From contig CAVVXN010000005.1 in assembly GCA_963752285.1 (NCBI GenBank), positions 800,001 through 864,000 on the forward strand: a stretch of 64,000 nucleotides of DNA. The letters are read 5' to 3'. The stretch comes from an uncultured Planctomycetota bacterium. Its GTDB lineage: Bacteria; Planctomycetota; PLA2; JAEUHO01. Shown one piece after another: positions 1-64,000 of the stretch (the stretch's first letter is position 1; each line of letters opens with the position of its first letter). A model generated the notes under the pieces. The model was given only the letters and a program-made list of their open reading frames with translations. It was not told the origin of the DNA and searched no databases. A program made the translations under genes and the position numbers.

Positions 1-157
1 TCCCTACTTCGTCCCAAAGCCGCGCCCAATGTAGGTCTCGGTAGGGGTGGGTACAACGGTCCGGGGCGGGTGGGCACACCGTCCCTGAACGGGCTCCCCC
101 CTTGGTACCCTCGCCCGGTCGCGTCCCGGGGGCGCGTCGCGGGAGGGCGCCGGGCGC

Positions 158-1321
158 ATGTCGAGGACGACGACCGAGAGGTGCTCGTCGTTCGGACGAT
201 CCGCGACCGCCCGACCGTCGGGCCGGGACGCGCGAACGCTCGCCCTGGCGGGGTTGCTCGGCGGCATCCTGGTGGCCCTGCCGGCGTGCTCGAGCAGCTA
301 CAAGAAGCTCCACGAGGGCGGCTCGGCCACCGAGGTCTTCTTCTACGACATCCTCGGCCAGGACCGAAGTCCCTCTCACTACTACCAGCTGATCCGCGAC
401 AGCCACCGCGAGAAGGACTTCTGCTACGAGTGCACGGCCAGCGACCCGTACCTGGTGGACAAGAACATCGACGCGATCGAGCGGCTCGGCCACGCGCAGT
501 TCGGTCGCCTGGAGGGCATGGGCGAGGTCGTCGAGCTGATGAGCGAGGTGATCGTCGAGGACCGCGCGGCGCTCGCGCGGAGCCAGGCGGCGACCACGCT
601 CACGCTGATCGCGGTGAAGCTGCCGACCGTGGCCTCGCGGGGCGTCCCCGACGACGGTCGCCGGCTGCTCCAGCTGATGAAGGACGTGGACGCGTGGTAC
701 GCCGCGGGCGCCCGCGGCGCCCGGGCGCCGAAGTCGTACGTGGTCGACAAGATCCGCGCGATCGGCGACCTCGAGTTCAAGGCGATCGACTTCCGCTTCT
801 ATCGCGAGTCCGTACGGTTCTTCTACGGACGTCCGTTCCTCGTGGACGAGCGAGACCCCGAGATCCGGGGCGCGATCGACCCTGCGCTCACGCGGCGGAT
901 CGCGAAGCTCGCGCGTGTCTCGCTGCAAGCCGCCGTGGACGACCCGTCGCCGCAGGTCCGTCAGGACGCGATCCGCGGGCTGAAGACGCTCGGCGACGCG
1001 ACCGCGATCCCCGTGGTCACGGAGCGCCTCGGGTTCGAGACCGACTGGCGCGTGCGCATGGAGGCGCTCGAGTACCTCGGCCGCGTCGGCACGCGGCCCG
1101 CGGTCCAGGCGCTGGTCCCGCGCCTGGAGGACCCCGACGCGAACGTCCGGCACAAGGCGCGGGAGTCGCTGATGCGGATCGCTGGCGCGGACTTCGGCGC
1201 CCGTCGCGACGCCTGGGAGTTCTGGGCCCGGCAGAGGGACCCGACGATCACGTTCCCGGGCCCGCAGCCCGACGCCGACGCGTCGGGCGTCGGGGCCGGC
1301 GCACCCGTCGCCGGTCCGTAG
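158..1321 (+). CDS. HEAT-repeat lipoprotein
   Basis: Hydrophobic stretch ending in lipobox LPAC; C-terminal HEAT/PBS-like repeats (DDPSPQVRQDAIRGL, DWRVRMEALEYL, EDPDANVRHKARESL). Confidence 0.75.
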   Translation: MSRTTTERCSSFGRSATARPSGRDARTLALAGLLGGILVALPACSSSYKKLHEGGSATEVFFYDILGQDRSPSHYYQLIRDSHREKDFCYECTASDPYLVDKNIDAIERLGHAQFGRLEGMGEVVELMSEVIVEDRAALARSQAATTLTLIAVKLPTVASRGVPDDGRRLLQLMKDVDAWYAAGARGARAPKSYVVDKIRAIGDLEFKAIDFRFYRESVRFFYGRPFLVDERDPEIRGAIDPALTRRIAKLARVSLQAAVDDPSPQVRQDAIRGLKTLGDATAIPVVTERLGFETDWRVRMEALEYLGRVGTRPAVQALVPRLEDPDANVRHKARESLMRIAGADFGARRDAWEFWARQRDPTITFPGPQPDADASGVGAGAPVAGP

Positions 1322-1337
1322 GGACCGAGGCGCGGTC

Positions 1338-2582
1338 GTGGGCGCGGCAGGGGGCGGACGGCCGAGGTGGATCCTTCGCGGGCTCGGGCTCGCCCTCGTG
1401 GTCGGCGTGCTCGTCACGCAGGTCCACGTCCACGACCGCCTGGAGGCGAAGCCGGCGGGCGGGGAGGGACCGAGCCACACGTACGTCGGCCGCGTGACCG
1501 AGACGGCGGACGGCTGGGACGTGGCCGACGCGGACACGGGCGCCGTCCGGCACGTGACCCGGGACGAGGTGGTCTCGAGGGGGCACGGCGAGACCCGCGT
1601 GCCCGCGGTCACGTGGGGGATGGCGTCGCTCGGCTCACGTCTCGGCGCGCGGCCCCTCGTCGCGCTCGAGGTGCTGCTGCTGCTCTTCGTGACGTACCTC
1701 GTGACGGCGTGGCGGTGGCGCGAGCTCCTGGGGGCCGTGGACGTGGCACTCGGGCTCGGCGAGGCGGTGCGGCTGAACCTCGTCGGCGCGTTCTTCAACA
1801 TGGCCGTTCCGGGATCGACGGGCGGCGACGTCGTGAAGGCCTGGTACGCCGCGCGGGCGACGCGGCGCGGCGTGCGCGCGGTGCTCTCCGTGTTCGCGGA
1901 CCGGATCGTCGGGCTGCTCGGCCTCGCGCTCTTCGCCGCGGGCGCGCTCGTCGTCCTGGCCGGATCGCCCGGGCTCGAGGCGGCGCGCACGATCACCCTG
2001 GTGGCGCTCGTGATGCTCGGCGCGGGCTCGTGGGTCGTGCTGTCGCCGCGGCTCCGCCGGTGGCTCGGCCTCGGGCGGCTCGCCAGCCGGCTCCCGTTTC
2101 ACACCGTCCTGAGCGAGGTGGCCGCGGCCCTACGCCTCTACCGCGAACGTCCTCGCGCGCTCCTGCTCGCGCTCCTCGTGTCGATGGGGAACCACGCGCT
2201 CGCGAGCGTCGCCGTCTACCTCCTCGCCGGCGGCCTCGGGATCCAGGGCTTGACGTTCGGGCGGGCGCTGGCCCTCGTGCCGGTCGCGAACCTCTTCGGC
2301 GCGATCCCGCTGCTCCCGGGCGGCTGGGGCGTCGGCGAGGCCGCGTTCGCCTACCTCTTCTCGCGCGTGGGGATCCCCCCGACGGAGGCCGTCACGCTCT
2401 CGGTCGTGTACCGGCTCGGCATGCTCGTGACGAGCCTCCCCGGCGGGGCGCTCTGGCTCCTCTGGCGGGGCCGTCCCTCGCGGGACGAGGTCGTCCGGAC
2501 CGTGGACGCCGCCGGGCACGTCGTCGAGGCCCTGGAGGCGGAGGCGGAGCGCGCGGAGGAGGGGGAGCCCGAGCCCTCGTAG
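1338..2582 (+). CDS. Lysylphosphatidylglycerol synthase TM / flippase-like (UPF0104) membrane protein
   Basis: Motifs AWRW, FFNMAVPGSTGGDVVKAWY, SVFADRIVGL and PLLPGGWGVGE; multiple TM helices; start uncertain. Confidence 0.8.
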   Translation: MGAAGGGRPRWILRGLGLALVVGVLVTQVHVHDRLEAKPAGGEGPSHTYVGRVTETADGWDVADADTGAVRHVTRDEVVSRGHGETRVPAVTWGMASLGSRLGARPLVALEVLLLLFVTYLVTAWRWRELLGAVDVALGLGEAVRLNLVGAFFNMAVPGSTGGDVVKAWYAARATRRGVRAVLSVFADRIVGLLGLALFAAGALVVLAGSPGLEAARTITLVALVMLGAGSWVVLSPRLRRWLGLGRLASRLPFHTVLSEVAAALRLYRERPRALLLALLVSMGNHALASVAVYLLAGGLGIQGLTFGRALALVPVANLFGAIPLLPGGWGVGEAAFAYLFSRVGIPPTEAVTLSVVYRLGMLVTSLPGGALWLLWRGRPSRDEVVRTVDAAGHVVEALEAEAERAEEGEPEPS

Positions 2583-2689
2583 CCGGGTGACGTCCCCCGA
2601 ACTGCGCCGGAGCGACGCCCCCGCTCCGGGACGCGGGCGTGGGCCGCGCGGCCCCCGCTGGTGGGGGACCCCGGGTGGATGATCGGGCC

Positions 2690-3277
2690 GTGGGTGCGAT
2701 CCTCAGGACCTTCGTGGCGATCCCGTGCGGGGCGGACGTGTCGCGCCGGCTCCGCCGCGAGGCGGAGCGCTTCGCGGAGCTCGACCGCGCGTTCCGCGCG
2801 CCCTCGGCGCCGGGGTTCCACCTGACCGTCCAGTTCATCGGCGACACGGACGAGGACGAGGTCCCGGGCGTCTCGGCCGCGATCGAGGAGGTCGCCCGGT
2901 CCGCGCGGCCGGTCGAGGTCGCGTACGTGGGCCTCGGGGCCTTCCCGAACCCGGGGCGGGCGCGCGTCGTGTGGGCCGCGGTCCGGGAGGTCGGAGAGAC
3001 GGGCGTGCTCGAGGCGATCGCGCGGGACCTGGGACGTGTCCTGGCACGGCTGGGCCACCCGCCCGAGACGCGCGACTGGCGGGCGCACGTGACGCTCGGG
3101 CGGCTCCGCGGGCGCCCCGGCCCGGCGCTCGTCGAGGCGGTCGGCGCCGCGGCCTCGCTCGACCTGGGCCGCGAGAGGGTGTCGGACCTCGCATTTATCG
3201 TTTCCGAGCCGGCGGCCGGCGGGTATCGTTACAGAAACCTAACAGTGACTCGTCTCGGGGGCGCGGCTCCGTTGTGA
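2690..3277 (+). CDS. thpR: RNA 2',3'-cyclic phosphodiesterase (2H family)
   Basis: RTFVAI N-terminus, two HxT motifs (FHLTVQF, AHVTLGR), GAFP; usual position upstream of recA. Confidence 0.88.
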
Positions 3278-3438
3278 TCCCGGGACGTGTGACCGGCCGT
3301 GGCCCTCGCGCGGTCTCGGAGAACGGTCTCCGGGGGCGCGGCCGAGGAACGGGTCGAAGGACGCCGGACGCGGACGGGAGAAGCCGACATCGAGACACCG
3401 CCCGCCCGCGGGGGCGAAGCCTCGGAGAGGAACGCACG

Positions 3439-4632
3439 ATGGTGATGCAGTCGAAGGGACAGGCGAAGGACGCGGGGACGGACACGAAGGAGGACCGCGC
3501 GAAGCGGCAGGCGCTCGGCGCCGCGCTGGGCCAGATCGAGAAGACGTTCGGCAAGGGGGCCATCATGACCCTCGGCAACGCCGAGCCGCCGCGTGTCGCG
3601 GGCATCTCGACCGGGAGCGTGTCACTCGACCTCGCGCTCGGCGGCGTGGGGCTCCCGCGCGGTCGCATCACCGAGGTCTACGGCCCCGAGTCGTCCGGCA
3701 AGACGACGCTGTGCTGCCACGTGATCGCGAACGCGCAGAACGCCGGCGGCGTCGCGGCGTTCATCGACGCGGAGCACGCGTTCGACGCGGTCTACGCGAA
3801 GAGCCTCGGCGTGAACCTGGACGACCTGCTCGTCGCGCAGCCCGACACCGGCGAGCAGGCGCTCGAGATCGCCGAGACCCTGATCCGCAGCAACGCGATC
3901 GACGTCGTGGTGATCGACTCCGTCGCGGCGCTCGTCCCGAAGGCCGAGATCCAGGGCGAGATGGGGGACTCTCACGTCGGTCTCCACGCCCGGCTGATGA
4001 GCCAGGCCCTGCGCAAGCTCTCGGGCGCGATCCGCACGTCGAACGCCGTGATGATCTTCACGAACCAGATCCGGATGAAGATCGGGGTGATGTTCGGGAA
4101 CCCCGAGACGACCACGGGCGGGAACGCGCTGAAGTTCTACGCGTCGGTGCGACTCGACATGCGCCGGATCGGCTCGATCAAGGGCGCGGCGGACGTCGTG
4201 CTCGGCAACCGGACGCGGGCGAAGGTCGTGAAGAACAAGATCGCGCCTCCGTTCCGCACGGCGGAGTTCGACGTGCTCTTCGGGAAGGGCATCTCGTACG
4301 TCGGCGACCTGCTGGACCTCGCCGCGAGCTCGGGCGTGGTGGAGAAGAGCGGCGCGTGGTACTCGATGGGCGAGACGCGCCTCGGCCAGGGGCGCGAGAA
4401 GACGGTCGAGTTCCTGGAGGCGAACGCGGACCTGCTCGCGCGCGTGGACCAGGAGACGCGCCGCGCGGTCGGGATCCTGCCGGTGGGCGTGGCCTCGGCC
4501 TCGGGCGACGACGCGGCCCCCGCAGTCGAGGCGCCGCCGGCGGCGGACACGCCGGTCGCCGCGTCCCAGAAGAACGGCGACGAGGAGAAGAGTCGCGGCG
4601 GCGGACGGCGCGCGGCGACGACGCGCAGGTAG
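3439..4632 (+). CDS. recA: Recombinase RecA
   Basis: GPESSGKTT Walker [48 protein letters not shown] before ATG 3439. Confidence 0.99.
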
Positions 4633-4753
4633 GTCCTCCGCGGCGGTACGCACGGGCGGCCCGCGCCGCGCGCGCGGCTCCGGGACGGGTGCGTCGCGTG
4701 CGCCCGCGGGGCGCGCGCACGTGCTACCGTGCCCGGTTCCAAGGAGCCCGCCC

Positions 4754-7474
4754 GTGTCCACGCCGACGTCCGACCAGCTCCGTGCCCTCTGGCTCCGCTT
4801 CTTCGCGGACCGCGGACACGCCCTGCCCCCGGCCGCGCCGCTGGTGCCCGAGAACGACCCGACGCTCCTCTTCACCGGCGCCGGGATGAACCAGTTCAAG
4901 GAGTACTTCCTCGGCCGGGTCGCGCCCCCGTACCGACGGGCGGCCACCGTCCAGCCGTGCTTCCGGCAGGGCGACCTCGAGAACGTCGGAAGGACGCCGC
5001 GGCACCTCACGTTCTTCGAGATGCTCGGCCACTTCTCGTTCGGGGACTACTTCAAGAAGGAGGCGGTGGCCTGGGCGTGGGAGCTCCTCACGAAGGAGCT
5101 GGGCGTCCCCGGCGACCGGCTCTTGATCTCGATCTACGAGGACGACGACGAGGCCTTCGAGGCCTGGCGGGCCGTCGGCGTGGGGCGGGACCGGATCGCG
5201 CGCTTCGACGCGAAGGAGAACTTCTGGCCCGCGAACGCGCCGGCCGAGGGGCCCGACGGCGTTTGCGGGCCGTGTTCGGAGGTCTTCTTCGACTACGGCG
5301 AGGGCCGCGCGAAGGGCGACGGCGGACCGAAGGCGTACGACTCGGGGCGCTACATCGAGATCTGGAACAGCGTCTTCACGCAGTTCGACCGTCGGGGGAA
5401 GGACCAGCTCGTGCCGCTCCCGCAGAAGAACATCGACTGCGGCGTCGGCTTCGACCGCCTGCTCTCGGTGCTCGAGGGGCAGGTCTCCCCCTTCGGCACG
5501 TCGCTGTTCCGTCCTCTCCTCTCAGCCCTCTCGGAGATCGCGGGGCGGGCGTACGCGTTCCCCTCGAACGGCGACCTCCCCGCCGGCGAGGACGCGCGGC
5601 GCATGCGTCGCATCGCCGAGCACGCGCGCGCGTCGTGCTTCCTCGTCGCGGCGGGGGTACGGCCGGCGAACGAGGGGCGGGGCTACGTGCTGCGCCGCGT
5701 GCTCCGGCTCGCGATCCGGGACGGCATCCAGATCGGCATCGAGGAGCCCTTCCTCGCGAGGCTCGTCCCGTCCGTCGTCAGCGTGATGGGCGGGGCCTAC
5801 CCGACCCTCGCCGAGGGCGAGGACGTGATCCGCGCGGTGGTGTCCGGCGAGGAGGAACGGTTCCGCGCGACGTACGAGCAGGGCATGCGTTTCCTGGAGG
5901 AGGCGGTCGCCCCGCTCGGGAAGGGCTCCGTGCTCGACGGCGCCGCGGCGTTCCGGCTTCACGACACGTACGGGTTCCCGGTGGACCTCGCGGAGCGCAT
6001 CCTCGAGGAGCGCGGGATCGGCGTGGACCTGGCGGGCTTCGACCGTGAGATGGCGCTCCAACGCGAGCGCGCGCGCAAGGGGAGCAAGATCCAGGACTCC
6101 ATCTTCGTCGAGGGGCCGCTCCAGGATTTGAAGGCGAAGGGTGTTCGCCCGACGGCGTTCTGCGGGTACGACCGCCCCGGAGAGGGGGTGGACCCGGCCG
6201 CGGCGCGCGGCGTGTACGGCGAGGGGAAGGTCGTCGGGCTGATCGCGGACGGCCGGCTCGTGTCCGAGGCGCGGGAGGGCGAGCGCGTGTCGGTCGTGCT
6301 CGACGAGACGCCCTTCTACGCGGAGTCGGGCGGCCAGGTCGGCGACCGAGGTCGTCTCGAGACGGCCGAGGGTGGGCTCGTGGACGTCGACGACACGATC
6401 GGCATGGAGGGGTTCGTGCTCCACGAGGGCCGCGTCCGCGCCGGCGTCGTCCGCGTCGGTGCGACGGCGAAGGCGGGGGTCGAGGAGTCGCTCCGGGACG
6501 CGACGCGCCGGAACCACACCGCGACGCACCTCCTCCATGCGGCGCTCAAGCGTGTGCTCGGCGAGCACGTCCGTCAGGAGGGCTCGCTCGTCGCGCCCGA
6601 CCGGCTCCGGTTCGACTTCCGGCACCCGAAGGCGATGACTTCCGACGAGGTGCACACCGTCGAGGCGATCGTGAACGAGTGGATCCTCGCGAACGACGCG
6701 CTCGAGACCCAGGTGCTGCCCCTCGCCGAGGCGAAGGCGTCGGGCGCCGTATCGCTCTTCGGCGAGAAGTACGGGGACGTCGTCCGCGTCGTGGGGGTCG
6801 CGAGCGGCTCGCGAGAGCTCTGCGGCGGGACGCACGTCCGTCGGACCGGCGACATCGGCTCCTTCCGCATCGTCGTAGAGACGAGCATCGCCGCCGGTGT
6901 CCGCCGCATCGAGGCGGTGACCGGGCAGGGCGCGGTGGACCAGGCCGCGCGGGACCGCGAGGTGGTTCGGGACCTGTCCCAGCTCCTCAAGTCCGGCAGC
7001 GCCGACGAGATCCGGACGCGCGTCGAGGCGCTCGTGGAGGAGGTCAAGTCGCTCAGGAAGGCCGCCGAGAAGGCGCGGCGCGACGCGGGGCTCGAGGCCG
7101 TCTCCCGGCTCGCGACCGAGGCGGAGGACGCCGGCGGGCTCCGCCTCCAGGCCGCGTCGCTCCCCGGGGTGGACGCGAAGTCGCTCCGCGCGGTCTGGGA
7201 CGAGGCCCAAAAGCAGGGCGTGGACGTCCTCCTCGCCGTCGGGGAGGCCGACGGCAAGGCGCCGCTCCTGGTCGGGGTCGGGCCGCGCGGGCGCGAGCGC
7301 GGGCTCGACGCGCGGGAGCTCCTCGCCGAGGCGACCGGCCGGCTGGGCGGGGGGGGCGGGGGGCGACCCGACCTCGCACAGGGACAGGGCCGGGACCGCG
7401 CACGGATCGACGAGGCGCTCGGGGGCTTCCGCGAGGCCGTCCGTCGGGCCGGCGCCGCCGCGTCCGACTCGTAG
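4754..7474 (+). CDS. alaS: Alanine--tRNA ligase
   Basis: DPTLLFTGAGMNQFK, HLTFFEMLG, TPFYAESGGQVGD, editing motifs HTATHLLH and ELCGGTH, C-terminal GGGGGRPDLAQG; AAGGAG RBS at 4741. Confidence 0.98.
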   Translation: MSTPTSDQLRALWLRFFADRGHALPPAAPLVPENDPTLLFTGAGMNQFKEYFLGRVAPPYRRAATVQPCFRQGDLENVGRTPRHLTFFEMLGHFSFGDYFKKEAVAWAWELLTKELGVPGDRLLISIYEDDDEAFEAWRAVGVGRDRIARFDAKENFWPANAPAEGPDGVCGPCSEVFFDYGEGRAKGDGGPKAYDSGRYIEIWNSVFTQFDRRGKDQLVPLPQKNIDCGVGFDRLLSVLEGQVSPFGTSLFRPLLSALSEIAGRAYAFPSNGDLPAGEDARRMRRIAEHARASCFLVAAGVRPANEGRGYVLRRVLRLAIRDGIQIGIEEPFLARLVPSVVSVMGGAYPTLAEGEDVIRAVVSGEEERFRATYEQGMRFLEEAVAPLGKGSVLDGAAAFRLHDTYGFPVDLAERILEERGIGVDLAGFDREMALQRERARKGSKIQDSIFVEGPLQDLKAKGVRPTAFCGYDRPGEGVDPAAARGVYGEGKVVGLIADGRLVSEAREGERVSVVLDETPFYAESGGQVGDRGRLETAEGGLVDVDDTIGMEGFVLHEGRVRAGVVRVGATAKAGVEESLRDATRRNHTATHLLHAALKRVLGEHVRQEGSLVAPDRLRFDFRHPKAMTSDEVHTVEAIVNEWILANDALETQVLPLAEAKASGAVSLFGEKYGDVVRVVGVASGSRELCGGTHVRRTGDIGSFRIVVETSIAAGVRRIEAVTGQGAVDQAARDREVVRDLSQLLKSGSADEIRTRVEALVEEVKSLRKAAEKARRDAGLEAVSRLATEAEDAGGLRLQAASLPGVDAKSLRAVWDEAQKQGVDVLLAVGEADGKAPLLVGVGPRGRERGLDARELLAEATGRLGGGGGGRPDLAQGQGRDRARIDEALGGFREAVRRAGAAASDS

Positions 7475-7747
7475 CGCCCGCGGAGGCCCGCCCGTACGAC
7501 CGGCGATGCGCGCGTCGTGTCCCAGCCGGGCGCGACGCGCGACCTCGTTCCCTCCGACGGGGCGCCCGCTACGCGCGCGGGCCGTGACGCCACCGGGAGC
7601 GGCCGAGGCCCCGCCTTCCGCTCGAAGCCGCGGAGGCGACGACCATGTCGACCCATGGCGCGGAGCCCCCGCGTCTCGGGGACCGCGCGATTCGCGCCGA
7701 CTCCCGGGTCGTCCGGTCGGGGACGGGGTAGGGAGGGCCGTGCGTTC

Positions 7748-7776
7748 TTGACCCTCCGGGGGGGGGCCAGTACGCT
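7748..7776 (+). promoter_or_regulatory. Sigma70-type promoter of the rpmF-plsX-fab operon
   Basis: TTGACC (7748-7753), 17-bp spacer, TACGCT (7771-7776), about 118 bp upstream of rpmF. Confidence 0.65.
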
Positions 7777-7893
7777 CCCGGGCTCCCCGGTGGCCGCCAC
7801 GTGAAACGCGGCGGAAGTCCAGAGCGCCCGTCCGTCCCCGTCACGAGGGGGGCCCGGGCGGGTACCAACGTCTCGGGGATCCGGAGCACGACC

Positions 7894-8073
7894 ATGGCCG
7901 TCCCCATGAAGAAGACGAGCAAGCGGCGCTCGCGGACCCGGGCGTCGCACCACGGCCTCCGGGCTCCGAGCCTGTCGCCCTGTGGCCGCTGCAACCACCC
8001 CAAGCCGCCGCACCGTGTGTGCCCGAACTGCGGGTACTACGCAGAGCGCGAGGTCGTCCAGAAGGAACAGTAG
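7894..8073 (+). CDS. rpmF: 50S ribosomal protein L32 (Zn-ribbon, C+ form)
   Basis: MAVPMKKTSKRRSRTR...CGRC...HRVCPNCGYY. Confidence 0.96.
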   Translation: MAVPMKKTSKRRSRTRASHHGLRAPSLSPCGRCNHPKPPHRVCPNCGYYAEREVVQKEQ

Positions 8074-8088
8074 TAGGCGCGGGGGGTG

Positions 8089-9108
8089 ATGTCCGTGCGG
8101 ATCGCGCTGGACGCCATGGGGGGGGATCGGGCCCCGGCCGCTCCGGTCGAGGGGGCGGTGCGCGCGCTCCGCACGTACGACGACGTGGAGGTCGTGCTCG
8201 TCGGCGCGGTCGACGCGATCGAGGTCGAGGTGGAACGGCTCGCGGTGACCCCCGAGGAGGACGGCCGGCTCTACCGCGTCCTCGCGAGCCACGTGGCCAC
8301 GATGGGCGAGGACCCCGTCCGCGCGGTCCGTACGAACCCCGGCAACTCCGCGCGCGTCTGCGCCGAGCTGCTCCGGGCCGGCGACGTCCGAGGCGTCGTG
8401 AACATGGGGTCCACCGGAGCGGCCGTCGCCGCGGCGCAGCTCTACTGCGGGCGGCTCGACGGCGTGCGCCGGCCCGGCATCGCCGTGCCCTTTCCCCGCC
8501 CCGGCGGCGTGACGCTGCTGATCGACTGCGGCGCCAACTCCGAGGGCCGCGCCGAGGACCTCCACCAGTTCGCGATCATGGCCTCTCTCTACGCGCGCGG
8601 CGCGCTCGGCATCGACCGTCCGCGCGTCGGGATCCTCTCGATCGGGGAGGAGGAGCACAAGGGGAACGAGCTCGTGCACGAGACCTGGGCGCTGTTCCGC
8701 GCGCGCGGCGTGCCCAACCTCGTCGGGAACGTGGAGCCCCGCGAGCTCTTCCAGGACCGCGCGGACGTGGTGGTGTGCGACGGCTTCTCCGGGAACCTCG
8801 TGCTGAAGGCCGTAGAGGGGATGGCGGAGTTCCTGCTCGGCTCGCTCGCCGGGGCCGTGGACGACCCCCCGGAGCGCGCACGTCTCATCGGGCACCTGGC
8901 CGGCGACGTGGACTACGCGGAGTACGGCGGCGCCCCGCTCCTCGGCATCCGGGGCGCGTACGTCATCGGGCACGGGCGGAGCGACGCGCGCGCGTTCCTG
9001 AACGGGATCCGCGTCGCGCGCGCCTTCATCTCGAACCACGTGGGCGACCAGGTGATCGAGGAGCTCCACCGGGCGGGAGCGGGCGCGGCGGGCGGGGGAG
9101 GCGCGTGA
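8089..9108 (+). CDS. plsX: Phosphate acyltransferase PlsX
   Basis: RIALDAMGGDRAP, DCGAN, IGEEEHKG, DVVVCDGFSGN, YGGAPLLG, IGHGRS. Confidence 0.96.
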   Translation: MSVRIALDAMGGDRAPAAPVEGAVRALRTYDDVEVVLVGAVDAIEVEVERLAVTPEEDGRLYRVLASHVATMGEDPVRAVRTNPGNSARVCAELLRAGDVRGVVNMGSTGAAVAAAQLYCGRLDGVRRPGIAVPFPRPGGVTLLIDCGANSEGRAEDLHQFAIMASLYARGALGIDRPRVGILSIGEEEHKGNELVHETWALFRARGVPNLVGNVEPRELFQDRADVVVCDGFSGNLVLKAVEGMAEFLLGSLAGAVDDPPERARLIGHLAGDVDYAEYGGAPLLGIRGAYVIGHGRSDARAFLNGIRVARAFISNHVGDQVIEELHRAGAGAAGGGGA

Positions 9109-10073
9109 TGGCGGACCTCGCGCTGCTCTGTCCCGGCCAGGGCGCCCAGAAGGTGGGCATGGGCGTGGACGTCGCCGACCGGTGGCCCGCGGCTCGCGCG
9201 GTCTTCGACCAGGCGTCCGAGGTCCTGGGACTCGACCTCCTCGACCTCTGTCGGAACGGGCCGGCCGAGGCTCTCGTGCGCACCGACGTGCAGCAGCCCG
9301 CGATCCTGGCCGTCGGCGCGGCGATCCACGCGGCGCTCGTAGCGGCGGACCGGGCCCCCGCGACGGGCGTCTGCGCCGGCTTCGGCCTCTCGCTCGGCGA
9401 GTTCACGGCCCTGACCCTCCTCGGCGCGCTCTCGCTCGAGGACGCGCTCTTCCTGGTGCGGGAGCGCGGTCTCGGCATGCAGGAGGCGAGCGAGGCCCGT
9501 CCCTCCGGCCTCACCGCTCTCCGCTGCGACCTGGCCACGGCGGAGGCCGTCTGCGACGCCGCCCGCGGTCGGACGGGCGGGGTGATCGGCGTCGCGAACG
9601 TGAACGCGCCGGACCAGATGGTGATCTCGGGCGACCTCCCCTCGCTCGACGCGGCCGAGGAGGAGGCGAAGGCGCGCGGCGTCCGCCGCCCCGCTCGCCT
9701 GCCCGTGGCCGGGGCCTTCCACAGCCCGCTCATGGAGCCCGGTGCGCGGCGCCTCGAGCGGGCGCTCGACCGGGTCGAGGTACGGCGGCCCGTCGCGCCG
9801 GTCGTCTGCAACGTGACGGGCCGGGAGACGTCGGACCCGGCGGCGATCCGGGAGAACCTGATCCGCCAGGTGACGAGCCCCGTCCGGTTCGTGGACTGCG
9901 TCGCGACGGCCCGGCGGCTCGGCGCCCGGGCGACGCTGGAGGTGGGCCCCGGCCGGGTCCTCTCGGGCCTCGTCCGCCGGATCGACGGGGACCTCGTGAC
10001 CCACGGCGTGGACGCGGCGGCCGACCTGGACGCGCTCGAGCTCGACCTTCCCGTGAACGGAGGCGAACGATGA
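9108..10073 (+). CDS. fabD: Malonyl-CoA:ACP transacylase
   Basis: PGQGAQ, QQPAI, GLSLGE nucleophile motif, VAGAFHSPLM, LEVGPG; overlaps plsX stop (TGATG). Confidence 0.95.
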   Translation: MADLALLCPGQGAQKVGMGVDVADRWPAARAVFDQASEVLGLDLLDLCRNGPAEALVRTDVQQPAILAVGAAIHAALVAADRAPATGVCAGFGLSLGEFTALTLLGALSLEDALFLVRERGLGMQEASEARPSGLTALRCDLATAEAVCDAARGRTGGVIGVANVNAPDQMVISGDLPSLDAAEEEAKARGVRRPARLPVAGAFHSPLMEPGARRLERALDRVEVRRPVAPVVCNVTGRETSDPAAIRENLIRQVTSPVRFVDCVATARRLGARATLEVGPGRVLSGLVRRIDGDLVTHGVDAAADLDALELDLPVNGGER

Positions 10074-10810
10074 ACGGCGAGGCCCGCGAACCGTCCGCCC
10101 TCGTAACGGGGGCCGCGCGTGGCATCGGCCGCGCGATCGTGCTGCGCCTCGCCGCCGAGGGGTACCGCGTGACCCTGGTGGACCTCCTCCTCGAGGCCGC
10201 GGAGAAGACGGCCGCGGAGGCCGGCGCCGACCGCTGCCGGTGCGTCCAGGCGGACGTCTCCTCGGGCGACGGGGCCACGGCGGCCGTCCAGGCCGCCGTG
10301 GAGCACGGCGGCGGGCTCGACGTCCTCGTGAACAACGCGGGCATCACGCGCGACGGCCTCCTGATGCGCATGTCCGACGAGGACTGGGACCGCGTGATCG
10401 CCGTCAACCTCACGGGCACGTTCCGGATGACCCGGGCCGCGACGCGGCCCCTCATGAAGAGCGGTCGCGGGCGCGTCGTGAACATCGCGTCGGTCGTCGG
10501 CCTGGTGGGCAACGCCGGGCAAGCGAACTACGCGGCGAGCAAGGGCGGCGTCATCGCCTTCACGAAGGCCGTCGCCAAGGAGCTGGCGGGCCGGGGCGTC
10601 ACGGCGAACGCCGTGGCCCCCGGCTTCATCCAGACGGACATGACCGCGGCCCTCACGGAGAAGGCCGCGGGCGAGCTGACCCGCCGGATTCCCTTGGGAC
10701 GGCTCGGCGAGGCGACCGACGTCGCCGACGTCGTGGCGTTCCTGGCCTCCGAGGCCGCGGGATACGTCACTGGGCAGGTGATTCCGGTGGACGGCGGCAT
10801 GGTCATGTAG
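10070..10810 (+). CDS. fabG: 3-oxoacyl-ACP reductase
   Basis: TGAARGIG, NNAGITRDGLLMRM, YAASKGG, VTGQVIPVDGGM. Confidence 0.96.
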   Translation: MNGEAREPSALVTGAARGIGRAIVLRLAAEGYRVTLVDLLLEAAEKTAAEAGADRCRCVQADVSSGDGATAAVQAAVEHGGGLDVLVNNAGITRDGLLMRMSDEDWDRVIAVNLTGTFRMTRAATRPLMKSGRGRVVNIASVVGLVGNAGQANYAASKGGVIAFTKAVAKELAGRGVTANAVAPGFIQTDMTAALTEKAAGELTRRIPLGRLGEATDVADVVAFLASEAAGYVTGQVIPVDGGMVM

Positions 10811-10870
10811 GACAACGTGTCCCGGTCGGGCCGCCCGGCCTGGGCACCCTTCACGTCGACAGGAGGCAAC

Positions 10871-11122
10871 GTGGGAACCAGCAACGTCAGGGACCGCGTG
10901 ATCGAGATCGTCTGTGAGCAGATGGGGCAGAGCAAGGAGAAGGTGAACGAGGAGACCTCGTTCATCAACGATCTGGGCGCGGACAGCCTCGACACCGTCG
11001 AGCTGGTGATGGAGCTCGAGGACGAGTTCGACCTCTCCATCCCGGACGAGGAAGCCGAGAAGATCAAGACAGTCGGCGACGCGATCAAGTACATCGAGGA
11101 AGCTCTCCAGAAGAAGGACTGA
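10871..11122 (+). CDS. acpP: Acyl carrier protein
   Basis: [29 protein letters not shown] at 10861 before GTG. Confidence 0.97.
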
Positions 11123-11129
11123 TCACTTC

Positions 11130-12380
11130 ATGACCCGTCGTGTGGTCATCACCGGACTGGGCACCGTCAACGCCTGCGGCAACGACGTCGAGACCTCCTG
11201 GCAGGCGGTCATCGCGGGGCGGAGCGGCGTGCGCCGCATCACCCGCTTCGACCCCGAGATCCTCGACATGCCGTGCCGCATCGCGGCGGAGCTCAAGGAC
11301 TTCGACCCCCTCAAGTGGTTCGACAAGCGCGACCTGAAGAAGGTCGACTTGATGACGCAGTACGGCATCGCCGCCGCGCAGCAAGCGTGGGACGACGCCG
11401 GGCTCGCCGACGCGAACGGGTTCGATCCCGAGATGAGCGGGGCCGTGATCGGCACCGGCATCGGAGGCCTCGACTCGATCGAGAACACCCACACGACGAT
11501 CATGGAGAAGGGGCCGCAGCGTGTGAGCCCCTACTTCGTGCCCCGCATGATGGCGAACGCCATCGCGGGCAACCTGAGCATCCGCTTCAACCTGCAGGGG
11601 CCGTCCTACATCACGGCGTCGGCGTGCGCGTCGAGCAACCACGCGATGGCGACGGCCTTCCGCAGCATCCGGTACGGCGAGAGCGACCTGGTCCTGACGG
11701 GCGGTGCGGAGGCCACGATCACGTCGATGGGCATGGCGGGCTTCAACTCGATGCGCGCGATGTCCACGCGGAACGACGAGCCGGAGCGCGCGAGCCGCCC
11801 GTTCGACAAGAACCGCGACGGATTCGTGATGGGGGAGGGGGCCGGGATCCTGGTGTTCGAGGAGCTCGACCACGCCCGGCGTCGCGACGCCCGGATCTAC
11901 GCGGAGGTGATGGGCGCCGGCATGTCGGCGGACGCGTATCACATCACCGCGCCGGCACCGGGCGGGCGCGGGCCCGCGCGGGCCATGCACCTCGCGCTCG
12001 CCGATGCGAAGTGGAACCCCGAACAGGTGGACTACATCAACGCGCACGGGACGAGCACCCAGCTCAACGACATCGCCGAGACCGAGGCGATCAAGAAGGT
12101 CTTCGGGGAGCGTGCCTACGAGGTCGCGATCTCCTCGTCGAAGTCCATGGTCGGCCACCTCCTCGGCGGGGCCGGCGGCGTCGAGGGCGTGTTCACGACG
12201 CTCAGCATCGTGAACGGGATCGTGCATCCGACGATCAACCAGGAGGAGCCCGACCCGGAGTGCGACCTCGACTACGTGCCAAACGTCGCGCGAGAGATCC
12301 CGGTGGAACGCGCGCTGTCCAACGCGCTCGGATTCGGGGGCCACAACGTCACGATCGCCCTCGCGAGGTTCGACGGCTGA
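11130..12380 (+). CDS. fabF: 3-oxoacyl-ACP synthase II
   Basis: RRVVITGLG, SACAS active Cys, YINAHGTST, KSMVGHLLG, GFGGHN. Confidence 0.97.
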   Translation: MTRRVVITGLGTVNACGNDVETSWQAVIAGRSGVRRITRFDPEILDMPCRIAAELKDFDPLKWFDKRDLKKVDLMTQYGIAAAQQAWDDAGLADANGFDPEMSGAVIGTGIGGLDSIENTHTTIMEKGPQRVSPYFVPRMMANAIAGNLSIRFNLQGPSYITASACASSNHAMATAFRSIRYGESDLVLTGGAEATITSMGMAGFNSMRAMSTRNDEPERASRPFDKNRDGFVMGEGAGILVFEELDHARRRDARIYAEVMGAGMSADAYHITAPAPGGRGPARAMHLALADAKWNPEQVDYINAHGTSTQLNDIAETEAIKKVFGERAYEVAISSSKSMVGHLLGGAGGVEGVFTTLSIVNGIVHPTINQEEPDPECDLDYVPNVAREIPVERALSNALGFGGHNVTIALARFDG

Positions 12381-12409
12381 GCGGCCTCCTGCGCTCCGGC
12401 GGAGGGGCG

Positions 12410-13720
12410 ATGAGCGACCCGAGCGTCGAGGAAGCGGCCCGGCGGCTCGAGGTCGTCGGTCAGGGGCACCTGGTCCTGCACGCGGGATCCCTGCCGCCCG
12501 CGGACCGGAGCCGCTTCCTGATCGACGCCGCGGGCGCCCCGTGGGAGGCGCTCCGCCAGGCCCTCGAGCGGCCGGGGCCGGGCGCCTCGCCCACGCTTCG
12601 CCCTCCGCAGGGCCTGACCGTCAAGCGCCAGATGTCCGAGGGCGGCCTCCGGCCGCGCATGAAGGACATCGGGCGCCGCATGCTGCGGGGCGGGCGCGTG
12701 GCGACGCTGCTGCTCGCCGGGGGGCAGGGCACGCGGCTCGGCCTCTGTGGCCCGAAGGGCGAGCTCGTGCTCGGGCCGGAGGCCGACCGGTCGCTGTTCG
12801 CGATCCAGGCGGAGCGCGTGGCCGCGGCCGGCCGTGAGGTGGGCCGCAAGGTGCCGTTGATCGTCCTCGTGAGCGAGGCGACGGAGGCCGCCACGCGCGA
12901 GGCGTTCGACCGTGGCGCCGCGGCGTGGGGGCTCGACCCCGCCCAGGTCGAGATCGTCCGGCAGGGCATGCTGCCCGCGCTCGACGACGGCGGTCGGGCG
13001 CTCCTCGAGGCCCCGGGACGCCTCGCGCTCGCGCCGGACGGTCACGGCGGCCTCCTCGACGCGATCGCCCGGGCGGGCGTCCTCGACCGGCTCGGCGAGG
13101 CGGGCGTGGACGTCCTCACGACGTTCCAGATCGACAACCCGCTGGCGCTCCCGCTCGACCCGGTGATGCTCGGCTGGATGGTGGAGCGGCGGGCGCAGGC
13201 GGTGGGCAAGGCCGTCCGGCGCCTGCCGGGCGAGAGGGTGGGCGTCTTCGCGCGCGACGTGCAGGGCCGTCACATGGTCGTCGAGTACTCGGAGCTCCCG
13301 CCCGACGACTCCGCGGACGAGCTCAAGATGGGCTCGATCGCTCTCCACGCCTTCTCCGTGGAGTGGTTGCGGCGCCTCGTGCGCAGCCGGGTCTCGCTCC
13401 CCCTGCACCGCGCGCACAAGCGCGTGCCCCATCTGGACGAGAACGGCCGGCTCGTCACGCCGGACGACCCGAACGCGTGGAAGTTCGAGCGCTTCGTGTT
13501 CGACACGTTCCCCCACGCCGAACGCGTCGAGGTGCACGAGGTGCTCCGCGAGCGCGAGTTCGCGCCGGTGAAGAACGCCGAGGGGGTGGACAGCCCCGAG
13601 ACCGCGCGCGCGCTCGTCGCGGCGGAGGTGCGGCGCACCTACGAGGAGCGCGGCCTGGCGGCTCCGGAGCCGCCCTCCCTCCGCCCCCTCGACCTGATCG
13701 AGGTCGTGCGCCTCCCCTGA
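12410..13720 (+). CDS. UDPGP-family (eukaryote/UAP1-type) UTP--sugar-1-phosphate uridylyltransferase, likely UDP-GlcNAc pyrophosphorylase
   Basis: LLAGGQGTRLG..GPKG, LAPDGHGG, QIDNPL, VVEYSEL, KFERFVFDTF, REFAPVKNAEG. Confidence 0.88.
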   Translation: MSDPSVEEAARRLEVVGQGHLVLHAGSLPPADRSRFLIDAAGAPWEALRQALERPGPGASPTLRPPQGLTVKRQMSEGGLRPRMKDIGRRMLRGGRVATLLLAGGQGTRLGLCGPKGELVLGPEADRSLFAIQAERVAAAGREVGRKVPLIVLVSEATEAATREAFDRGAAAWGLDPAQVEIVRQGMLPALDDGGRALLEAPGRLALAPDGHGGLLDAIARAGVLDRLGEAGVDVLTTFQIDNPLALPLDPVMLGWMVERRAQAVGKAVRRLPGERVGVFARDVQGRHMVVEYSELPPDDSADELKMGSIALHAFSVEWLRRLVRSRVSLPLHRAHKRVPHLDENGRLVTPDDPNAWKFERFVFDTFPHAERVEVHEVLREREFAPVKNAEGVDSPETARALVAAEVRRTYEERGLAAPEPPSLRPLDLIEVVRLP

Positions 13721-13774
13721 CGGCCCGGCTCGATGGACGGCACCGATGGGGGTCGTTCGCGGGCAGTCCCCCCG

Positions 13775-13780
13775 TATACT
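13775..13780 (+). promoter_or_regulatory. -10 box upstream of ddl
   Basis: TATACT in a very GC-rich context, 24 nt before the ddl ATG, with a GGAGG RBS in between. Confidence 0.5.
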
Positions 13781-13804
13781 GCGATTTCGTCCGGAGGGGC
13801 CTCC

Positions 13805-14890
13805 ATGCAGCCGAGATCGAGGCGGGGGGGCGAGCGTCTGCGTCTCGCCGTCTTGATGGGGGGACCGTCGAGCGAGCACGAGGTGTCGCTCGACGGCGGG
13901 CAGAACGTGGTCGAGGCGCTCGACCTCGGGCGCTTCGAGGTCCGACCCGTGGTGATCGCGCGCGACGGGCGCTGGTGGATCCGGTCGCGGGCGCTTCGGC
14001 CGGAGGGACCGCGGCGCCGCGCGGCCTTCGACCCGCGGCACGTCGAGGGATGGCGGCCGTACCGCGGCCCGATCCCGGCGATCCAGGAGCTCGCGACCTG
14101 GCCCGCGGACGTCGTGCTCCCCGTGTTGCACGGTCCCTTCGGGGAGGACGGCACGGTGCAGGCCTGCCTCGCGGCGGCGGGGCTCCCCTTCGTGGGGAGC
14201 GGGAGCCTCGCGAGCGGGATCGCGAACGACAAGGTCCGGACGAAGGAGATCCTCTCGTTCCACGGCGTCCCGACGCCGCGCTTCGAGGTCCTCGGCGCCA
14301 GCGAGCTCGCGCGCGGTCGCTCGGACACGGCCGAGCGCCTGGTTGCCGCGTTCGGAGCGCCCCTCGTGCTGAAGGACCCGACGGGGGGCAGCAGCCTGGA
14401 GGTCCGGATCGCGGACGACGCCGGCGCCGTGGCCGCCGCGCTCGACGAGCTCTCGCCGCCGGCGACGCGTGTGCTCGTCGAGGCGTACGTGCGGGGCCGG
14501 GAGCTCACCGCGGGCGTCCTCGACGACCGCGAGCGGGGCGAGCCCGTCGCGCTGCCCATCGTCGAGATCCGGCCCCGGTCGAGCCGCACGTTCGACTACC
14601 GCGAGAAGTACGCGCCCGACGGGGCCGAGGAGCTCTGCCCGGCCCCGATCCCGCCCGAGGTGGAGGCGGAGGCCCGCCGGCTGGGGCTCCTCGTCCACAC
14701 ACTCCTGGGCCTCAAGGGCCTGTCGCGAACCGACCTCATCTGGGAGGCGGACCGGGGGCTCGAGGTCCTCGAGGTGAACACGATCCCGGGGCTCACCCCG
14801 CGGAGCCTCGTGCCCCGCGCGGCGCGCGCCCTCGGGATCGAGTTCTCCGCGCTGGTCGAGAACCTGATCCGGACGGCCTCGCCGGGGTAG
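13805..14890 (+). CDS. ddl: D-alanine--D-alanine ligase
   Basis: MGGPSSEHEVSL, LHGPFGEDGTVQ, GGSSLEV, FDYREKY omega loop (Tyr), LEVNTIPGLT. Confidence 0.95.
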   Translation: MQPRSRRGGERLRLAVLMGGPSSEHEVSLDGGQNVVEALDLGRFEVRPVVIARDGRWWIRSRALRPEGPRRRAAFDPRHVEGWRPYRGPIPAIQELATWPADVVLPVLHGPFGEDGTVQACLAAAGLPFVGSGSLASGIANDKVRTKEILSFHGVPTPRFEVLGASELARGRSDTAERLVAAFGAPLVLKDPTGGSSLEVRIADDAGAVAAALDELSPPATRVLVEAYVRGRELTAGVLDDRERGEPVALPIVEIRPRSSRTFDYREKYAPDGAEELCPAPIPPEVEAEARRLGLLVHTLLGLKGLSRTDLIWEADRGLEVLEVNTIPGLTPRSLVPRAARALGIEFSALVENLIRTASPG

Positions 14891-14969
14891 CCCGAGCCCC
14901 GGGGGCGCATCGGGGCGGACCGGGCGCCCGGGGTTTACGAGGCCCGGGGGGGCGGGGAGCATCCGCGCC

Positions 14970-15377
14970 ATGGACGAGACCGCACCCGCGAACGACGGCG
15001 CGATCGAGCGCCACGAGAAGCTATGGGGCGAGGAGCACTGGATCGTCAACCGCGACTACTGCGGCAAGAAGCTCGTCCTGCGCCGCGGCTGGCGATGCTC
15101 GCTCCACTACCACGAGCGGAAGGACGAGGTCTTCTACCTGATCGCGGGTCGCGTCCTCCTCGAGCACGCCGGAGGGTGGCGCGTCATGGTGCCGGGCCAC
15201 GCGCAGCGGATCCCGCCGGGCACCGTGCACCGGTTCTGGGGCCTCGACGACAGCGAGATCATCGAGTTCTCGACCCACCACGAGGACGACGACTCGTATC
15301 GACTGGAGCCCTCGGGCTCGTTCGAGGGCTCGCACCTCGCCCCGTTCGGGCTCGCCGAGGGCCATGCCGACGCCTGA
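14970..15377 (+). CDS. Cupin domain protein (sugar isomerase-like)
   Basis: EKLWGEEHWIVN, CSLHYHERKDEVFY, IPPGTVHRF cupin metal motifs. Confidence 0.85.
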   Translation: MDETAPANDGAIERHEKLWGEEHWIVNRDYCGKKLVLRRGWRCSLHYHERKDEVFYLIAGRVLLEHAGGWRVMVPGHAQRIPPGTVHRFWGLDDSEIIEFSTHHEDDDSYRLEPSGSFEGSHLAPFGLAEGHADA

Positions 15378-15482
15378 CGCGTTCCCGCCGCAGACGGCGG
15401 GTCGCCCGCTTCCGACCCGCTCCCGACGGCCCTACCATGGGGCCGGGGCGCGGTCGGGGGGGCGTCGAACCGAGATCGCCTC

Positions 15483-17495
15483 ATGAACCGACTCGTCCAG
15501 GTGTCGAGCCTCGCCGCGCTGGTCCTCGCCGCGGCCGTCGTCGTGTGGCTCGTCGCGACCCAGGGTCGCGCGCCCGGTCCGCAGGAGATCCCGACGGCGC
15601 TCGACCACCCGGACGCGCCCGCCGCGCCCTTGCCGCGCGAGCTGAACGTCCCCCACGGAGGCGTCTTCGCGGGCGTGGTCGTCGATCACGACGGAAAGCC
15701 CGTCCCCGACGCGACGGTGCTGCTCGTCGCGTACGACAACGGGACGACCGGCCGGCCGCGAGGGCTCCCACAGCCCGCGCCGTCCGCGGGAGACGCTCCG
15801 GTCTTCGACCCCTCCTCCGTCTCGGTCGTCGGCTTCCGAACCGCGGCGGAGAGCCGCACGGACCTCGGGGGTCGCTTCCGCGTCGCGGCGGATGCGGCGA
15901 GCAGCGTGCACCTCGTCTGCGCGTATCACCCGGGGTTCGTGCCGAACCTGCTGCCGGTGGACCGGCCGAGCGAGGACCTCCGCGTCGAGCTCCTTCCCGC
16001 GGGGCGGCTGGTGGGCCACGTGGTGGACGACACGACGGGCCGCGCGGTGGCCGGAGCGAAGGTGGCGATCTACCTGCAGCAGCGCACCGCGCTCCCCCCG
16101 GCGCAGAACGGCACGACGCCGAGGCCCGCCGCGGACCGTCCGGCGCTCAGTCCCTACGCCGTGGCCCAGCAGTGGGTCGCGACGGAGCTCGGCCAGCGCG
16201 TGTGGGGGCTCGACGCGAACGAGGACAGCTCCCTCGTCCTCGTGACGGACGCGCACGGGGACTTCTCGTTCGGTCCCATCGGAGACCAGGTCCAGCTCGA
16301 GGTCGTGATCACGCACCCCGACTACGCCTGGCAGGAGTTCGACCAGGTCGGCGAAGAGTACGTGAAGCGCATCGTCGTCGAGCCCGGGCAGACGGTGGAG
16401 CGCACGTACCGCCTCGACCCCGGCAAGTCCATCTCGGGCCGGGTGATCGACGCCGCGACGCAGAAGGGCGTGCCCGACGTGGAGGTGCTCGTCGATCACG
16501 TGGCGCAGTACCACCAGCACTGGTGGTATCGCGTGAAGTCGCGACGGGCGAGGACCGGCCACGACGGCGCCTTCAAGGTGGGGGGGCTCTCGTGGGGCCC
16601 GTACACGGCGCGACTCCGCCACTCCGGGTTCGGAGAGGAGTTCATCCCGAAGATCCCCGAGGGCGCGACCAACCTCGTGTGGGAGGTGAGCCACCTCGGC
16701 GGCATCGACGGCACGATCGAGGGCTTCGAGGACACGGGGGGTGCCGCGATCGACCTCGTCCTCGAGTCCGTCGAGGAGAACCCGGAGCACGGCCGCCGGG
16801 CCGAGTTCCGGCCGCCCGTGGACAAGGGCGGCCACTTCGAGGTCCAGGGCGTCCAGCCGGGCCGCTACCGGGCCTGGCTCCAGGGCGAGTCGAAGAGCAG
16901 CGAGCCGCAAGTGATCGAGGTGTCCGGACTCGACATGACCCCGGTGACGTTCGAGCTCGGCGGGGGGGGGCGGGTCGAGCTCTCCGTCTACGACGCGGGG
17001 GGGAGGCCCCTGGACCCGGCCGAGGTCGAGCTGGTGAAGATCGCGGAGCAGGAGGGGCAGGAGGACGTCACGCTGGGGCGGTACGTGACACGGAAGGGCC
17101 ACCTGGTCGCGAACGGCGTGGCGCCGGGCCGGTACCGCGCCCTCGTCTCCTCCGGCGGCTACCTCCAGGCCGAGACCGAGCCCTTCACGGTCGTGACGGA
17201 CCGCACGACGATGGTCGGCGACGTGTCGCTCCGCCAACGGAGCTGGCTCCGGATCAAGAGCGTGGTCGGTCCGGACGGGCGGACGCCGACGAGTCCGGTG
17301 CGCATCGAGATCCAGACGGGTGGCCAGGGGGAGTTCCAGCCCCTCCAGCACCTCGGCGGGGGCCCCGTGGCGATCGAGCCGGGCACCCTGACCCTCCGGG
17401 CCCGGACCGACGACGGCGCGACCTTCGAGCAGCAGATCGAGGTCGAGGACGGCCAGACCGTTCCGGTGGACATTCGTCTCGTCCGCCCCCGGTGA
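15483..17495 (+). CDS. Membrane-anchored/secreted protein with repeated carboxypeptidase-regulatory-like (beta-sandwich) domains
   Basis: N-terminal TM helix; repeated GxVVDxxGKPVxxAxV, TDxxGxF and GVxPGRY motifs. Confidence 0.8.
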   Translation: MNRLVQVSSLAALVLAAAVVVWLVATQGRAPGPQEIPTALDHPDAPAAPLPRELNVPHGGVFAGVVVDHDGKPVPDATVLLVAYDNGTTGRPRGLPQPAPSAGDAPVFDPSSVSVVGFRTAAESRTDLGGRFRVAADAASSVHLVCAYHPGFVPNLLPVDRPSEDLRVELLPAGRLVGHVVDDTTGRAVAGAKVAIYLQQRTALPPAQNGTTPRPAADRPALSPYAVAQQWVATELGQRVWGLDANEDSSLVLVTDAHGDFSFGPIGDQVQLEVVITHPDYAWQEFDQVGEEYVKRIVVEPGQTVERTYRLDPGKSISGRVIDAATQKGVPDVEVLVDHVAQYHQHWWYRVKSRRARTGHDGAFKVGGLSWGPYTARLRHSGFGEEFIPKIPEGATNLVWEVSHLGGIDGTIEGFEDTGGAAIDLVLESVEENPEHGRRAEFRPPVDKGGHFEVQGVQPGRYRAWLQGESKSSEPQVIEVSGLDMTPVTFELGGGGRVELSVYDAGGRPLDPAEVELVKIAEQEGQEDVTLGRYVTRKGHLVANGVAPGRYRALVSSGGYLQAETEPFTVVTDRTTMVGDVSLRQRSWLRIKSVVGPDGRTPTSPVRIEIQTGGQGEFQPLQHLGGGPVAIEPGTLTLRARTDDGATFEQQIEVEDGQTVPVDIRLVRPR

Positions 17496-17542
17496 GGGCC
17501 CCGGCCAGGGCCCCCGGGGAACGGCGGGACTGGGGCGCCGGG

Positions 17543-17571
17543 TTGAGGCGGGGCCCACCGCCCCGTACCCT
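17543..17571 (+). promoter_or_regulatory. Sigma70-type promoter, probably leaderless, for the 17579 gene and pepA
   Basis: TTGAGG (17543-17548), 17-bp spacer, TACCCT (17566-17571), then 7 nt to GTG. Confidence 0.55.
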
Positions 17572-17578
17572 TCGGCGC

Positions 17579-17908
17579 GTGAACGAGCCGGCCGAGAGCC
17601 CCCCCTCCGACGACACGCCCGACGGGCCGCCCGCCGAGCGCCGGTCCCCGGGCGAGCGCCGCACGGGAGACCGACGCCAGCGGGACCTGCCGGTGGCGCA
17701 CGACCGCCGGTCCGGAACCGACCGCCGGAGGGGCGAGCGGCGGCGGGGCGCGGGACCGATCATGCTGGACGCGGACGAGCAGGACTTCGTGAACGCCTTC
17801 CAGCGGTGGCGCGAGAGGCACGGCGGGAGGTTCCCGTCCGCGAAGGACTTGCTCGCCATGCTGGGCGACCTGGGCTGGGAGCGAACCGGCCGGGAGGAAC
17901 GGGCCTGA
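17579..17908 (+). CDS. Small protein with [D/E]RR repeats and a helical C-terminal domain
   Basis: ERR/DRR repeated six times, then DEQDFVNAFQRWRERHGGRFPSAKDLLAMLGDLGW; stop overlaps the pepA start (TGATG). Confidence 0.7.
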   Translation: MNEPAESPPSDDTPDGPPAERRSPGERRTGDRRQRDLPVAHDRRSGTDRRRGERRRGAGPIMLDADEQDFVNAFQRWRERHGGRFPSAKDLLAMLGDLGWERTGREERA

Positions 17909-19410
17909 TGGAGTTTGCGGTACGCACCACCGCGCTCGCCGGGCACGCGGACCAGGCGCTCGTGCTGCTGGTCCCGGAAGGCGAGGACCCCCACCACGTG
18001 CTCGAGTCCGTCGGTCGGGGGCCCGCGGCGGCCTACACCGCGCTCCGCGACCGACAGGCCTTCGCGGGGAAGGCCGGGCGGGTCCGCGTGCTCCAGGGCT
18101 CGCCTCGGGACCGATATCCGACCGTGGTCCTCGCCCGCGTCGACTCGGGGTCCGGCGCGCGCGGTCTGGCGGAGGCCGCCGCCACGGGGGCGCGACACGC
18201 CCGGGATCACGGCGCGCGGTCCCTGACCGTTCCGATCTCGGCCGATCTCGGGCCCGCCCCCCGCCCCACGCGGGCCGCCTCGGCGATCGCCGAGGGGGTC
18301 TGGGTCGGGCTCTACCGCTTCCAGGCGCACAAGACCGAGAAGGCGAAGGTCGAGGTCGAGCGCGTCACGTTCCTCGCGCCGCGCGGTCGGGGCGACCGCG
18401 TGAAGAAGGCGGTCGAGCACGGGCGCATCGTGGGCGAGGCCGTCCTCTTCGCGCGGGACCTCGGGAACGAGCCCGCGAACCACGCGACTCCGACGTACCT
18501 CGCGGAGACGGCCCTCGAGATCGCGGGCGAGCACGGCCTCGTCGTCCGGATCCTCGACGAGGACGAGATGCGCGCGCTCGGCATGGGCGCCCTCCTCGGC
18601 GTGAGCAGCGGGAGCGCGGAGCCCGCGAAGCTGATCGTACTCACCTACGAACCGCCGCGCCGTGCGAGGGACACCGTCGCGATCGTCGGGAAGGGCGTCA
18701 CGTTCGACTCGGGTGGCATCAGCATCAAGCCCGCCGCGAAGATGGACGAGATGAAGTTCGACATGTGCGGGGGCGCCGCGATCCTCGCCACCATGCAGGC
18801 GCTCCCCCGCCTCGGCGCGACCACGCGCGTCGTCGGGCTCGTCCCCGCGTCCGAGAACCTCTCGGGCTCCGCAGCGTACAAGCCGGGCGACATCCTGAAG
18901 GCGATGAACGGCACGACGATCGAGGTCAAGAACACCGACGCCGAGGGCCGCCTGATCCTCGCCGACGCGCTCGCGTACGCGACCTCCCGCCTGCGGCCGA
19001 AGCCCAAGGCGATCGTGGACCTCGCCACGCTGACCGGCTCGTGCGTCGTGGCGCTCGGCGACCAGTACGCGGGCCTCGTCAGCAACGACGACCGACTCGC
19101 CGCGCGCGTGATCGCGGCGGGGGAGACGTCCGGCGACCTCGTTTGGCGGCTTCCCCTGAACGAAGGGTACCGAAGCCAGCTCGAGAGCGCGTATGCCGAC
19201 GTTTCGAACCTCGGGAGCCCCGGCGCAGGGACGATCACCGCCGCCGCGTTCCTCGAGAAGTTCGTCGGCCGGACGCCCTGGGTGCACCTCGACATCGCGG
19301 GCACCGCCTGGACGGACAAGGGAAGCGGGTTCCTCACCCGCGGCGCCACGGGATTCGGGGTGCGCCTGCTCCTCGAGCTCCTGCCGCGGTGGTCTCGCGG
19401 GGGGGCATAG
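17908..19410 (+). CDS. pepA: Leucyl aminopeptidase (M17)
   Basis: VGKGVTFDSGGISIK, MKFDMCG, NTDAEGRLILAD, DLATLTG, WVHLDIAGTA. Confidence 0.96.
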   Translation: MEFAVRTTALAGHADQALVLLVPEGEDPHHVLESVGRGPAAAYTALRDRQAFAGKAGRVRVLQGSPRDRYPTVVLARVDSGSGARGLAEAAATGARHARDHGARSLTVPISADLGPAPRPTRAASAIAEGVWVGLYRFQAHKTEKAKVEVERVTFLAPRGRGDRVKKAVEHGRIVGEAVLFARDLGNEPANHATPTYLAETALEIAGEHGLVVRILDEDEMRALGMGALLGVSSGSAEPAKLIVLTYEPPRRARDTVAIVGKGVTFDSGGISIKPAAKMDEMKFDMCGGAAILATMQALPRLGATTRVVGLVPASENLSGSAAYKPGDILKAMNGTTIEVKNTDAEGRLILADALAYATSRLRPKPKAIVDLATLTGSCVVALGDQYAGLVSNDDRLAARVIAAGETSGDLVWRLPLNEGYRSQLESAYADVSNLGSPGAGTITAAAFLEKFVGRTPWVHLDIAGTAWTDKGSGFLTRGATGFGVRLLLELLPRWSRGGA

Positions 19411-19416
19411 CTCGAC

Positions 19417-20535
19417 ATGCCGGATGCCGTGCCGGAGACCGCCGCGCCGATCCACGCGCGGTCCGCGTCTCGGTGGCTACGCGACCTGATCGACTGCGCG
19501 CGCGGAAAGCGCCGCGCGATCGTGCACCTGCAGCACAATCCCGACCCGGACGCGCTCGCGAGCGGCGTCGCCGTGCAGTTCCTGTTCAAGCGGCTCCTCG
19601 ACATCGAGACGGTGCTCACGCACACGGGCCAGGTCGGCCGCGCTGAGAACCGCGCGATGCTCCGCTGGCTGGAGATCCGCATCATCCCGGCGTTCAAGAT
19701 CGACTACTCCGAATACGACCTCCTCGTCGTGGTGGACACGCACCCCGGCTCCGGGACCTGCCGCCTTCCCGAGGGTGTCGTGCCCGACGTCGTGGTGGAC
19801 CACCACCCGACGGCGCAGGTGCCCGACGGCGTGCGCGTGCCGTTCATCGACCCGTCGTTCGGCGCGACGTCCACGATGATCGGTTGGTTGCTCGTCGAGA
19901 ACGGCATCCGGCCGGACGCCCGGGTGGCCACGGCGCTCGCGTACGGCATCAAGACCGACACGTTGGACCTCGCGCGGTCCATCGGGCCGCACGACGAGGT
20001 CGTGTACCGCGAGATCTACGCCCTCGCGGACAAGCGCGTCCTCGGTCGGATCCAGCGGGCGCGCCTCTCGCAGGAGTACTTCCAGGTCCTGGAGCGCGGT
20101 CTCCGCCGCGCACGCGTGACCGACTTCGCCGTGACGACGTACCTCGGGCAGGTGGACCACCCGGACGCCGTGGCGGAGATCGCCGACATCCTGTTCCGGC
20201 TCGAGAGCATGAAGTGGGCCATGGTGGCCGGCATGAACGGGCCGATGCTCTACCTCTCGCTCCGCGCGGTCCAGGCGGAGGGCGTGAACGCCGGCCGGAT
20301 CGCGGAGCAGGTCAGCCAGGGCTTTGGTGGGGGGCACGAGACGTTCGCCGGCGCCCAGATCCCCCTCCCGACCGACGGGACGACCCCGGAGGCGTTCTTC
20401 GAGGTCGTCTGGGAGCGGTTCCTCCAGGCCATCCGTGCCAAGAAGAGCCTGACGCGGCCGCTGACGATCCCCCCGACGTCCCGCACCTCGGAGGACCGTC
20501 GCCACGAGCGGTCCCGGGACGACGACGAGGGGTAG
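19417..20535 (+). CDS. DHH/DHHA1 family phosphoesterase (NrnA-like)
   Basis: HNPDPDALAS, VVVDT, VDHH, GIKTDT, GGGHETFAGA. Confidence 0.9.
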   Translation: MPDAVPETAAPIHARSASRWLRDLIDCARGKRRAIVHLQHNPDPDALASGVAVQFLFKRLLDIETVLTHTGQVGRAENRAMLRWLEIRIIPAFKIDYSEYDLLVVVDTHPGSGTCRLPEGVVPDVVVDHHPTAQVPDGVRVPFIDPSFGATSTMIGWLLVENGIRPDARVATALAYGIKTDTLDLARSIGPHDEVVYREIYALADKRVLGRIQRARLSQEYFQVLERGLRRARVTDFAVTTYLGQVDHPDAVAEIADILFRLESMKWAMVAGMNGPMLYLSLRAVQAEGVNAGRIAEQVSQGFGGGHETFAGAQIPLPTDGTTPEAFFEVVWERFLQAIRAKKSLTRPLTIPPTSRTSEDRRHERSRDDDEG

Positions 20536-20632
20536 CGACGTGAGCGCCCGAAGACGGGGGTCCCCGGCGGGCGCGAGGCCGGCCCCGCGCGGGTTCGGTA
20601 CCCTGGCTTCCCCGACGGAAGGAACGCAATCG

Positions 20633-22267
20633 ATGGCTTCGAGACGGCCCCGGATCGCGCGGGCGGCGCCGCACCTCCTCGTGCTCGGGCTCCTGCTCCT
20701 CGGCACCCGCGCGCCGGCGGCCGCCGGCGCCGAGAACGGCGGACCGGCGCCCCGCGCCTACGAGGAGGTCGAGAAGGACTTCCTGAAACAGGTGGAGGCC
20801 GAGGACCCGGAGACGCGCGCGCGCGCGTTCGACCTTCTCCAGGGCCAGAGCGACCCACGCGCGGTCGTGCTGGTCCTGCGCGGAACGCGCTCCGTGCACG
20901 CACGCGAGGACCGGATCAAGGACGAGCAGGCGAAGATCGAGAAGTCCTACGAGACCGAGCTCGACCACAAGCTCCGGGCCGACCGTTGGTTCGAGAACTC
21001 GCAGCGGTCCCAGAAGGACCTCGACCGCTACAACGCGGGCGTCAAGAAGATCACCAAGAAGCTGGACGAGCTGCTCCTGAAGCGGAAGAGCCTCGAGAAC
21101 GACTACGCGCGCTGCCGCGCGATGCTCGACGCCGCCAGCCGCGAGATGGGGGAGCTCCTCGGCCGCATACCGGACGAGGCCCTCCCGGGGTCGCTCGACC
21201 AGGTGGGTCTGGCGTGGCTCCAGGGGAAGAGCGAGGAGGACCGTCTCCGCTGGGTCGAGTCCCTCGCGGTGGTGAAGCGCCCCACCGTCGCGGAGCGGAT
21301 CCGCACCGTCCTGAACGACGAAACGGCGGACCTCAAGGTCCGGGCGCTCGCGCTGGAGGCGCTGGCCGGACGGAACGACCCCGAGGTCCTTTTGTTCGCC
21401 GCGAAGACCCTCGCCGCCACCGACGCCCCGTGGGACCTGATGACGGCGTCGATCGCGGCGCTGGCGCGTCTCCACGTCCGCGGGGCCATCGAGCCGCTCA
21501 TCGCCTTCCTCGGCCGCGAGGACATCGCGCGTCTCAGGACCGACGCGCGCGACGCGCTCGTCTCGCTGACGGGCCAGACCCACGGTCCGTACCGCGATCC
21601 GTGGGCGCGCTGGTGGGAGGACGCGAAAGGCTCCTTCGTGATGCCCGCAGAGCCGCAGAAGGACCCGAACGCGGACCAGCCGAAGAAGGGCGTCACGTTC
21701 TTCGGGATCCACACCTTCAGCGACCGGATCCTCTACATCCTCGACGTCTCCGGCTCGATGGACCAGGCGCCCACGCGGAAGAACGAGCGGGGCGAGTCCG
21801 TGCCGACGGGCGACCCGCCGAAGATCGAGCTCGCGCGCAAGGAGCTCGCGGGCGCGATCAACCTGATGAACCCGACCGACCACTTCAACGTGATCCTGTT
21901 CGATCACCAGGTCGTCGTCTGGCAGACGAAGATGGTGGACGCGAGCGACGCGAACAAGCGGCGGGCGATCGCGTGGGCCCAGGACCAGCCGCCGGTGGGC
22001 GGCACGAACATCTACGACGCGCTCGAGGCGGGGTTCCGCATCGCGCTGGCCGCGACGAACGACCGCACCGTGGACACGATCTACTTCCTGACGGACGGGA
22101 AGCCGACCGCCGGCAAGGTGGAGGACCCCGACCGGATCCTGTCGGACGTCGCCGACTGGGAGAAGTCGGCGAACGTGACGATCCACACGGTCGGCCTGGG
22201 CGACTGTGATGAGGCGTTTCTTCGGCGCTTGGCCCAAATGACCCACGGAACCTTCGTTTCCAGGTAG
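20633..22267 (+). CDS. Secreted HEAT-repeat plus VWA domain protein
   Basis: Signal peptide, coiled-coil/HEAT region, MIDAS DVSGSM, GGTNIYDAL, FLTDGKPT, IHTVGLG. Confidence 0.85.
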   Translation: MASRRPRIARAAPHLLVLGLLLLGTRAPAAAGAENGGPAPRAYEEVEKDFLKQVEAEDPETRARAFDLLQGQSDPRAVVLVLRGTRSVHAREDRIKDEQAKIEKSYETELDHKLRADRWFENSQRSQKDLDRYNAGVKKITKKLDELLLKRKSLENDYARCRAMLDAASREMGELLGRIPDEALPGSLDQVGLAWLQGKSEEDRLRWVESLAVVKRPTVAERIRTVLNDETADLKVRALALEALAGRNDPEVLLFAAKTLAATDAPWDLMTASIAALARLHVRGAIEPLIAFLGREDIARLRTDARDALVSLTGQTHGPYRDPWARWWEDAKGSFVMPAEPQKDPNADQPKKGVTFFGIHTFSDRILYILDVSGSMDQAPTRKNERGESVPTGDPPKIELARKELAGAINLMNPTDHFNVILFDHQVVVWQTKMVDASDANKRRAIAWAQDQPPVGGTNIYDALEAGFRIALAATNDRTVDTIYFLTDGKPTAGKVEDPDRILSDVADWEKSANVTIHTVGLGDCDEAFLRRLAQMTHGTFVSR

Positions 22268-22369
22268 CCGGCGGGCTGAGAGGCCAGTTCGCGGCCCTTC
22301 CTCCTCCTTGCGTGCATTCGCACGCGGCGTCGTCGTCATGGCCACTCCTTTGGCCTCTCAGCCCGCCGG
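22268..22369. repeat. 19-bp perfect inverted repeat enclosing 64 bp
   Basis: CCGGCGGGCTGAGAGGCCA (22268-22286) and TGGCCTCTCAGCCCGCCGG (22351-22369); internal hairpin GCGTGC-ATTC-GCACGC. Confidence 0.9.
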
Positions 22370-22430
22370 TCGGGTCTGGGCGTTCGGGCGTGCGGGGCTC
22401 GCGGCGCCGCCTCCGGCGCCCCCCTCGGTG

Positions 22431-22897
22431 TCGCGGGGCGTGGCGTGGGCTCGCGGGGCGCCGCCTTGGGCGGCGCCGCATCGCGGGGCGTGGCGTGGGC
22501 TCGCGGGGCCGCCTTCGGCGGCGCCGCATCGCGGGGCGTGGCGTGCGCTTGCGGGGCCGCCTTTGGCGGCGCCGCATCGCGGGGCGTGGCGTGCGCTTGC
22601 GGGGCCGCCTTTGGCGGCGCCGCATCGCGGGGCGTGGCGTGCGCTTGCGGGGCCGCCTTTGGCGGCGCCGCATCGCGGGGCGTGGCGTGGGCTCGCGGGG
22701 CCGCCTTTGGCGGCGCCGCATCGCGGGGCGTGGCGTGGGCTCGCGGGGCCGCCTTGGGCGGCGCCGCATCGCGGGGCGTGGCGTGGCGTGGCTCGCGGGG
22801 CCGCCTTGGGCGGCGCCGCATCGCGGGGCGTGGCCTGGGCTTGCGGGGCCGCCTTCGGCGGCGCCGCATCGCGGGGGGTGGCGGGGGCTTGCGGGGC
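22431..22897. repeat. Tandem array of a 48-bp unit (9 full copies plus a partial)
   Basis: Unit TCGCGGGGCGTGGCGTG(G/C)GCT(C/T)GCGGGGCCGCCTT(C/T/G)GGCGGCGCCGCA starting at 22431, 22481, 22529, 22577, 22625, 22673, 22721, 22769, 22821 and 22869 (partial); two copies are 50 and 52 bp. Confidence 0.95.
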
Positions 22898-22906
22898 CTG
22901 GTTGGA

Positions 22907-22934
22907 ACGTCTGATAAGGTCCGTTATGTTGTTT
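22907..22934. other. Putative dif (XerC/XerD) recombination site
   Basis: ACGTCTGATAA-GGTCCG-TTATGTTGTTT: 11-6-11 layout with the ATAA-N6-TTATGTT core of dif sites; AT-rich island in GC-rich DNA. Confidence 0.55.
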
Positions 22935-22988
22935 TGTGTGGATGGGGGCCCGGAGGGGCGGGCTGTTGCGGGCGCCTCCGGCTCGGGG

Positions 22989-23774
22989 TCAGGCGTGCGG
23001 TGCCTGCGTGCAGCGTCCGAGGATCCAGGCTCCGATCCCCGCCGCCGCGACGAGCGCCACGAGGCCCAGCGCCGCGATCCACACCGCCGTCGCGCGGGCC
23101 GACGCGGCCTCTCTGTCGAGCCGCCTCTCGTCCGTCCGCTCCTCGTCGGTCAGGAGCGCGGGGTCGTCTCCGTGGAGCGCGCGACGCACGCTCGTCTCGA
23201 GGAAGGTCCGGCGGTACTCGGGGAACCAGTCGCGCCAGGCGTCCCGCACCGGACCGGTCACGAGCGGCGAGCCCTCCGGGAGCCCCTGACGGCCGGAGGT
23301 CTCGCGGTGCTGTCGGTCGAGCACGAGGGCCGTGAGCTCGGGCCAGGGATCCGTGCCCTCGGCCGGGACCGGGAACGGCTCCACCCCCCCACCGAGGAGC
23401 CAGCGGTAGGGGCCCTCCAAGCCCGGCGACGCGAGGGGCGCCAGCCGCCGCACGAGGGCGAGGGTCTCGGTCGCGCTCGTCGGCCGCCACCAGAGGTCGC
23501 GGAGCGCGAGCGGCCACAGCCGGTCGGCCAGGAGGGCGCCCGCCTCGCGAACCCCGGGCGAGGACCCGAAGAGCGCGTCCCGTCGGGCTGCCAGGTCCCG
23601 GACCGAGTCCCCGAGACTCGGCTCCAGGAGGTCCGGACGGCCCAGGACGAACACGCGTTCGGCGTCCTGGCGCGCGGTCCCGGACAGGGCCGCGAGGTCC
23701 GGATCCCCCCGCGCGGGCGCGGAGGGGAACGCGAAGACGAGGGCGGTTGCGAGGGCGAACCCGAATCGCCTCAC
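22989..23774 (-). CDS. Hypothetical protein with signal peptide and C-terminal TM anchor
   Basis: VRRFGFALATALVFAFPSAPARG signal; hydrophobic C-terminus; GTGA overlap with the upstream gene. Confidence 0.65.
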   Translation of the reverse strand: MRRFGFALATALVFAFPSAPARGDPDLAALSGTARQDAERVFVLGRPDLLEPSLGDSVRDLAARRDALFGSSPGVREAGALLADRLWPLALRDLWWRPTSATETLALVRRLAPLASPGLEGPYRWLLGGGVEPFPVPAEGTDPWPELTALVLDRQHRETSGRQGLPEGSPLVTGPVRDAWRDWFPEYRRTFLETSVRRALHGDDPALLTDEERTDERRLDREAASARATAVWIAALGLVALVAAAGIGAWILGRCTQAPHA

Positions 23775-25414
23775 GGGAGCGGACCCTCGTCGCCCAGTCG
23801 GTCGGCGTCGCTCTTGTCGTCGGTCATGACGTGCCCGCCGTCCCGGTCGGGGTCGTGTCGGACGAGGAGGCGCTCGAGCGCCAGCGCGGGCGTCCGGAGC
23901 GGCGCGGGCAGCGGAACGTCGCCCCGGACCCGGGGCGCGCCCGAACCGTCGTGCGCGCACCAGAGGGCGAGACTCCCCGGGTAGAGCGGGTCGGGCGAGA
24001 TCCAGACGTCGCCGAGGCCCTTGGCCGCGGCCATCGTGGTCGCCATGGACCGCGCGAGCCGACCGTCGAGGCCCCCCTCGGCGTGGAGGTTCAGGCCGAT
24101 CCACCCGTGCGGGGCCAGGTGCCGCGCCATGGCCGAGAACGCCTCCACGGACGCGAGCTGGAAGGGCACGTACGCGGTGCGCGCGTACGCGTCCACGAGC
24201 ACCAGGTCGAACACCTCGTCGTCCGGGAGCGCGTTCAGCACCGTGCGACCGTCCACGTCCACGTAGAGACGGAGGTGCTCGCTCTCGAGGTCGCCGAGCG
24301 CGAGGTATCGACGCGCCGCCTGGACGACCCCGGGGTCGATCTCCACGCCGAGAACGTCGAGCGTCGTCCCGGGCGGCTTGGACGCCTCGAGCACGCGGTG
24401 CACGGATCCGCCCGCGTAACCGATGACGAGCACGCGCAGGTGGTCCTTCGGCTGCCCCGCGAACCAGGCGCCGAGGGCGAGGTGGTCGTAGTACCGACCG
24501 CCGGTCAGGTAGCGCTGCGTCTCGCTCGGCGGCCAGAGCACGACGCTCTGGTACGCTTCGACGTCCTCATCGTGGCGGAGGAAGCGCGTCGGCACCTGGC
24601 GAAGCTCGCCGTAGTACGGCCAGTCGCCCTCCACGAGGAGCGGCCCGTCGGCCTCCACCACGCGGATCGTCTGGTACGCCGTCTCGACCTCGACGAGCTG
24701 CCCCGCGTCGTGGCGGAGGAGCGGACGCTCGAAGACCGCGAGCGAGAGCGCCGCCGCGAGAACGACCGCGGCGACCGCCGCGCCCGCCTTCGTCCTCGCA
24801 CCCCCGAAGAGAAGGCCCAGTACGCCCAACGCCGCCAGGGCCGCCGCGCAGGAGAGGATCGTCGCCCGGCTCCCGATCGCCTGGAGCAGCCAGAGCGGCG
24901 CCAGGTAGCAGCCGGCGAGGCTCCCTAGGGTCCCGATCGCGAACACGCGGCCCGCCGTCCGGCCCGTGAAGCCCGGACGGTCGTCCAGACGTACGAGGAA
25001 CGGGCTCGTCATGCCGAGCACGAGGACCGGCGGCGCGAAGAGGACCACGGTCGCGGCGAGGCTCCCCGTGAAGGCGAGCGGCAGGAGACGGGCGTTTCCG
25101 ACCTCGGTCGGCACGAGCGCGGCGCAGAGGTCGCGGCCGACGACCGCGACGAGCACCGCCCACAGAGCCGCGAGCACGTACGCGAGGTAGAGGGGCCGGG
25201 CGGTCCGGCTGCGGTCCGCGACGCGGCCGCCGAGCGCGTATCCCAGCGCCAGCGCCAGCAGGATCATCCCGACCACGTTCGACCAGACGTAGTTCGACTG
25301 GCCGAACGAGGGCGCCATGAACCGGACCGCGCCGAACTCGAGGACGGTGACCACGAGTCCCGCCACCCCGGCGACGGCGAGATGTGCCGCGCGCTGGGTG
25401 CTCGGCCGGGTCAT
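23771..25414 (-). CDS. Fused MFS-like membrane domain / spermidine synthase-like protein
   Basis: LEFGAVRFMAPSFGQS TM domain; VIGYAGGS, GVEIDP, DGR and FDLVLVDAY SAM-binding motifs. Confidence 0.88.
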   Translation of the reverse strand: MTRPSTQRAAHLAVAGVAGLVVTVLEFGAVRFMAPSFGQSNYVWSNVVGMILLALALGYALGGRVADRSRTARPLYLAYVLAALWAVLVAVVGRDLCAALVPTEVGNARLLPLAFTGSLAATVVLFAPPVLVLGMTSPFLVRLDDRPGFTGRTAGRVFAIGTLGSLAGCYLAPLWLLQAIGSRATILSCAAALAALGVLGLLFGGARTKAGAAVAAVVLAAALSLAVFERPLLRHDAGQLVEVETAYQTIRVVEADGPLLVEGDWPYYGELRQVPTRFLRHDEDVEAYQSVVLWPPSETQRYLTGGRYYDHLALGAWFAGQPKDHLRVLVIGYAGGSVHRVLEASKPPGTTLDVLGVEIDPGVVQAARRYLALGDLESEHLRLYVDVDGRTVLNALPDDEVFDLVLVDAYARTAYVPFQLASVEAFSAMARHLAPHGWIGLNLHAEGGLDGRLARSMATTMAAAKGLGDVWISPDPLYPGSLALWCAHDGSGAPRVRGDVPLPAPLRTPALALERLLVRHDPDRDGGHVMTDDKSDADRLGDEGPLP

Positions 25415-25435
25415 GCCCCTCCGCTCGTCTGCGGG

Positions 25436-27022
25436 CTAGTTGGGCTTCGGCGCCTCGGAGCCCGGGTCGGAGCCCTTATCGGATCCCTTCGACGAGGCGA
25501 GCTTCTCCTCGGCCTTCGCACGGAAGGAGGTCTGCCCGATGTTCCGGATGAGCTCCCAGAGCTGCTTCGCCTTGTCCAGGTCGCCCCCGGCCTCGGCCTC
25601 CTCGGCCTTCTGCCACCAGATGCTCGCCTTCTGCTCGTCGGCCGGGGTGCCCTTCACCGCCTCGGCGGGCGCGGTGGCGGGACCGGTCGTCGGCTTCGCG
25701 GCCGCGGGGATGTCCACCGCGCCCACGTACACGGGGTAGAGCCAGCCGAAGTACATGTTCTCTCGAACCTTCGGCTCGCGCTCGAAGAGCCGCATGAACT
25801 CGCGCGGCAGCTTTCCGAGCTTTCGCTCCTCCCCGTTCACGAGCAGCCGCACGTCGCGGTCGAGGTCGAGGATCTCGTCGTTGAGGAAGATCTCGATCTC
25901 CTCGACGCCCTTCGCGTCGATCTTGATCGTGTTGGGGTCCTCCTTCGTGTCGAGGACCGTCACGTCGAGGCTGCGCTCGGACGGCCCCTCGAAGATCGCG
26001 CGTACGACGTTGATCCAGTTGGCGTAGATGTGGTCGCCGGACGCGATGTTCCAGTGGAACGACCGGGGGATCTTCCGCTGGCGCTTCTGTAGCCAGTCCC
26101 ACAGGCCCTTCGCGTCGCCGACGGTCACGTCCGGATGACCCGCCTCGTCGAGGGTCTTCTTGAGGGCGGGGTCCCCCACCACGTAGATCGGCACGCTCGC
26201 GTAGTTGCGCACGAGCGCGGGGTCCGCGGTCCCGCCGCGGAGCACGATGCCGGCCAGGAGGTGCGGGAAGATGGAGGCGAACTGGAGCGCCTCCGTCTTC
26301 CCGTCCACCACGAAGCGGTCGAAGTCCACGTGGTACCGACGCCAGAACTCCCGGAGGATCATCGTCGAGAAGCGGTGCTGGAGCTGCCCGTCCTGCACGA
26401 AGAGGGCGCGCGGGGCGACGGGCGCCAGGGTGAACCACTGGTCGTAGAGGTCCCCGAACGACTCCTTCGGGTAGAGGCGCGTCAGGGCGGCCTCCCCCGG
26501 GTACGGCTCGGCGTCGTTCTTCTTGTCGATCGTGTCCGCCGCGTCGTGGAACACCAGGAGCAGGGGAAGCGGGGGGTCCCGCGGGATCTCGCGCTCGAGC
26601 TTGGTCTCCTTCGGGTAGCCGCGGGGCTCCGTGTACGTGAACCAGTAGCTCTCCGACTTGACGTTGCGGTAGAGCGCCTTCGAGGTCTTGTACTCGGTGA
26701 CGTCGTTGCTCTTCTGCCAGCCCTTGTCCGAGAAGCGCTCCCCGAAGTCCCGGCCCTGGTAGACGATCTGCTTCAGGACGGACGCGTCCTTGAGGGCGTC
26801 CATCCCCTTTTCCTGCAGCTTCTCGAGCTGCGCCTTGAAGTTCTTGCGCGGGGTGTAGACCGTCTCGGCCTCCAGGTCGAAGTAGGACCGGGCGGCGTCG
26901 ATCAGGTCCTTTCGGCTGCGGGCGTCCAGGTCGAGGATGCTGGGCGCGGCGGCCGCGGCCGCTCCGACCGCCAGCACCGCCACGAGCGCGAAGACGGCGG
27001 GTCGAAGTCTGCGTACGGTCAT
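25436..27022 (-). CDS. Secreted protein with a degenerate alpha/beta-hydrolase-like domain
   Basis: Signal peptide; PLLLVFH...YHVDFDRFVVDG...FPHLLAGIV resembles esterase scaffolds; short TPR-like C-terminus. Confidence 0.65.
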   Translation of the reverse strand: MTVRRLRPAVFALVAVLAVGAAAAAAPSILDLDARSRKDLIDAARSYFDLEAETVYTPRKNFKAQLEKLQEKGMDALKDASVLKQIVYQGRDFGERFSDKGWQKSNDVTEYKTSKALYRNVKSESYWFTYTEPRGYPKETKLEREIPRDPPLPLLLVFHDAADTIDKKNDAEPYPGEAALTRLYPKESFGDLYDQWFTLAPVAPRALFVQDGQLQHRFSTMILREFWRRYHVDFDRFVVDGKTEALQFASIFPHLLAGIVLRGGTADPALVRNYASVPIYVVGDPALKKTLDEAGHPDVTVGDAKGLWDWLQKRQRKIPRSFHWNIASGDHIYANWINVVRAIFEGPSERSLDVTVLDTKEDPNTIKIDAKGVEEIEIFLNDEILDLDRDVRLLVNGEERKLGKLPREFMRLFEREPKVRENMYFGWLYPVYVGAVDIPAAAKPTTGPATAPAEAVKGTPADEQKASIWWQKAEEAEAGGDLDKAKQLWELIRNIGQTSFRAKAEEKLASSKGSDKGSDPGSEAPKPN

Positions 27023-27163
27023 CGCGTGCTCCCTGGGCCGAGGGACGGCCATTCTACGAGGCCGCCTCGGCACGGACATGCGGTACCGGGCGGCCCGCGG
27101 CCCCGCCGGATCCGGACGGGTCGCTTGCCGGCCGGCATCCCGTCCCGGAGCGGCCCGCACGCG

Positions 27164-28762
27164 TCATCGCCAGGCCGGATGGTCGTGGGTGCGCCACACC
27201 CGGTCGAGCAGGAACCGATACCGGTCCGCGCCGGAGCCCACCGCGCGGGTGGACCGGAGCGCCTCCGAGAGCCACCGGGTGGCGCCCGCGTCGTCGCCGG
27301 CGAGCCAGCACAGCCGGGCCGCGTTCTGGCGCGGCGAGTCGAACGCGGGGTCGTACTCGGCCGACGCCGTGAACGCCGCCAGGGCGTCGTCGCGCCGACC
27401 GAGGGCCGCCAGGGTCAGACCCCGGTCGCTCACGATCGCGGGGTCGTCGGGCTCGAGCTCGACGGCGCGGTCGTAGACGGAGAGCGCATCGTCGAGCCGG
27501 CCCGCGATGCGCAGCGTGTTGCCGTAGTTCGACCAGGCGAGGCCATCGTCCTTCTTCGCCTCGGCGATCGCGCGCTGCGCCTTCAGGCTCCGCGCGAGCG
27601 AGGCCGGCGAGGACCAGGCGGAGGCGTAGTCCCGCCCGGCGAGGTCCCACAGGAGCGAGGTCGCCTCGGGGTCGGCCGGGTCGATCTCGAGCGCGTGGAC
27701 CCAGGCCTCCACGGCCGCGTCCGCCCCCTCGCCGTGCTTGCCCGTGGGAAGGAGGACGCGGCCGAGCTCGATCCACGGCGCCGTGGAGGTCGGATCGTCC
27801 TTCGCGGCCTCGTGGAGAAGGGCGACCGCCTCGTCGGTCCGCGCGACGTCGGCCAGGAGGCGCGCGCGCGCCACCCCGAGCGCCGCCTGCTCCTCCGGCG
27901 TAGCGGCCTCGATCCCCGCGAGCGCCTGGAGCAGGGGACCCTGGGCGCTCGCGTAGCGGGCGCCGCGCACGGCATCCTGCAGCAGCGCCGGGTCGATCCT
28001 CTTCTGATCCGCCAGCAGGCGGCCGTACGCGGCGGCCGTCTCCTTCGGGTCCTTCGCGGCCGCCCAGGCACTGGCCTCGCCGCGGGTGTTCCCCGCCGCC
28101 GCGAACGCGCGCGCGGCGTCGGGGAAGCGACCCAGCGCGTAGAGGGCCTGCGCGCGGATCTCGGCCGCCCGGGTCGTCCGGGGAGCGTCGAGCGCGCCCT
28201 GCGGGATCCCGTCGAGCGACTTCACGGCGGCGTCGCTCTCGCCCCGCCACCAGTGGACCTCGCCCTCGACCAGCCGCCGTCGCCCGAGGAGGGCTCCCTC
28301 GCCCTCGATCTTCGCGGCTTCCGCGGCCGCGTCGAGGAGATAGGGGGTCACCTCGAGGCCGCCGGTCCGTCCGGCGGCCAGATGCGCCCTGGCCACCTCG
28401 AGCAGGGTCTCGGCGAGCCGCGCGTGGTCCTCGGGGTCACCCCGCTCCGACGCGACCCGCTCGTAGTACTGGAGCGCCGCGTACGGCTCCCCGGCGGCCA
28501 CCCAGGCCGCGCCGAGGCGGGTCGAGACCTCGATATCCTTCGCTGGGTCGTCCCCGGCCTTCTCGACCTGCTCGAGCGCCGCCTCGAGCAGCGAGACCGC
28601 CTCGCGCGGCGCCCCCGCGTCGAATCGCGCCTTGGCCTTCTCGAGGAGCGCGGCCGTGTCGTCGCCCTCGCCGCGAACGACCCGCAGGCCCCCCCACGCG
28701 AGGACGAGGAGCAGGGCGGTCGTGAGGACCCGCCGGACCCGCCGGATCACGTCGTCAGCCAT
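27164..28762 (-). CDS. Tetratricopeptide repeat protein
   Basis: N-terminal signal/TM; TPRs (AWSNYGNTLRIAGRLDDALSVYDRAVELEPDD and others). Confidence 0.82.
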   Translation of the reverse strand: MADDVIRRVRRVLTTALLLVLAWGGLRVVRGEGDDTAALLEKAKARFDAGAPREAVSLLEAALEQVEKAGDDPAKDIEVSTRLGAAWVAAGEPYAALQYYERVASERGDPEDHARLAETLLEVARAHLAAGRTGGLEVTPYLLDAAAEAAKIEGEGALLGRRRLVEGEVHWWRGESDAAVKSLDGIPQGALDAPRTTRAAEIRAQALYALGRFPDAARAFAAAGNTRGEASAWAAAKDPKETAAAYGRLLADQKRIDPALLQDAVRGARYASAQGPLLQALAGIEAATPEEQAALGVARARLLADVARTDEAVALLHEAAKDDPTSTAPWIELGRVLLPTGKHGEGADAAVEAWVHALEIDPADPEATSLLWDLAGRDYASAWSSPASLARSLKAQRAIAEAKKDDGLAWSNYGNTLRIAGRLDDALSVYDRAVELEPDDPAIVSDRGLTLAALGRRDDALAAFTASAEYDPAFDSPRQNAARLCWLAGDDAGATRWLSEALRSTRAVGSGADRYRFLLDRVWRTHDHPAWR

Positions 28763-29507
28763 CGCGTTGGCCTCCCGGAGGACCGGACGGGGTGCCGCTC
28801 CCGCCGCCCGGCGCCGTGGTGTCGCCGCCCGCCGCCCGTTCCTCCGCGCGCCACCACCGCTCGATCGCGTCGGCGTCCTGCGCGATCTCCGCGGGGGTCC
28901 CGTCCTCGCGGGGGCGTCGTCCCTCGCCGGCGACCGCGGTCAGGGCCTCCGCCGCCTCGCGCCGCTCGGCCGGCGTCCGGGCGGCGCGGTAGCGCGCCAG
29001 GAGCGCCGGTACCGCGCGGCGGTCGCCGGAGAGGGCGAGCGCCACGGCGACGGCCGCCGCGCCCTCCCCGCCGGCCTCCAGCCGCCTGAGGAGCGCGTCG
29101 GAGTGGGTTCGCGCGAGCTCGAGGAGTCTCCCCTCCCCCTTCCACGCGAACACGCGGTCGGGGAGGGAGGACTTCCACGCGAGATAGCGGACCTCGGTGT
29201 CGGGGTCGAGGGCCGGAAGCTGGTGGTTCTCGTCGAGCACGAGGAGCCACCGCGGGTCCCGCTCGTCGGGGATCGTCCGCGCGTACGCCTGCAGCGCCTC
29301 GCGACCCGCCTCGTCGAGCGTCGTGAGACGCGCGAGCGCCGCGCTCGAGGCCTCGGCGTCGGGGGAGAGCAGCCGCCCGACGTCGGCCGCGACGAGGTCC
29401 GCGGGGAGGGGACGCCGCGCGGGCTCGACGGCGAGGGGCACGCCGCGCCCCGAGGACGCGCACGCCGCGAGGAGAGAGAGCAGGAGCGCGGCGGGGAGAG
29501 CTCTCAT
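28755..29507 (-). CDS. HEAT-like lipoprotein
   Basis: MRALPAALLLSLLAAC lipobox; GDRRAVPALL HEAT-like segment; ATGA overlap with the upstream gene. Confidence 0.7.
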   Translation of the reverse strand: MRALPAALLLSLLAACASSGRGVPLAVEPARRPLPADLVAADVGRLLSPDAEASSAALARLTTLDEAGREALQAYARTIPDERDPRWLLVLDENHQLPALDPDTEVRYLAWKSSLPDRVFAWKGEGRLLELARTHSDALLRRLEAGGEGAAAVAVALALSGDRRAVPALLARYRAARTPAERREAAEALTAVAGEGRRPREDGTPAEIAQDADAIERWWRAEERAAGGDTTAPGGGSGTPSGPPGGQRDG

Positions 29508-30748
29508 TCGCCGTAGGTGAACTCCACCCGCGTGACGACGCGGGCGCGGTAGTCCTCGTACTGCTCGGGCTTCGTGAGGCTCTCGGGGACCAGCATGTCC
29601 TGGGGCGTCAGTCGGTACACGAGCCACGCCTCGCCGTGCCCCTTCTTCGCCTCGGGCACGTCCACGTAGCCCTTCTCGTCCTCGATGCCCGAGATGCGCG
29701 CGAGCGGCGGGATCTGCGTGTCGCGCCGACCCGAGTTCCGGTAGAACTTCCGGTACGTCGCCGCGTGAGAGCGCGCCTGCTGCTCGAAGTCCACCTCTCC
29801 GGGCCGCGTCTCCGCGATCGGATCGAGGATCACGCGGCCGTTCTCGTCCCAGAGCTTGACGTACGTGTCGAACGAGCGGTGGCGCGCATCCGTCGGGATG
29901 TTGTGACCCGCGCCCTTGTTCGTGACCCACACCCGGAAGCGGAAGCCCCCGCCGTCGAGGGGCTCCACGGTCACGTCGAGGTCGGCCGCCTTCTGCACGT
30001 GCGTGAGCTCGTGGCCGCCGGGCCAGGTGTGGTGCCGGCCCCTGCGGACGGGCCCGCCCTTCACGATGGGCCTCTCGACCTCGGGCATGTGGCAGTCGAG
30101 GCAGCTGGTCTCGGGACGCTTGCGCGGCTCGGTCGCGTGCGGTCCGTACGGGCCGTTCAGCCACTCGGTTCCGGTGTCGTGCTGGTTGTGGCAGCCGAAG
30201 CACATCTTCACGGGGCTCGTCTGCGCGGGGTCGTGCGTGGGGTTGCACGGGCCCGAGACGCCCTCGGTCGGGGCCGCGACGCCATCGCCCATCTGGTGAC
30301 AGCTGAGGCACGAGATCGCGTCCTCGCGACGGTCGAGTCGCGCGATCGGGGTGTCGAAGTCCACCTCGCGGAGCGGGACCGGAGCGTGGCAGCGGATGCA
30401 CTCCTCCTTGTTCTCGGGCGCGAGCTCGAGGAAGAGGTAGTCGCGCATCGCCTGGCCGTGGAGGCTCTGCTTCCACTCCTCGTAGATGGCGTCGTGGCAC
30501 GCCCCGCACTGCGCGGCGGTCCGGAACGCGTTGGCGGTCGCCGGAGCGGCGCCGCCCGCCGGCGCCGCGCCCGCGTGCGCCGCGTCGGCGGCGTTCGGGA
30601 GCGTCGGGTTCGCGGTCGGCGGGTTCTGGGGGGCCTCGCCCGTGGGGCTCGAGGCGGCCCCTCCCTTCTCCTCGCCGCCGCAGGCCGCGAGGAGGAGGGC
30701 CGGACCGAGGAGGACGGCGAGGCGGAGCAGGTTCGTCCGGGTCTTCAT
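29504..30748 (-). CDS. Multiheme (5 CxxCH) c-type cytochrome lipoprotein, c554-like N-terminal domain
   Basis: LLLAAC lipobox; CGACH, CIRCH, CLSCH, CFGCH, CLDCH; YEEWKQSLH; AGHNIPT. Confidence 0.9.
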   Translation of the reverse strand: MKTRTNLLRLAVLLGPALLLAACGGEEKGGAASSPTGEAPQNPPTANPTLPNAADAAHAGAAPAGGAAPATANAFRTAAQCGACHDAIYEEWKQSLHGQAMRDYLFLELAPENKEECIRCHAPVPLREVDFDTPIARLDRREDAISCLSCHQMGDGVAAPTEGVSGPCNPTHDPAQTSPVKMCFGCHNQHDTGTEWLNGPYGPHATEPRKRPETSCLDCHMPEVERPIVKGGPVRRGRHHTWPGGHELTHVQKAADLDVTVEPLDGGGFRFRVWVTNKGAGHNIPTDARHRSFDTYVKLWDENGRVILDPIAETRPGEVDFEQQARSHAATYRKFYRNSGRRDTQIPPLARISGIEDEKGYVDVPEAKKGHGEAWLVYRLTPQDMLVPESLTKPEQYEDYRARVVTRVEFTYGE

Positions 30749-31791
30749 CACGGCTCCTCCGCTTCGAGCGTCCACGCCGGACCGCGCACGGCGAGGTGGA
30801 CGGACGCGCCCGGCTCGACGCGCGACGACGCGTGGCCCTCCACGACCTCGCCGTCCACGCGCGCGCGCACGCGCCAGGCGGCGCCGACCGGATGGGCGTC
30901 CACGACCTCGGCCGGCACGCCCTCCGGGCCGACCTCGACCTCCTCGGGCCGAAGGACGGCGACGCACCGGGGCGTCGCGACCACGCGACCGGTCTCGAGC
31001 TCGCCGAGCGAGGTCCGGACGCGGCCGGCCGTCACCTCGCCGGGGAGTGCGGTCACGGGGCCGAGCGCCCGCGCGCCCGCGAGCGTCGCGGGTCGGAGGT
31101 ACAGGTCCTGGGGCGCGCCACGCTCGACGATCCGCCCGTGGTGGAGAACCGCGACGTCGTCCCCCATCGCCATCGCCTCGTCGGCGTCGTGGGTCACGTA
31201 GACGACGGTCGCCTCGTCCTCCGAGGCGAGCGCGCGGATCAGGCGGCGGAGGTCGCCGCGCCGGTCGGGATCGAGGTTCGCGAGCGGCTCGTCGTACAGG
31301 ACGACCGGCGGCCGTGGGGCGAGGGTCCGGGCGATCGCGACGCGCTGTCGCTCGCCGCCCGAGAGCGTCGCAGGGGCCCGTCCGAGGAGGTCCGCGATTC
31401 CCACGCGGCCGGCGAGGGACGCGACGACCGGGTGGCGGCGGGCGGCACGTCCCCGCGGGCGGCCGGGCAGGCCGAACGCGATGTTTTCCGCGACGGTCAT
31501 GTGCGGCCAGAGCTCGAGGTGCTGGAAGACGAGGCCGACGCCGCGCCGTTCGGGGTCTACGACGGAGGCGGGATCGGCCACGAGCCGTCCCGAGACCCAC
31601 ACGCGGCCGGCGTCGGCCGTCTCGAGCCCCGCGACGATGCGCAGCAGCGTGGTCTTGCCCGCGCCGCTGTGGCCGAGCAGCACGAGGACGCGCCCCGCGT
31701 GGACCTCCAGGTCCACCTCGGCGAGCGCGGACTCCTCGGTCCCCGGGTGGCGTTTCCCGAGGCCCTCGACGCGGAGCGCGGCGTCGGTCAC
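30748..31791 (-). CDS. ABC transporter ATP-binding protein (FbpC/PotA-like)
   Basis: GHSGAGKTT, VFQ, LSGGERQRVAIAR, YDEPLANLD, YVTHD, TOBE-like C-terminus. Confidence 0.92.
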   Translation of the reverse strand: MTDAALRVEGLGKRHPGTEESALAEVDLEVHAGRVLVLLGHSGAGKTTLLRIVAGLETADAGRVWVSGRLVADPASVVDPERRGVGLVFQHLELWPHMTVAENIAFGLPGRPRGRAARRHPVVASLAGRVGIADLLGRAPATLSGGERQRVAIARTLAPRPPVVLYDEPLANLDPDRRGDLRRLIRALASEDEATVVYVTHDADEAMAMGDDVAVLHHGRIVERGAPQDLYLRPATLAGARALGPVTALPGEVTAGRVRTSLGELETGRVVATPRCVAVLRPEEVEVGPEGVPAEVVDAHPVGAAWRVRARVDGEVVEGHASSRVEPGASVHLAVRGPAWTLEAEEP

Positions 31792-33803
31792 GGCGCCCTC
31801 CGGGCCGCGAGGGTCGCGAGGACGCGCTTCTCGTCGATGGGCTCCCACGCCCGCGTCGAGGGGTCGATCAGCGCGGCGTAGAAGGAGTGCGGCAGGCTCA
31901 GCGCCCGCCGGAGGAGGTCCCACCACGCGAGGCGCAGATAGCGTTGCGGGCTCTCGAGCCCGGCCTTCACCTGGGGCCACGCGTCCTTCGGACCGAGCTG
32001 CACGAGCTCGTTCACCGTGTAGGCCATCGAGTACTCGCGGTCGTCCGCGCCGAACCGCGCGCGGAACGCGGCGAGGTCGTGGGCCTGGACGGCCCGGCGC
32101 ACGCGGTCCGAGACCGGCGCCGCGACGAGCGCCTGCATCGCGGCGATCGCGACCGCCGACTCGGGGTCGTCGAGACCCGCGAGGAGCGCGTCCAGGATGC
32201 GACCGGGTTCCGTGCCGGCCGCGGGGTCGAGGTACGCGCCGAGCGACTCCGCCGCCCGGGACCGCAGGAACGGCGACGCGTCCGAGAAGAGCTCCAGGAG
32301 CCGGTCGATGGCGCGCGGGTCGTCCACGAAGCCCAGCGCCCGCAGGATCTCCGCCCTGAGCACGGTGCTCTCGGCGACGTCGAGCGTCTGGAGCAGCACC
32401 GGGGTGGCCGCCGGCCCGAGGAGCTCGCACGTCTCCTGCGCCATCTGCTGTTCGCCGGCCTGCCGCCCGCGGAGCTGCTCGACCATGCTCCGCGCGGCCG
32501 CGCGGAGCTCGGGGTTCGTCTCGTCGAGCGCGCGCCCCACCGGCCAGCGCTCGTGACGGTGCCGGTCCCACCACCTCGTCAGCGCCTCGAACTCCTCCTG
32601 ACGCTGGGGCAGGCCCGCGTCCGTGTTGTACCTCGGCGCGTCCTCGGGCAGGACGCGCCGGAGCGCGTCCCAGGCGTCCTGGAGCACCCGGATCCGGAAG
32701 TTCGACTTCTTGGGGTCCAGCTTGTTGCGGATGAGCCACCCGATCGCGTTTCGCACGCCGAGGCGCAGGAGCGAGTCCGCCGCGGCGCAGTCCACCACGA
32801 AGTAGTCGATGGTCGGCCACTGGTCGCCTGGGATCGTCGTCTCGCCTTCGCCGGGCCAGACCCACTGGTCGCGCGGCCGGAGGACGTCGCCGCGGTACGT
32901 GATCTTGCGGCACAGCGGGATGACCGCGGCGGGATCGCCGAGGTCTCCGAGCGCGGTGGCGGCGGCCACCTGCAGCCACCCGTCGGGGGCATCGAGCGCG
33001 TCCAGGAGCGCGGGAGTCGCGCGATGGTCTCCGATGACGCCGAGCGCCACGGCGGCGCGACAGGCGCGGGGCCAGCGTCCGGGCGGGCCGTCGGGCCCGG
33101 TGGCACGGGACACCTCGACCGCGAGCGGTTCGACGGCCGCCGCGCCGAGCTTCACCAGACGGTCGAGGCCGTCCCGGGATCGGGTGACGTCGTCGCGCTC
33201 GGCCTCGTCGAGGGCCGCGGCCACCCCGCGCTGACCCTCGACGGCGCGGTGCAGGGCGGCCTGGTCGAGCGTCGCGATCGAGGCCCGCGTCGCCGCGTCC
33301 ACCAGCAGGTCTCGCTCGAGCGTCGCGCGCACGGCCGGGGAAGGCGGCCACGCGGCGGTCACCTCGTCGGCGACGTTCGGGGACCGACGGCCGACCAGGA
33401 GGCCCGCCGCGGCGTACGCCGAGGTCGCCGCGGGGTCCGACGTGCTCTCGAGCAGGGCGTCCACGCGCTCCACGGCGTCCTGCACCCGCTCGTCCGGAAG
33501 GAAGCCGGCGTCGCGGGCCCGCACGAGGAGCCAGAGCCCGGTCTCGGGGTCCACGGGAAGGAGGGAGAGGCCGGCCTCGAGGCCGGTCTCGGGGTCGCCG
33601 GAGGCCTTCCCCGCGAGCGCGCGCTGCGCCGCCGCGAGGCGCTCCGCGCGCGGGAGCGAGGACCGCAGGACCTCGCGCAGCGCGGAGTCGACGGACTCGG
33701 CGTCCGCCGTGTCTCCCTCGGCGCGGACGCCTGGGGGGAGCCCGGTAGCGAGGATTACCGCCGCCACACACCACGTCGTCCAGGAGATACGCTTCCAGTC
33801 CAT
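31788..33803 (-). CDS. Secreted HEAT-repeat protein
   Basis: Signal peptide; HEAT repeats (ALGVIGDHRATPALLDAL, ALGDLGDPAAVIPL, ALGFVDDPRAIDRLL). Confidence 0.8.
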   Translation of the reverse strand: MDWKRISWTTWCVAAVILATGLPPGVRAEGDTADAESVDSALREVLRSSLPRAERLAAAQRALAGKASGDPETGLEAGLSLLPVDPETGLWLLVRARDAGFLPDERVQDAVERVDALLESTSDPAATSAYAAAGLLVGRRSPNVADEVTAAWPPSPAVRATLERDLLVDAATRASIATLDQAALHRAVEGQRGVAAALDEAERDDVTRSRDGLDRLVKLGAAAVEPLAVEVSRATGPDGPPGRWPRACRAAVALGVIGDHRATPALLDALDAPDGWLQVAAATALGDLGDPAAVIPLCRKITYRGDVLRPRDQWVWPGEGETTIPGDQWPTIDYFVVDCAAADSLLRLGVRNAIGWLIRNKLDPKKSNFRIRVLQDAWDALRRVLPEDAPRYNTDAGLPQRQEEFEALTRWWDRHRHERWPVGRALDETNPELRAAARSMVEQLRGRQAGEQQMAQETCELLGPAATPVLLQTLDVAESTVLRAEILRALGFVDDPRAIDRLLELFSDASPFLRSRAAESLGAYLDPAAGTEPGRILDALLAGLDDPESAVAIAAMQALVAAPVSDRVRRAVQAHDLAAFRARFGADDREYSMAYTVNELVQLGPKDAWPQVKAGLESPQRYLRLAWWDLLRRALSLPHSFYAALIDPSTRAWEPIDEKRVLATLAARRAP

Positions 33804-35171
33804 TCACGCCTCGGGGGAATCGACGGGGAACTCGGCTCGCACGCGTCGTACCGCGTCCTCCAGGGTCGTGACCTCGCCCTCGAGCTGGAGGTCGCGCACC
33901 CACGAGAGGATCCGGCCGATCCGCGGTCCGGGCCGGTGACCCATCTCGATCAGGTGACGGCCCGTCAAGACCGGCGGAGGCAGGATCGGCTCGGCCGCGT
34001 ACCGGCGCCTCTCCTCCTCGACCCAGGCCACGAGCGAGGTGTCGCCGTGGCTCGCGCCGCAGTCCGCGGCGTGGAGCCTCAGGTGCAGGTCGATCTCCGG
34101 GACGGCGAGGAGGCGGCGCCGCTTCGCGGGTCGCATGTCGGGCAGGCTCGCGAGGCGCATGTGCGTCTTCACGAGCTCGGCGACGCGCTCGACCCGCTTG
34201 CGCGGCATGCGGAGCCGTTCGAGCACGGCCGTCGCCATCTCGGCTCCGAGCGCGTCGTGTCCCGAGAAGCGGATGCGCCCGTCGGGGTCCCGCGTGAGCG
34301 TCGGTGGCTTCGCGACGTCGTGCAGGAGCGCGGCGAGGAGCAGGTCGCCCCGCTCGTCCGGGTCGGAGAACCCCGACACGTCCGTGCCGTCGAGGACGAG
34401 GCACGTGTGCACGAAGACGTCGCCTTCCGGGTGGAACTGCGGGGGTTGCGGCACGCCGCGCATCGCGTCGATCTCGGGGAGCACGATCGAAAGGAGCCCC
34501 GCGTCGCGGAGCAGCCGGAGCGCCCGTCCCCGGCCCGGATCGAGCATCTTGAGGATCTCGTCGCGCACGCGTTCGTGGCTCACGGTCCCGACGAGCGGCG
34601 CGAGGCGCCGGATCGCCTCGCGGGTCCCGGGCTCGATCGCGAACCCGAGCTCTGCGGCGAAGCGCACCGCGCGCAGCATGCGCAGGTGGTCCTCCCGGAA
34701 GCGGGCCTCGGGATCGCCGATCGCGCGGACGAGCCGCGCCGCGAGGTCGGCGCGGCCCCCGACGTAGTCGAGGACCTCGCCCGTCTCGGGCTCCTCGAAG
34801 AGCCCATTGACGGTGAAGTCGCGACGCCGTGCGTCCCGCTCGGGGTCGGAGTAGCGAACCGTCGCCGGCCGACGGCCGTCCACGTACAGACCGTCGTCGC
34901 GGAACGTGGCCACCTCGACGTCGTGACGCTCGTGCGGCACGACGACGACGCCGAACCGCGCGCCGACCATCACGCCGCGGGGGAAGAGCCGCTTCACCTC
35001 TTCCGGGGGCGCCGACGTCGCCACGTCGTAGTCGCCGGGCCGACGGCCGAGCAGGCGGTCGCGCACCGCGCCCCCGCAGAAGAGGGCGCGGTGTCCAGCG
35101 GCGGCCAGGGTTCGCGCCACGGCGAGGGCGACCGCCCGGGCCTCGTCCTCGGGAGACGTCGGGCGGGGCAT
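33804..35171 (-). CDS. cca: CCA tRNA nucleotidyltransferase with HD domain
   Basis: GGAVRD..LG..PGDYDVAT, EVATFR, DARRRDFTVN, EDHLRMLRAVRF, HPEGDVFVHT, LLHDVAKP. Confidence 0.9.
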   Translation of the reverse strand: MPRPTSPEDEARAVALAVARTLAAAGHRALFCGGAVRDRLLGRRPGDYDVATSAPPEEVKRLFPRGVMVGARFGVVVVPHERHDVEVATFRDDGLYVDGRRPATVRYSDPERDARRRDFTVNGLFEEPETGEVLDYVGGRADLAARLVRAIGDPEARFREDHLRMLRAVRFAAELGFAIEPGTREAIRRLAPLVGTVSHERVRDEILKMLDPGRGRALRLLRDAGLLSIVLPEIDAMRGVPQPPQFHPEGDVFVHTCLVLDGTDVSGFSDPDERGDLLLAALLHDVAKPPTLTRDPDGRIRFSGHDALGAEMATAVLERLRMPRKRVERVAELVKTHMRLASLPDMRPAKRRRLLAVPEIDLHLRLHAADCGASHGDTSLVAWVEEERRRYAAEPILPPPVLTGRHLIEMGHRPGPRIGRILSWVRDLQLEGEVTTLEDAVRRVRAEFPVDSPEA

Positions 35172-35183
35172 CGGGGGCGGATT

Positions 35184-37373
35184 CTACGTCCGCTCGGCGC
35201 GGCGCTTCCGCCGCTTCGCCACGACGTCCCGAAGCCGCTCCAGGTGGGCCCAGGCCGCCTGGGTCGACCCGGCGTCGAGCGCACGGCTCGCGTAGCGGAC
35301 GAGCTCGTGGGCCTTCGTGACCTCCAGGAGGTCCGGCCGGGCCTCCGGGGCCCACGTCGTCACCTCGGTCAGGAACTCGCGCGGGGTGACCGCGCGGCGC
35401 CGGACGAGCCCGGCCGACGCGAGGGCCCGGAGGGCCTCGCGATACGGCTCGCGCGGCGCGTGGGCCCCCGCCGGGGCGTGCCGCGCGACGTAGGACCGCC
35501 GCGCGCGGCTTCCGAGACCGAGGAGGAACAGGAGGATCACCGCGGCGAACACCGGGCGTGGGCCGCTCAGCAGGAAGCTCACCGGCGCCGCGATCCACGA
35601 CGACACCGACGCCACGACGCGCCGGACCACCTCGCGGGGGTCGAAGCCGAGGAGCCTGCGGAGCCAGTCGCCCTCGGGCGCCCTCTCCGGCCCCTCGGGG
35701 TTCTCGGCAGCCTGCGTCCGCGTCGCGTCCGCGGCGTTCATGTCGGCCGGCGTCGGGTCGAGCGGGATCCAGCCGGGTCCCTCCAGGTACATCTCGGTCC
35801 ACGCGTGGTAGTTGCTGCCACGGACGACCCACGTGTCGCGCGCCATCTCCTGCTGGTCGCCGCCCCGGAATCCGCGTACGACGCGCGACGGGTGTCCGAG
35901 CGCGCGGAGCATCAGGGTCAGGGCGGCGGCGAAGTACTCGCAGTGGCCGCGGCGCGCGGAGAGCACGAAGTCCACGACGGGCGTCCGCGAGTCCACGCGC
36001 GGCATCTCGAGCGTGTACGTGAAGTCCGGGCCCTGGAGCCAGCTCGAGAGGAGCACCGCCCGGCGCCACGGGTTCGTCTCGCTCCCCACCACGCGCCGCG
36101 CGACCTGGACCAGCGGCCGGCACGACGCCGGGAGCGCCAGGTAGGACGGGCGCGGCGCCACGCCCGCGTCCGAACGCGCGCGAACGAGGGCCGCGGGGTC
36201 CGTCACCGGCGGGACGACGCGGAGGTCGATGCGATCGTCCACGCGAAGCATCGACGTGGAGTCCACCTGTTCGTTGTCGAGCCGCCGGAGCGTCGTCGCG
36301 AGCGGCACGCCGTCGCGGAGGACGCGGAGCCGGACCACGTCGCGTTGGAGGTAGAGGCGGTGGATGTCGCCCCGCACGAGGAGGATCCGTGCGTCGTACC
36401 CACGGAGCGTGTCGTCGGGCTTCCCGAGGTCGAACCAACCGCCGCCGGCGGAGGCGATGCGCTCGGGCGCGCGCACACCCGCGCCGGTCGCGCTGGTCCA
36501 CGTGCCGTCCCGGTACACGTCGTACGTGTTCTCCCGCAGGAACGGCGTGCGGCCCGGGGGGAGGCGCATGAGGAAGTAGGGGTTCAGGTCGAGCTTGATG
36601 CGCCCGACGTCCCCGAGTCGGATGCCCTTCGATCCCTCATCCGGCCCCGTGCGGTCCCCCGCACCCCGGTCCGGGCCGGGATCGCCTCCGTCGTCGCCGG
36701 CGGCGCCGGCGCGCGCGCCGCCGGCGAAGGGCAGGTGCCGCGGGGTCACGACCCACAGCAGCCCGCCGACGACGAACCCGAAGAGCGAGAGCCCGACGAG
36801 CGCCCGTACGTACGCCCCCACCGGGACGGCCGCCGGGTCGCCGGCGCGTACGTGGCGCCAGCCAGGGCCCGCCGGACGCATGTCCTCGACCGACATGCGG
36901 CGTTCGAAGAGGAGCGCCGCCGCGAGGAGCGCGAAGAGCGCGAGGACCGTCAGGCCGAGACCGGCCGCGTCGTCGGCGACGAAGGCCGCGCCCGTGACCT
37001 GCGTCGTCGAGAGGAGCAGGGTCAGGAACGTCGCGAAGGGCGATTGCGCCTCCGCGAGGAGCACCGCTTCGCCGATCGCGAGGAGCACGAGCAGGCCCGC
37101 GAGCGGCGGGAGAAGGGTGCGCGTCATCGCGGCGAGCACGAGGAAGCCCGCGAGAGCCGCCAGGGCGCGGAGGGCGACGCGGACGCGCCACGGGGCGAGC
37201 GCCTGGCCGCCGGCCCCCCGCAGGGTGCGCCACGCCCCGACGAGCACGAGCGCCGCGCCGACCTGCCACGGGAACCCGGGCACGCGCAGCGTCGGGAGCA
37301 CGCTCACGAGCGCGAGCACGCCCAACATGGCGTGCACGCTCGGCGCCCGCCGGCGGGTTCGGGCCCTGGTCAC
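35184..37373 (-). CDS. Membrane transglutaminase-like protein (TgpA/DUF3488 type)
   Basis: N-terminal TM helices; catalytic triad motifs GHCEYFA, HAWTE, LDPTP. Confidence 0.88.
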   Translation of the reverse strand: MTRARTRRRAPSVHAMLGVLALVSVLPTLRVPGFPWQVGAALVLVGAWRTLRGAGGQALAPWRVRVALRALAALAGFLVLAAMTRTLLPPLAGLLVLLAIGEAVLLAEAQSPFATFLTLLLSTTQVTGAAFVADDAAGLGLTVLALFALLAAALLFERRMSVEDMRPAGPGWRHVRAGDPAAVPVGAYVRALVGLSLFGFVVGGLLWVVTPRHLPFAGGARAGAAGDDGGDPGPDRGAGDRTGPDEGSKGIRLGDVGRIKLDLNPYFLMRLPPGRTPFLRENTYDVYRDGTWTSATGAGVRAPERIASAGGGWFDLGKPDDTLRGYDARILLVRGDIHRLYLQRDVVRLRVLRDGVPLATTLRRLDNEQVDSTSMLRVDDRIDLRVVPPVTDPAALVRARSDAGVAPRPSYLALPASCRPLVQVARRVVGSETNPWRRAVLLSSWLQGPDFTYTLEMPRVDSRTPVVDFVLSARRGHCEYFAAALTLMLRALGHPSRVVRGFRGGDQQEMARDTWVVRGSNYHAWTEMYLEGPGWIPLDPTPADMNAADATRTQAAENPEGPERAPEGDWLRRLLGFDPREVVRRVVASVSSWIAAPVSFLLSGPRPVFAAVILLFLLGLGSRARRSYVARHAPAGAHAPREPYREALRALASAGLVRRRAVTPREFLTEVTTWAPEARPDLLEVTKAHELVRYASRALDAGSTQAAWAHLERLRDVVAKRRKRRAERT

Positions 37374-38539
37374 GGGAGGCCCCGCACGTAGCGGCGGACC
37401 ACCGGCTGGTCGGCACGGAGGAAGAGGCCCGTCCCCTCCCGGCCGGCCGCCTCGTCGAGACGACGCTCCACGCCGGGCTCGGGCCCGGTCGCCACGTACA
37501 CCACGACGCGGTGGCCGGACCGGCGTCCGAGCAGACGCAGCGCGGCGCGCGGGCGACGGCCCCCCTGGGGGCGGACCTCGGCGAGCGCGTCGAGGTCGGC
37601 GCCGAGCATGGCGCGGCTGCGTGTGTCCACGCGGTCGCCGGTCCGCCCGAGGTACAGGCGCGCGCGCAGGCCGTGCTGGGCGGCGGCCCTCAACACGGTC
37701 GCCGAGACGCTCACCGCGCGTTCGAAGTCGCCGGCGGCGCTCGGCCCCACGCCCGCGCCGCGCCCCAGGATCACGACGACCTCGCGTCCCTCCTCGCGAT
37801 GCCACTCGGCCACGGCCAGGGACCCGAGCCGCGCGGTCGTCCGCCAGTGGATGCGCCGCGGGTCGTCCCCCTCGCGATACTCGCGAACGCCGTGGAACAC
37901 GTCGTCCCCGACGAGCCGCGCACTCGGCCGATGGTCGGCGTGGAGGCGTCCCCGGAGCAGGTCCCGCAGGCGTGGCGTCGGGCGCCCCTCGCGCGGGCGG
38001 ACGAGGATCTCGCCGCCCTCCAAAGCGCGGTGCTCGGCGCGGTACAGTCCGAGCGGCCAGCGGCTGTGGACGAGCGGCGGCGTCACGTGGACGCGCCCGC
38101 GGCGCGTCGGCTCGACGGGGACGGTTCCCACGACCCGGCCGCCGGGCGGGAGCGGGGCCACCGAGACACGGAGGCCCTGGGGGCGGGCCCCGGGGGGCAT
38201 CCGGTCCTCTACCGTCAGGCCGATCGCCGTGGTCCGCCCCGCGTTCCGGATCTCGTACTCGAGCCGCGCCGCGACACCGACGCGCCCCCGGGCGGGCACG
38301 ACCCGCGTCACCTCGACGCCCCGCAGGTTCCTACGGGCGAGGCGACGGGTGCCGAAGATCGTCGCGAGCGAGACCGCGCCCACCAGGAACACGAGGTCCT
38401 CGCCGAGGAGGAGGGCGGCGACCGAGAAGGCGAGGACGAAGAGTCCCAGGACCCGCCCCTCGAAGGAGAGCCCCAGCGCGTGCTCCCCGGGCGGCAGCGC
38501 GCGTCCCGCGGTGCGCGACGGGGTGAGCGCGGTTCTCAC
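37370..38539 (-). CDS. DUF58 domain protein
   Basis: WPLGLY, FHGVREYREGDDPRRIHWRTTAR, FERAVSVSAT; GTGA overlap with the transglutaminase gene. Confidence 0.9.
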   Translation of the reverse strand: MRTALTPSRTAGRALPPGEHALGLSFEGRVLGLFVLAFSVAALLLGEDLVFLVGAVSLATIFGTRRLARRNLRGVEVTRVVPARGRVGVAARLEYEIRNAGRTTAIGLTVEDRMPPGARPQGLRVSVAPLPPGGRVVGTVPVEPTRRGRVHVTPPLVHSRWPLGLYRAEHRALEGGEILVRPREGRPTPRLRDLLRGRLHADHRPSARLVGDDVFHGVREYREGDDPRRIHWRTTARLGSLAVAEWHREEGREVVVILGRGAGVGPSAAGDFERAVSVSATVLRAAAQHGLRARLYLGRTGDRVDTRSRAMLGADLDALAEVRPQGGRRPRAALRLLGRRSGHRVVVYVATGPEPGVERRLDEAAGREGTGLFLRADQPVVRRYVRGLP

Positions 38540-38559
38540 GGTGGGAGTATACGGAGGCC

Positions 38560-39246
38560 GTGCCGCCCGCGCCCGAAGCCCCCCCCGCCCCGACGCCCGT
38601 CCCCCCCGCGGGCGCGCGCGCGGCGCGACGGGCGCTCGGGAAGCGGCGCGAGCGGGCCTGGCCCTACCTCGTGGTCGTCGCGGCTGCGGCCGCCGCGATC
38701 GTCTGGCCGCTGGTGCGGGAGTCGCGGCGGGCCCACGCGATGATCGAGCGCGAGCACGAGGCGCTCGCGGCGCTCGACCGGGTGGCGGCCGCGGAGGAAT
38801 CACTGCGCGAGGCCACGGGGCGCTACGGCTGGGTCGAGGACCTCGAGCGGTCGGGGCGCCTCGGCGGCCTCCGGGTTGCCGGACCGGATGCGGGGCGGTA
38901 CGTGGCGAGCCCGGGCTACCGGGTGGACGTGCTCCTCCCGTGGGGGCGTCTCGGAGGGCGCGGCATCGGACTCGTGCCGAGGGGCGGCGCGCACCCGCCG
39001 GACGACGACCTCTCGACGTCGCACTTCGCGGTCGTCGCCCGTCCGCTCGAGCCGGGCACGTCGGGATGGCGCGCCTTCTACATGGACGAGGAAGCGGTGC
39101 TCTTCCTGAACGAGGGCGTGACCGACGCCGACAGCGCGGCGCTGAACCCGCTCCCCGAGACGAAGGTGCACGCGTCCCAGCCGATGCAGAGCGGCCGCGC
39201 GCTGCTCTGGCAGCGGGCCGACGAGGCCGTCCCCTCCGACGACTGA
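38560..39246 (+). CDS. Single-TM protein with DUF2950/pilin-like C-terminal segment
   Basis: TM helix followed by an amphipathic helix; HFAVVARPLEPGTSGWRAFYMDE. Confidence 0.55.
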   Translation: MPPAPEAPPAPTPVPPAGARAARRALGKRRERAWPYLVVVAAAAAAIVWPLVRESRRAHAMIEREHEALAALDRVAAAEESLREATGRYGWVEDLERSGRLGGLRVAGPDAGRYVASPGYRVDVLLPWGRLGGRGIGLVPRGGAHPPDDDLSTSHFAVVARPLEPGTSGWRAFYMDEEAVLFLNEGVTDADSAALNPLPETKVHASQPMQSGRALLWQRADEAVPSDD

Positions 39247-39261
39247 CCGCGGACGACGCCC

Positions 39262-40287
39262 TCAGTCCGCGAAGCGCACGCCCTCGCCCGCCTCGATCCG
39301 ACCCGCGATCCAGGCCTCCTCACCGGCGTCCCGGAGCGCGCCGACCGCCCGCTCGGCCTCCTCCGCTGGGACGACGACGAACAGGCCGAGGCCCATGTTG
39401 AACACCCGCCACGCCTCTTCGCGGTCGATCGGTCCGGCCCCGAGGAGCCACGTGAACACGGGGTTCGGGGTCCAGGCGCTCCGATCCACCACCGCGCCGA
39501 GGCCCGGCGGGAGCACGCGCGGGAGGTTCTCGCGGATCCCTCCGCCCGTCACGTGCGCGATCGCGTGGACGGGGACCGAGTCCCGGAGCCGGAGCACGGG
39601 CCGCAGGTACGAGCGGTGCGGCCGGAGGAGCGCGCTCGCCAGGCTCTCGCCGAGGAGCTCCGGGCTCCCGTCGAGGTCGGGGCCGTCGCGATCGAGGATC
39701 GCGTTCGCGAGCGAGTAGCCGTTGGTGTGGAGGCCGTCGGACCGGACGCCGACGAGCGCGTCGCCCGCGGCGACACCCTTCGGCCAGAGCCGCGCGCGGT
39801 CCACGACCCCCACCAGGAAGCCCACGATGTCCACCTCGCCCGCGGCGTAGGTGCCCGGCATCTCGGCCGTCTCGCCGCCGAGCAGCGCGGCGCCCGCCGC
39901 GCGGCAGGCCTCGACGATGCCGGCGAGCAGCTCCTCCAGGACCGCCGACTCCAGGCGGCTCGCCGCGAAGTAGTCGAGGAAGAAGAGCGGCTCCGCTCCC
40001 TGCACGAGGACGTCGTTCACGCAGTGGTTCACGATGTCGTGCCCGAGCCCGCGTACCCGGCCGGCCCGAAGCGCGAGCCGGACCTTCGTGCCGACGCCGT
40101 CGTTCGTGGCGACGAGGACGGGATCCTCGAAGCCGTCGAACCGCGCGGCGAAGAGGCCGCCGAACGCGCCCGGCTCGTGCAGGACGCGCGGCGTGAAGGT
40201 GCTCTTCACCAGGCCGGCGACGCGGCGGAGGCTCCCCTGCTTCCGATCGATGTCCACGCCCGCGTCGCCGTACGTGATCTCGCCCAT
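39262..40287 (-). CDS. purM: Phosphoribosylformylglycinamidine cyclo-ligase
   Basis: TYGDAGVDID, DGVGTK, GAEPLFFLDY, GGETAEMPG, GLHTNGYSL, HVTGGG, FNMGLG. Confidence 0.97.
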   Translation of the reverse strand: MGEITYGDAGVDIDRKQGSLRRVAGLVKSTFTPRVLHEPGAFGGLFAARFDGFEDPVLVATNDGVGTKVRLALRAGRVRGLGHDIVNHCVNDVLVQGAEPLFFLDYFAASRLESAVLEELLAGIVEACRAAGAALLGGETAEMPGTYAAGEVDIVGFLVGVVDRARLWPKGVAAGDALVGVRSDGLHTNGYSLANAILDRDGPDLDGSPELLGESLASALLRPHRSYLRPVLRLRDSVPVHAIAHVTGGGIRENLPRVLPPGLGAVVDRSAWTPNPVFTWLLGAGPIDREEAWRVFNMGLGLFVVVPAEEAERAVGALRDAGEEAWIAGRIEAGEGVRFAD

Positions 40288-40477
40288 CGTGCGCTCCCAT
40301 CGGCCGCGGGGGCGTCGGCCCGCCGGACGCGGCTCGGCGCGGATCGACCCCGGAAGGGTCGGCATCGTACCGCCCCGGGGCCCGCGCCCGGGGGAACGGG
40401 TATGGTGAGCGCCAAGGTCGCCCGGCGGCGCCCGCAGTCCTTCGTTCCGGGCGGACGCCCGCCTCCGAGGGCCCCTC

Positions 40478-42424
40478 ATGGCAGCACTCTTCCCCCCCGT
40501 CCTCGCCTCGGTGGGATCCGTGTCCCTCTCGATCGTCGGCGTGGGGTTCCTGATCTTCGTCCACGAGCTCGGCCACTACCTCGCGTGCCGCGCGACGCGC
40601 ACCCGGGTCGAGACCTTCTCGATCGGGTTCGGGACGCGCCTCTTCGGCTGGGAGAACCTGCCGGGGCAGCCGCGCCGGTTCACGGTGGGACGCCGCCGTC
40701 TCGACCCCGCGGACCACGCGATGGACTTCCGCGTGGCGCTGATCCCGCTCGGGGGCTACGTCAAGATGGCGGGCGAGAACCCCGGCGAGGCGCGGTCGGG
40801 CGCGCCCGACGAGTTCCCGAGCAAGCCCGCGCTCGCGCGCGTGTTCATCGCCTCGGCCGGCGTGATCATGAACGTGATCACCGCGGCGGTCCTCTACTTC
40901 GTCGCCTTCTCGGCCCACGTCCCGCAGCAGCCCGCCGTCGTCGGCGCGACGGTGAAGGGCGGCCCCGCCTGGCAGGCCGGCATCGAGCCCGGCGACCGGG
41001 TCCTCGCGCTCGGCGGCGCCCGCCTCGACTCCTTCCTCGACCTGCGGATGGAGACCGTCTTCCTGGATCGCGACCGGTCCGCCCCGGTGGAGATCGACCG
41101 CCAGGGCGTCCGCAAGACGCTCCAGGTCGTGCCGCGGTACGACGAGGAAGCCGGCGCCGTCCAGCTCCAGGTCGCGCCCGCGGTGGAGCTGCATCTCACG
41201 TCCGGGTCGAAGACGCTCGAGATCGGCGGGACGGAGGCCGCCCAGGTGGCCGGGATTCCCGTCCACGGCGGACGCGAGGCCATGTCCGTGATGATCGACG
41301 CCTGGTCGGCGAGGCCCGGCCAGCCCATCCCGATCGAGAAGTCGGACGGGTCGTCGATCGAGTTCGCCTTCGCGCCCGCGGACCCCGGGCCCAAGGAGGA
41401 CGCGTCGTACAAGCTCGGCATCGAGGCGTACGGCTCGCCCGTCGTGGAACAGGTCCGGGCCGCGGCCGCGAAGGCCGGGATCGAGCCGGGGGACGAGATC
41501 CGCGCGGTCGTCACCGCCGCGGGCCGGCATCCGGTGGACCGCTCCGGCGCCCTCGCCGAGCTCCCTTTCGGCGCGCCGATCCGCGGCGTGGTCGTCGCGC
41601 GCAAGGACCCGGCGCGGGAGATCGTGCTCCCGGTGGACCTCGCGACGCCGGCCGCGGCGCGCGCGTTCTTCGAGGACGTCGCGGTGGTCCCGCTCGACGG
41701 GACGGCGGTCGCGCCGGTCCCCCCGGGTCTCGTGACGCCGTACGTCGCCTCGGGTTCGCTCGCGCGCTATCCGTCGTCGCCCGCGACCGAGGCCGGCATC
41801 CGGAGCGGTGAACGGATCGTCGCCATCGCGGGCGCGCCGGTCGGCTCCTGGAAGGACATCCTGGCCAAGCTCGGGACGCTCCGGTCCGCGGCGCCGATCT
41901 CCGTCGAGGTCGAGAGCGTGGACGGCGTGAAGCGGACCCTCGACGTGACCCCCGTCGCCATCGAGCCGATCGCGCCCGGGACCTTCACGTCCACCATGCT
42001 TCAGGTGCCGTTCGAGGCGCACGGCGCGGTGCACGCCGGCGTCCTCGCGATCGGCCGCGCCGGTCGGGAGATCGCGAGCATCTTCCGCATGATCGGCGCG
42101 TTCTTCACGGGCAACGTCTCGTTCCGGCGCAACGTGGCGGGCCCCGGGACGATCGTGAACGTGAGCGCCGGCTACGCCGAGAGCAGCCTCCTCACGTGGT
42201 TCCTCTTCCTCGCGTACATCAGCATCACGCTGGCCGTCCTGAACGTCCTCCCCGTCCCGCCCCTCGACGGGGGTCTCCTCCTCTTCATCGCGATCGAGAA
42301 GATCAAGGGCTCGCCGCTCAAGGAGGAGGTGATGGGCCGGCTCCAGTTCGTGGGCCTGATGCTGCTCCTGGTGCTGATGTTCTTCGCCTTCAAGAACGAC
42401 TTCACGAACCTGACGTCGCACTGA
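40478..42424 (+). CDS. rseP: Site-2 (M50) intramembrane metalloprotease with several PDZ domains
   Basis: FVHELGH, FSIGFG, IPLGGYVKMAG, AGVIMN, PDZ repeats (PAWQAGIEPGD), LNVLPVPPLDGG. Confidence 0.92.
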   Translation: MAALFPPVLASVGSVSLSIVGVGFLIFVHELGHYLACRATRTRVETFSIGFGTRLFGWENLPGQPRRFTVGRRRLDPADHAMDFRVALIPLGGYVKMAGENPGEARSGAPDEFPSKPALARVFIASAGVIMNVITAAVLYFVAFSAHVPQQPAVVGATVKGGPAWQAGIEPGDRVLALGGARLDSFLDLRMETVFLDRDRSAPVEIDRQGVRKTLQVVPRYDEEAGAVQLQVAPAVELHLTSGSKTLEIGGTEAAQVAGIPVHGGREAMSVMIDAWSARPGQPIPIEKSDGSSIEFAFAPADPGPKEDASYKLGIEAYGSPVVEQVRAAAAKAGIEPGDEIRAVVTAAGRHPVDRSGALAELPFGAPIRGVVVARKDPAREIVLPVDLATPAAARAFFEDVAVVPLDGTAVAPVPPGLVTPYVASGSLARYPSSPATEAGIRSGERIVAIAGAPVGSWKDILAKLGTLRSAAPISVEVESVDGVKRTLDVTPVAIEPIAPGTFTSTMLQVPFEAHGAVHAGVLAIGRAGREIASIFRMIGAFFTGNVSFRRNVAGPGTIVNVSAGYAESSLLTWFLFLAYISITLAVLNVLPVPPLDGGLLLFIAIEKIKGSPLKEEVMGRLQFVGLMLLLVLMFFAFKNDFTNLTSH

Positions 42425-42433
42425 GACATCGGC

Positions 42434-43381
42434 ATGCTCGGAGAGCGGGGCCGGCGGCTCGATGGATCGTCCGCGGCGCTCCCCGCGTGGCTCGCGCTCG
42501 TCCGCGCGCCGCTCGCGCCCACCGCCGCGCTCGACGCCGCCGCGTGCCTGGGCCTCGCCCTCTCGGGCGCCGGGCGTGCGCCGGGCTCGGTCGGGTTCGT
42601 CGGGTGGGCGCTCCTCGTCCTGACGGCCGTGCTCGTCTACGCCTTCGGCATGGCGCTGAACGACCTCGTGGACCGCGACCGCGACCGCGTGCTCGCCCCC
42701 GACCGACCGCTGCCGTCCGGCCGGATCCACCCGGGTCGGGCGACCGCCCTGGTCGTGGCCCTCGCGGTCGCGGCCCTCGCGATCGGCGGAGGACCGGCGG
42801 GATCGCGGCTCGCCGTGGCGGTTGCGCTGGCCGCCGCCGCGCTCTACGACCTCGTGCCCCGGAACGCCCTCGGCCTCGGCGCGGCGGCGCTGGGACTGGC
42901 GCGCTTCGCGAACGCCGCGGTCGCCGTGACGCCCCTCGTCCTGGACGGACGGGCTCCCCTCCTCGTCGGGATCGGGCCGCTCGCGGTCGGCCTCTACGCG
43001 GCGGCCGTCACGGTCTGGAGCACGACCGAGGACGTGGACCGCCCGGCGCGCCGGCTCACGAGCCGCGCCCTGGCGCTCGCCGCGTTCGTCCTGGCGGGGC
43101 TCGGGCCGTGGCTCGTGGTCGGCCACCCGACCCTCGGCCTCGTCGTCGCCGCGGGGGCCGTCTCGAGCCTCGCCTTCGCGCGAACGCCCCGCGCGGGCCC
43201 GCCGAAGCGCCAGGTGCTCGAGATGCTCCTGGGCCTCTACTTCCTCGGCGGCTCGATCGCCTCGGGCACCGACGGCGGCTCGCTCGTCGCCGGCGCGGCG
43301 TCGATCGCGCTGGCGTTCGCCCTCATCTTCCTGAGCCAGGTGTCGATCCGGGCGCTCGCGCGCGCTCGTCGGGCGGTGTGA
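42434..43381 (+). CDS. UbiA family prenyltransferase
   Basis: GMALNDLVDRDRD..PDRPLPSGRI; multiple TM helices. Confidence 0.85.
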   Translation: MLGERGRRLDGSSAALPAWLALVRAPLAPTAALDAAACLGLALSGAGRAPGSVGFVGWALLVLTAVLVYAFGMALNDLVDRDRDRVLAPDRPLPSGRIHPGRATALVVALAVAALAIGGGPAGSRLAVAVALAAAALYDLVPRNALGLGAAALGLARFANAAVAVTPLVLDGRAPLLVGIGPLAVGLYAAAVTVWSTTEDVDRPARRLTSRALALAAFVLAGLGPWLVVGHPTLGLVVAAGAVSSLAFARTPRAGPPKRQVLEMLLGLYFLGGSIASGTDGGSLVAGAASIALAFALIFLSQVSIRALARARRAV

Positions 43382-44669
43382 TCTCCTCGAGCACGCGCGC
43401 CCGGAGCTCTTTGAAGCGCGACGTGTCCCGAATGGGGTCGAGGTCGCGGTCCTCGTCGAGCCAGCCGAGGTCGCTCCACCGCGCGTCCACCGCCTTCTCG
43501 AGGTGCCACAGCGAGCGCGCCCGGTACTGCATCTTCGTCGCGTCGCTCTTCTGGACCTCGCCCCACTGGGCGTACGCGCACGCGAGGTTGTAGTGCGTCA
43601 TCGCCCCGCTCCCGTCGGGGTCGGGCCACTGGAGCAGGTCCTCGTAGAGGCCGATCGCCTCCCGGTACCGGCCCACCCGCAGGAGGACCGCGGGGTACAG
43701 CGTCTCCGACGCCTGCGTCTTCCAGCTGTGCCCGAGGCGGTACAGGAAGTCCTCGAGCCGGTCGTCGTAGTCGTCCGGCCAGATGCGGTACGCCGCGACG
43801 ATCAGGTCGGCGTAGCGCCCCACGCCGTACGTGAACTCGATCCAGTCCCGGTCGGACTGGGTGCTGATGGACCGGTAGAGGCTGTGCTCGGTCTCGTCGT
43901 GGACGCGACGCAGCAACGCGTCGAGCTCGGCCTTCGCCTCGAGGTCGTCGGGACGCGCGACCTCGATGAGGGCGTTCGCCGCCATGTCCTGGATCTCGCC
44001 GATGTCCCAGGTGAAGCGCGGCGGACGGACGAACTCGAACGGGCCCGCGCGGACCACGCCCGGCTCGGCGCGCGCGCGGTCCACGAGCATGTCGAGCACC
44101 ATCTCGAGCGCGGCCTCGCGGTACGGGAGCAGGATCGCGAACTGGCCCCGATACGTCCCCGTGCTGCCGGTGCTCGACTTGCGCGAGAGGAAGAGCCGTT
44201 CGACCTCCGCGCGGTCCAGCATGGCGAGGAGGCGTCGCTCGCGGGCCGTCGGCTCGCGTGCGGACTCCGCGGCCGCGCGAAGCGTCTCGCGCGCGATCCG
44301 CGAGGCCGTCTCGTCGCGAACGACGCTCCGCGCGATCGAGAGCGCGAGCTCGTCGCTCGCCGCGTCCAGGTGCGCGAGGAGCGCCTGCACCGCCTCGGGT
44401 GAGCCGTCCTCGGCGAGCACGCGGGCGATCTCGGCCTGCACCTCGGGCGCCGCGTTCGTCAGGCCTTCGACGAGCCGTGCGCGCGCGTCCGGGAGGAGTG
44501 CCAGCAGCCGCGCGCGGGCGGCCGCGCGCTCGCGCTCCGCCGGCGAGGACAGCGCCTCGATCGACGATCCGACCTCGTCGGCGGCGCGGGCCCGCGCCGC
44601 CGGCCCCGCCAGGAGCAGGAGCACGACCGGGACGAGGAGCGCGGCCGGGAGGACGGGACGGCGAGGCAC
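43323..44669 (-). CDS. Secreted HEAT/TPR protein with TPR-end domain
   Basis: Signal peptide; HEAT N-terminus; HYNLACAYA...LEKAVD...WLDEDRDLDPIRD. Confidence 0.8.
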   Translation of the reverse strand: MPRRPVLPAALLVPVVLLLLAGPAARARAADEVGSSIEALSSPAERERAAARARLLALLPDARARLVEGLTNAAPEVQAEIARVLAEDGSPEAVQALLAHLDAASDELALSIARSVVRDETASRIARETLRAAAESAREPTARERRLLAMLDRAEVERLFLSRKSSTGSTGTYRGQFAILLPYREAALEMVLDMLVDRARAEPGVVRAGPFEFVRPPRFTWDIGEIQDMAANALIEVARPDDLEAKAELDALLRRVHDETEHSLYRSISTQSDRDWIEFTYGVGRYADLIVAAYRIWPDDYDDRLEDFLYRLGHSWKTQASETLYPAVLLRVGRYREAIGLYEDLLQWPDPDGSGAMTHYNLACAYAQWGEVQKSDATKMQYRARSLWHLEKAVDARWSDLGWLDEDRDLDPIRDTSRFKELRARVLEEITPPDERARAPGSTPGSGR

Positions 44670-44801
44670 GAGGGGATGCTACCCGTCCCGGGATGGGCCG
44701 CGCCGCCCCCGGGCCGCGCTCCGCCCCGCCGCCCCGGGGCCGGACGGAGCGCCTCCGCGCGGCGGGGTTCATGTCGCCGGCCGATCCGGTCGAAGCAGGA
44801 G

Positions 44802-45197
44802 GTGGAAGGTTCCCTGCCCGAACCGGCCGTGGTCCCGGTCCCCGGAGGCTCCCCGATCGGTCCCCCCGCTTCCCTCGACGCGCGACTGGAAGCCGAGCTG
44901 AGACGCGGCGCGGTGCAGCTCGTCACGATGGTCTTCCTCTCGACCCCGCGGTACGGCTACGACCTCGTACGCCAGCTCTCGACCTCCGGGTTCGACGTCG
45001 AGGAGGGGACCCTCTACCCGATCCTCAGGCGTCTCGAGCAGCAGGGCCTGCTCGACGCGACCTGGAACACCGACGGCGCGCGCCCGCGCAAGTACTACCA
45101 GCTGTCCGATGAGGGGCGCCGGCGGCTGGCCGACATGATCGAGACCTGGCGCCGCGTACGGGACGCCACCGACGCCGCCGTGGAGGGTGCGGGATGA
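44802..45197 (+). CDS. PadR family transcriptional regulator
   Basis: ELRRG, PRYGYDL, EEGTLYPILRRLEQQGLL, RPRKYYQLS; start uncertain. Confidence 0.9.
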   Translation: MEGSLPEPAVVPVPGGSPIGPPASLDARLEAELRRGAVQLVTMVFLSTPRYGYDLVRQLSTSGFDVEEGTLYPILRRLEQQGLLDATWNTDGARPRKYYQLSDEGRRRLADMIETWRRVRDATDAAVEGAG

Positions 45198-46156
45198 CGA
45201 CCAAGGCCCCGCGCAAGTCGGAGTACCTCGAACGCCTCCGGGATCTGCTCCCCTACCGGGACGGCTCGCGAATCGTCGAGGAGGTGGACGGTCTCATCGA
45301 GGACCGCATCGAGGCCGAACGCGAGGGCGGCGCGACGTCGGAAGACGACGCCGAACGCCGCGCCCTCGACGCCCTCGGGCCGGCCGAGCACCTCGCCGCC
45401 GAGCTCGTCACGCCGCCGATCACCGTGGACCTCGCGACGCGGCGCACCTTCACGCGCCTGCTCGCGATCACGTTCGCCGTCCACCTCCTGCTCTCGATCG
45501 TGCTGACGGTGGCGGGCACGGGCGGCGCGGCGATCCCGGGCCTCCTCGGACCGCTGCCGCGCGAGCCCTTCGCCGCGCTCGTGACGAGTGCGCTCTCGAT
45601 CTTCCTCGTGGACACGGGCGGCCTGTTCCTCGTCTTCGCGCTGCTCGGCCGCGGCAAGGCGCCCCGTCACCTCCCCGTGCCGCGCCTGCGCGTCGCAACG
45701 AGCCGCCGGGACGCGGTCACGGCCCTCGTGCTCCTCGGCCTCGTCGTGCTGATCCTCCACCCGTTCCGGGACCACGTGTTCGCGGTGCGGGACGGCGAGC
45801 GCATGGTGCCGATCCTCGCCCCGGACCTCGTCTCCCTGATGCCGTTCGTGGACGTGGCCCTCGGCCTGCTGGCCGCCCGCCAGCTGGCGATCCTCCTCGC
45901 CGGGGCCGAGCGTGTCACGGGCGTGCTGGCCGACGCGCTGGCGTCGATCGCCCTCGCCGCCGTGCTGCTGCTCGCTGCGACACGGGGCGAGCTCGTTCGG
46001 TTCCCCGAGGTCTCCCTGGGGCACCGCGGCGCGCTCCTCCTCTCCGACCTCACGACGCGCGTGCTGCTCTTGGTGTTCGTGGGCGCCGCGCTCTTCCTCA
46101 CGGTGCGCTTCGTGAAGCGCTGCCTGCGACTACGCCAGATCCTCGCGTCCGCCTGA
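45194..46156 (+). CDS. PadR-associated membrane protein (HAAS/permease-prefix-like N-terminus)
   Basis: EYLERLR..L..IVEEV..LIED..ALDALGPAEHLA followed by TM helices; ATGA overlap with padR. Confidence 0.75.
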   Translation: MTTKAPRKSEYLERLRDLLPYRDGSRIVEEVDGLIEDRIEAEREGGATSEDDAERRALDALGPAEHLAAELVTPPITVDLATRRTFTRLLAITFAVHLLLSIVLTVAGTGGAAIPGLLGPLPREPFAALVTSALSIFLVDTGGLFLVFALLGRGKAPRHLPVPRLRVATSRRDAVTALVLLGLVVLILHPFRDHVFAVRDGERMVPILAPDLVSLMPFVDVALGLLAARQLAILLAGAERVTGVLADALASIALAAVLLLAATRGELVRFPEVSLGHRGALLLSDLTTRVLLLVFVGAALFLTVRFVKRCLRLRQILASA

Positions 46157-46435
46157 GCGCCGTCGCCGGCCGATCGCGTCGGGTCGGACATTCCTCCGCT
46201 GGGCGCACGAGGCGCGCCTCGTCGGCCCGGCCACGATCGGGCGCCTGCTCGCGCGCCGACCGGCGGGCCCGGTCACGCTGCGCCAGAGCGTCCCTCTTCC
46301 GGGCCCCACGCGCGGTCCGGTCGCTCCGTGCCGGGAGGCGGTCCCCTCCCGCCCGCGGGATTCCGTTCTACGAACCCGGGTGGATGGTGCGATTCTGGTG
46401 GACGAAGGGCAGTCCCAGGCACGAGGGGTCGTGGT

Positions 46436-46708
46436 ATGCGGCAGAGAGGCACCTCTGGCGTCGCGGTTCTGGGCATCGCCTTCGTGATCGCAGTTCTCGC
46501 GGCCGCGGCTTGGATGGTGTACCGCCCCCGCTGGGAGTACCGGGTCGTGACGTTCAGCGACAGCGCCTGGGGGTCCGGCAACGGACGCCAGGGGAGCCCG
46601 GACGAGCTCGGGCGCGAAGGCTGGGAGATCGTCTCTGCCCGTCGCGCGCGTGGCGACTTCGACTTGATGGGCTACGAGTGCATCCTTCGGCGACGGGTGT
46701 TCCCGTAG
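46436..46708 (+). CDS. Small DUF4177-like protein
   Basis: TM helix then WEYRVV...ELGREGWEIVS...ILRR. Confidence 0.7.
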   Translation: MRQRGTSGVAVLGIAFVIAVLAAAAWMVYRPRWEYRVVTFSDSAWGSGNGRQGSPDELGREGWEIVSARRARGDFDLMGYECILRRRVFP

Positions 46709-47034
46709 CCCGCCGCAAAGATCGAGGACTGCTGCGGGCGGGTCCGCGACACGGCGAGCGCCGAGCCGCCGCGCGCGTGGACGGGCGTTCGTTCCCGCTG
46801 GACCCGATCCCCTGGGAGCCACCGGCGCGATTCCTCCGGGATCCCGACGTCGAGATCCTCGAGGAAGACCGCCCGCCGAGCGCGGAGTGACCCGCCGCTC
46901 GTGCGATCTCGTTCGTGCGGCGCTGGCGGACGGCTACTCCCAGGGACCGTACCGGAACGGTCGGTGCCACGCACGCCGCCGCGCCAAGCGCCTCGACAGG
47001 CCGGATTCGTGCGGCCTGAACGTGGATCAGAAAC

Positions 47035-47051
47035 AGCCCGTCACGCGGGCT
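47035..47051 (-). promoter_or_regulatory. Hairpin downstream of the in-frame UGA: candidate SECIS and/or intrinsic terminator
   Basis: Minus strand AGCCCG-CGTGA-CGGGCT starting 13 nt after the UGA, followed by GTTTCT. Confidence 0.5.
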
Positions 47052-47913
47052 TGCGCTTGACGCGTCACCCCACCGGCTTCGTGTCGTTCGCGTTCGTCGG
47101 GAGGTTCTTCCCGGACCGCACGGCCTGGATCGCGTCGCGCAGGTAGTCCTTGCGCTCCGCGCCCTTGAGCTCGTCCTGCGGGTCGTTGTCCACGGCGCCG
47201 CGGTAGCGGAGGTGGTGGTCGGCGTCCAGGAGGAAGAGGTGCGGCGTGTTCGTGGCGCCGAAGAGATCGGAGACCTTCTGGTCGGGGTCCATCACGACCT
47301 TCCAGCGGTAGCCCGTGAGGTCCTCGTAGTCCGTGACGTGTCCGGGCTTGTCCGGGTAGTCGCCGGCCACGGCGAGCAGGCGCACGCCGGTGTCGCCGAG
47401 GATCGACTGGACGCGCTCGTCGTACACGCCCTTGCACATCGGGCAGCGGGGCGACCAGACCATCACGAGGATCGGCGCCTTCGCCGCGCCTTCGATCCAC
47501 GTGGCGAGGTCGCGGAGCGTCTTCGCCCCGTCGCGTGTCTCGTCACCGGGCACCAGACCGAAGCCCTGGCCGACGCGGGCGACGAAGTCGGCTCGGAGGT
47601 CCGAATCGAGCTCCCCGTCCGACTGCAGGCCCGGGAGGGCGTCGATCGCGGTGTCGAGCGTCACCGGCTTCCCGTCCGCCTTCGCGCGGGCCGCCTCGAG
47701 CACCCAGGACTCGGCCTTCGGAGCGGTGATCTCGAGGTCGGAGAGCGAGACGTTCCTCCCGTCCACGCCAGGACCCGAGAAGCCCTGGACCAGGTCCCCG
47801 ATCGCGTAGGGCCCACTCGCCTCGGCGGCGCCGCCGGATCGGGCGGCGAGGGCCAGGGCGAACGCGGCGGCGGGCACCAGGAGCCAGGCGAGACGGAGCG
47901 GGGCAGCGCGCAT
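47041..47913 (-). CDS. Exported redoxin/thioredoxin-family (Prx-like) protein; probable selenoprotein (TGA at 47067-47065) with an ACP-like insertion
   Basis: Signal peptide, WSPRCPMC, FGATNTPHLFLLD, LRYRGAVD, TKPVG-TGA-RVKRKPA-TGA; ends at 47065 if the first TGA is a stop. Confidence 0.85.
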
Positions 47914-48014
47914 ACGGGTCCTCCTCAGGCGACGACCCCCGATGGTACGGGCCGCGGAGAGGGGCTCACTTCGAAGTCCAAAGCCCCGTGTTCATACCGC
48001 CGGAGCGACCCGGG

Positions 48015-49211
48015 TCAGGCGTCGGCCTGGAGGAGGAGGCCGGAGAGGTAGCGGCCCTCCGGGGCCGCCAGGAGCACGGGGTGGTCGGGTCCGGCGGACA
48101 GCTCCCGGAGCACGCGGAGGGGGCGGCGACACTCGCGCGCCGCGGAGGCGACCATCTCCGCGAGCCGAGACGCACCCAATGCGTGGGTGCACGAGAAGGT
48201 CGCCAGCAGGCCGTGCGGAGCGAGCCGGGTGAGCGCCTGCACGGTCAGGTCGCGCCACATCTTCGTCCCGGCCGCCGTGCGGGTCCGTCGCGGCAGGAGG
48301 TTCGGCGGGTCGAGCACGATCACGTCGAACACGCGATCCTCGTCCTTCAGCGCGCGGAGCGCCACGCGCACGTCCTCCACGCGGGTGGCCATCCGCGCGT
48401 CCACGCCGTTTCGCGCGGCGTTGTGGAGCGCGGTCTCGGCCTGGCGGGCCGACGACTCGACGAGGAGCGCCGATCGCGCGCCGGACCGGAGCGCCTGGAG
48501 CGAGAACCCGCCCGTACCCGCGAAGAGGTCCAGCACGTCGCGGCCCTTCGCGAGCGCGGCGACGACCCGTCGGTTCTCCCGCTGGTCGGCGTAGTGCCCG
48601 GTCTTCTGACCGTGGCGTGGGTCGATCTCGAGCTCCATGCCCTCCTCGCGTGCGATGACGCGCTCCGGCGCGGGCTCGCCCGCCTCGAAGGAGACGTCGG
48701 TCTCGAGGATCCCTTCCTCCGCCTCGAAGCCCCCCGCGCGCGCCACGAGCGAGCGCGCGCCCGACGACGAGAGGAGCAGGTCGGACAGCGCTCCGCGGCG
48801 CCGGTGCATCGCGGCCGTCGCGAACACCGCGACCAGGACGTCGCCCGCGCGGTCCACCACGAGCCCCGGCAGCCCGTCTCCCTCGGCGTGCACCAGACGG
48901 TAGGCGTTCGTCTCTGCGGGATCGGGAAACAGGGCGCGGCGCAGCGCGACGGCCCGCTCGACCCGATCTCGGAGCACGTCGAGCACGGGCGCGGCGCCCA
49001 GCGTCCGGTCGAAGAGGCGCACGCGGATCGCCGAGCCGCCCGAGAAGAAGCCGCGCCCGATCTCGCGGCCCTCGGCGTCGGCGACACGCACCACGTCCGG
49101 CTCGTCCGCGAGGGGGACGCCGTGGACCTCGGCGACGGACGACGCGTGGACCCAGGGGTGACCCGCCCACAGCGGACGAGCCCGGCCCTTCTGGACGACC
49201 ACGGTGCGCAT
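48015..49211 (-). CDS. Class I SAM-dependent rRNA methyltransferase (RlmI-like)
   Basis: GHPWV PUA domain, RLVHAEGDGLPGLVVDR, GQKTGHYADQRENR, VLDLFAGTGGF, IVLDPP, FSC. Confidence 0.9.
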   Translation of the reverse strand: MRTVVVQKGRARPLWAGHPWVHASSVAEVHGVPLADEPDVVRVADAEGREIGRGFFSGGSAIRVRLFDRTLGAAPVLDVLRDRVERAVALRRALFPDPAETNAYRLVHAEGDGLPGLVVDRAGDVLVAVFATAAMHRRRGALSDLLLSSSGARSLVARAGGFEAEEGILETDVSFEAGEPAPERVIAREEGMELEIDPRHGQKTGHYADQRENRRVVAALAKGRDVLDLFAGTGGFSLQALRSGARSALLVESSARQAETALHNAARNGVDARMATRVEDVRVALRALKDEDRVFDVIVLDPPNLLPRRTRTAAGTKMWRDLTVQALTRLAPHGLLATFSCTHALGASRLAEMVASAARECRRPLRVLRELSAGPDHPVLLAAPEGRYLSGLLLQADA

Positions 49212-49255
49212 CGGGCCCAGCATGACACCGGCGGCGTCCGAAGGCTCCCCGCGCG

Positions 49256-49732
49256 TCAGCGCATCGCGTCGCGCATGCGGCGCCGGTCGTCCTTCTCGCG
49301 CTCGCGCGCCCGGTGGTCGGCTTTGCGGCGGCCCTGGGCGAGCGCGAGCTCCACCTTCACCCGGACGCCCTTGAAGTAGAGCGACAGCGGGATCATCGTC
49401 GTGCCTGCCGCCTCGAGGCCCTCCTCGATCGTCCTCAGCTCGCGGCGGTGGACCAGGCACTTGCGGGGGCGGTCGGGCTCGTGGCCGAAGCTCGCGGCCT
49501 GCGAGAGCGGAGGGATGTGCACCCCGTGGAGCCAGAGCTCGTCGTCGCGCAGGCGCGCATAGCCCTCGCGGATCGTGGCCCCGTTCTGTCGGAGCGAGCG
49601 CACCTCGCTGCCCTGGAGCACGAGGCCGGCCTCGACCTTGCCGAGCAGCAGGTAGTCGTGCCGCGCCCGGCGGTTCGTCGCCAGGACGCGACGACCGCCC
49701 TTCTCGTCGGACGCGGGGCTCGACTTCGTCAT
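49256..49732 (-). CDS. smpB: SsrA-binding protein
   Basis: NRRARHDY, EAGLVLQGSEVRSLR, HEPDRPRK, KVELALAQGRRKADHR. Confidence 0.96.
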   Translation of the reverse strand: MTKSSPASDEKGGRRVLATNRRARHDYLLLGKVEAGLVLQGSEVRSLRQNGATIREGYARLRDDELWLHGVHIPPLSQAASFGHEPDRPRKCLVHRRELRTIEEGLEAAGTTMIPLSLYFKGVRVKVELALAQGRRKADHRAREREKDDRRRMRDAMR

Positions 49733-49755
49733 CGGCGTATCCTACGGGGCCCGAC

Positions 49756-50967
49756 ATGACCGCCCCCCGCCCGACGTCGATCGCTTCCGGGCCCCACCGA
49801 CGCGCGGCGGTCCGGGGGGGAGCCGGCGACCCGCGGTGGGCACCGCCCGTCCGCGCGCCCCGGCGTCCGTCCTCGACGGCGGGCTTGGGCACGGCGCTCG
49901 TGGCCCTCGCGCTGGCCGCCTGCCAGGGCGCCGGAGGCGGCGCGGCGGACGCGGCGCCGGCGCCGTGGCGTCCCGCGCCCCGCCTCGTGGGCGCACGACT
50001 TTTGGACTTCGCGGGCGTGTCGCCCGAGGCGCGCGGCTGGTCCCAGGTGGACGGCCTCTTCTGGGTACCGCGCGAGGAGGCCGGCTCCTGGGGACGCGGA
50101 CTCGTCCTCGTGAACGACGCGTGGACGCCGGCCGGCGAGGCACCGGCCCTCGCCACGTCGGCCGCGGACGGCTACCTGGTCCGCACGGACCACGTGAGCC
50201 TCCGCACGAACGCGCGCTGGCGGACGGGCGCCTCCCTCGCGCGCGCCGCCGAAGACCACGTGCGGCGCGTCTTCGCCGCCTGGGGCGACGCGCTCGACCT
50301 CCGGTTCCCGGACGGGCCGCTGCCTGTCGTCGTCCACGCGCGCCGCGCCGAGCTCGTTCGGGCTCTCGCGGGCGCCCTGCCGGAAGGTCCCGCGTACGGG
50401 GCGTTCTACGACGCACGCACCGGCGTGGTCCACGTGTGCGTCGAACCCGCGCCCGAGGGCGCGTTGCCCGTCGTGGCCGACCTCCGGCACGAGCTGACGC
50501 ATCAGATCCTCGATCTCTCGAGCCGGAGGTCGGGACTCGCCACGCCGCCCCCCCATCACCTCTGGCTCTGGGAGGGGTTCGCCGTGGCGAGCGAGACGCT
50601 CGGCGACACGGCCGGCGAGGACGCGGGCGGGCTCCGCCGGGCGCGGCTGTCGCTTCGCGCCCGCCGCGGCGAGCTCGAGCCCCTCTCGCGGCTCTTCCGC
50701 CTCGCTCCCGCCGAGTTCGAAGGCCGTCACTACGACGAGGCCGGCGCGCTCGTCTCCTTCCTCCTCGCGGACGGCGTGCCGGGCGGTCGGCGCGCGGTGC
50801 TCGACACGCTCGCCGACCTGCTCGCGGGACACGCGACCGCCGGCGACTTCGTGGGCCGCCTGGGCACCGCCCCCGCCGAGCTCGAGCGCCGCTGGCGCGC
50901 GAGCGGGACGACGGGCGCGCCACTCGCCACGGGTTCGCCCGCGGGGGGTGCGGAGGGGCGCGGCTGA
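49756..50967 (+). CDS. Lipoprotein with zincin-like HEXXH domain (DUF1570-like)
   Basis: LALAAC lipobox; YGAFYD, HELTHQ, WLWEGFA; start uncertain. Confidence 0.7.
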   Translation: MTAPRPTSIASGPHRRAAVRGGAGDPRWAPPVRAPRRPSSTAGLGTALVALALAACQGAGGGAADAAPAPWRPAPRLVGARLLDFAGVSPEARGWSQVDGLFWVPREEAGSWGRGLVLVNDAWTPAGEAPALATSAADGYLVRTDHVSLRTNARWRTGASLARAAEDHVRRVFAAWGDALDLRFPDGPLPVVVHARRAELVRALAGALPEGPAYGAFYDARTGVVHVCVEPAPEGALPVVADLRHELTHQILDLSSRRSGLATPPPHHLWLWEGFAVASETLGDTAGEDAGGLRRARLSLRARRGELEPLSRLFRLAPAEFEGRHYDEAGALVSFLLADGVPGGRRAVLDTLADLLAGHATAGDFVGRLGTAPAELERRWRASGTTGAPLATGSPAGGAEGRG

Positions 50968-50969
50968 CA

Positions 50970-51167
50970 GGCTCCGGCGCTGCGCGGGGATCGCGGGGAG
51001 GGCGGGCGCGGGCGTGGGGGGCGGGCTCCCCCGCTGCGCGGGGATCGCGGGGGCGCGGCGGGCGGGCTCCCCCGCTGCGCGGGGATCGCGCGGGCGCCGC
51101 GGGCGGGCTCCCCCGCTGCGCGGGGATCGCGGGGGCGCCGCGGGCGGGCTCCCCCGCTGCGCGGGGA
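50970..51167. repeat. Tandem array of a 41-bp G-rich unit (about 3.6 copies plus a degenerate copy)
   Basis: GCGGGCTCCCCCGCTGCGCGGGGATCGCG... at 51021, 51062, 51103 and 51144; core CGCTGCGCGGGGATCGCG also at 50978. Confidence 0.9.
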
Positions 51168-51187
51168 CGGGGGGACGCGGAGCGTAG

Positions 51188-51985
51188 TGGAGGCGGGGGA
51201 GGCTCCCCCGCGGGGTGGGGCGCGCGGGCGAATGGGGCGACGGCGTACGGAGGCGGGGGGTGGGCGTTTGGCCCTTGGGCGCGGGGGAGCATTACTTCTC
51301 TCCCCCCGCCTCCTGGATCGGGGCTCGCGGTCGAGCGGGGCTTGGCGTACGTCCGGACCTTGTGATCGACGGTGGGTGGTGGGGATGGAGGCGGGGGAGG
51401 CTCCCCCGCGGGGTGGGGCGCGCGGGCGAATGGGGCGACGGCGTACGGAGGCGGGGCGTGGGCGTTTGGCCCTTGGGCGCGGGGGAGCATTACTTCTCTC
51501 CCCCCGCCTCTTGCATCGGGGCTCGCGGCCGAGCGGGGCTTGGCGTACGTCCGGACCTTGTGATCGACGGTGGGTGGTGGAGATGGAGGCGGGGGAGGCT
51601 CCCCCGCGGGGTGGGGCGCGCGGGCGAATGGGGCGACGGCGTACGGAGGCGGGGCGTGGGCGTTTGGCCCTTGGGCGCGGGGGAGCATTACTTCTCTCCC
51701 CCCGCCTCTTGCATCGGGGCTCGCGGTCGAGCGGGGCTTGGCGTACGGACGGGCCTTGTGATCGACGGTGGGTGGTGGAGATGGAGGCGGGGGAGGCTCC
51801 CCCGCGGGGTGGGGCGCGCGGGCGAATGGGGCGACGGCGTACGGAGGCGGGGGGTGGGCGTTTGGCCCTTGGGCGCGGGGGAGCATTACTTCTCTCCCCC
51901 CGCCTCCTGGATCGGGGCTCGCGGTCGAGCGGGGCTTGGCGTACGGACGGGCCTTGAGATCGACGGTGGGTGGTGGAGGCGGGGG
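51188..51985. repeat. Four 198-bp tandem repeats abutting and overlapping the tmRNA 3' end
   Basis: TGGAGGCGGGGG recurs at 51188, 51386, 51584, 51782 (period 198) and at 51974 (inside ssrA); copies nearly identical. Confidence 0.95.
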
Positions 51986-52330
51986 GAATTGCACCCCCGT
52001 CCCGAGATGGGTGAGCGGGCGTCACTACGCGCGTAGTCCGAGGTTTGAGGTCTCGCTCTCGGGGACGCCCTCGGACGGGCTTCCCTTCGGGCCAGCGGGT
52101 GAAGTCTCGCTGCCCCTTCGACCCGCGGCGAAGGGGCGGCCAGCCTGCGTTATGGCGGCCGTACGTCCCCCGCAGACAGAGGGACGGGGCCGCGCCACCT
52201 GACTAGGCGGCGAGAGCGTAGTTGCTGTTGGCAACTGAGGTTCCAGGGGAGGTTGTTGACGAGGTCCGACCCTGGGTACCCCGGCGCGCGACGCAAACCC
52301 ACCGACATCCGGTCGATTCTGTTCGCCCCC
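51971..52330 (-). ncRNA. ssrA: tmRNA (transfer-messenger RNA), tag peptide (A)ANSNYALAA*
   Basis: 5' GGGGGCGAACAGAATCGAC; 3' GACGGGGGTGCAATTCCCCCCGCCTCCACCA with G3-U acceptor pair; tag frame 52232-52203 GCC AAC AGC AAC TAC GCT CTC GCC GCC TAG; 360 nt; smpB nearby. Confidence 0.95.
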
Positions 52331-52391
52331 ACGCGGAGCGTTCGTCCGGTGCCGGGGCCGCGGCTCGCGGTCCCGACTGCCAAAGAGCGAC

Positions 52392-52943
52392 CTACATCCT
52401 ACCCCGCGACGGGTGGTCGCGGCTCGCGGGCTCTGCGACGAGGGCCACCTGGAGGGCGTCGGCCGCCGCCGCGTCGTACGCCACCAAAAGCACGCGCCGG
52501 GGATGATCGTGCTCGTCGAGGAACGCGCGGACCGCGCCGACCGCGACGCGCGCGGCGTCGGACGCCGGGTACCCGAACACGCCCGTCGAGATCGCGGGGA
52601 ACGCGATCGTCTCCAGGGTCTTCGCCCGGGCGAGCTCGAGCGACCGCCGGTAGCACGAGGCCAGAAGCTCCGCCTCGCCGCGGGCTCCGCCCTGCCACAC
52701 CGGCCCGACCGCGTGGATCACCCACCGCGCCCGGAGCGCGAACCCGGGCGTCATCCGCGCATCCCCCACCGGGCACGGCGCGGCCCGCGCGCACGCCGCC
52801 CTGAGGTCCCGTCCCGCCGCGCGGTGGATCGCCCCGCACACGCCACCGCCCGGCGCGAGCGCCTCGTTCGCCGCGTTGACGATCGCGTCCACGTCGAGCC
52901 GCGTGATGTCACCGATCACGACCTCGACGCGCTCGTCGTTCAC
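52392..52943 (-). CDS. Macro domain protein (O-acetyl-ADP-ribose deacetylase, YmdB-like)
   Basis: GDITRLDVDAIVNAAN, GGGVCGAIHRAAG, IHAVGP, AFPAISTGVFGYP. Confidence 0.93.
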   Translation of the reverse strand: MNDERVEVVIGDITRLDVDAIVNAANEALAPGGGVCGAIHRAAGRDLRAACARAAPCPVGDARMTPGFALRARWVIHAVGPVWQGGARGEAELLASCYRRSLELARAKTLETIAFPAISTGVFGYPASDAARVAVGAVRAFLDEHDHPRRVLLVAYDAAAADALQVALVAEPASRDHPSRGRM

Positions 52944-54988
52944 GTCTCGGACTCCTTCTTGTGCTCGAGCCTCGTGGGCGCCGCCGCCCCCGAGGGGGGC
53001 GCGGCGAGCGCCTCCTCGCAGCGTAGCGCGAGGGTGCGGGCCGCTTCGTCGCCGGGCAGCGTGCGTGCGACCTCGAGCGCCTCGGCCGGGCGTCCCGCCT
53101 GGAGCAGGTCCAAGGCCCGCTCGAACGTCCGCGCCGCGTCGAGGGTCGCCGCGTCCACCGCCCCCACGCGGCCGAGCAGCTCGTGCACGTGGACCGCACC
53201 GTGCCGCCCCTTCACGGCGACGTGGTCGATCCGCCGCCAGAGGAAGTCCGGGCCGGCCGCCTCGACGGTGGCCGTCGGGGCGAGGACCGTCGTCCCGAAG
53301 TGGCCGTTCGCCCCCTCGAGCCGGCTCGCGAGGTTCATCGTGTCGCCGAGCGCCGTGTAGTGCAGTCGCGACGGCGAGCCGACGTTCCCGACGACCACCG
53401 GCCCGGTCGCGAGGCCGAACCGCGTGGGGAGCGGCGGACGACCTGCGGCCTCGAAGTCCGCGTTCAGCCGGTCGAGCCGCGCGCGGCAGGCAAGGACCGC
53501 GGACGTCGCGCGCGCGGCGTGGGCCGGCTCGGGACGGGGCGCGCCCCAGAACGCCACGATCGCGTCGCCGACGAGCTTGTCGATCGTCGCGCCCTCGTCA
53601 CGGAGGGTGTCGATCATCGCGCCGAAGTACTCGCTCATGTGCGAGACGAGGTCGGCGGGCGTCATCTGCTCTGCGATCCCGGTGAAGCCGCGTACGTCGG
53701 TGAAGAGCACCGTGGCCTCGACCGTGCGACCTCCGATGCGCGCGGCCTCGCCGCGGTCGAGCAGGTCGCGCACGACGTCCGTGGGCACGTACCGGGCGAA
53801 CGAGTCGAGGGCCTGGCGCATGCGCTCCTGGGCGTCGTAGAGCCCTTGGACCTCGCGGATCCGGCTCGGCGGATGCGGGTGGGGCGCCGTGTCGAGACGT
53901 CGGATCCGGTCGCTCTGCTCCGCGAGATCCTCGAGGGGCCGACCGTACCGACGTGCGAGCGCGAGGGCGAGCCCCGCCGCGAAGCCCAGCGCGAGGACGC
54001 CGAGCCCGAGGACCACGAGGCGGTTCTTGCGCGCCGGGCCCAGGAAGTCCTCGAGCGGCGCGGCGATCCCGACGTCGAAGCGCGTGTCCTCGTCGAGGGC
54101 CAACGCGCGGCACTCGCCCCACCACGTCGCGCCCTCGCTCTCGAACGCGAACGGCGCGCCGCCGCGGCCGACGCCGTCGCGGAGGAGCCGCGCCGCGGTC
54201 GGGAGGCGCAGGTCCTCGAGCGGGGTCAGGATCGCCGCCTCGCGCGCACCGGGGTCGGCGAAGCGATCGGCCCGCGGCAGCCCCACCACGCGGTGCTCGG
54301 GCTCCGTGGCGACGATCGCGAACCCGCCCGCGCTCACGTCCAGGGTGGTCGTGAACGTCGAGAGGTCGCCGAGGAGCACGTCGAACGCCACCACGAACGT
54401 CGCGCCGTCCGGCCCGTTCACCGTGAGGGACGCCGTGAGCCCGGGCCGCTTCGACGTGAAGAAGACGTACGGCTCCGTCCAGCGCACCCGCGCCGCACCC
54501 GCGGTCCGGTACCACGGCCGCGTGCGGGGGTCGAAGTCCGAGTCCTCGAACCAGGGCTCGGCGGCCGCGCCCGCGCCGAGACGGTGGAACCGCGCCCGAC
54601 GTCCCCACGTCGTGGGATCGACCTCGCGCACGAGCCACCCCTCGCCCTCGCGCAGGAACGACACGCCGCCGCCCTCGGCGTCGCCGGTCAAGAACCCCGC
54701 GACCTGGGGCAGACCTTCGAGCACCGGGACCACGACGGGCTCGAGGCACGTGGCGCCGCGGCACCGGATCGTCCCGTTCTTCGCCCAGCGGCCGACCACG
54801 GCGAGCTGGTCCGTGATCGGGTCGAAGAGGCGATGCAGGCGGGTTTCCGTGCGGTCGGCCAGCGTGCGCGTGAAGCCGCGCACCACCTCCTGGACCGTGT
54901 CGCGCGCCCCCACCCCCATCACGAAGAGGATCGCGCCCGAGAGGAGCAAGATCAGCACCAGGAGCGAGCGGAGGAGGCTCCGCCGCAT
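52940..54988 (-). CDS. Membrane-bound class III adenylate/guanylate cyclase (Cache-HAMP-cyclase)
   Basis: TM helix, DPRTRPWY/WTEPY Cache motifs, second TM, HAMP, LFTDVRGFT, DKLVGDA, YTALGDTMNLASRLEG. Confidence 0.92.
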   Translation of the reverse strand: MRRSLLRSLLVLILLLSGAILFVMGVGARDTVQEVVRGFTRTLADRTETRLHRLFDPITDQLAVVGRWAKNGTIRCRGATCLEPVVVPVLEGLPQVAGFLTGDAEGGGVSFLREGEGWLVREVDPTTWGRRARFHRLGAGAAAEPWFEDSDFDPRTRPWYRTAGAARVRWTEPYVFFTSKRPGLTASLTVNGPDGATFVVAFDVLLGDLSTFTTTLDVSAGGFAIVATEPEHRVVGLPRADRFADPGAREAAILTPLEDLRLPTAARLLRDGVGRGGAPFAFESEGATWWGECRALALDEDTRFDVGIAAPLEDFLGPARKNRLVVLGLGVLALGFAAGLALALARRYGRPLEDLAEQSDRIRRLDTAPHPHPPSRIREVQGLYDAQERMRQALDSFARYVPTDVVRDLLDRGEAARIGGRTVEATVLFTDVRGFTGIAEQMTPADLVSHMSEYFGAMIDTLRDEGATIDKLVGDAIVAFWGAPRPEPAHAARATSAVLACRARLDRLNADFEAAGRPPLPTRFGLATGPVVVGNVGSPSRLHYTALGDTMNLASRLEGANGHFGTTVLAPTATVEAAGPDFLWRRIDHVAVKGRHGAVHVHELLGRVGAVDAATLDAARTFERALDLLQAGRPAEALEVARTLPGDEAARTLALRCEEALAAPPSGAAAPTRLEHKKESET

Positions 54989-55158
54989 CGGGACGGTGCC
55001 GCGGCGAAGGAACGCCAGGGGTGACGGCATGCGTCCTTCGGGCTCCTCGGACCGGGAGAGACGGCGCGGCGCCCGCCGAGTCTACGCGTGGAGCCCGACC
55101 CCGGGTCACGCCGCGCGATCGGGCTTGCGCACGCCCCGCGCGGCCGGAGGATCACGGC

Positions 55159-56124
55159 GTGTCGTCCCCCCGTGCCCCGCTCCGTGTCGCCGTCGTCGGC
55201 GCCCGACGCGTGCGCCAGGGCACCGGGCCGTTCCTCGCACGTTTCCTCCACGAGGCCGGCGCGAAGGTCGTCCTCGTCGTCGGGACGAGCGAAGGCTCGC
55301 TCGCGACCGCGCGAGACGACCTCGCCGCGGCCGGGATCGCCGCCGCCGGCCGTCTGGTCGAGGACGGGCTCCGCCCCGAGGACGAGCTCGATCTCGTCGT
55401 GATCGCCTCGCCTCCGGCGACGCACGCGCACTGGCTCGATCGCGCGTTCTCGCTCCGCGCGCACGCGCTCTGCGAGAAGCCGCTCCTCGAGGGACCCGGC
55501 GCGGGGACCGCCGCGTGGGATCGCGCGCGCGCCTTCCAGCGCGCCGGGCTCCACCTGGTCGTCGCGGCGCAGTGGCCGCGCACGCTCCCGACGTTCGACG
55601 CGCTCCACCCGGGGGTCCTCGCCCGCCCACCGCGTCGCTTCTCGATGCACCTGGCACCGACCGTCTCCGGTCCGGCGATGGTCCCCGACTCCCTTCCCCA
55701 CCCGCTGAGCCTCCTCTACGCGGCCGTCCCCGACCCCGAGCCGCGACTCGAAGACGTGGAGGTCCGGCCGGGCGACGCCGAGGGGCGGAGCGCCACGATC
55801 CGCTTCACGTACGGCGCCGCGGGACACCGCGTCGAGGTCGAGGTGCGCCTCGCCTCGAGCGACCGCGTCCCCCGGCCCGCGGGCTACGCCTTCGACGGCC
55901 GGGCGGTCGAGCGCGAGATCGAGATGGCGGGCTATCGGCTCCGTCTCGCGGCCGACGGACGGCGCCTCCCCCTGCCCGACCCGCTTCGCGACTTGGCGTT
56001 CGACGTCGTCCGTCGCGTATCCTCCGCGGACCCGCCCCGCGTGGACCCCTCGGCCTGCCCCGGCATGCGGCACGTCCTCGAGGTCCTCGCCGCCTGGCCC
56101 GCCGGGGCGCCCGGAGATCGATGA
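55159..56124 (+). CDS. Gfo/Idh/MocA family oxidoreductase
   Basis: RVAVVGA, DLVVIASPPATH, LCEKPL; start uncertain. Confidence 0.75.
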   Translation: MSSPRAPLRVAVVGARRVRQGTGPFLARFLHEAGAKVVLVVGTSEGSLATARDDLAAAGIAAAGRLVEDGLRPEDELDLVVIASPPATHAHWLDRAFSLRAHALCEKPLLEGPGAGTAAWDRARAFQRAGLHLVVAAQWPRTLPTFDALHPGVLARPPRRFSMHLAPTVSGPAMVPDSLPHPLSLLYAAVPDPEPRLEDVEVRPGDAEGRSATIRFTYGAAGHRVEVEVRLASSDRVPRPAGYAFDGRAVEREIEMAGYRLRLAADGRRLPLPDPLRDLAFDVVRRVSSADPPRVDPSACPGMRHVLEVLAAWPAGAPGDR

Positions 56125-57380
56125 CCGGCCCCGTGCCCCGACCCGTCACGCCCCCGGCTCCGCTCCAAGCGGTCCACGACTTCGCCGGGAAGCTCCGGCA
56201 GGAGGCGTTCCTGCCGCGGTTGCGCGCGTACGTGCGCTGGCGCCGGGCCGTGCTCGACGCGCGCGCCGCGGGACGCCCCGACCCCGAGCCGCCCCCCTGG
56301 GCCCCGCTCTCGGTCAACCTCGACCTGACGACCGCGTGCAACTACGCGTGCGACCACTGCATCGACTGGGACGCCCTGAACCAACGCGTGTCCCACGACC
56401 ACGCACGGCTCGAGTCGTCCCTCGCGACCCTCGCCGCGCGCGGGACGAGGTCGGTGATCCTGATCGGAGGCGGCGAGCCCACCGTGTACCCCGGCTTCGG
56501 CCGGATCGTCCGGCACGCGAAGGACCTCGGCCTCGACGTCGCGGTGGTCTCGAACGGCAGCCGCAACGAGAAGATCCTGGAGGTCGCGGACCGCCTCGGC
56601 CCGAACGACTGGGTCCGTCTGAGCCTCGACGCCGGCACCGACGCGACGTTCCAGCGCATGCACCGTCCGAAGCGACGCGTCACGCTCGAGGCGATCTGCG
56701 CCGGCGTCCCGCCGATCCGAGCGCGGAACCCGGCGCCGCGCGTGGGCTTCTCGTTCGTCATCACGTGGGAGGGCGCCACGGGCGGGTCGAAGGCGCCGCT
56801 CGTCGAGAACGTGGACGAGATCCCGCTCGCGGCGCGCCTCGCGCGCGACCACGGGTTCGACTACCTCTCGCTGAAGCCCGTGCTGGTCCGCACGGACGGG
56901 GGCGCGGAGGTGATGGACCCCGCCTCCGCGCACGCCCGCCAGGACGCGCTGGTGGCGCGGATCCGCGCGCGGGTCGAGGAGGCGCGGGCGCTCGAGACGG
57001 ACGCGTTCCGCGTGGTCGAGAGCACGAACCTCGTCCTCCTCGAGAGCGGCGGGTGGCGGACGTGGACGCGGCAGCCGAAGACCTGTCACTTCCAGGCCTT
57101 CCGGCAGGTCCTGTCGCCGCTCGGGACCTGGAACTGCCCCGCGCACCGCGGCGTCGAGAAGGCGCGCGTCGGCGCGAAGGACGCCTGGGCCGGCGACGCC
57201 GAGGCGGACGGCGCGGTCCGGGCCACCTCCGCGCTCCTCGACGGCTTCGACGCGTCCGTGGAGTGCCGCGAGGTGACGTGCCTCTACCACGACGCGAACT
57301 GGTGGATCGACGGGCTCGTCGAGCGTCCCGAGGGCCTCGACGGGCTCACGCCCGCGCCGGGCGAGGACCACTTCCTGTGA
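56121..57380 (+). CDS. Radical SAM protein with Cys-containing (SPASM/twitch-like) C-terminus
   Basis: CNYACDHC (CxxxCxxC), IGGGEPT, VSNGS, WVRLSLDAG; C-terminal CHFQ..WNCPAH..CREVTC. Confidence 0.9.
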   Translation: MTGPVPRPVTPPAPLQAVHDFAGKLRQEAFLPRLRAYVRWRRAVLDARAAGRPDPEPPPWAPLSVNLDLTTACNYACDHCIDWDALNQRVSHDHARLESSLATLAARGTRSVILIGGGEPTVYPGFGRIVRHAKDLGLDVAVVSNGSRNEKILEVADRLGPNDWVRLSLDAGTDATFQRMHRPKRRVTLEAICAGVPPIRARNPAPRVGFSFVITWEGATGGSKAPLVENVDEIPLAARLARDHGFDYLSLKPVLVRTDGGAEVMDPASAHARQDALVARIRARVEEARALETDAFRVVESTNLVLLESGGWRTWTRQPKTCHFQAFRQVLSPLGTWNCPAHRGVEKARVGAKDAWAGDAEADGAVRATSALLDGFDASVECREVTCLYHDANWWIDGLVERPEGLDGLTPAPGEDHFL

Positions 57381-58135
57381 GCGCGGCCGGGGGTGGGAAG
57401 GCGCTGCTCAGAATCGAGGTCGTGGAGGACCGGACCCGGACGTCGCGCCCGGACGAGGGCTTCCTCCGCCTGCGCCGCCTCCTCCTCCGAAACCACTACG
57501 ACGACGGCTCGGTCTCGCGGCCGTACCCCTGCGACGTGGCGTCGCGGCGCGACGTGGACGCCGTAACCGTCGTGATCCACGGTCCGGTGGTGGACGGCGC
57601 GGTCGAGGTGCTCCTCCGCGCCGGCGTCCGCGCCCCGGTCTGGCTCCGCCGGGAGAAGGACATCGCGCACGGCGGCGGCCCCGTCACGACGATCGTGGAG
57701 ACGATCGCGGGCGTCGTCGAGCCCGACGACGCGGGGCCCGGCGGCGTCGAGCGCCGCGCCGCCAAGGAGGTCGAGGAGGAGGGCGGGCTCCACGTCGCCG
57801 CCGGCGCGGTTCGCGCCCTCGGCGGGGCGCTCTTCCCGAGCCCCGGCGTCACGGACGAGCGTGTGCACTTCCGCCGCGTCGAGGCCGACCTCGTCCCACG
57901 GACGCAGGCCCGCGGCGACGGATCGGTCATGGAAGAGGTCGGCGAGGCCGTGGTGCTGCCGCTCCGCGAGGCCATCCGGCGGTGCCGGTCGGGAGAGATC
58001 CCCGACATGAAGACCGAGGTCGCGCTGCTCCGCCTCGCGGACGCCCTCGGCTACGTCCCCGCGCTCGACCGCTTCGTGGACGAGCTTCCCGCCGACCTCG
58101 CGGCCCGCGCCCGCGAGCTTCCCCCGCTCGTCTAG
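57377..58135 (+). CDS. NUDIX hydrolase (ADP-ribose pyrophosphatase-like)
   Basis: ETIAGVVE....[12 protein letters not shown]udix box, [17 protein letters not shown]. Confidence 0.85.
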
Positions 58136-60090
58136 CCCCGCGCGTCGGGACGCCGGCGGCGCGCGCCCTTGCGCCCCGGACGATAGCCCGTGCTCGGCGC
58201 GGTGCCCGCGTCCTTCGCGTGGACGTACGTCGCGTCCGTCGCGGTACGGCGCCGCGCCTCGACGGCCTCCGGCGGGGGGTTCGCCGGGATCAGCGCCCCC
58301 TCGTGGTCGCCGACCAGGTCGCCCCGGCCGGCCTCGAGCAGGGCGCGCCGCACCACGAACCAGTTCCTCGGCTCGAAGTACTGGAGGAGCGCGCGCTGCG
58401 CGGACCTCTCGGCGAGCCGCCTCGCGGAGGGGACCGGACGATGGGTGAAGGGATCGAGCCCCGTGTAGAACATCGACGTCGCCACGTCCATCGGCGCCGG
58501 GATGAAGTCCTGCACCTGGCGCGGGCGGTAGCCGTTCGTCTTCAGGAACACGGCGAGCTCGATCATCTCGTCTACCGTCGACCCGGGGTGGCTCGCGATG
58601 AAGTACGGGACGAGGTACTGCTCCTTGCCGGCCCGACCGCTCGCCGCCGCGAAGTCGTCGGCGAAGCGCTCGAAGGACGCGCGCGGGGGCTTCTTCATCA
58701 CCGAGAGCACACGGTCGCTCACGTGCTCGGGCGCGACCTTCAGGTGCCCGCCGACGTGGTGTCTGGCGAGCTCCTCGACGTAGGCGGGATCGAGGTTCGC
58801 GAGGTCCATCCGGATGCCGGACGAGACGCGCACGCGCTTGACGCCCGGCGTGGCCCGCGCGTCGCGGAGCAGGTCGAGGGTCGGACCGTGGTCGGTGCCG
58901 AGCAGCCGGCAGACGGTCGGGTGGATGCACGAAAGGCGGCGGCAGCGGGCCTCGACCTCGGGCTTCGTGCACCGCATCCGGTACATGTTGGCCGTGGGGC
59001 CCCCGACGTCGGTGATCGTCCCGCGGAAGTCCGGATCGCGGGCCACCTTCTCGACCTCCGCCTGTACGGACCGCGCGCTGCGACTCTGGATGATGCGCCC
59101 CTGGTGCATCGTGATGCTGCAGAACGTGCAGCCGCCGAAACACCCCCGCATGATCGTGATCGAGTCCTTGATCATCTCGAACGCGGGGATCGGCGCCGTG
59201 TAGCGCGGATGCGGGCGGCGCGCGTAGGGCAGGTCGTACGCGTGATCCAGCTCGGCCTCCGCGAGGGGCAGCGTCGGAGGGTTCTGGACGAGGAGGCGGT
59301 CGCCGTGCCGCTGCACGACGCGCCGCGCGTTGAGCGGGTTGGTCTCGTGGTGGTGGAGCGCGGTCATGCGCGAGAAGAGCCGGACGTCGTGCGCGACGTC
59401 CTCGAACGAGGGGATCTCGATCGTCCGGTCGTCCCCGTGCGCGTCGGTCCAATGGTGGTCGGGCAGGTCCTCGCTCCGTCCGAGGAGGTACGCGACGCCC
59501 CGCATGTCGCGGAGCGCCTTCACGTCCTCGCCGGCGTCCAGCCGCCGGGCGACCTCGAGGATCGGACGCTCCCCCATCCCGTACACGACCAGGTCCGCCT
59601 TGCTCGAAACGAGCATGGACGGGCGCACCGAGTCGCTCCAGTAGTCGTAGTGCGCGATCCGCCGCAAGGACGCCTCGACGCCGCCCGCCACCACGGGCAC
59701 GCCCGGGAACGCCTCCCGACATCGCTGCGCATACACCGCGGTGGGACGGTCGGGCCTCAGCCCGATCGCGCCGCCGGGGGAGTACGCGTCGTCGTTCCTC
59801 CGCTTCCGGTTGGCGGTGTAGTGGTTGATCATCGAGTCCATGTTGCCGGCGGACACCGCGTAGAAGAGCCGCGGCGGTCCGAGCGCACGCCACGCCTCGG
59901 CGTCGCGCCAGTCGGGCTGAGGCAGGATCGCCACGCGGTAGCCCGCCGCCTCGAGGACGCGCGAGAGGATCGCCGCCGCGAACGAGGGATGGTCCACGTA
60001 GGCGTCGCCCGACACGAAGACGACGTCCGCGGCGTCCCAGTCGAGCTCGTTCATCTCTTCGCGGGTCGTGGGGAGGAAGCGCGCGGCCAT
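58132..60090 (-). CDS. ygiQ: YgiQ family radical SAM protein
   Basis: [65 protein letters not shown]. Confidence 0.93.
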
Positions 60091-60107
60091 CCCCGCGAGG
60101 GTATCCG

Positions 60108-61004
60108 TCAGAAGAGCGAAGGCTGGCCGTCGAGCCGGGTCGCCTCGACGAGGCGTGGGAAGGCGCGGCGCACGGTCTCGGGGGCGAGGGGCGGGGTCCC
60201 CGCAAGCCGCCCCTTCAGCTCGAGGGCGTTCGCCACCGCCTTCCCGCCGTAGTGGTTGTTCGTGACGAGGTACGTGCGCCGGCCACCGGCGGCCGCCTCC
60301 CGGACGCGGGCCGCGATCCGATCGAGGTCGTCCGGCGCGTAGAGCCAGTCGTATCGCTCGTCCCGCCCCGCGCGGCGGTCGAACCACGCGGCGGCGTTCC
60401 GGCCGTGGAGGCGCACGTATCCCACCGGTCCCACGCGCGGCACGTCGGGCGGCGGGTGGTCCGCCGCCGCCGGCAGGTCGATCCACGCGACGCTCAACCC
60501 GAGCGCCCCGACGCGGTCGAGCGCCCCGGCCTCGAACCACGACCGATGCCGGAGCTCCACGACGAGCGGGACCCGGTCGAGGTGCTCGGCCAGGTCCGCG
60601 AGACGGCCGAGGTTCGCGGCGTCGTGACGGAAGGAGACGGGGAACTGCGCGAGGAGGGCCGACAGCCGGCCCGCCTCCTCGAGCGGGCGGACGCCCTCCA
60701 GGAACGCGCGGACGGTCGTCGGGGAGAGCCGGTTCCCCGGCTCGTGCGTGAGCTCACGATGGACCTTCGCGAGGAACGAGAAGCCCGGGCGATCGGCGAC
60801 GCGCCGCACCCAGCGCCGGGCCACGTCCGCGCGGGGGAGCGCGTAGAAGGACGCGTTCACCTCCACGAGGTCGAGGTAGCGCGCGAGGAACGCGAGGGGA
60901 TCGAAGCCCCGGGGGTGGGGACGCGGATAGACCGGTCCTTCCCAGTCGGGGTACGACCAGCCGGCGCTCCCCACGCGCACGTCCTGCGGGGCCGAGGCGA
61001 CCAT
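60108..61004 (-). CDS. DUF72 domain protein
   Basis: [51 protein letters not shown]. Confidence 0.92.
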
Positions 61005-61089
61005 CGCCCCAGGCTACCGTCCGGGACCCGCGTTCGCGGTCGAGGGACCCCGCCGACGGAGGGGGCCGGCCCCTACGTAGGATGGGTGC

Positions 61090-61398
61090 ATGCCGCCCCA
61101 GTCTCCGGTCCTCGCCCCGAAGCCGTCGATCGAGGAGGAGACGGACCTGATCCCGCCGTACCAGGTCGTCCTCCTGAACGACGACGTCACGACGTTCGAC
61201 TTCGTGATCTGGCTCCTGATGACGCTATTCGCCAAGCCCGCCGTCGAGGCCGGCCGGCTCACGTGGGAGATCCACAACACCGGGGCGGCGGCGGTCTGCA
61301 CCACGACGAAGGAGCGGGCCGAGCTCTACGTCGAGCAGGTGAGGGCCCTCGCCCGGCCCCGGGGCTTTCCCCTCGAGGCCGTGATCGAGCCCGCCTGA
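61090..61398 (+). CDS. clpS: ATP-dependent Clp protease adaptor ClpS
   Basis: PPYQVVLLNDDVTTFDFVI, IHNTGAA, KERAE, GFPLEAVIEP. Confidence 0.93.
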   Translation: MPPQSPVLAPKPSIEEETDLIPPYQVVLLNDDVTTFDFVIWLLMTLFAKPAVEAGRLTWEIHNTGAAAVCTTTKERAELYVEQVRALARPRGFPLEAVIEPA

Positions 61399-61531
61399 CC
61401 GGGCCCCGGGCGCCGCCGGCGGGCGTGAACGGTTCGGCCCACAGGTCCTCCCCGCGGGCGGTCCTGCCGGCGTATGCTCCAGAGGGAGCCCCGTCCGGCC
61501 GATTGCCAGGGCGGGAGGCAGGAGGGCCGTC

Positions 61532-61819
61532 GTGACCGGGACCGGGCTGTCGATCGTGCGACGCCTCGCCATGCTCGTGGGCGTCGCGCTCCTGGCGGGA
61601 TGTTGCCGTCTTCCCTGCCTGACGTGCCCCCAGGACGCGTGCTGGCCGGGGCCGCGTCTGGGGCCGGTCTCCCCGTGCCTCTGCCGAGAGCCGAGGCTCG
61701 AGCCGCCCTGCCCCGAGCCCGTCTGCCCGCCCCCGGCCACCCGGTCCTCGCCGTGCGCCCCGTCCCGCGCCGGGACGGGAGCGACGACACCGATCGGGGC
61801 GCCCGGGTGGGTGCCGTGA
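61532..61819 (+). CDS. Small Cys/Pro-rich lipoprotein
   Basis: AGGAGG RBS; LLAGC lipobox; 10 Cys. Confidence 0.6.
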   Translation: MTGTGLSIVRRLAMLVGVALLAGCCRLPCLTCPQDACWPGPRLGPVSPCLCREPRLEPPCPEPVCPPPATRSSPCAPSRAGTGATTPIGAPGWVP

Positions 61820-61919
61820 CAGGACGGCGACCGAAGTCGGGCACCATGCTCGACCGAGGAACGGCGCGGGATCCGATGTCGGACCCGGTGAAGCCACCGG
61901 ACTAGGAGAGGACCGACCC

Positions 61920-62360
61920 ATGAAGAAGTGCCTGGTGCTCGCCGCCCTGGCGGGCTCGTTGCTGCTCGCGGCGTGCAGCGGCCACGGGCCGACCCGCTGT
62001 GATCAGTGGGGCTGGTACCGTCCCTGCCGCCTCGTGGACTGCTGGAATGGCGACCAGCCGTGCAGCCAGCCGTGCAACCAGCCGTGCAAGCGGCGCGGCC
62101 CCTGCGCGCGCCCCGGTCCCTGCGGTCCGTGCGGATTGAGGCCGGGGCAGGTCGTTTCGCAGCAGTGGGCCGTCCCCGCGCAGCCGATGCCCGCCCCCGC
62201 GGCCCCCGAGACGGCTCCGGCCCCCGAGACCGGCACGGCCCCGGCGGCTCCCGCGGAAGGCCCCGCACCCGAGGCGGCTCCGGCCCCCGAGGCGGCGCCC
62301 GAGGCCGCACCCGAAGAGGCGCCGGACTCCGACGGCGAGTCCGCGCCCACCGGCGGCTAG
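61920..62360 (+). CDS. Small Cys-rich lipoprotein with Pro/Ala/Glu-rich tail
   Basis: GGAGAGG RBS; MKK..LLLAAC lipobox; QPC/GPC repeats; APAPE repeats. Confidence 0.8.
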   Translation: MKKCLVLAALAGSLLLAACSGHGPTRCDQWGWYRPCRLVDCWNGDQPCSQPCNQPCKRRGPCARPGPCGPCGLRPGQVVSQQWAVPAQPMPAPAAPETAPAPETGTAPAAPAEGPAPEAAPAPEAAPEAAPEEAPDSDGESAPTGG

Positions 62361-62422
62361 CCCGACCCCGAGCGATTCCCGCGCCGACGGGCGTCGGGGG
62401 CGCCGGCCGACTCGACACGAGC

Positions 62423-62474
62423 CGCGGTCCGCGGTGCGCGACGACGTCGCCGCCGTGGACCGCGCGTTTTCGTT
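62423..62474 (+). terminator. Possible intrinsic terminator after the Cys-rich lipoprotein genes
   Basis: CGCGGTCC...GGACCGCG stem followed by CGTTTTCGTT. Confidence 0.35.
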
Positions 62475-62572
62475 CGGGCCCCCGTCGTCGGTCGTTCGCC
62501 GCACGCCTGCCGTTGCTGAGCGGCCCGCGCGACGGGTGGTAGGTTGCCCCGCGCATCGAGTCGGGAGGGCAC

Positions 62573-63664
62573 ATGCGCACGACGCCGCTCACCGGGGCCC
62601 ACGTCGAGACCGGCGCCCGGATGGTGGACTTCCACGGCTGGAACATGCCGGTCCAGTACGAGGGGATCCTCGACGAGGCGCGGCGCGTCCGGACCTCCGG
62701 CGGTCTCTTCGACCTGTGCCACATGGGCCGGCTCGAGATCACCGGGCCCGGGCGGGAGGCGCTGATCGACCGGGTCTTCTCGGGCAAGACGCGAAAGCTC
62801 GCCGTGGGCCGTGCGAAGTACGGGTTCCTGCTGAACGAGCAGGGATACCCGATCGACGACGTCCTCGTGTACCGCGACCACGACACCATGCACGTCGTGA
62901 TCAACGCGACGGGTCGTGCGTCGGACCCCGCCTGGGTCCGCCGCGTGGCCGAGGACGAGGGCTTCGACGTCCGGATCGACGACCGCTCCGACGCGCAGGC
63001 CATGATCGCGATCCAGGGGAAGGTCTCCGAGATGACCCTGCAGCCGCTCTGCGGCGCAGACCTCTCCGGCGTCCGCTACTACGGGTTCGTGCACGCGCCG
63101 GTGGACGAGGCGCCGGCCCTCGTGGCCCGGACGGGCTACACGGGAGAGGACGGGTTCGAGATCTTCCTCCCGCAGGCCGACGCGCGGCGCGTCTGGGACG
63201 CGCTTCTCGGGTCGGGCCGGAAGCTCGAGGTGCGGCCGATCGGGCTCGGCGCGCGCGACATCCTGCGGCTCGAGGCCGGAATGCCGCTCTACGGCCAGGA
63301 GGTCAACCTCGAGATCGACCCGCTGGAGGCCGACCTCGGGTTCGGCGTCGATCTCGAGAAGCCCGGCGCGATCGGCGTCCCCGCGCTCGCCGCGCGCGCT
63401 GGCGCGGGCACCCGCCGAGAGGCCCTGTCCCTCTCCGCCTCGGGCGGTCCCGTCCCGCGCACGGGGTGCCGGGTCCTCGCGGGCGGGAAGCAGGTCGGCA
63501 TCGTGACGAGCGGCGGGCACAGCCCCACGCTCGACCGTCGCATCGCCCGCGCGCTCGTGGAGAAGGGCAGCGCCCGCGAGGGCGGATCTCTCGACGTCGA
63601 GATCCGCGGCCGCGCGTTCCCCTACCAGGTGGTGCCCTCCCCGTTCTACCGGCGTCCGCGCTGA
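62573..63664 (+). CDS. gcvT: Glycine cleavage system aminomethyltransferase T
   Basis: GARMVDFHGWNMPVQY, GLFDLCHMG, ARTGYTGEDGFEI, GLGARDILRLEAGMPLYG. Confidence 0.97.
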   Translation: MRTTPLTGAHVETGARMVDFHGWNMPVQYEGILDEARRVRTSGGLFDLCHMGRLEITGPGREALIDRVFSGKTRKLAVGRAKYGFLLNEQGYPIDDVLVYRDHDTMHVVINATGRASDPAWVRRVAEDEGFDVRIDDRSDAQAMIAIQGKVSEMTLQPLCGADLSGVRYYGFVHAPVDEAPALVARTGYTGEDGFEIFLPQADARRVWDALLGSGRKLEVRPIGLGARDILRLEAGMPLYGQEVNLEIDPLEADLGFGVDLEKPGAIGVPALAARAGAGTRREALSLSASGGPVPRTGCRVLAGGKQVGIVTSGGHSPTLDRRIARALVEKGSAREGGSLDVEIRGRAFPYQVVPSPFYRRPR

Positions 63665-63697
63665 GGCGGTTGGACCCGGGCCAGGAAGGAGCCAGGC

Positions 63698-64000
63698 ATG
63701 TCGGATCGTCCGAAGGACGTGAAGTACTCGAAGACGCACGAGTGGATCCGCAGGGAAGGCGACATGGCCACGGTCGGCATCACCGACTTCGCCATCGAGC
63801 ACCTCGGCGACCTCGTCTTCGTGGGTCTGCCCGACGTGGGGCGCGCGCTCTCGGCCAAGGAGGTCGCCGCCGAGGTCGAGTCCGTGAAGGCGGTCGGCGA
63901 GGTCTATGCGCCGCTCGCCGGCGAGGTCGTGGAGGTCAACGCCGCGGTCTCCGAGAACCCCGCCTCGATCGCCGACGACCCCTACGGCACGGGCTGGCTG
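63698..64000 (+). CDS. gcvH: Glycine cleavage system H protein (cut by window end)
   Basis: KYSKTHEWI, TVGITDFA..HLGDLVFV, VESVKAV lipoyl-Lys, DPYGTGWL. Confidence 0.96.
   Translation, partial: MSDRPKDVKYSKTHEWIRREGDMATVGITDFAIEHLGDLVFVGLPDVGRALSAKEVAAEVESVKAVGEVYAPLAGEVVEVNAAVSENPASIADDPYGTGWL

Follow-up and report, generated by a model that had tools for sequence, protein, structure and literature searches.

The window analysed here, a 64,000-nucleotide stretch of a contig from an uncultured Planctomycetota bacterium, carries on its minus strand a redoxin gene with a probable export signal. The reading frame starts with the ATG at 47913 and runs to ...NDTKPVG, where it meets an in-frame TGA at 47067-47065; the codons for RVKRKPA separate this triplet from a second TGA at 47043-47041, and a hairpin with a GU-containing loop (47051-47035) starts 13 nt after the first TGA (Table 1). 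An earlier sequence-only reading of the window had described this arrangement in just these terms, together with a CPMC motif, which falls at residues 157-160, and had proposed a probable selenoprotein that standard annotation would cut short. The sequence is indeed as described, the public protein sets do end the product at 282 residues (P0003), and the selenium machinery, the orthologues and the comparison of hairpins all support the proposal: this near-terminal TGA almost certainly encodes selenocysteine.

Table 1. Features of the redoxin gene and its surroundings (positions in the window).
Feature	Coordinates	Strand	Remarks and basis
Predicted selenoprotein gene	47041..47913	-	Complete, 290 aa with Sec283; translation, Pfam, AlphaFold2
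Shine-Dalgarno-like AGGAGG	47920..47925	-	6 nt 5' of the ATG; sequence
Probable signal peptide, residues 1 to about 30	47824..47913	-	Basic start, hydrophobic core, small-residue end
Predicted ACP-fold four-helix insert, residues ~60-143	47485..47736	-	Profile, model, structural match
Ser104, aligned with the ACP phosphopantetheine serine	47602..47604	-	HMMER alignment
Conserved Cys157 of the active site, first position of the CxxC	47443..47445	-	Family alignment
Cys160, second Cys of CPMC, unconserved	47434..47436	-	Family alignment
T-P-H motif, residues 223-225	47239..47247	-	Thr in 56/56, Pro in 53/56
In-frame TGA, predicted selenocysteine 283	47065..47067	-	Orthologue comparison
Read-through tail RVKRKPA	47044..47064	-	x-[VI]-K-R in 19/19 TGA orthologues
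SECIS-type hairpin, 6-bp stem, loop C-G-U-G-A	47035..47051	-	Fits published consensus
Predicted true stop codon TGA	47041..47043	-	Orthologue stop comparison
Further element	46997..47018	-	Fold and sequence; judged by eye

The surroundings of the gene were compared across the window and 16 of the 21 orthologue loci (n=17). Recurrent neighbours are an RlmI-like methyltransferase (13/17), smpB (11/17), DUF3299 genes (13/17) and an ABC transporter (10/17); the last two are convergent and absent from the window, and three loci have a different context. This conservation was considered as a functional clue and set aside, being taken as synteny, not function. At many of the orthologue loci (L042-L051, L055) the downstream, convergent block consists of two DUF3299 genes, a MacB/FtsX-type ABC permease with its ATPase, sfsA and a HAAS-domain gene, and it is this DUF3299/ABC block that is missing at the corresponding place in the window. 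The window has smpB at 49256-49732 (-) and a tmRNA call at 51971-52170 (-), some 2 kb apart and 2-5 kb upstream of the selenoprotein gene. The tmRNA that ARAGORN calls is just 200 nt long and its tag peptide seems atypical; the gene could be partial or permuted. In the interval between it and the upstream ORF (~51190-51960) a ~120-bp unit recurs several times in tandem, which shows as repeated peptides in overlapping ORFs.

The predicted protein consists of a signal peptide, a split PrxL / AhpC-TSA / Redoxin thioredoxin-like domain, an acyl carrier protein (ACP)-like insert and the end G-U-R-V-K-R-K-P-A. A hydrophobic N-terminal stretch, as judged from hydrophobicity and inspection, is present in 24 of 25 sequences of the alignment (the remaining one is a fragment), and export of the redoxin is predicted. 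Two Pfam models score above their cut-offs, PF00578 with E 3.5e-7 and PF08534 with E 6.6e-7, and residues 144-252 are AhpC-TSA/Redoxin; no NCBIfam model reaches its cut-off with the window protein, and there is no PrxL-like selenoprotein model among the matches of the family members. AlphaFold2, run with Cys replacing Sec, gave a model with a mean pLDDT of 90.4 (91 across residues 281-290). Its best fold matches are 2cvb, 2ywo, 3u5r and 2ywi (Foldseek E 2e-10 to 4e-9), which we take to belong to cd02969; superposition on 3u5r (VIA Z 21.5, rmsd 2.7, 170 aligned) includes the tail, to residue 290. The T-P-H motif presumably corresponds to the cis-Pro loop of thioredoxin-fold proteins.

The insert, which the sequence-only reading had missed, follows the first beta-hairpin of the thioredoxin fold and precedes its first core strand; it is absent from the 2cvb, 2ywo, 3u5r and 2ywi structures. 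Searched as a profile against the PDB, its ten matches out of ten are acyl carrier proteins (E 0.0015-0.0099); an NCBIfam ACP model matches 4 of 25 members (best E 1.2e-4), and the Pfam PP-binding model (PF00550) matches 1 of 25, weakly (E 0.047). Modelled alone (pLDDT 90.7), the insert has 3ce7 as its best structural match (Z 11.5, rmsd 2.2, 85 aligned), a Z value within the range that helical bundles reach by chance; the sequence-profile matches, however, agree with it independently. The 50 structural matches listed are all either carrier-protein entries or complexes of which a carrier protein is a known component. Foldseek found no match to the insert alone at E <= 0.001, the rows that it listed being nevertheless ACPs. 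From these profile and model comparisons we predict that the insert adopts the four-helix ACP fold. A functional ACP was rejected, since the position of the phosphopantetheine serine is unconserved: it is Ser in 1 of 56 sequences, that of the window itself, and otherwise Pro, Ala, Asp, Glu or Thr. Ser104 of the window protein is accordingly taken as a coincidence. Among the literature matches listed (12 of 51) there is no description of an ACP-like domain within a thioredoxin fold.

The equipment for reading UGA as selenocysteine is present in the host genome (4.64 Mb, 89% complete, 73% GC), where selA (E 3.9e-152), selB (E 1.4e-94), selD and a tRNA-Sec with anticodon TCA were all found above curated cut-offs. 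selA is followed directly by selD (G000:C1:734626-736999; L001, L004), and SelD has an in-frame TGA of its own at the catalytic position (C1:736103).

Comparison with relatives is the more telling evidence. A search of 61 related genomes returned 22 full-length matches, the window included and all of them in the window's family, with 30-51% identity to the window protein. At the site in question the codon is TGA in 19, TGC in two and cut by a contig end in one; not one of the 21 readable orthologues has TAA or TAG. An additional contig-end fragment (L076) has TGA and the same hairpin at the site. Cysteine therefore does align with the TGA, as the sequence-only reading had supposed, both in the two TGC orthologues and in PDB 2cvb, 2ywi and 3u5r, which have G-C-x-I-K at this position. 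That reading had also likened G-U-R-V-K to the typical end of such proteins: all 19 TGA orthologues do continue x-[VI]-K-R past the site, while the remaining residues of the seven-residue tail are not conserved. The next stop lies 4-24 codons beyond the Sec codon and is TAG in 13, TGA in five and TAA in one; in all five cases of TGA it falls within the hairpin loop. Judged by the in-frame-TGA criteria for selenoproteins that we took from the accessible part of 10.1101/2022.07.06.499078 (in-frame TGA against Cys, stops that are TGA only, homology beyond the stop), the window gene reads as a selenoprotein gene, with 19 TGA and two TGC orthologues, none with TAA or TAG, and a tail that is kept. 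At the protein level, 41 insert-bearing representatives drawn from a search of 1.84 billion proteins end in 25 cases at a Gly on or beside the site and in seven go on with G-C, with one G-T and eight fragments. Both Cys (TGC) orthologues belong to genomes carrying selA and selB, so selenocysteine would seem to be dispensable. Sequencing error at the TGA is excluded because the orthologues share it. A contig from a soil run, which may be the source sample, is identical to 47006-47437, and a contig of a second study differs over 47000-47192 by nine letters, six of which are listed, none in the TGA; there is no RNA data set among the sequencing runs listed for the locus.

The hairpin (arms AGCCCG and CGGGCT around the loop CGTGA) has its stem 13 nt and its loop 19 nt after the UGA; the predicted true stop codon falls inside the loop, which places the 3' arm in the 3' UTR. 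The bacterial SECIS model, in the accessible part of PMC13188914, specifies loop size, stem, a G in the first two loop positions and a loop 16-37 nt after the UGA, and the window hairpin agrees with this consensus in each of the four respects. Nevertheless, its folding energy alone is insignificant (z -0.3 to -1.6 against shuffles). We scored loci by a rule derived from the published model, narrowed to GU loops after the orthologues had been viewed and applied with our own script, not bSECISearch: a stem of >=4 pairs and a GU-containing loop of 3-7 nt, 16-37 nt from the UGA. The window hairpin passes, but so do 133 of the 943 ordinary TGA gene ends of the same genome (14%) and 657 of 5000 random TGA triplets (13%). 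Hairpin and TGA by themselves are thus no better than chance, and the case rests on comparison with relatives.

That comparison gives a clear contrast: the rule is satisfied at 19 of 21 TGA loci against none of eight TGC loci, and the two TGA loci that fail have hairpins at 39 and 43 nt. Since the rule had been shaped on this first set, it was applied unchanged to the insert-less homologues, where it holds for 37 of 42 TGA rows and one of 30 Cys rows; dropping three duplicate TGA rows, and the two TGA and two Cys rows already used, leaves 32 of 37 against one of 28 for new loci only. Fisher p-values for comparisons across the relatives (2e-5 and 4e-12) overstate the case because relatives are not independent. 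The SECIS-like element of the sequence-only reading is upheld by this enrichment across the family. A further sample of eight G-TGA loci contained two without the hairpin, and the SelD TGA of the window genome itself fails the GU-loop rule; with 2/21 and 5/37 TGA loci and SelD missing it, the rule is neither necessary nor complete.

Three other arguments about the hairpin were rejected. Covariation in the hairpin alignment (84% paired, 6/6 pairs doubly changed) is no proof, the rows having been picked as hairpins. The motif CCGCGTGACGG is not a genome-wide SECIS signature: it has 29 genomic copies, and on inspection the other 28 are not recognisably placed after an in-frame Sec codon. Nor does the second TGA appear to be a second Sec codon, the hairpin downstream of it having no loop G and 14 of the 19 orthologues stopping with TAG or TAA.

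Six orthologues have their SECIS-type hairpin unusually far from the UGA (31-43 nt), and all six have an extra hairpin in between, whose subtraction leaves 19-21 nt in five of them. Each of these six spacer hairpins is equalled by 6-16 of 500 shuffles of the spacer, and three of the six come from one genus. Among five independent far cases four have a spacer hairpin, and the shuffles equal it in 9, 31, 39, 98 and 500 of 500, so that only one is clearly beyond chance. A spacer hairpin that restores the SECIS distance is a lead and no more. Such hairpins were seen in L012, L013, L015, L022, L023 and L024, and also in L078, L079, L134 and L140; they start 10-14 nt after the Sec codon (21 in L013) and shorten the distance to ~19-23 nt (30 in L013).

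In a survey of 401 Planctomycetota genomes the insert-bearing form came up in 14, every one a member of the window's family (five weaker matches covered the thioredoxin part only). A profile of the insert-less form, in contrast, found 138 matches in 113 of 301 genomes, 47 of them with an internal TGA; 41 of these are G-TGA at the Sec site (40 genomes, 14 families) and the other six ordinary stops. Among Planctomycetota genomes with selA, 39 of 86 have the G-TGA form, against one of 27 among those where selA is missing, a contrast whose statistics are inflated by kinship; the one selA-negative genome that has the form is 84% complete and has selB, with no tRNA-Sec match. To place the two forms we made a quick unrooted tree of the thioredoxin part (120 rows once three spurious ones were dropped, with 22 database rows labelled Sec only by their terminal Gly). 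A branch with SH-aLRT 98 separates the insert-bearing proteins from the rest, and the tree requires 20 changes between Sec and Cys at the site, with at least eight changes forced by well-supported branches. As to the range beyond Planctomycetota, the best 120 of 2964 database matches all have G-C because truncated forms score lower, and the genome scan gave one locus.

Several individual loci deserve mention. In each of the tandem paralogue pairs at L090, L100 and L101 (G132, G283, G244), one copy is G-C and its neighbour G-TGA with the hairpin, and L145 (G016) has two adjoining G-TGA copies. The window genome has a distant paralogue (L009 / L084, G000:C5:491820-492179) with C-P-C and a C-terminal G-C (TGC). 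In P0029, L071, L074, L102, L141 and L147 the C-terminal Cys is replaced (G-T, G-R, G-F); P0029 also has no Cys157, which suggests that there are redox-inactive members. Two long proteins carry the insert-bearing redoxin domain as their last domain, ending in Gly: P0045 (1001 aa) has a Ser/Thr kinase and a hydrophobic segment, P0052 (992 aa) TIR, zinc-ribbon and PASTA parts. In both, the terminal Gly possibly stands before a Sec codon.

With respect to the redox centre, the motif at the active site is W-S-P-x-C-P-x-[SCV], and the peroxiredoxin motif PxxxTxxC is absent in the aligned family. Cys157 is found in 55 of 56 family sequences, is Cys and never TGA in the 21 aligned orthologues, and aligns with the C-P cysteine of 2cvb, 2ywi and 3u5r. 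Position 160, on the other hand, is Ser in 21 of the 56 sequences, Cys in 20, Val in ten, Ile in three and Thr in two. The CxxC was rejected as the catalytic pair of the family for this reason, and the redox pair is, with good probability, Cys157 and Sec283. The sequence-only reading had pictured a CxxC combined with a C-terminal Sec; the Sec with the first cysteine stands, the CxxC itself does not hold for the family.

Our overall explanation, which we consider probable, though with slightly less assurance than the pair itself, is an exported 290-residue PrxL-type thioredoxin-fold selenoprotein working as a reductant or relay. SelB bound to the GU-loop hairpin would bring Sec-tRNA to the UGA, a step strongly supported by the comparisons, and translation would then end seven codons on, at the UGA within the hairpin loop. 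The signal peptide would direct the protein to the periplasm. There the C-terminal tail would fold back so that Sec283 and Cys157 could form a reversible selenenyl-sulfide, a selenium version of the long-range disulfide of Caulobacter PrxL, with Cys160 optional; this step is suggested by the co-conservation of the two residues as well as by PrxL. By analogy, the protein might reduce envelope proteins, or act as a redox relay for them, and be recharged by the DsbD/ScsB-type membrane protein of the genome; for DsbD-type recharging the chances seem to us evenly balanced. The genome has one DsbD-type protein (L157:886-3111 (-), 741 aa) with DsbD_TM and a thioredoxin domain, and PF11412 (DsbD_N) is unmatched both in it and in the 89% complete genome. 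This protein has a divergent N-terminal domain with C-x-x-x-C, and it adjoins a second ORF with a similar motif. The selenoprotein gene is not beside dsbD/scsB, unlike many prxL genes. In the least certain step, the insert would carry no phosphopantetheine and be a docking surface that chooses the partner or substrate; that it is such a non-covalent docking module could be true or false with equal probability.

An unlikely alternative function is that of a periplasmic peroxidase, in which the inserted Sec283 attacks peroxide, Cys157 resolves, and the insert holds an acyl chain that favours lipid or acylated substrates. Selenocysteine generally stands in for the most reactive residue in a redox pair; the insert retains the ACP helix arrangement and hydrophobic pattern, and the repeated Sec/Cys exchange at the site (20 changes, at least eight forced) would also suit a peroxidase. 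Yet the PxxxTxxC motif is absent, and the Sec form is common in insert-less homologues (41 loci), which argues that Sec and insert are not coupled. Moreover, the Cys-type Caulobacter PrxL is, in the accessible part of PMC3322552, without thiol-dependent peroxidase activity. Less probable still is a redox or soft-metal sensor, in which an inserted Sec283 and Cys157 signal via partners bound to the insert. The insert-bearing domain does end two signalling-type proteins, P0045 and P0052, both Gly-terminal, but these fusions are just two of 41 insert-bearing representatives, known from protein sequence alone. Furthermore, a search for longer forms, in itself a weak test, returned one protein with Redoxin/AhpC-TSA matches only, and no conserved sensor or metal-resistance gene adjoins the locus.

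It is very improbable that the TGA is a real stop and the protein a one-Cys or CxxC redoxin that has lost its C-terminal cysteine, what lies downstream being a conserved leftover. TGA is, it is true, the commonest stop in the genome (943 of 1295 likely gene ends, 73%), 14% of such ends have a hairpin of this kind, and the public annotation ends there. But all 19 stop-containing orthologues, at 30-51% identity, have TGA and retain an in-frame x-[VI]-K-R; in addition, the hairpin goes with TGA and is absent with Cys, and the TGA form tracks selA/selB. Finally, a UGA read as Cys or Trp through a reassigned code or a suppressor tRNA is hardly credible: the homologous residue is indeed Cys, but in the 63 tRNA calls of ARAGORN the sole TCA anticodon is that of tRNA-Sec and tRNA-Trp has CCA, which argues that UGA is not reassigned, and besides TGA is the main stop codon and the TGA site depends on the SECIS-type hairpin and selA.

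Several of these ideas can be joined in one reading. In it, the ACP fold, free of its prosthetic arm, would present acyl chains or acylated envelope proteins to Cys157/Sec283, making the protein a lipid-directed peroxidase or repair reductase; the module would be reused as an extracytoplasmic sensor on kinase and TIR proteins; and the spacer hairpin would restore 19-21 nt for a SECIS 31-43 nt away. Taken as a whole, this combination is rather unlikely to be correct.

Returning to the exported PrxL-type selenoprotein, the closest characterised protein that we found is Caulobacter crescentus PrxL (CC0220; cd02969 PRX_like1; Cho et al. 2012). According to the accessible part of PMC3322552, PrxL is exported, its two distant cysteines form a disulfide that ScsB keeps reduced, it has no detectable peroxidase activity, and its function is undefined. 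Our comparison is with this published description, not with the CC0220 sequence. The likeness consists in an exported thioredoxin fold, two distant redox residues, no peroxiredoxin motif and a plausible DsbD/ScsB client; the window protein has the thioredoxin fold, the conserved first Cys of the CxxC position and the distant C-terminal G-U/C283 of the PrxL type. It differs from PrxL in having Sec as the second residue, an ACP-fold insert of ~85 residues, and a gene away from scsB/dsbD. The best matches in both sequence and fold are the structural-genomics PDB entries 2cvb/2ywo (Thermus), 2ywi (Geobacillus) and 3u5r (Sinorhizobium). The C-P cysteine, the T-P-x loop, Y-x-G-x-x-D and the C-terminal G-C-x-I-K all align in 2cvb, 2ywi and 3u5r, whereas the four structures have a G-C end, about 190-220 aa and no insert.

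Among catalogued selenoproteins, Table 1 of PMC13188914, which includes the families of Haft and Tolstoy 2025, has several redoxins: Prx (TxxU), Prx-like thiol:disulfide oxidoreductase (UxxC/UxxU, PF00578), Redoxin (UxxC, PF08534) and UGC-TlpA, besides cd02970 (UxxS). The first four share with the window protein the Pfam families, the UGA/SECIS recoding and the Sec-for-Cys exchange. However, the catalogued Prx, Prx-like, Redoxin and UGC-TlpA families have Sec within the CxxC-type motif, whereas in the window protein that motif keeps its Cys and Sec comes 126 residues later, seven residues from the C-terminus, with a SECIS partly in the 3' UTR. Among the 119 prokaryotic selenoprotein families of this 2026 catalogue there is no cd02969 entry and no C-terminal G-U redoxin. 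A C-terminal G-U PrxL subfamily is likewise not described in the accessible parts of the mostly open-access literature searched (including PMC3091736, PMC3514251, PMC9312934, PMC1914089, PMC13326102 and PMC12013277). S9 Table of PMC4807772 names selenoprotein candidates from planctomycetes, called 'peroxiredoxin' and 'AhpC/TSA', for which it gives no sequences; each is annotated as two genes. A two-gene annotation is a misfit with a seven-residue tail, and these candidates could be the same site inside a longer fusion.

With acyl carrier proteins (PF00550; PDB 3ce7, 2n50, 6lvt) the likeness is a four-helix fold with remote sequence similarity across the insert; in contrast to them, the insert is embedded in an exported oxidoreductase and its phosphopantetheine serine is unconserved (1/56). 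An ACP fold inserted in an exported thioredoxin is an architecture that we did not find in the literature searched. In view of these comparisons, the gene appears to be a real selenoprotein gene that is mis-annotated, whose Sec position is missing from the catalogue and whose ACP-fold insert is out of the ordinary. It would add a widespread and systematically truncated subfamily to the selenoproteins, made up of 41 insert-less loci that were verified, from 14 Planctomycetota families, and of the insert clade in addition. Most of the SECIS is downstream of the stop codon, where no coding constraint acts on it, so that the subfamily is also well suited as a natural data set for the geometry of bacterial SECIS elements, the apparent spacer hairpins included. 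Sec would mark the C-terminal residue of PrxL as a catalytic partner, and so offer a direct way into a family that has lacked a defined function since 2012.
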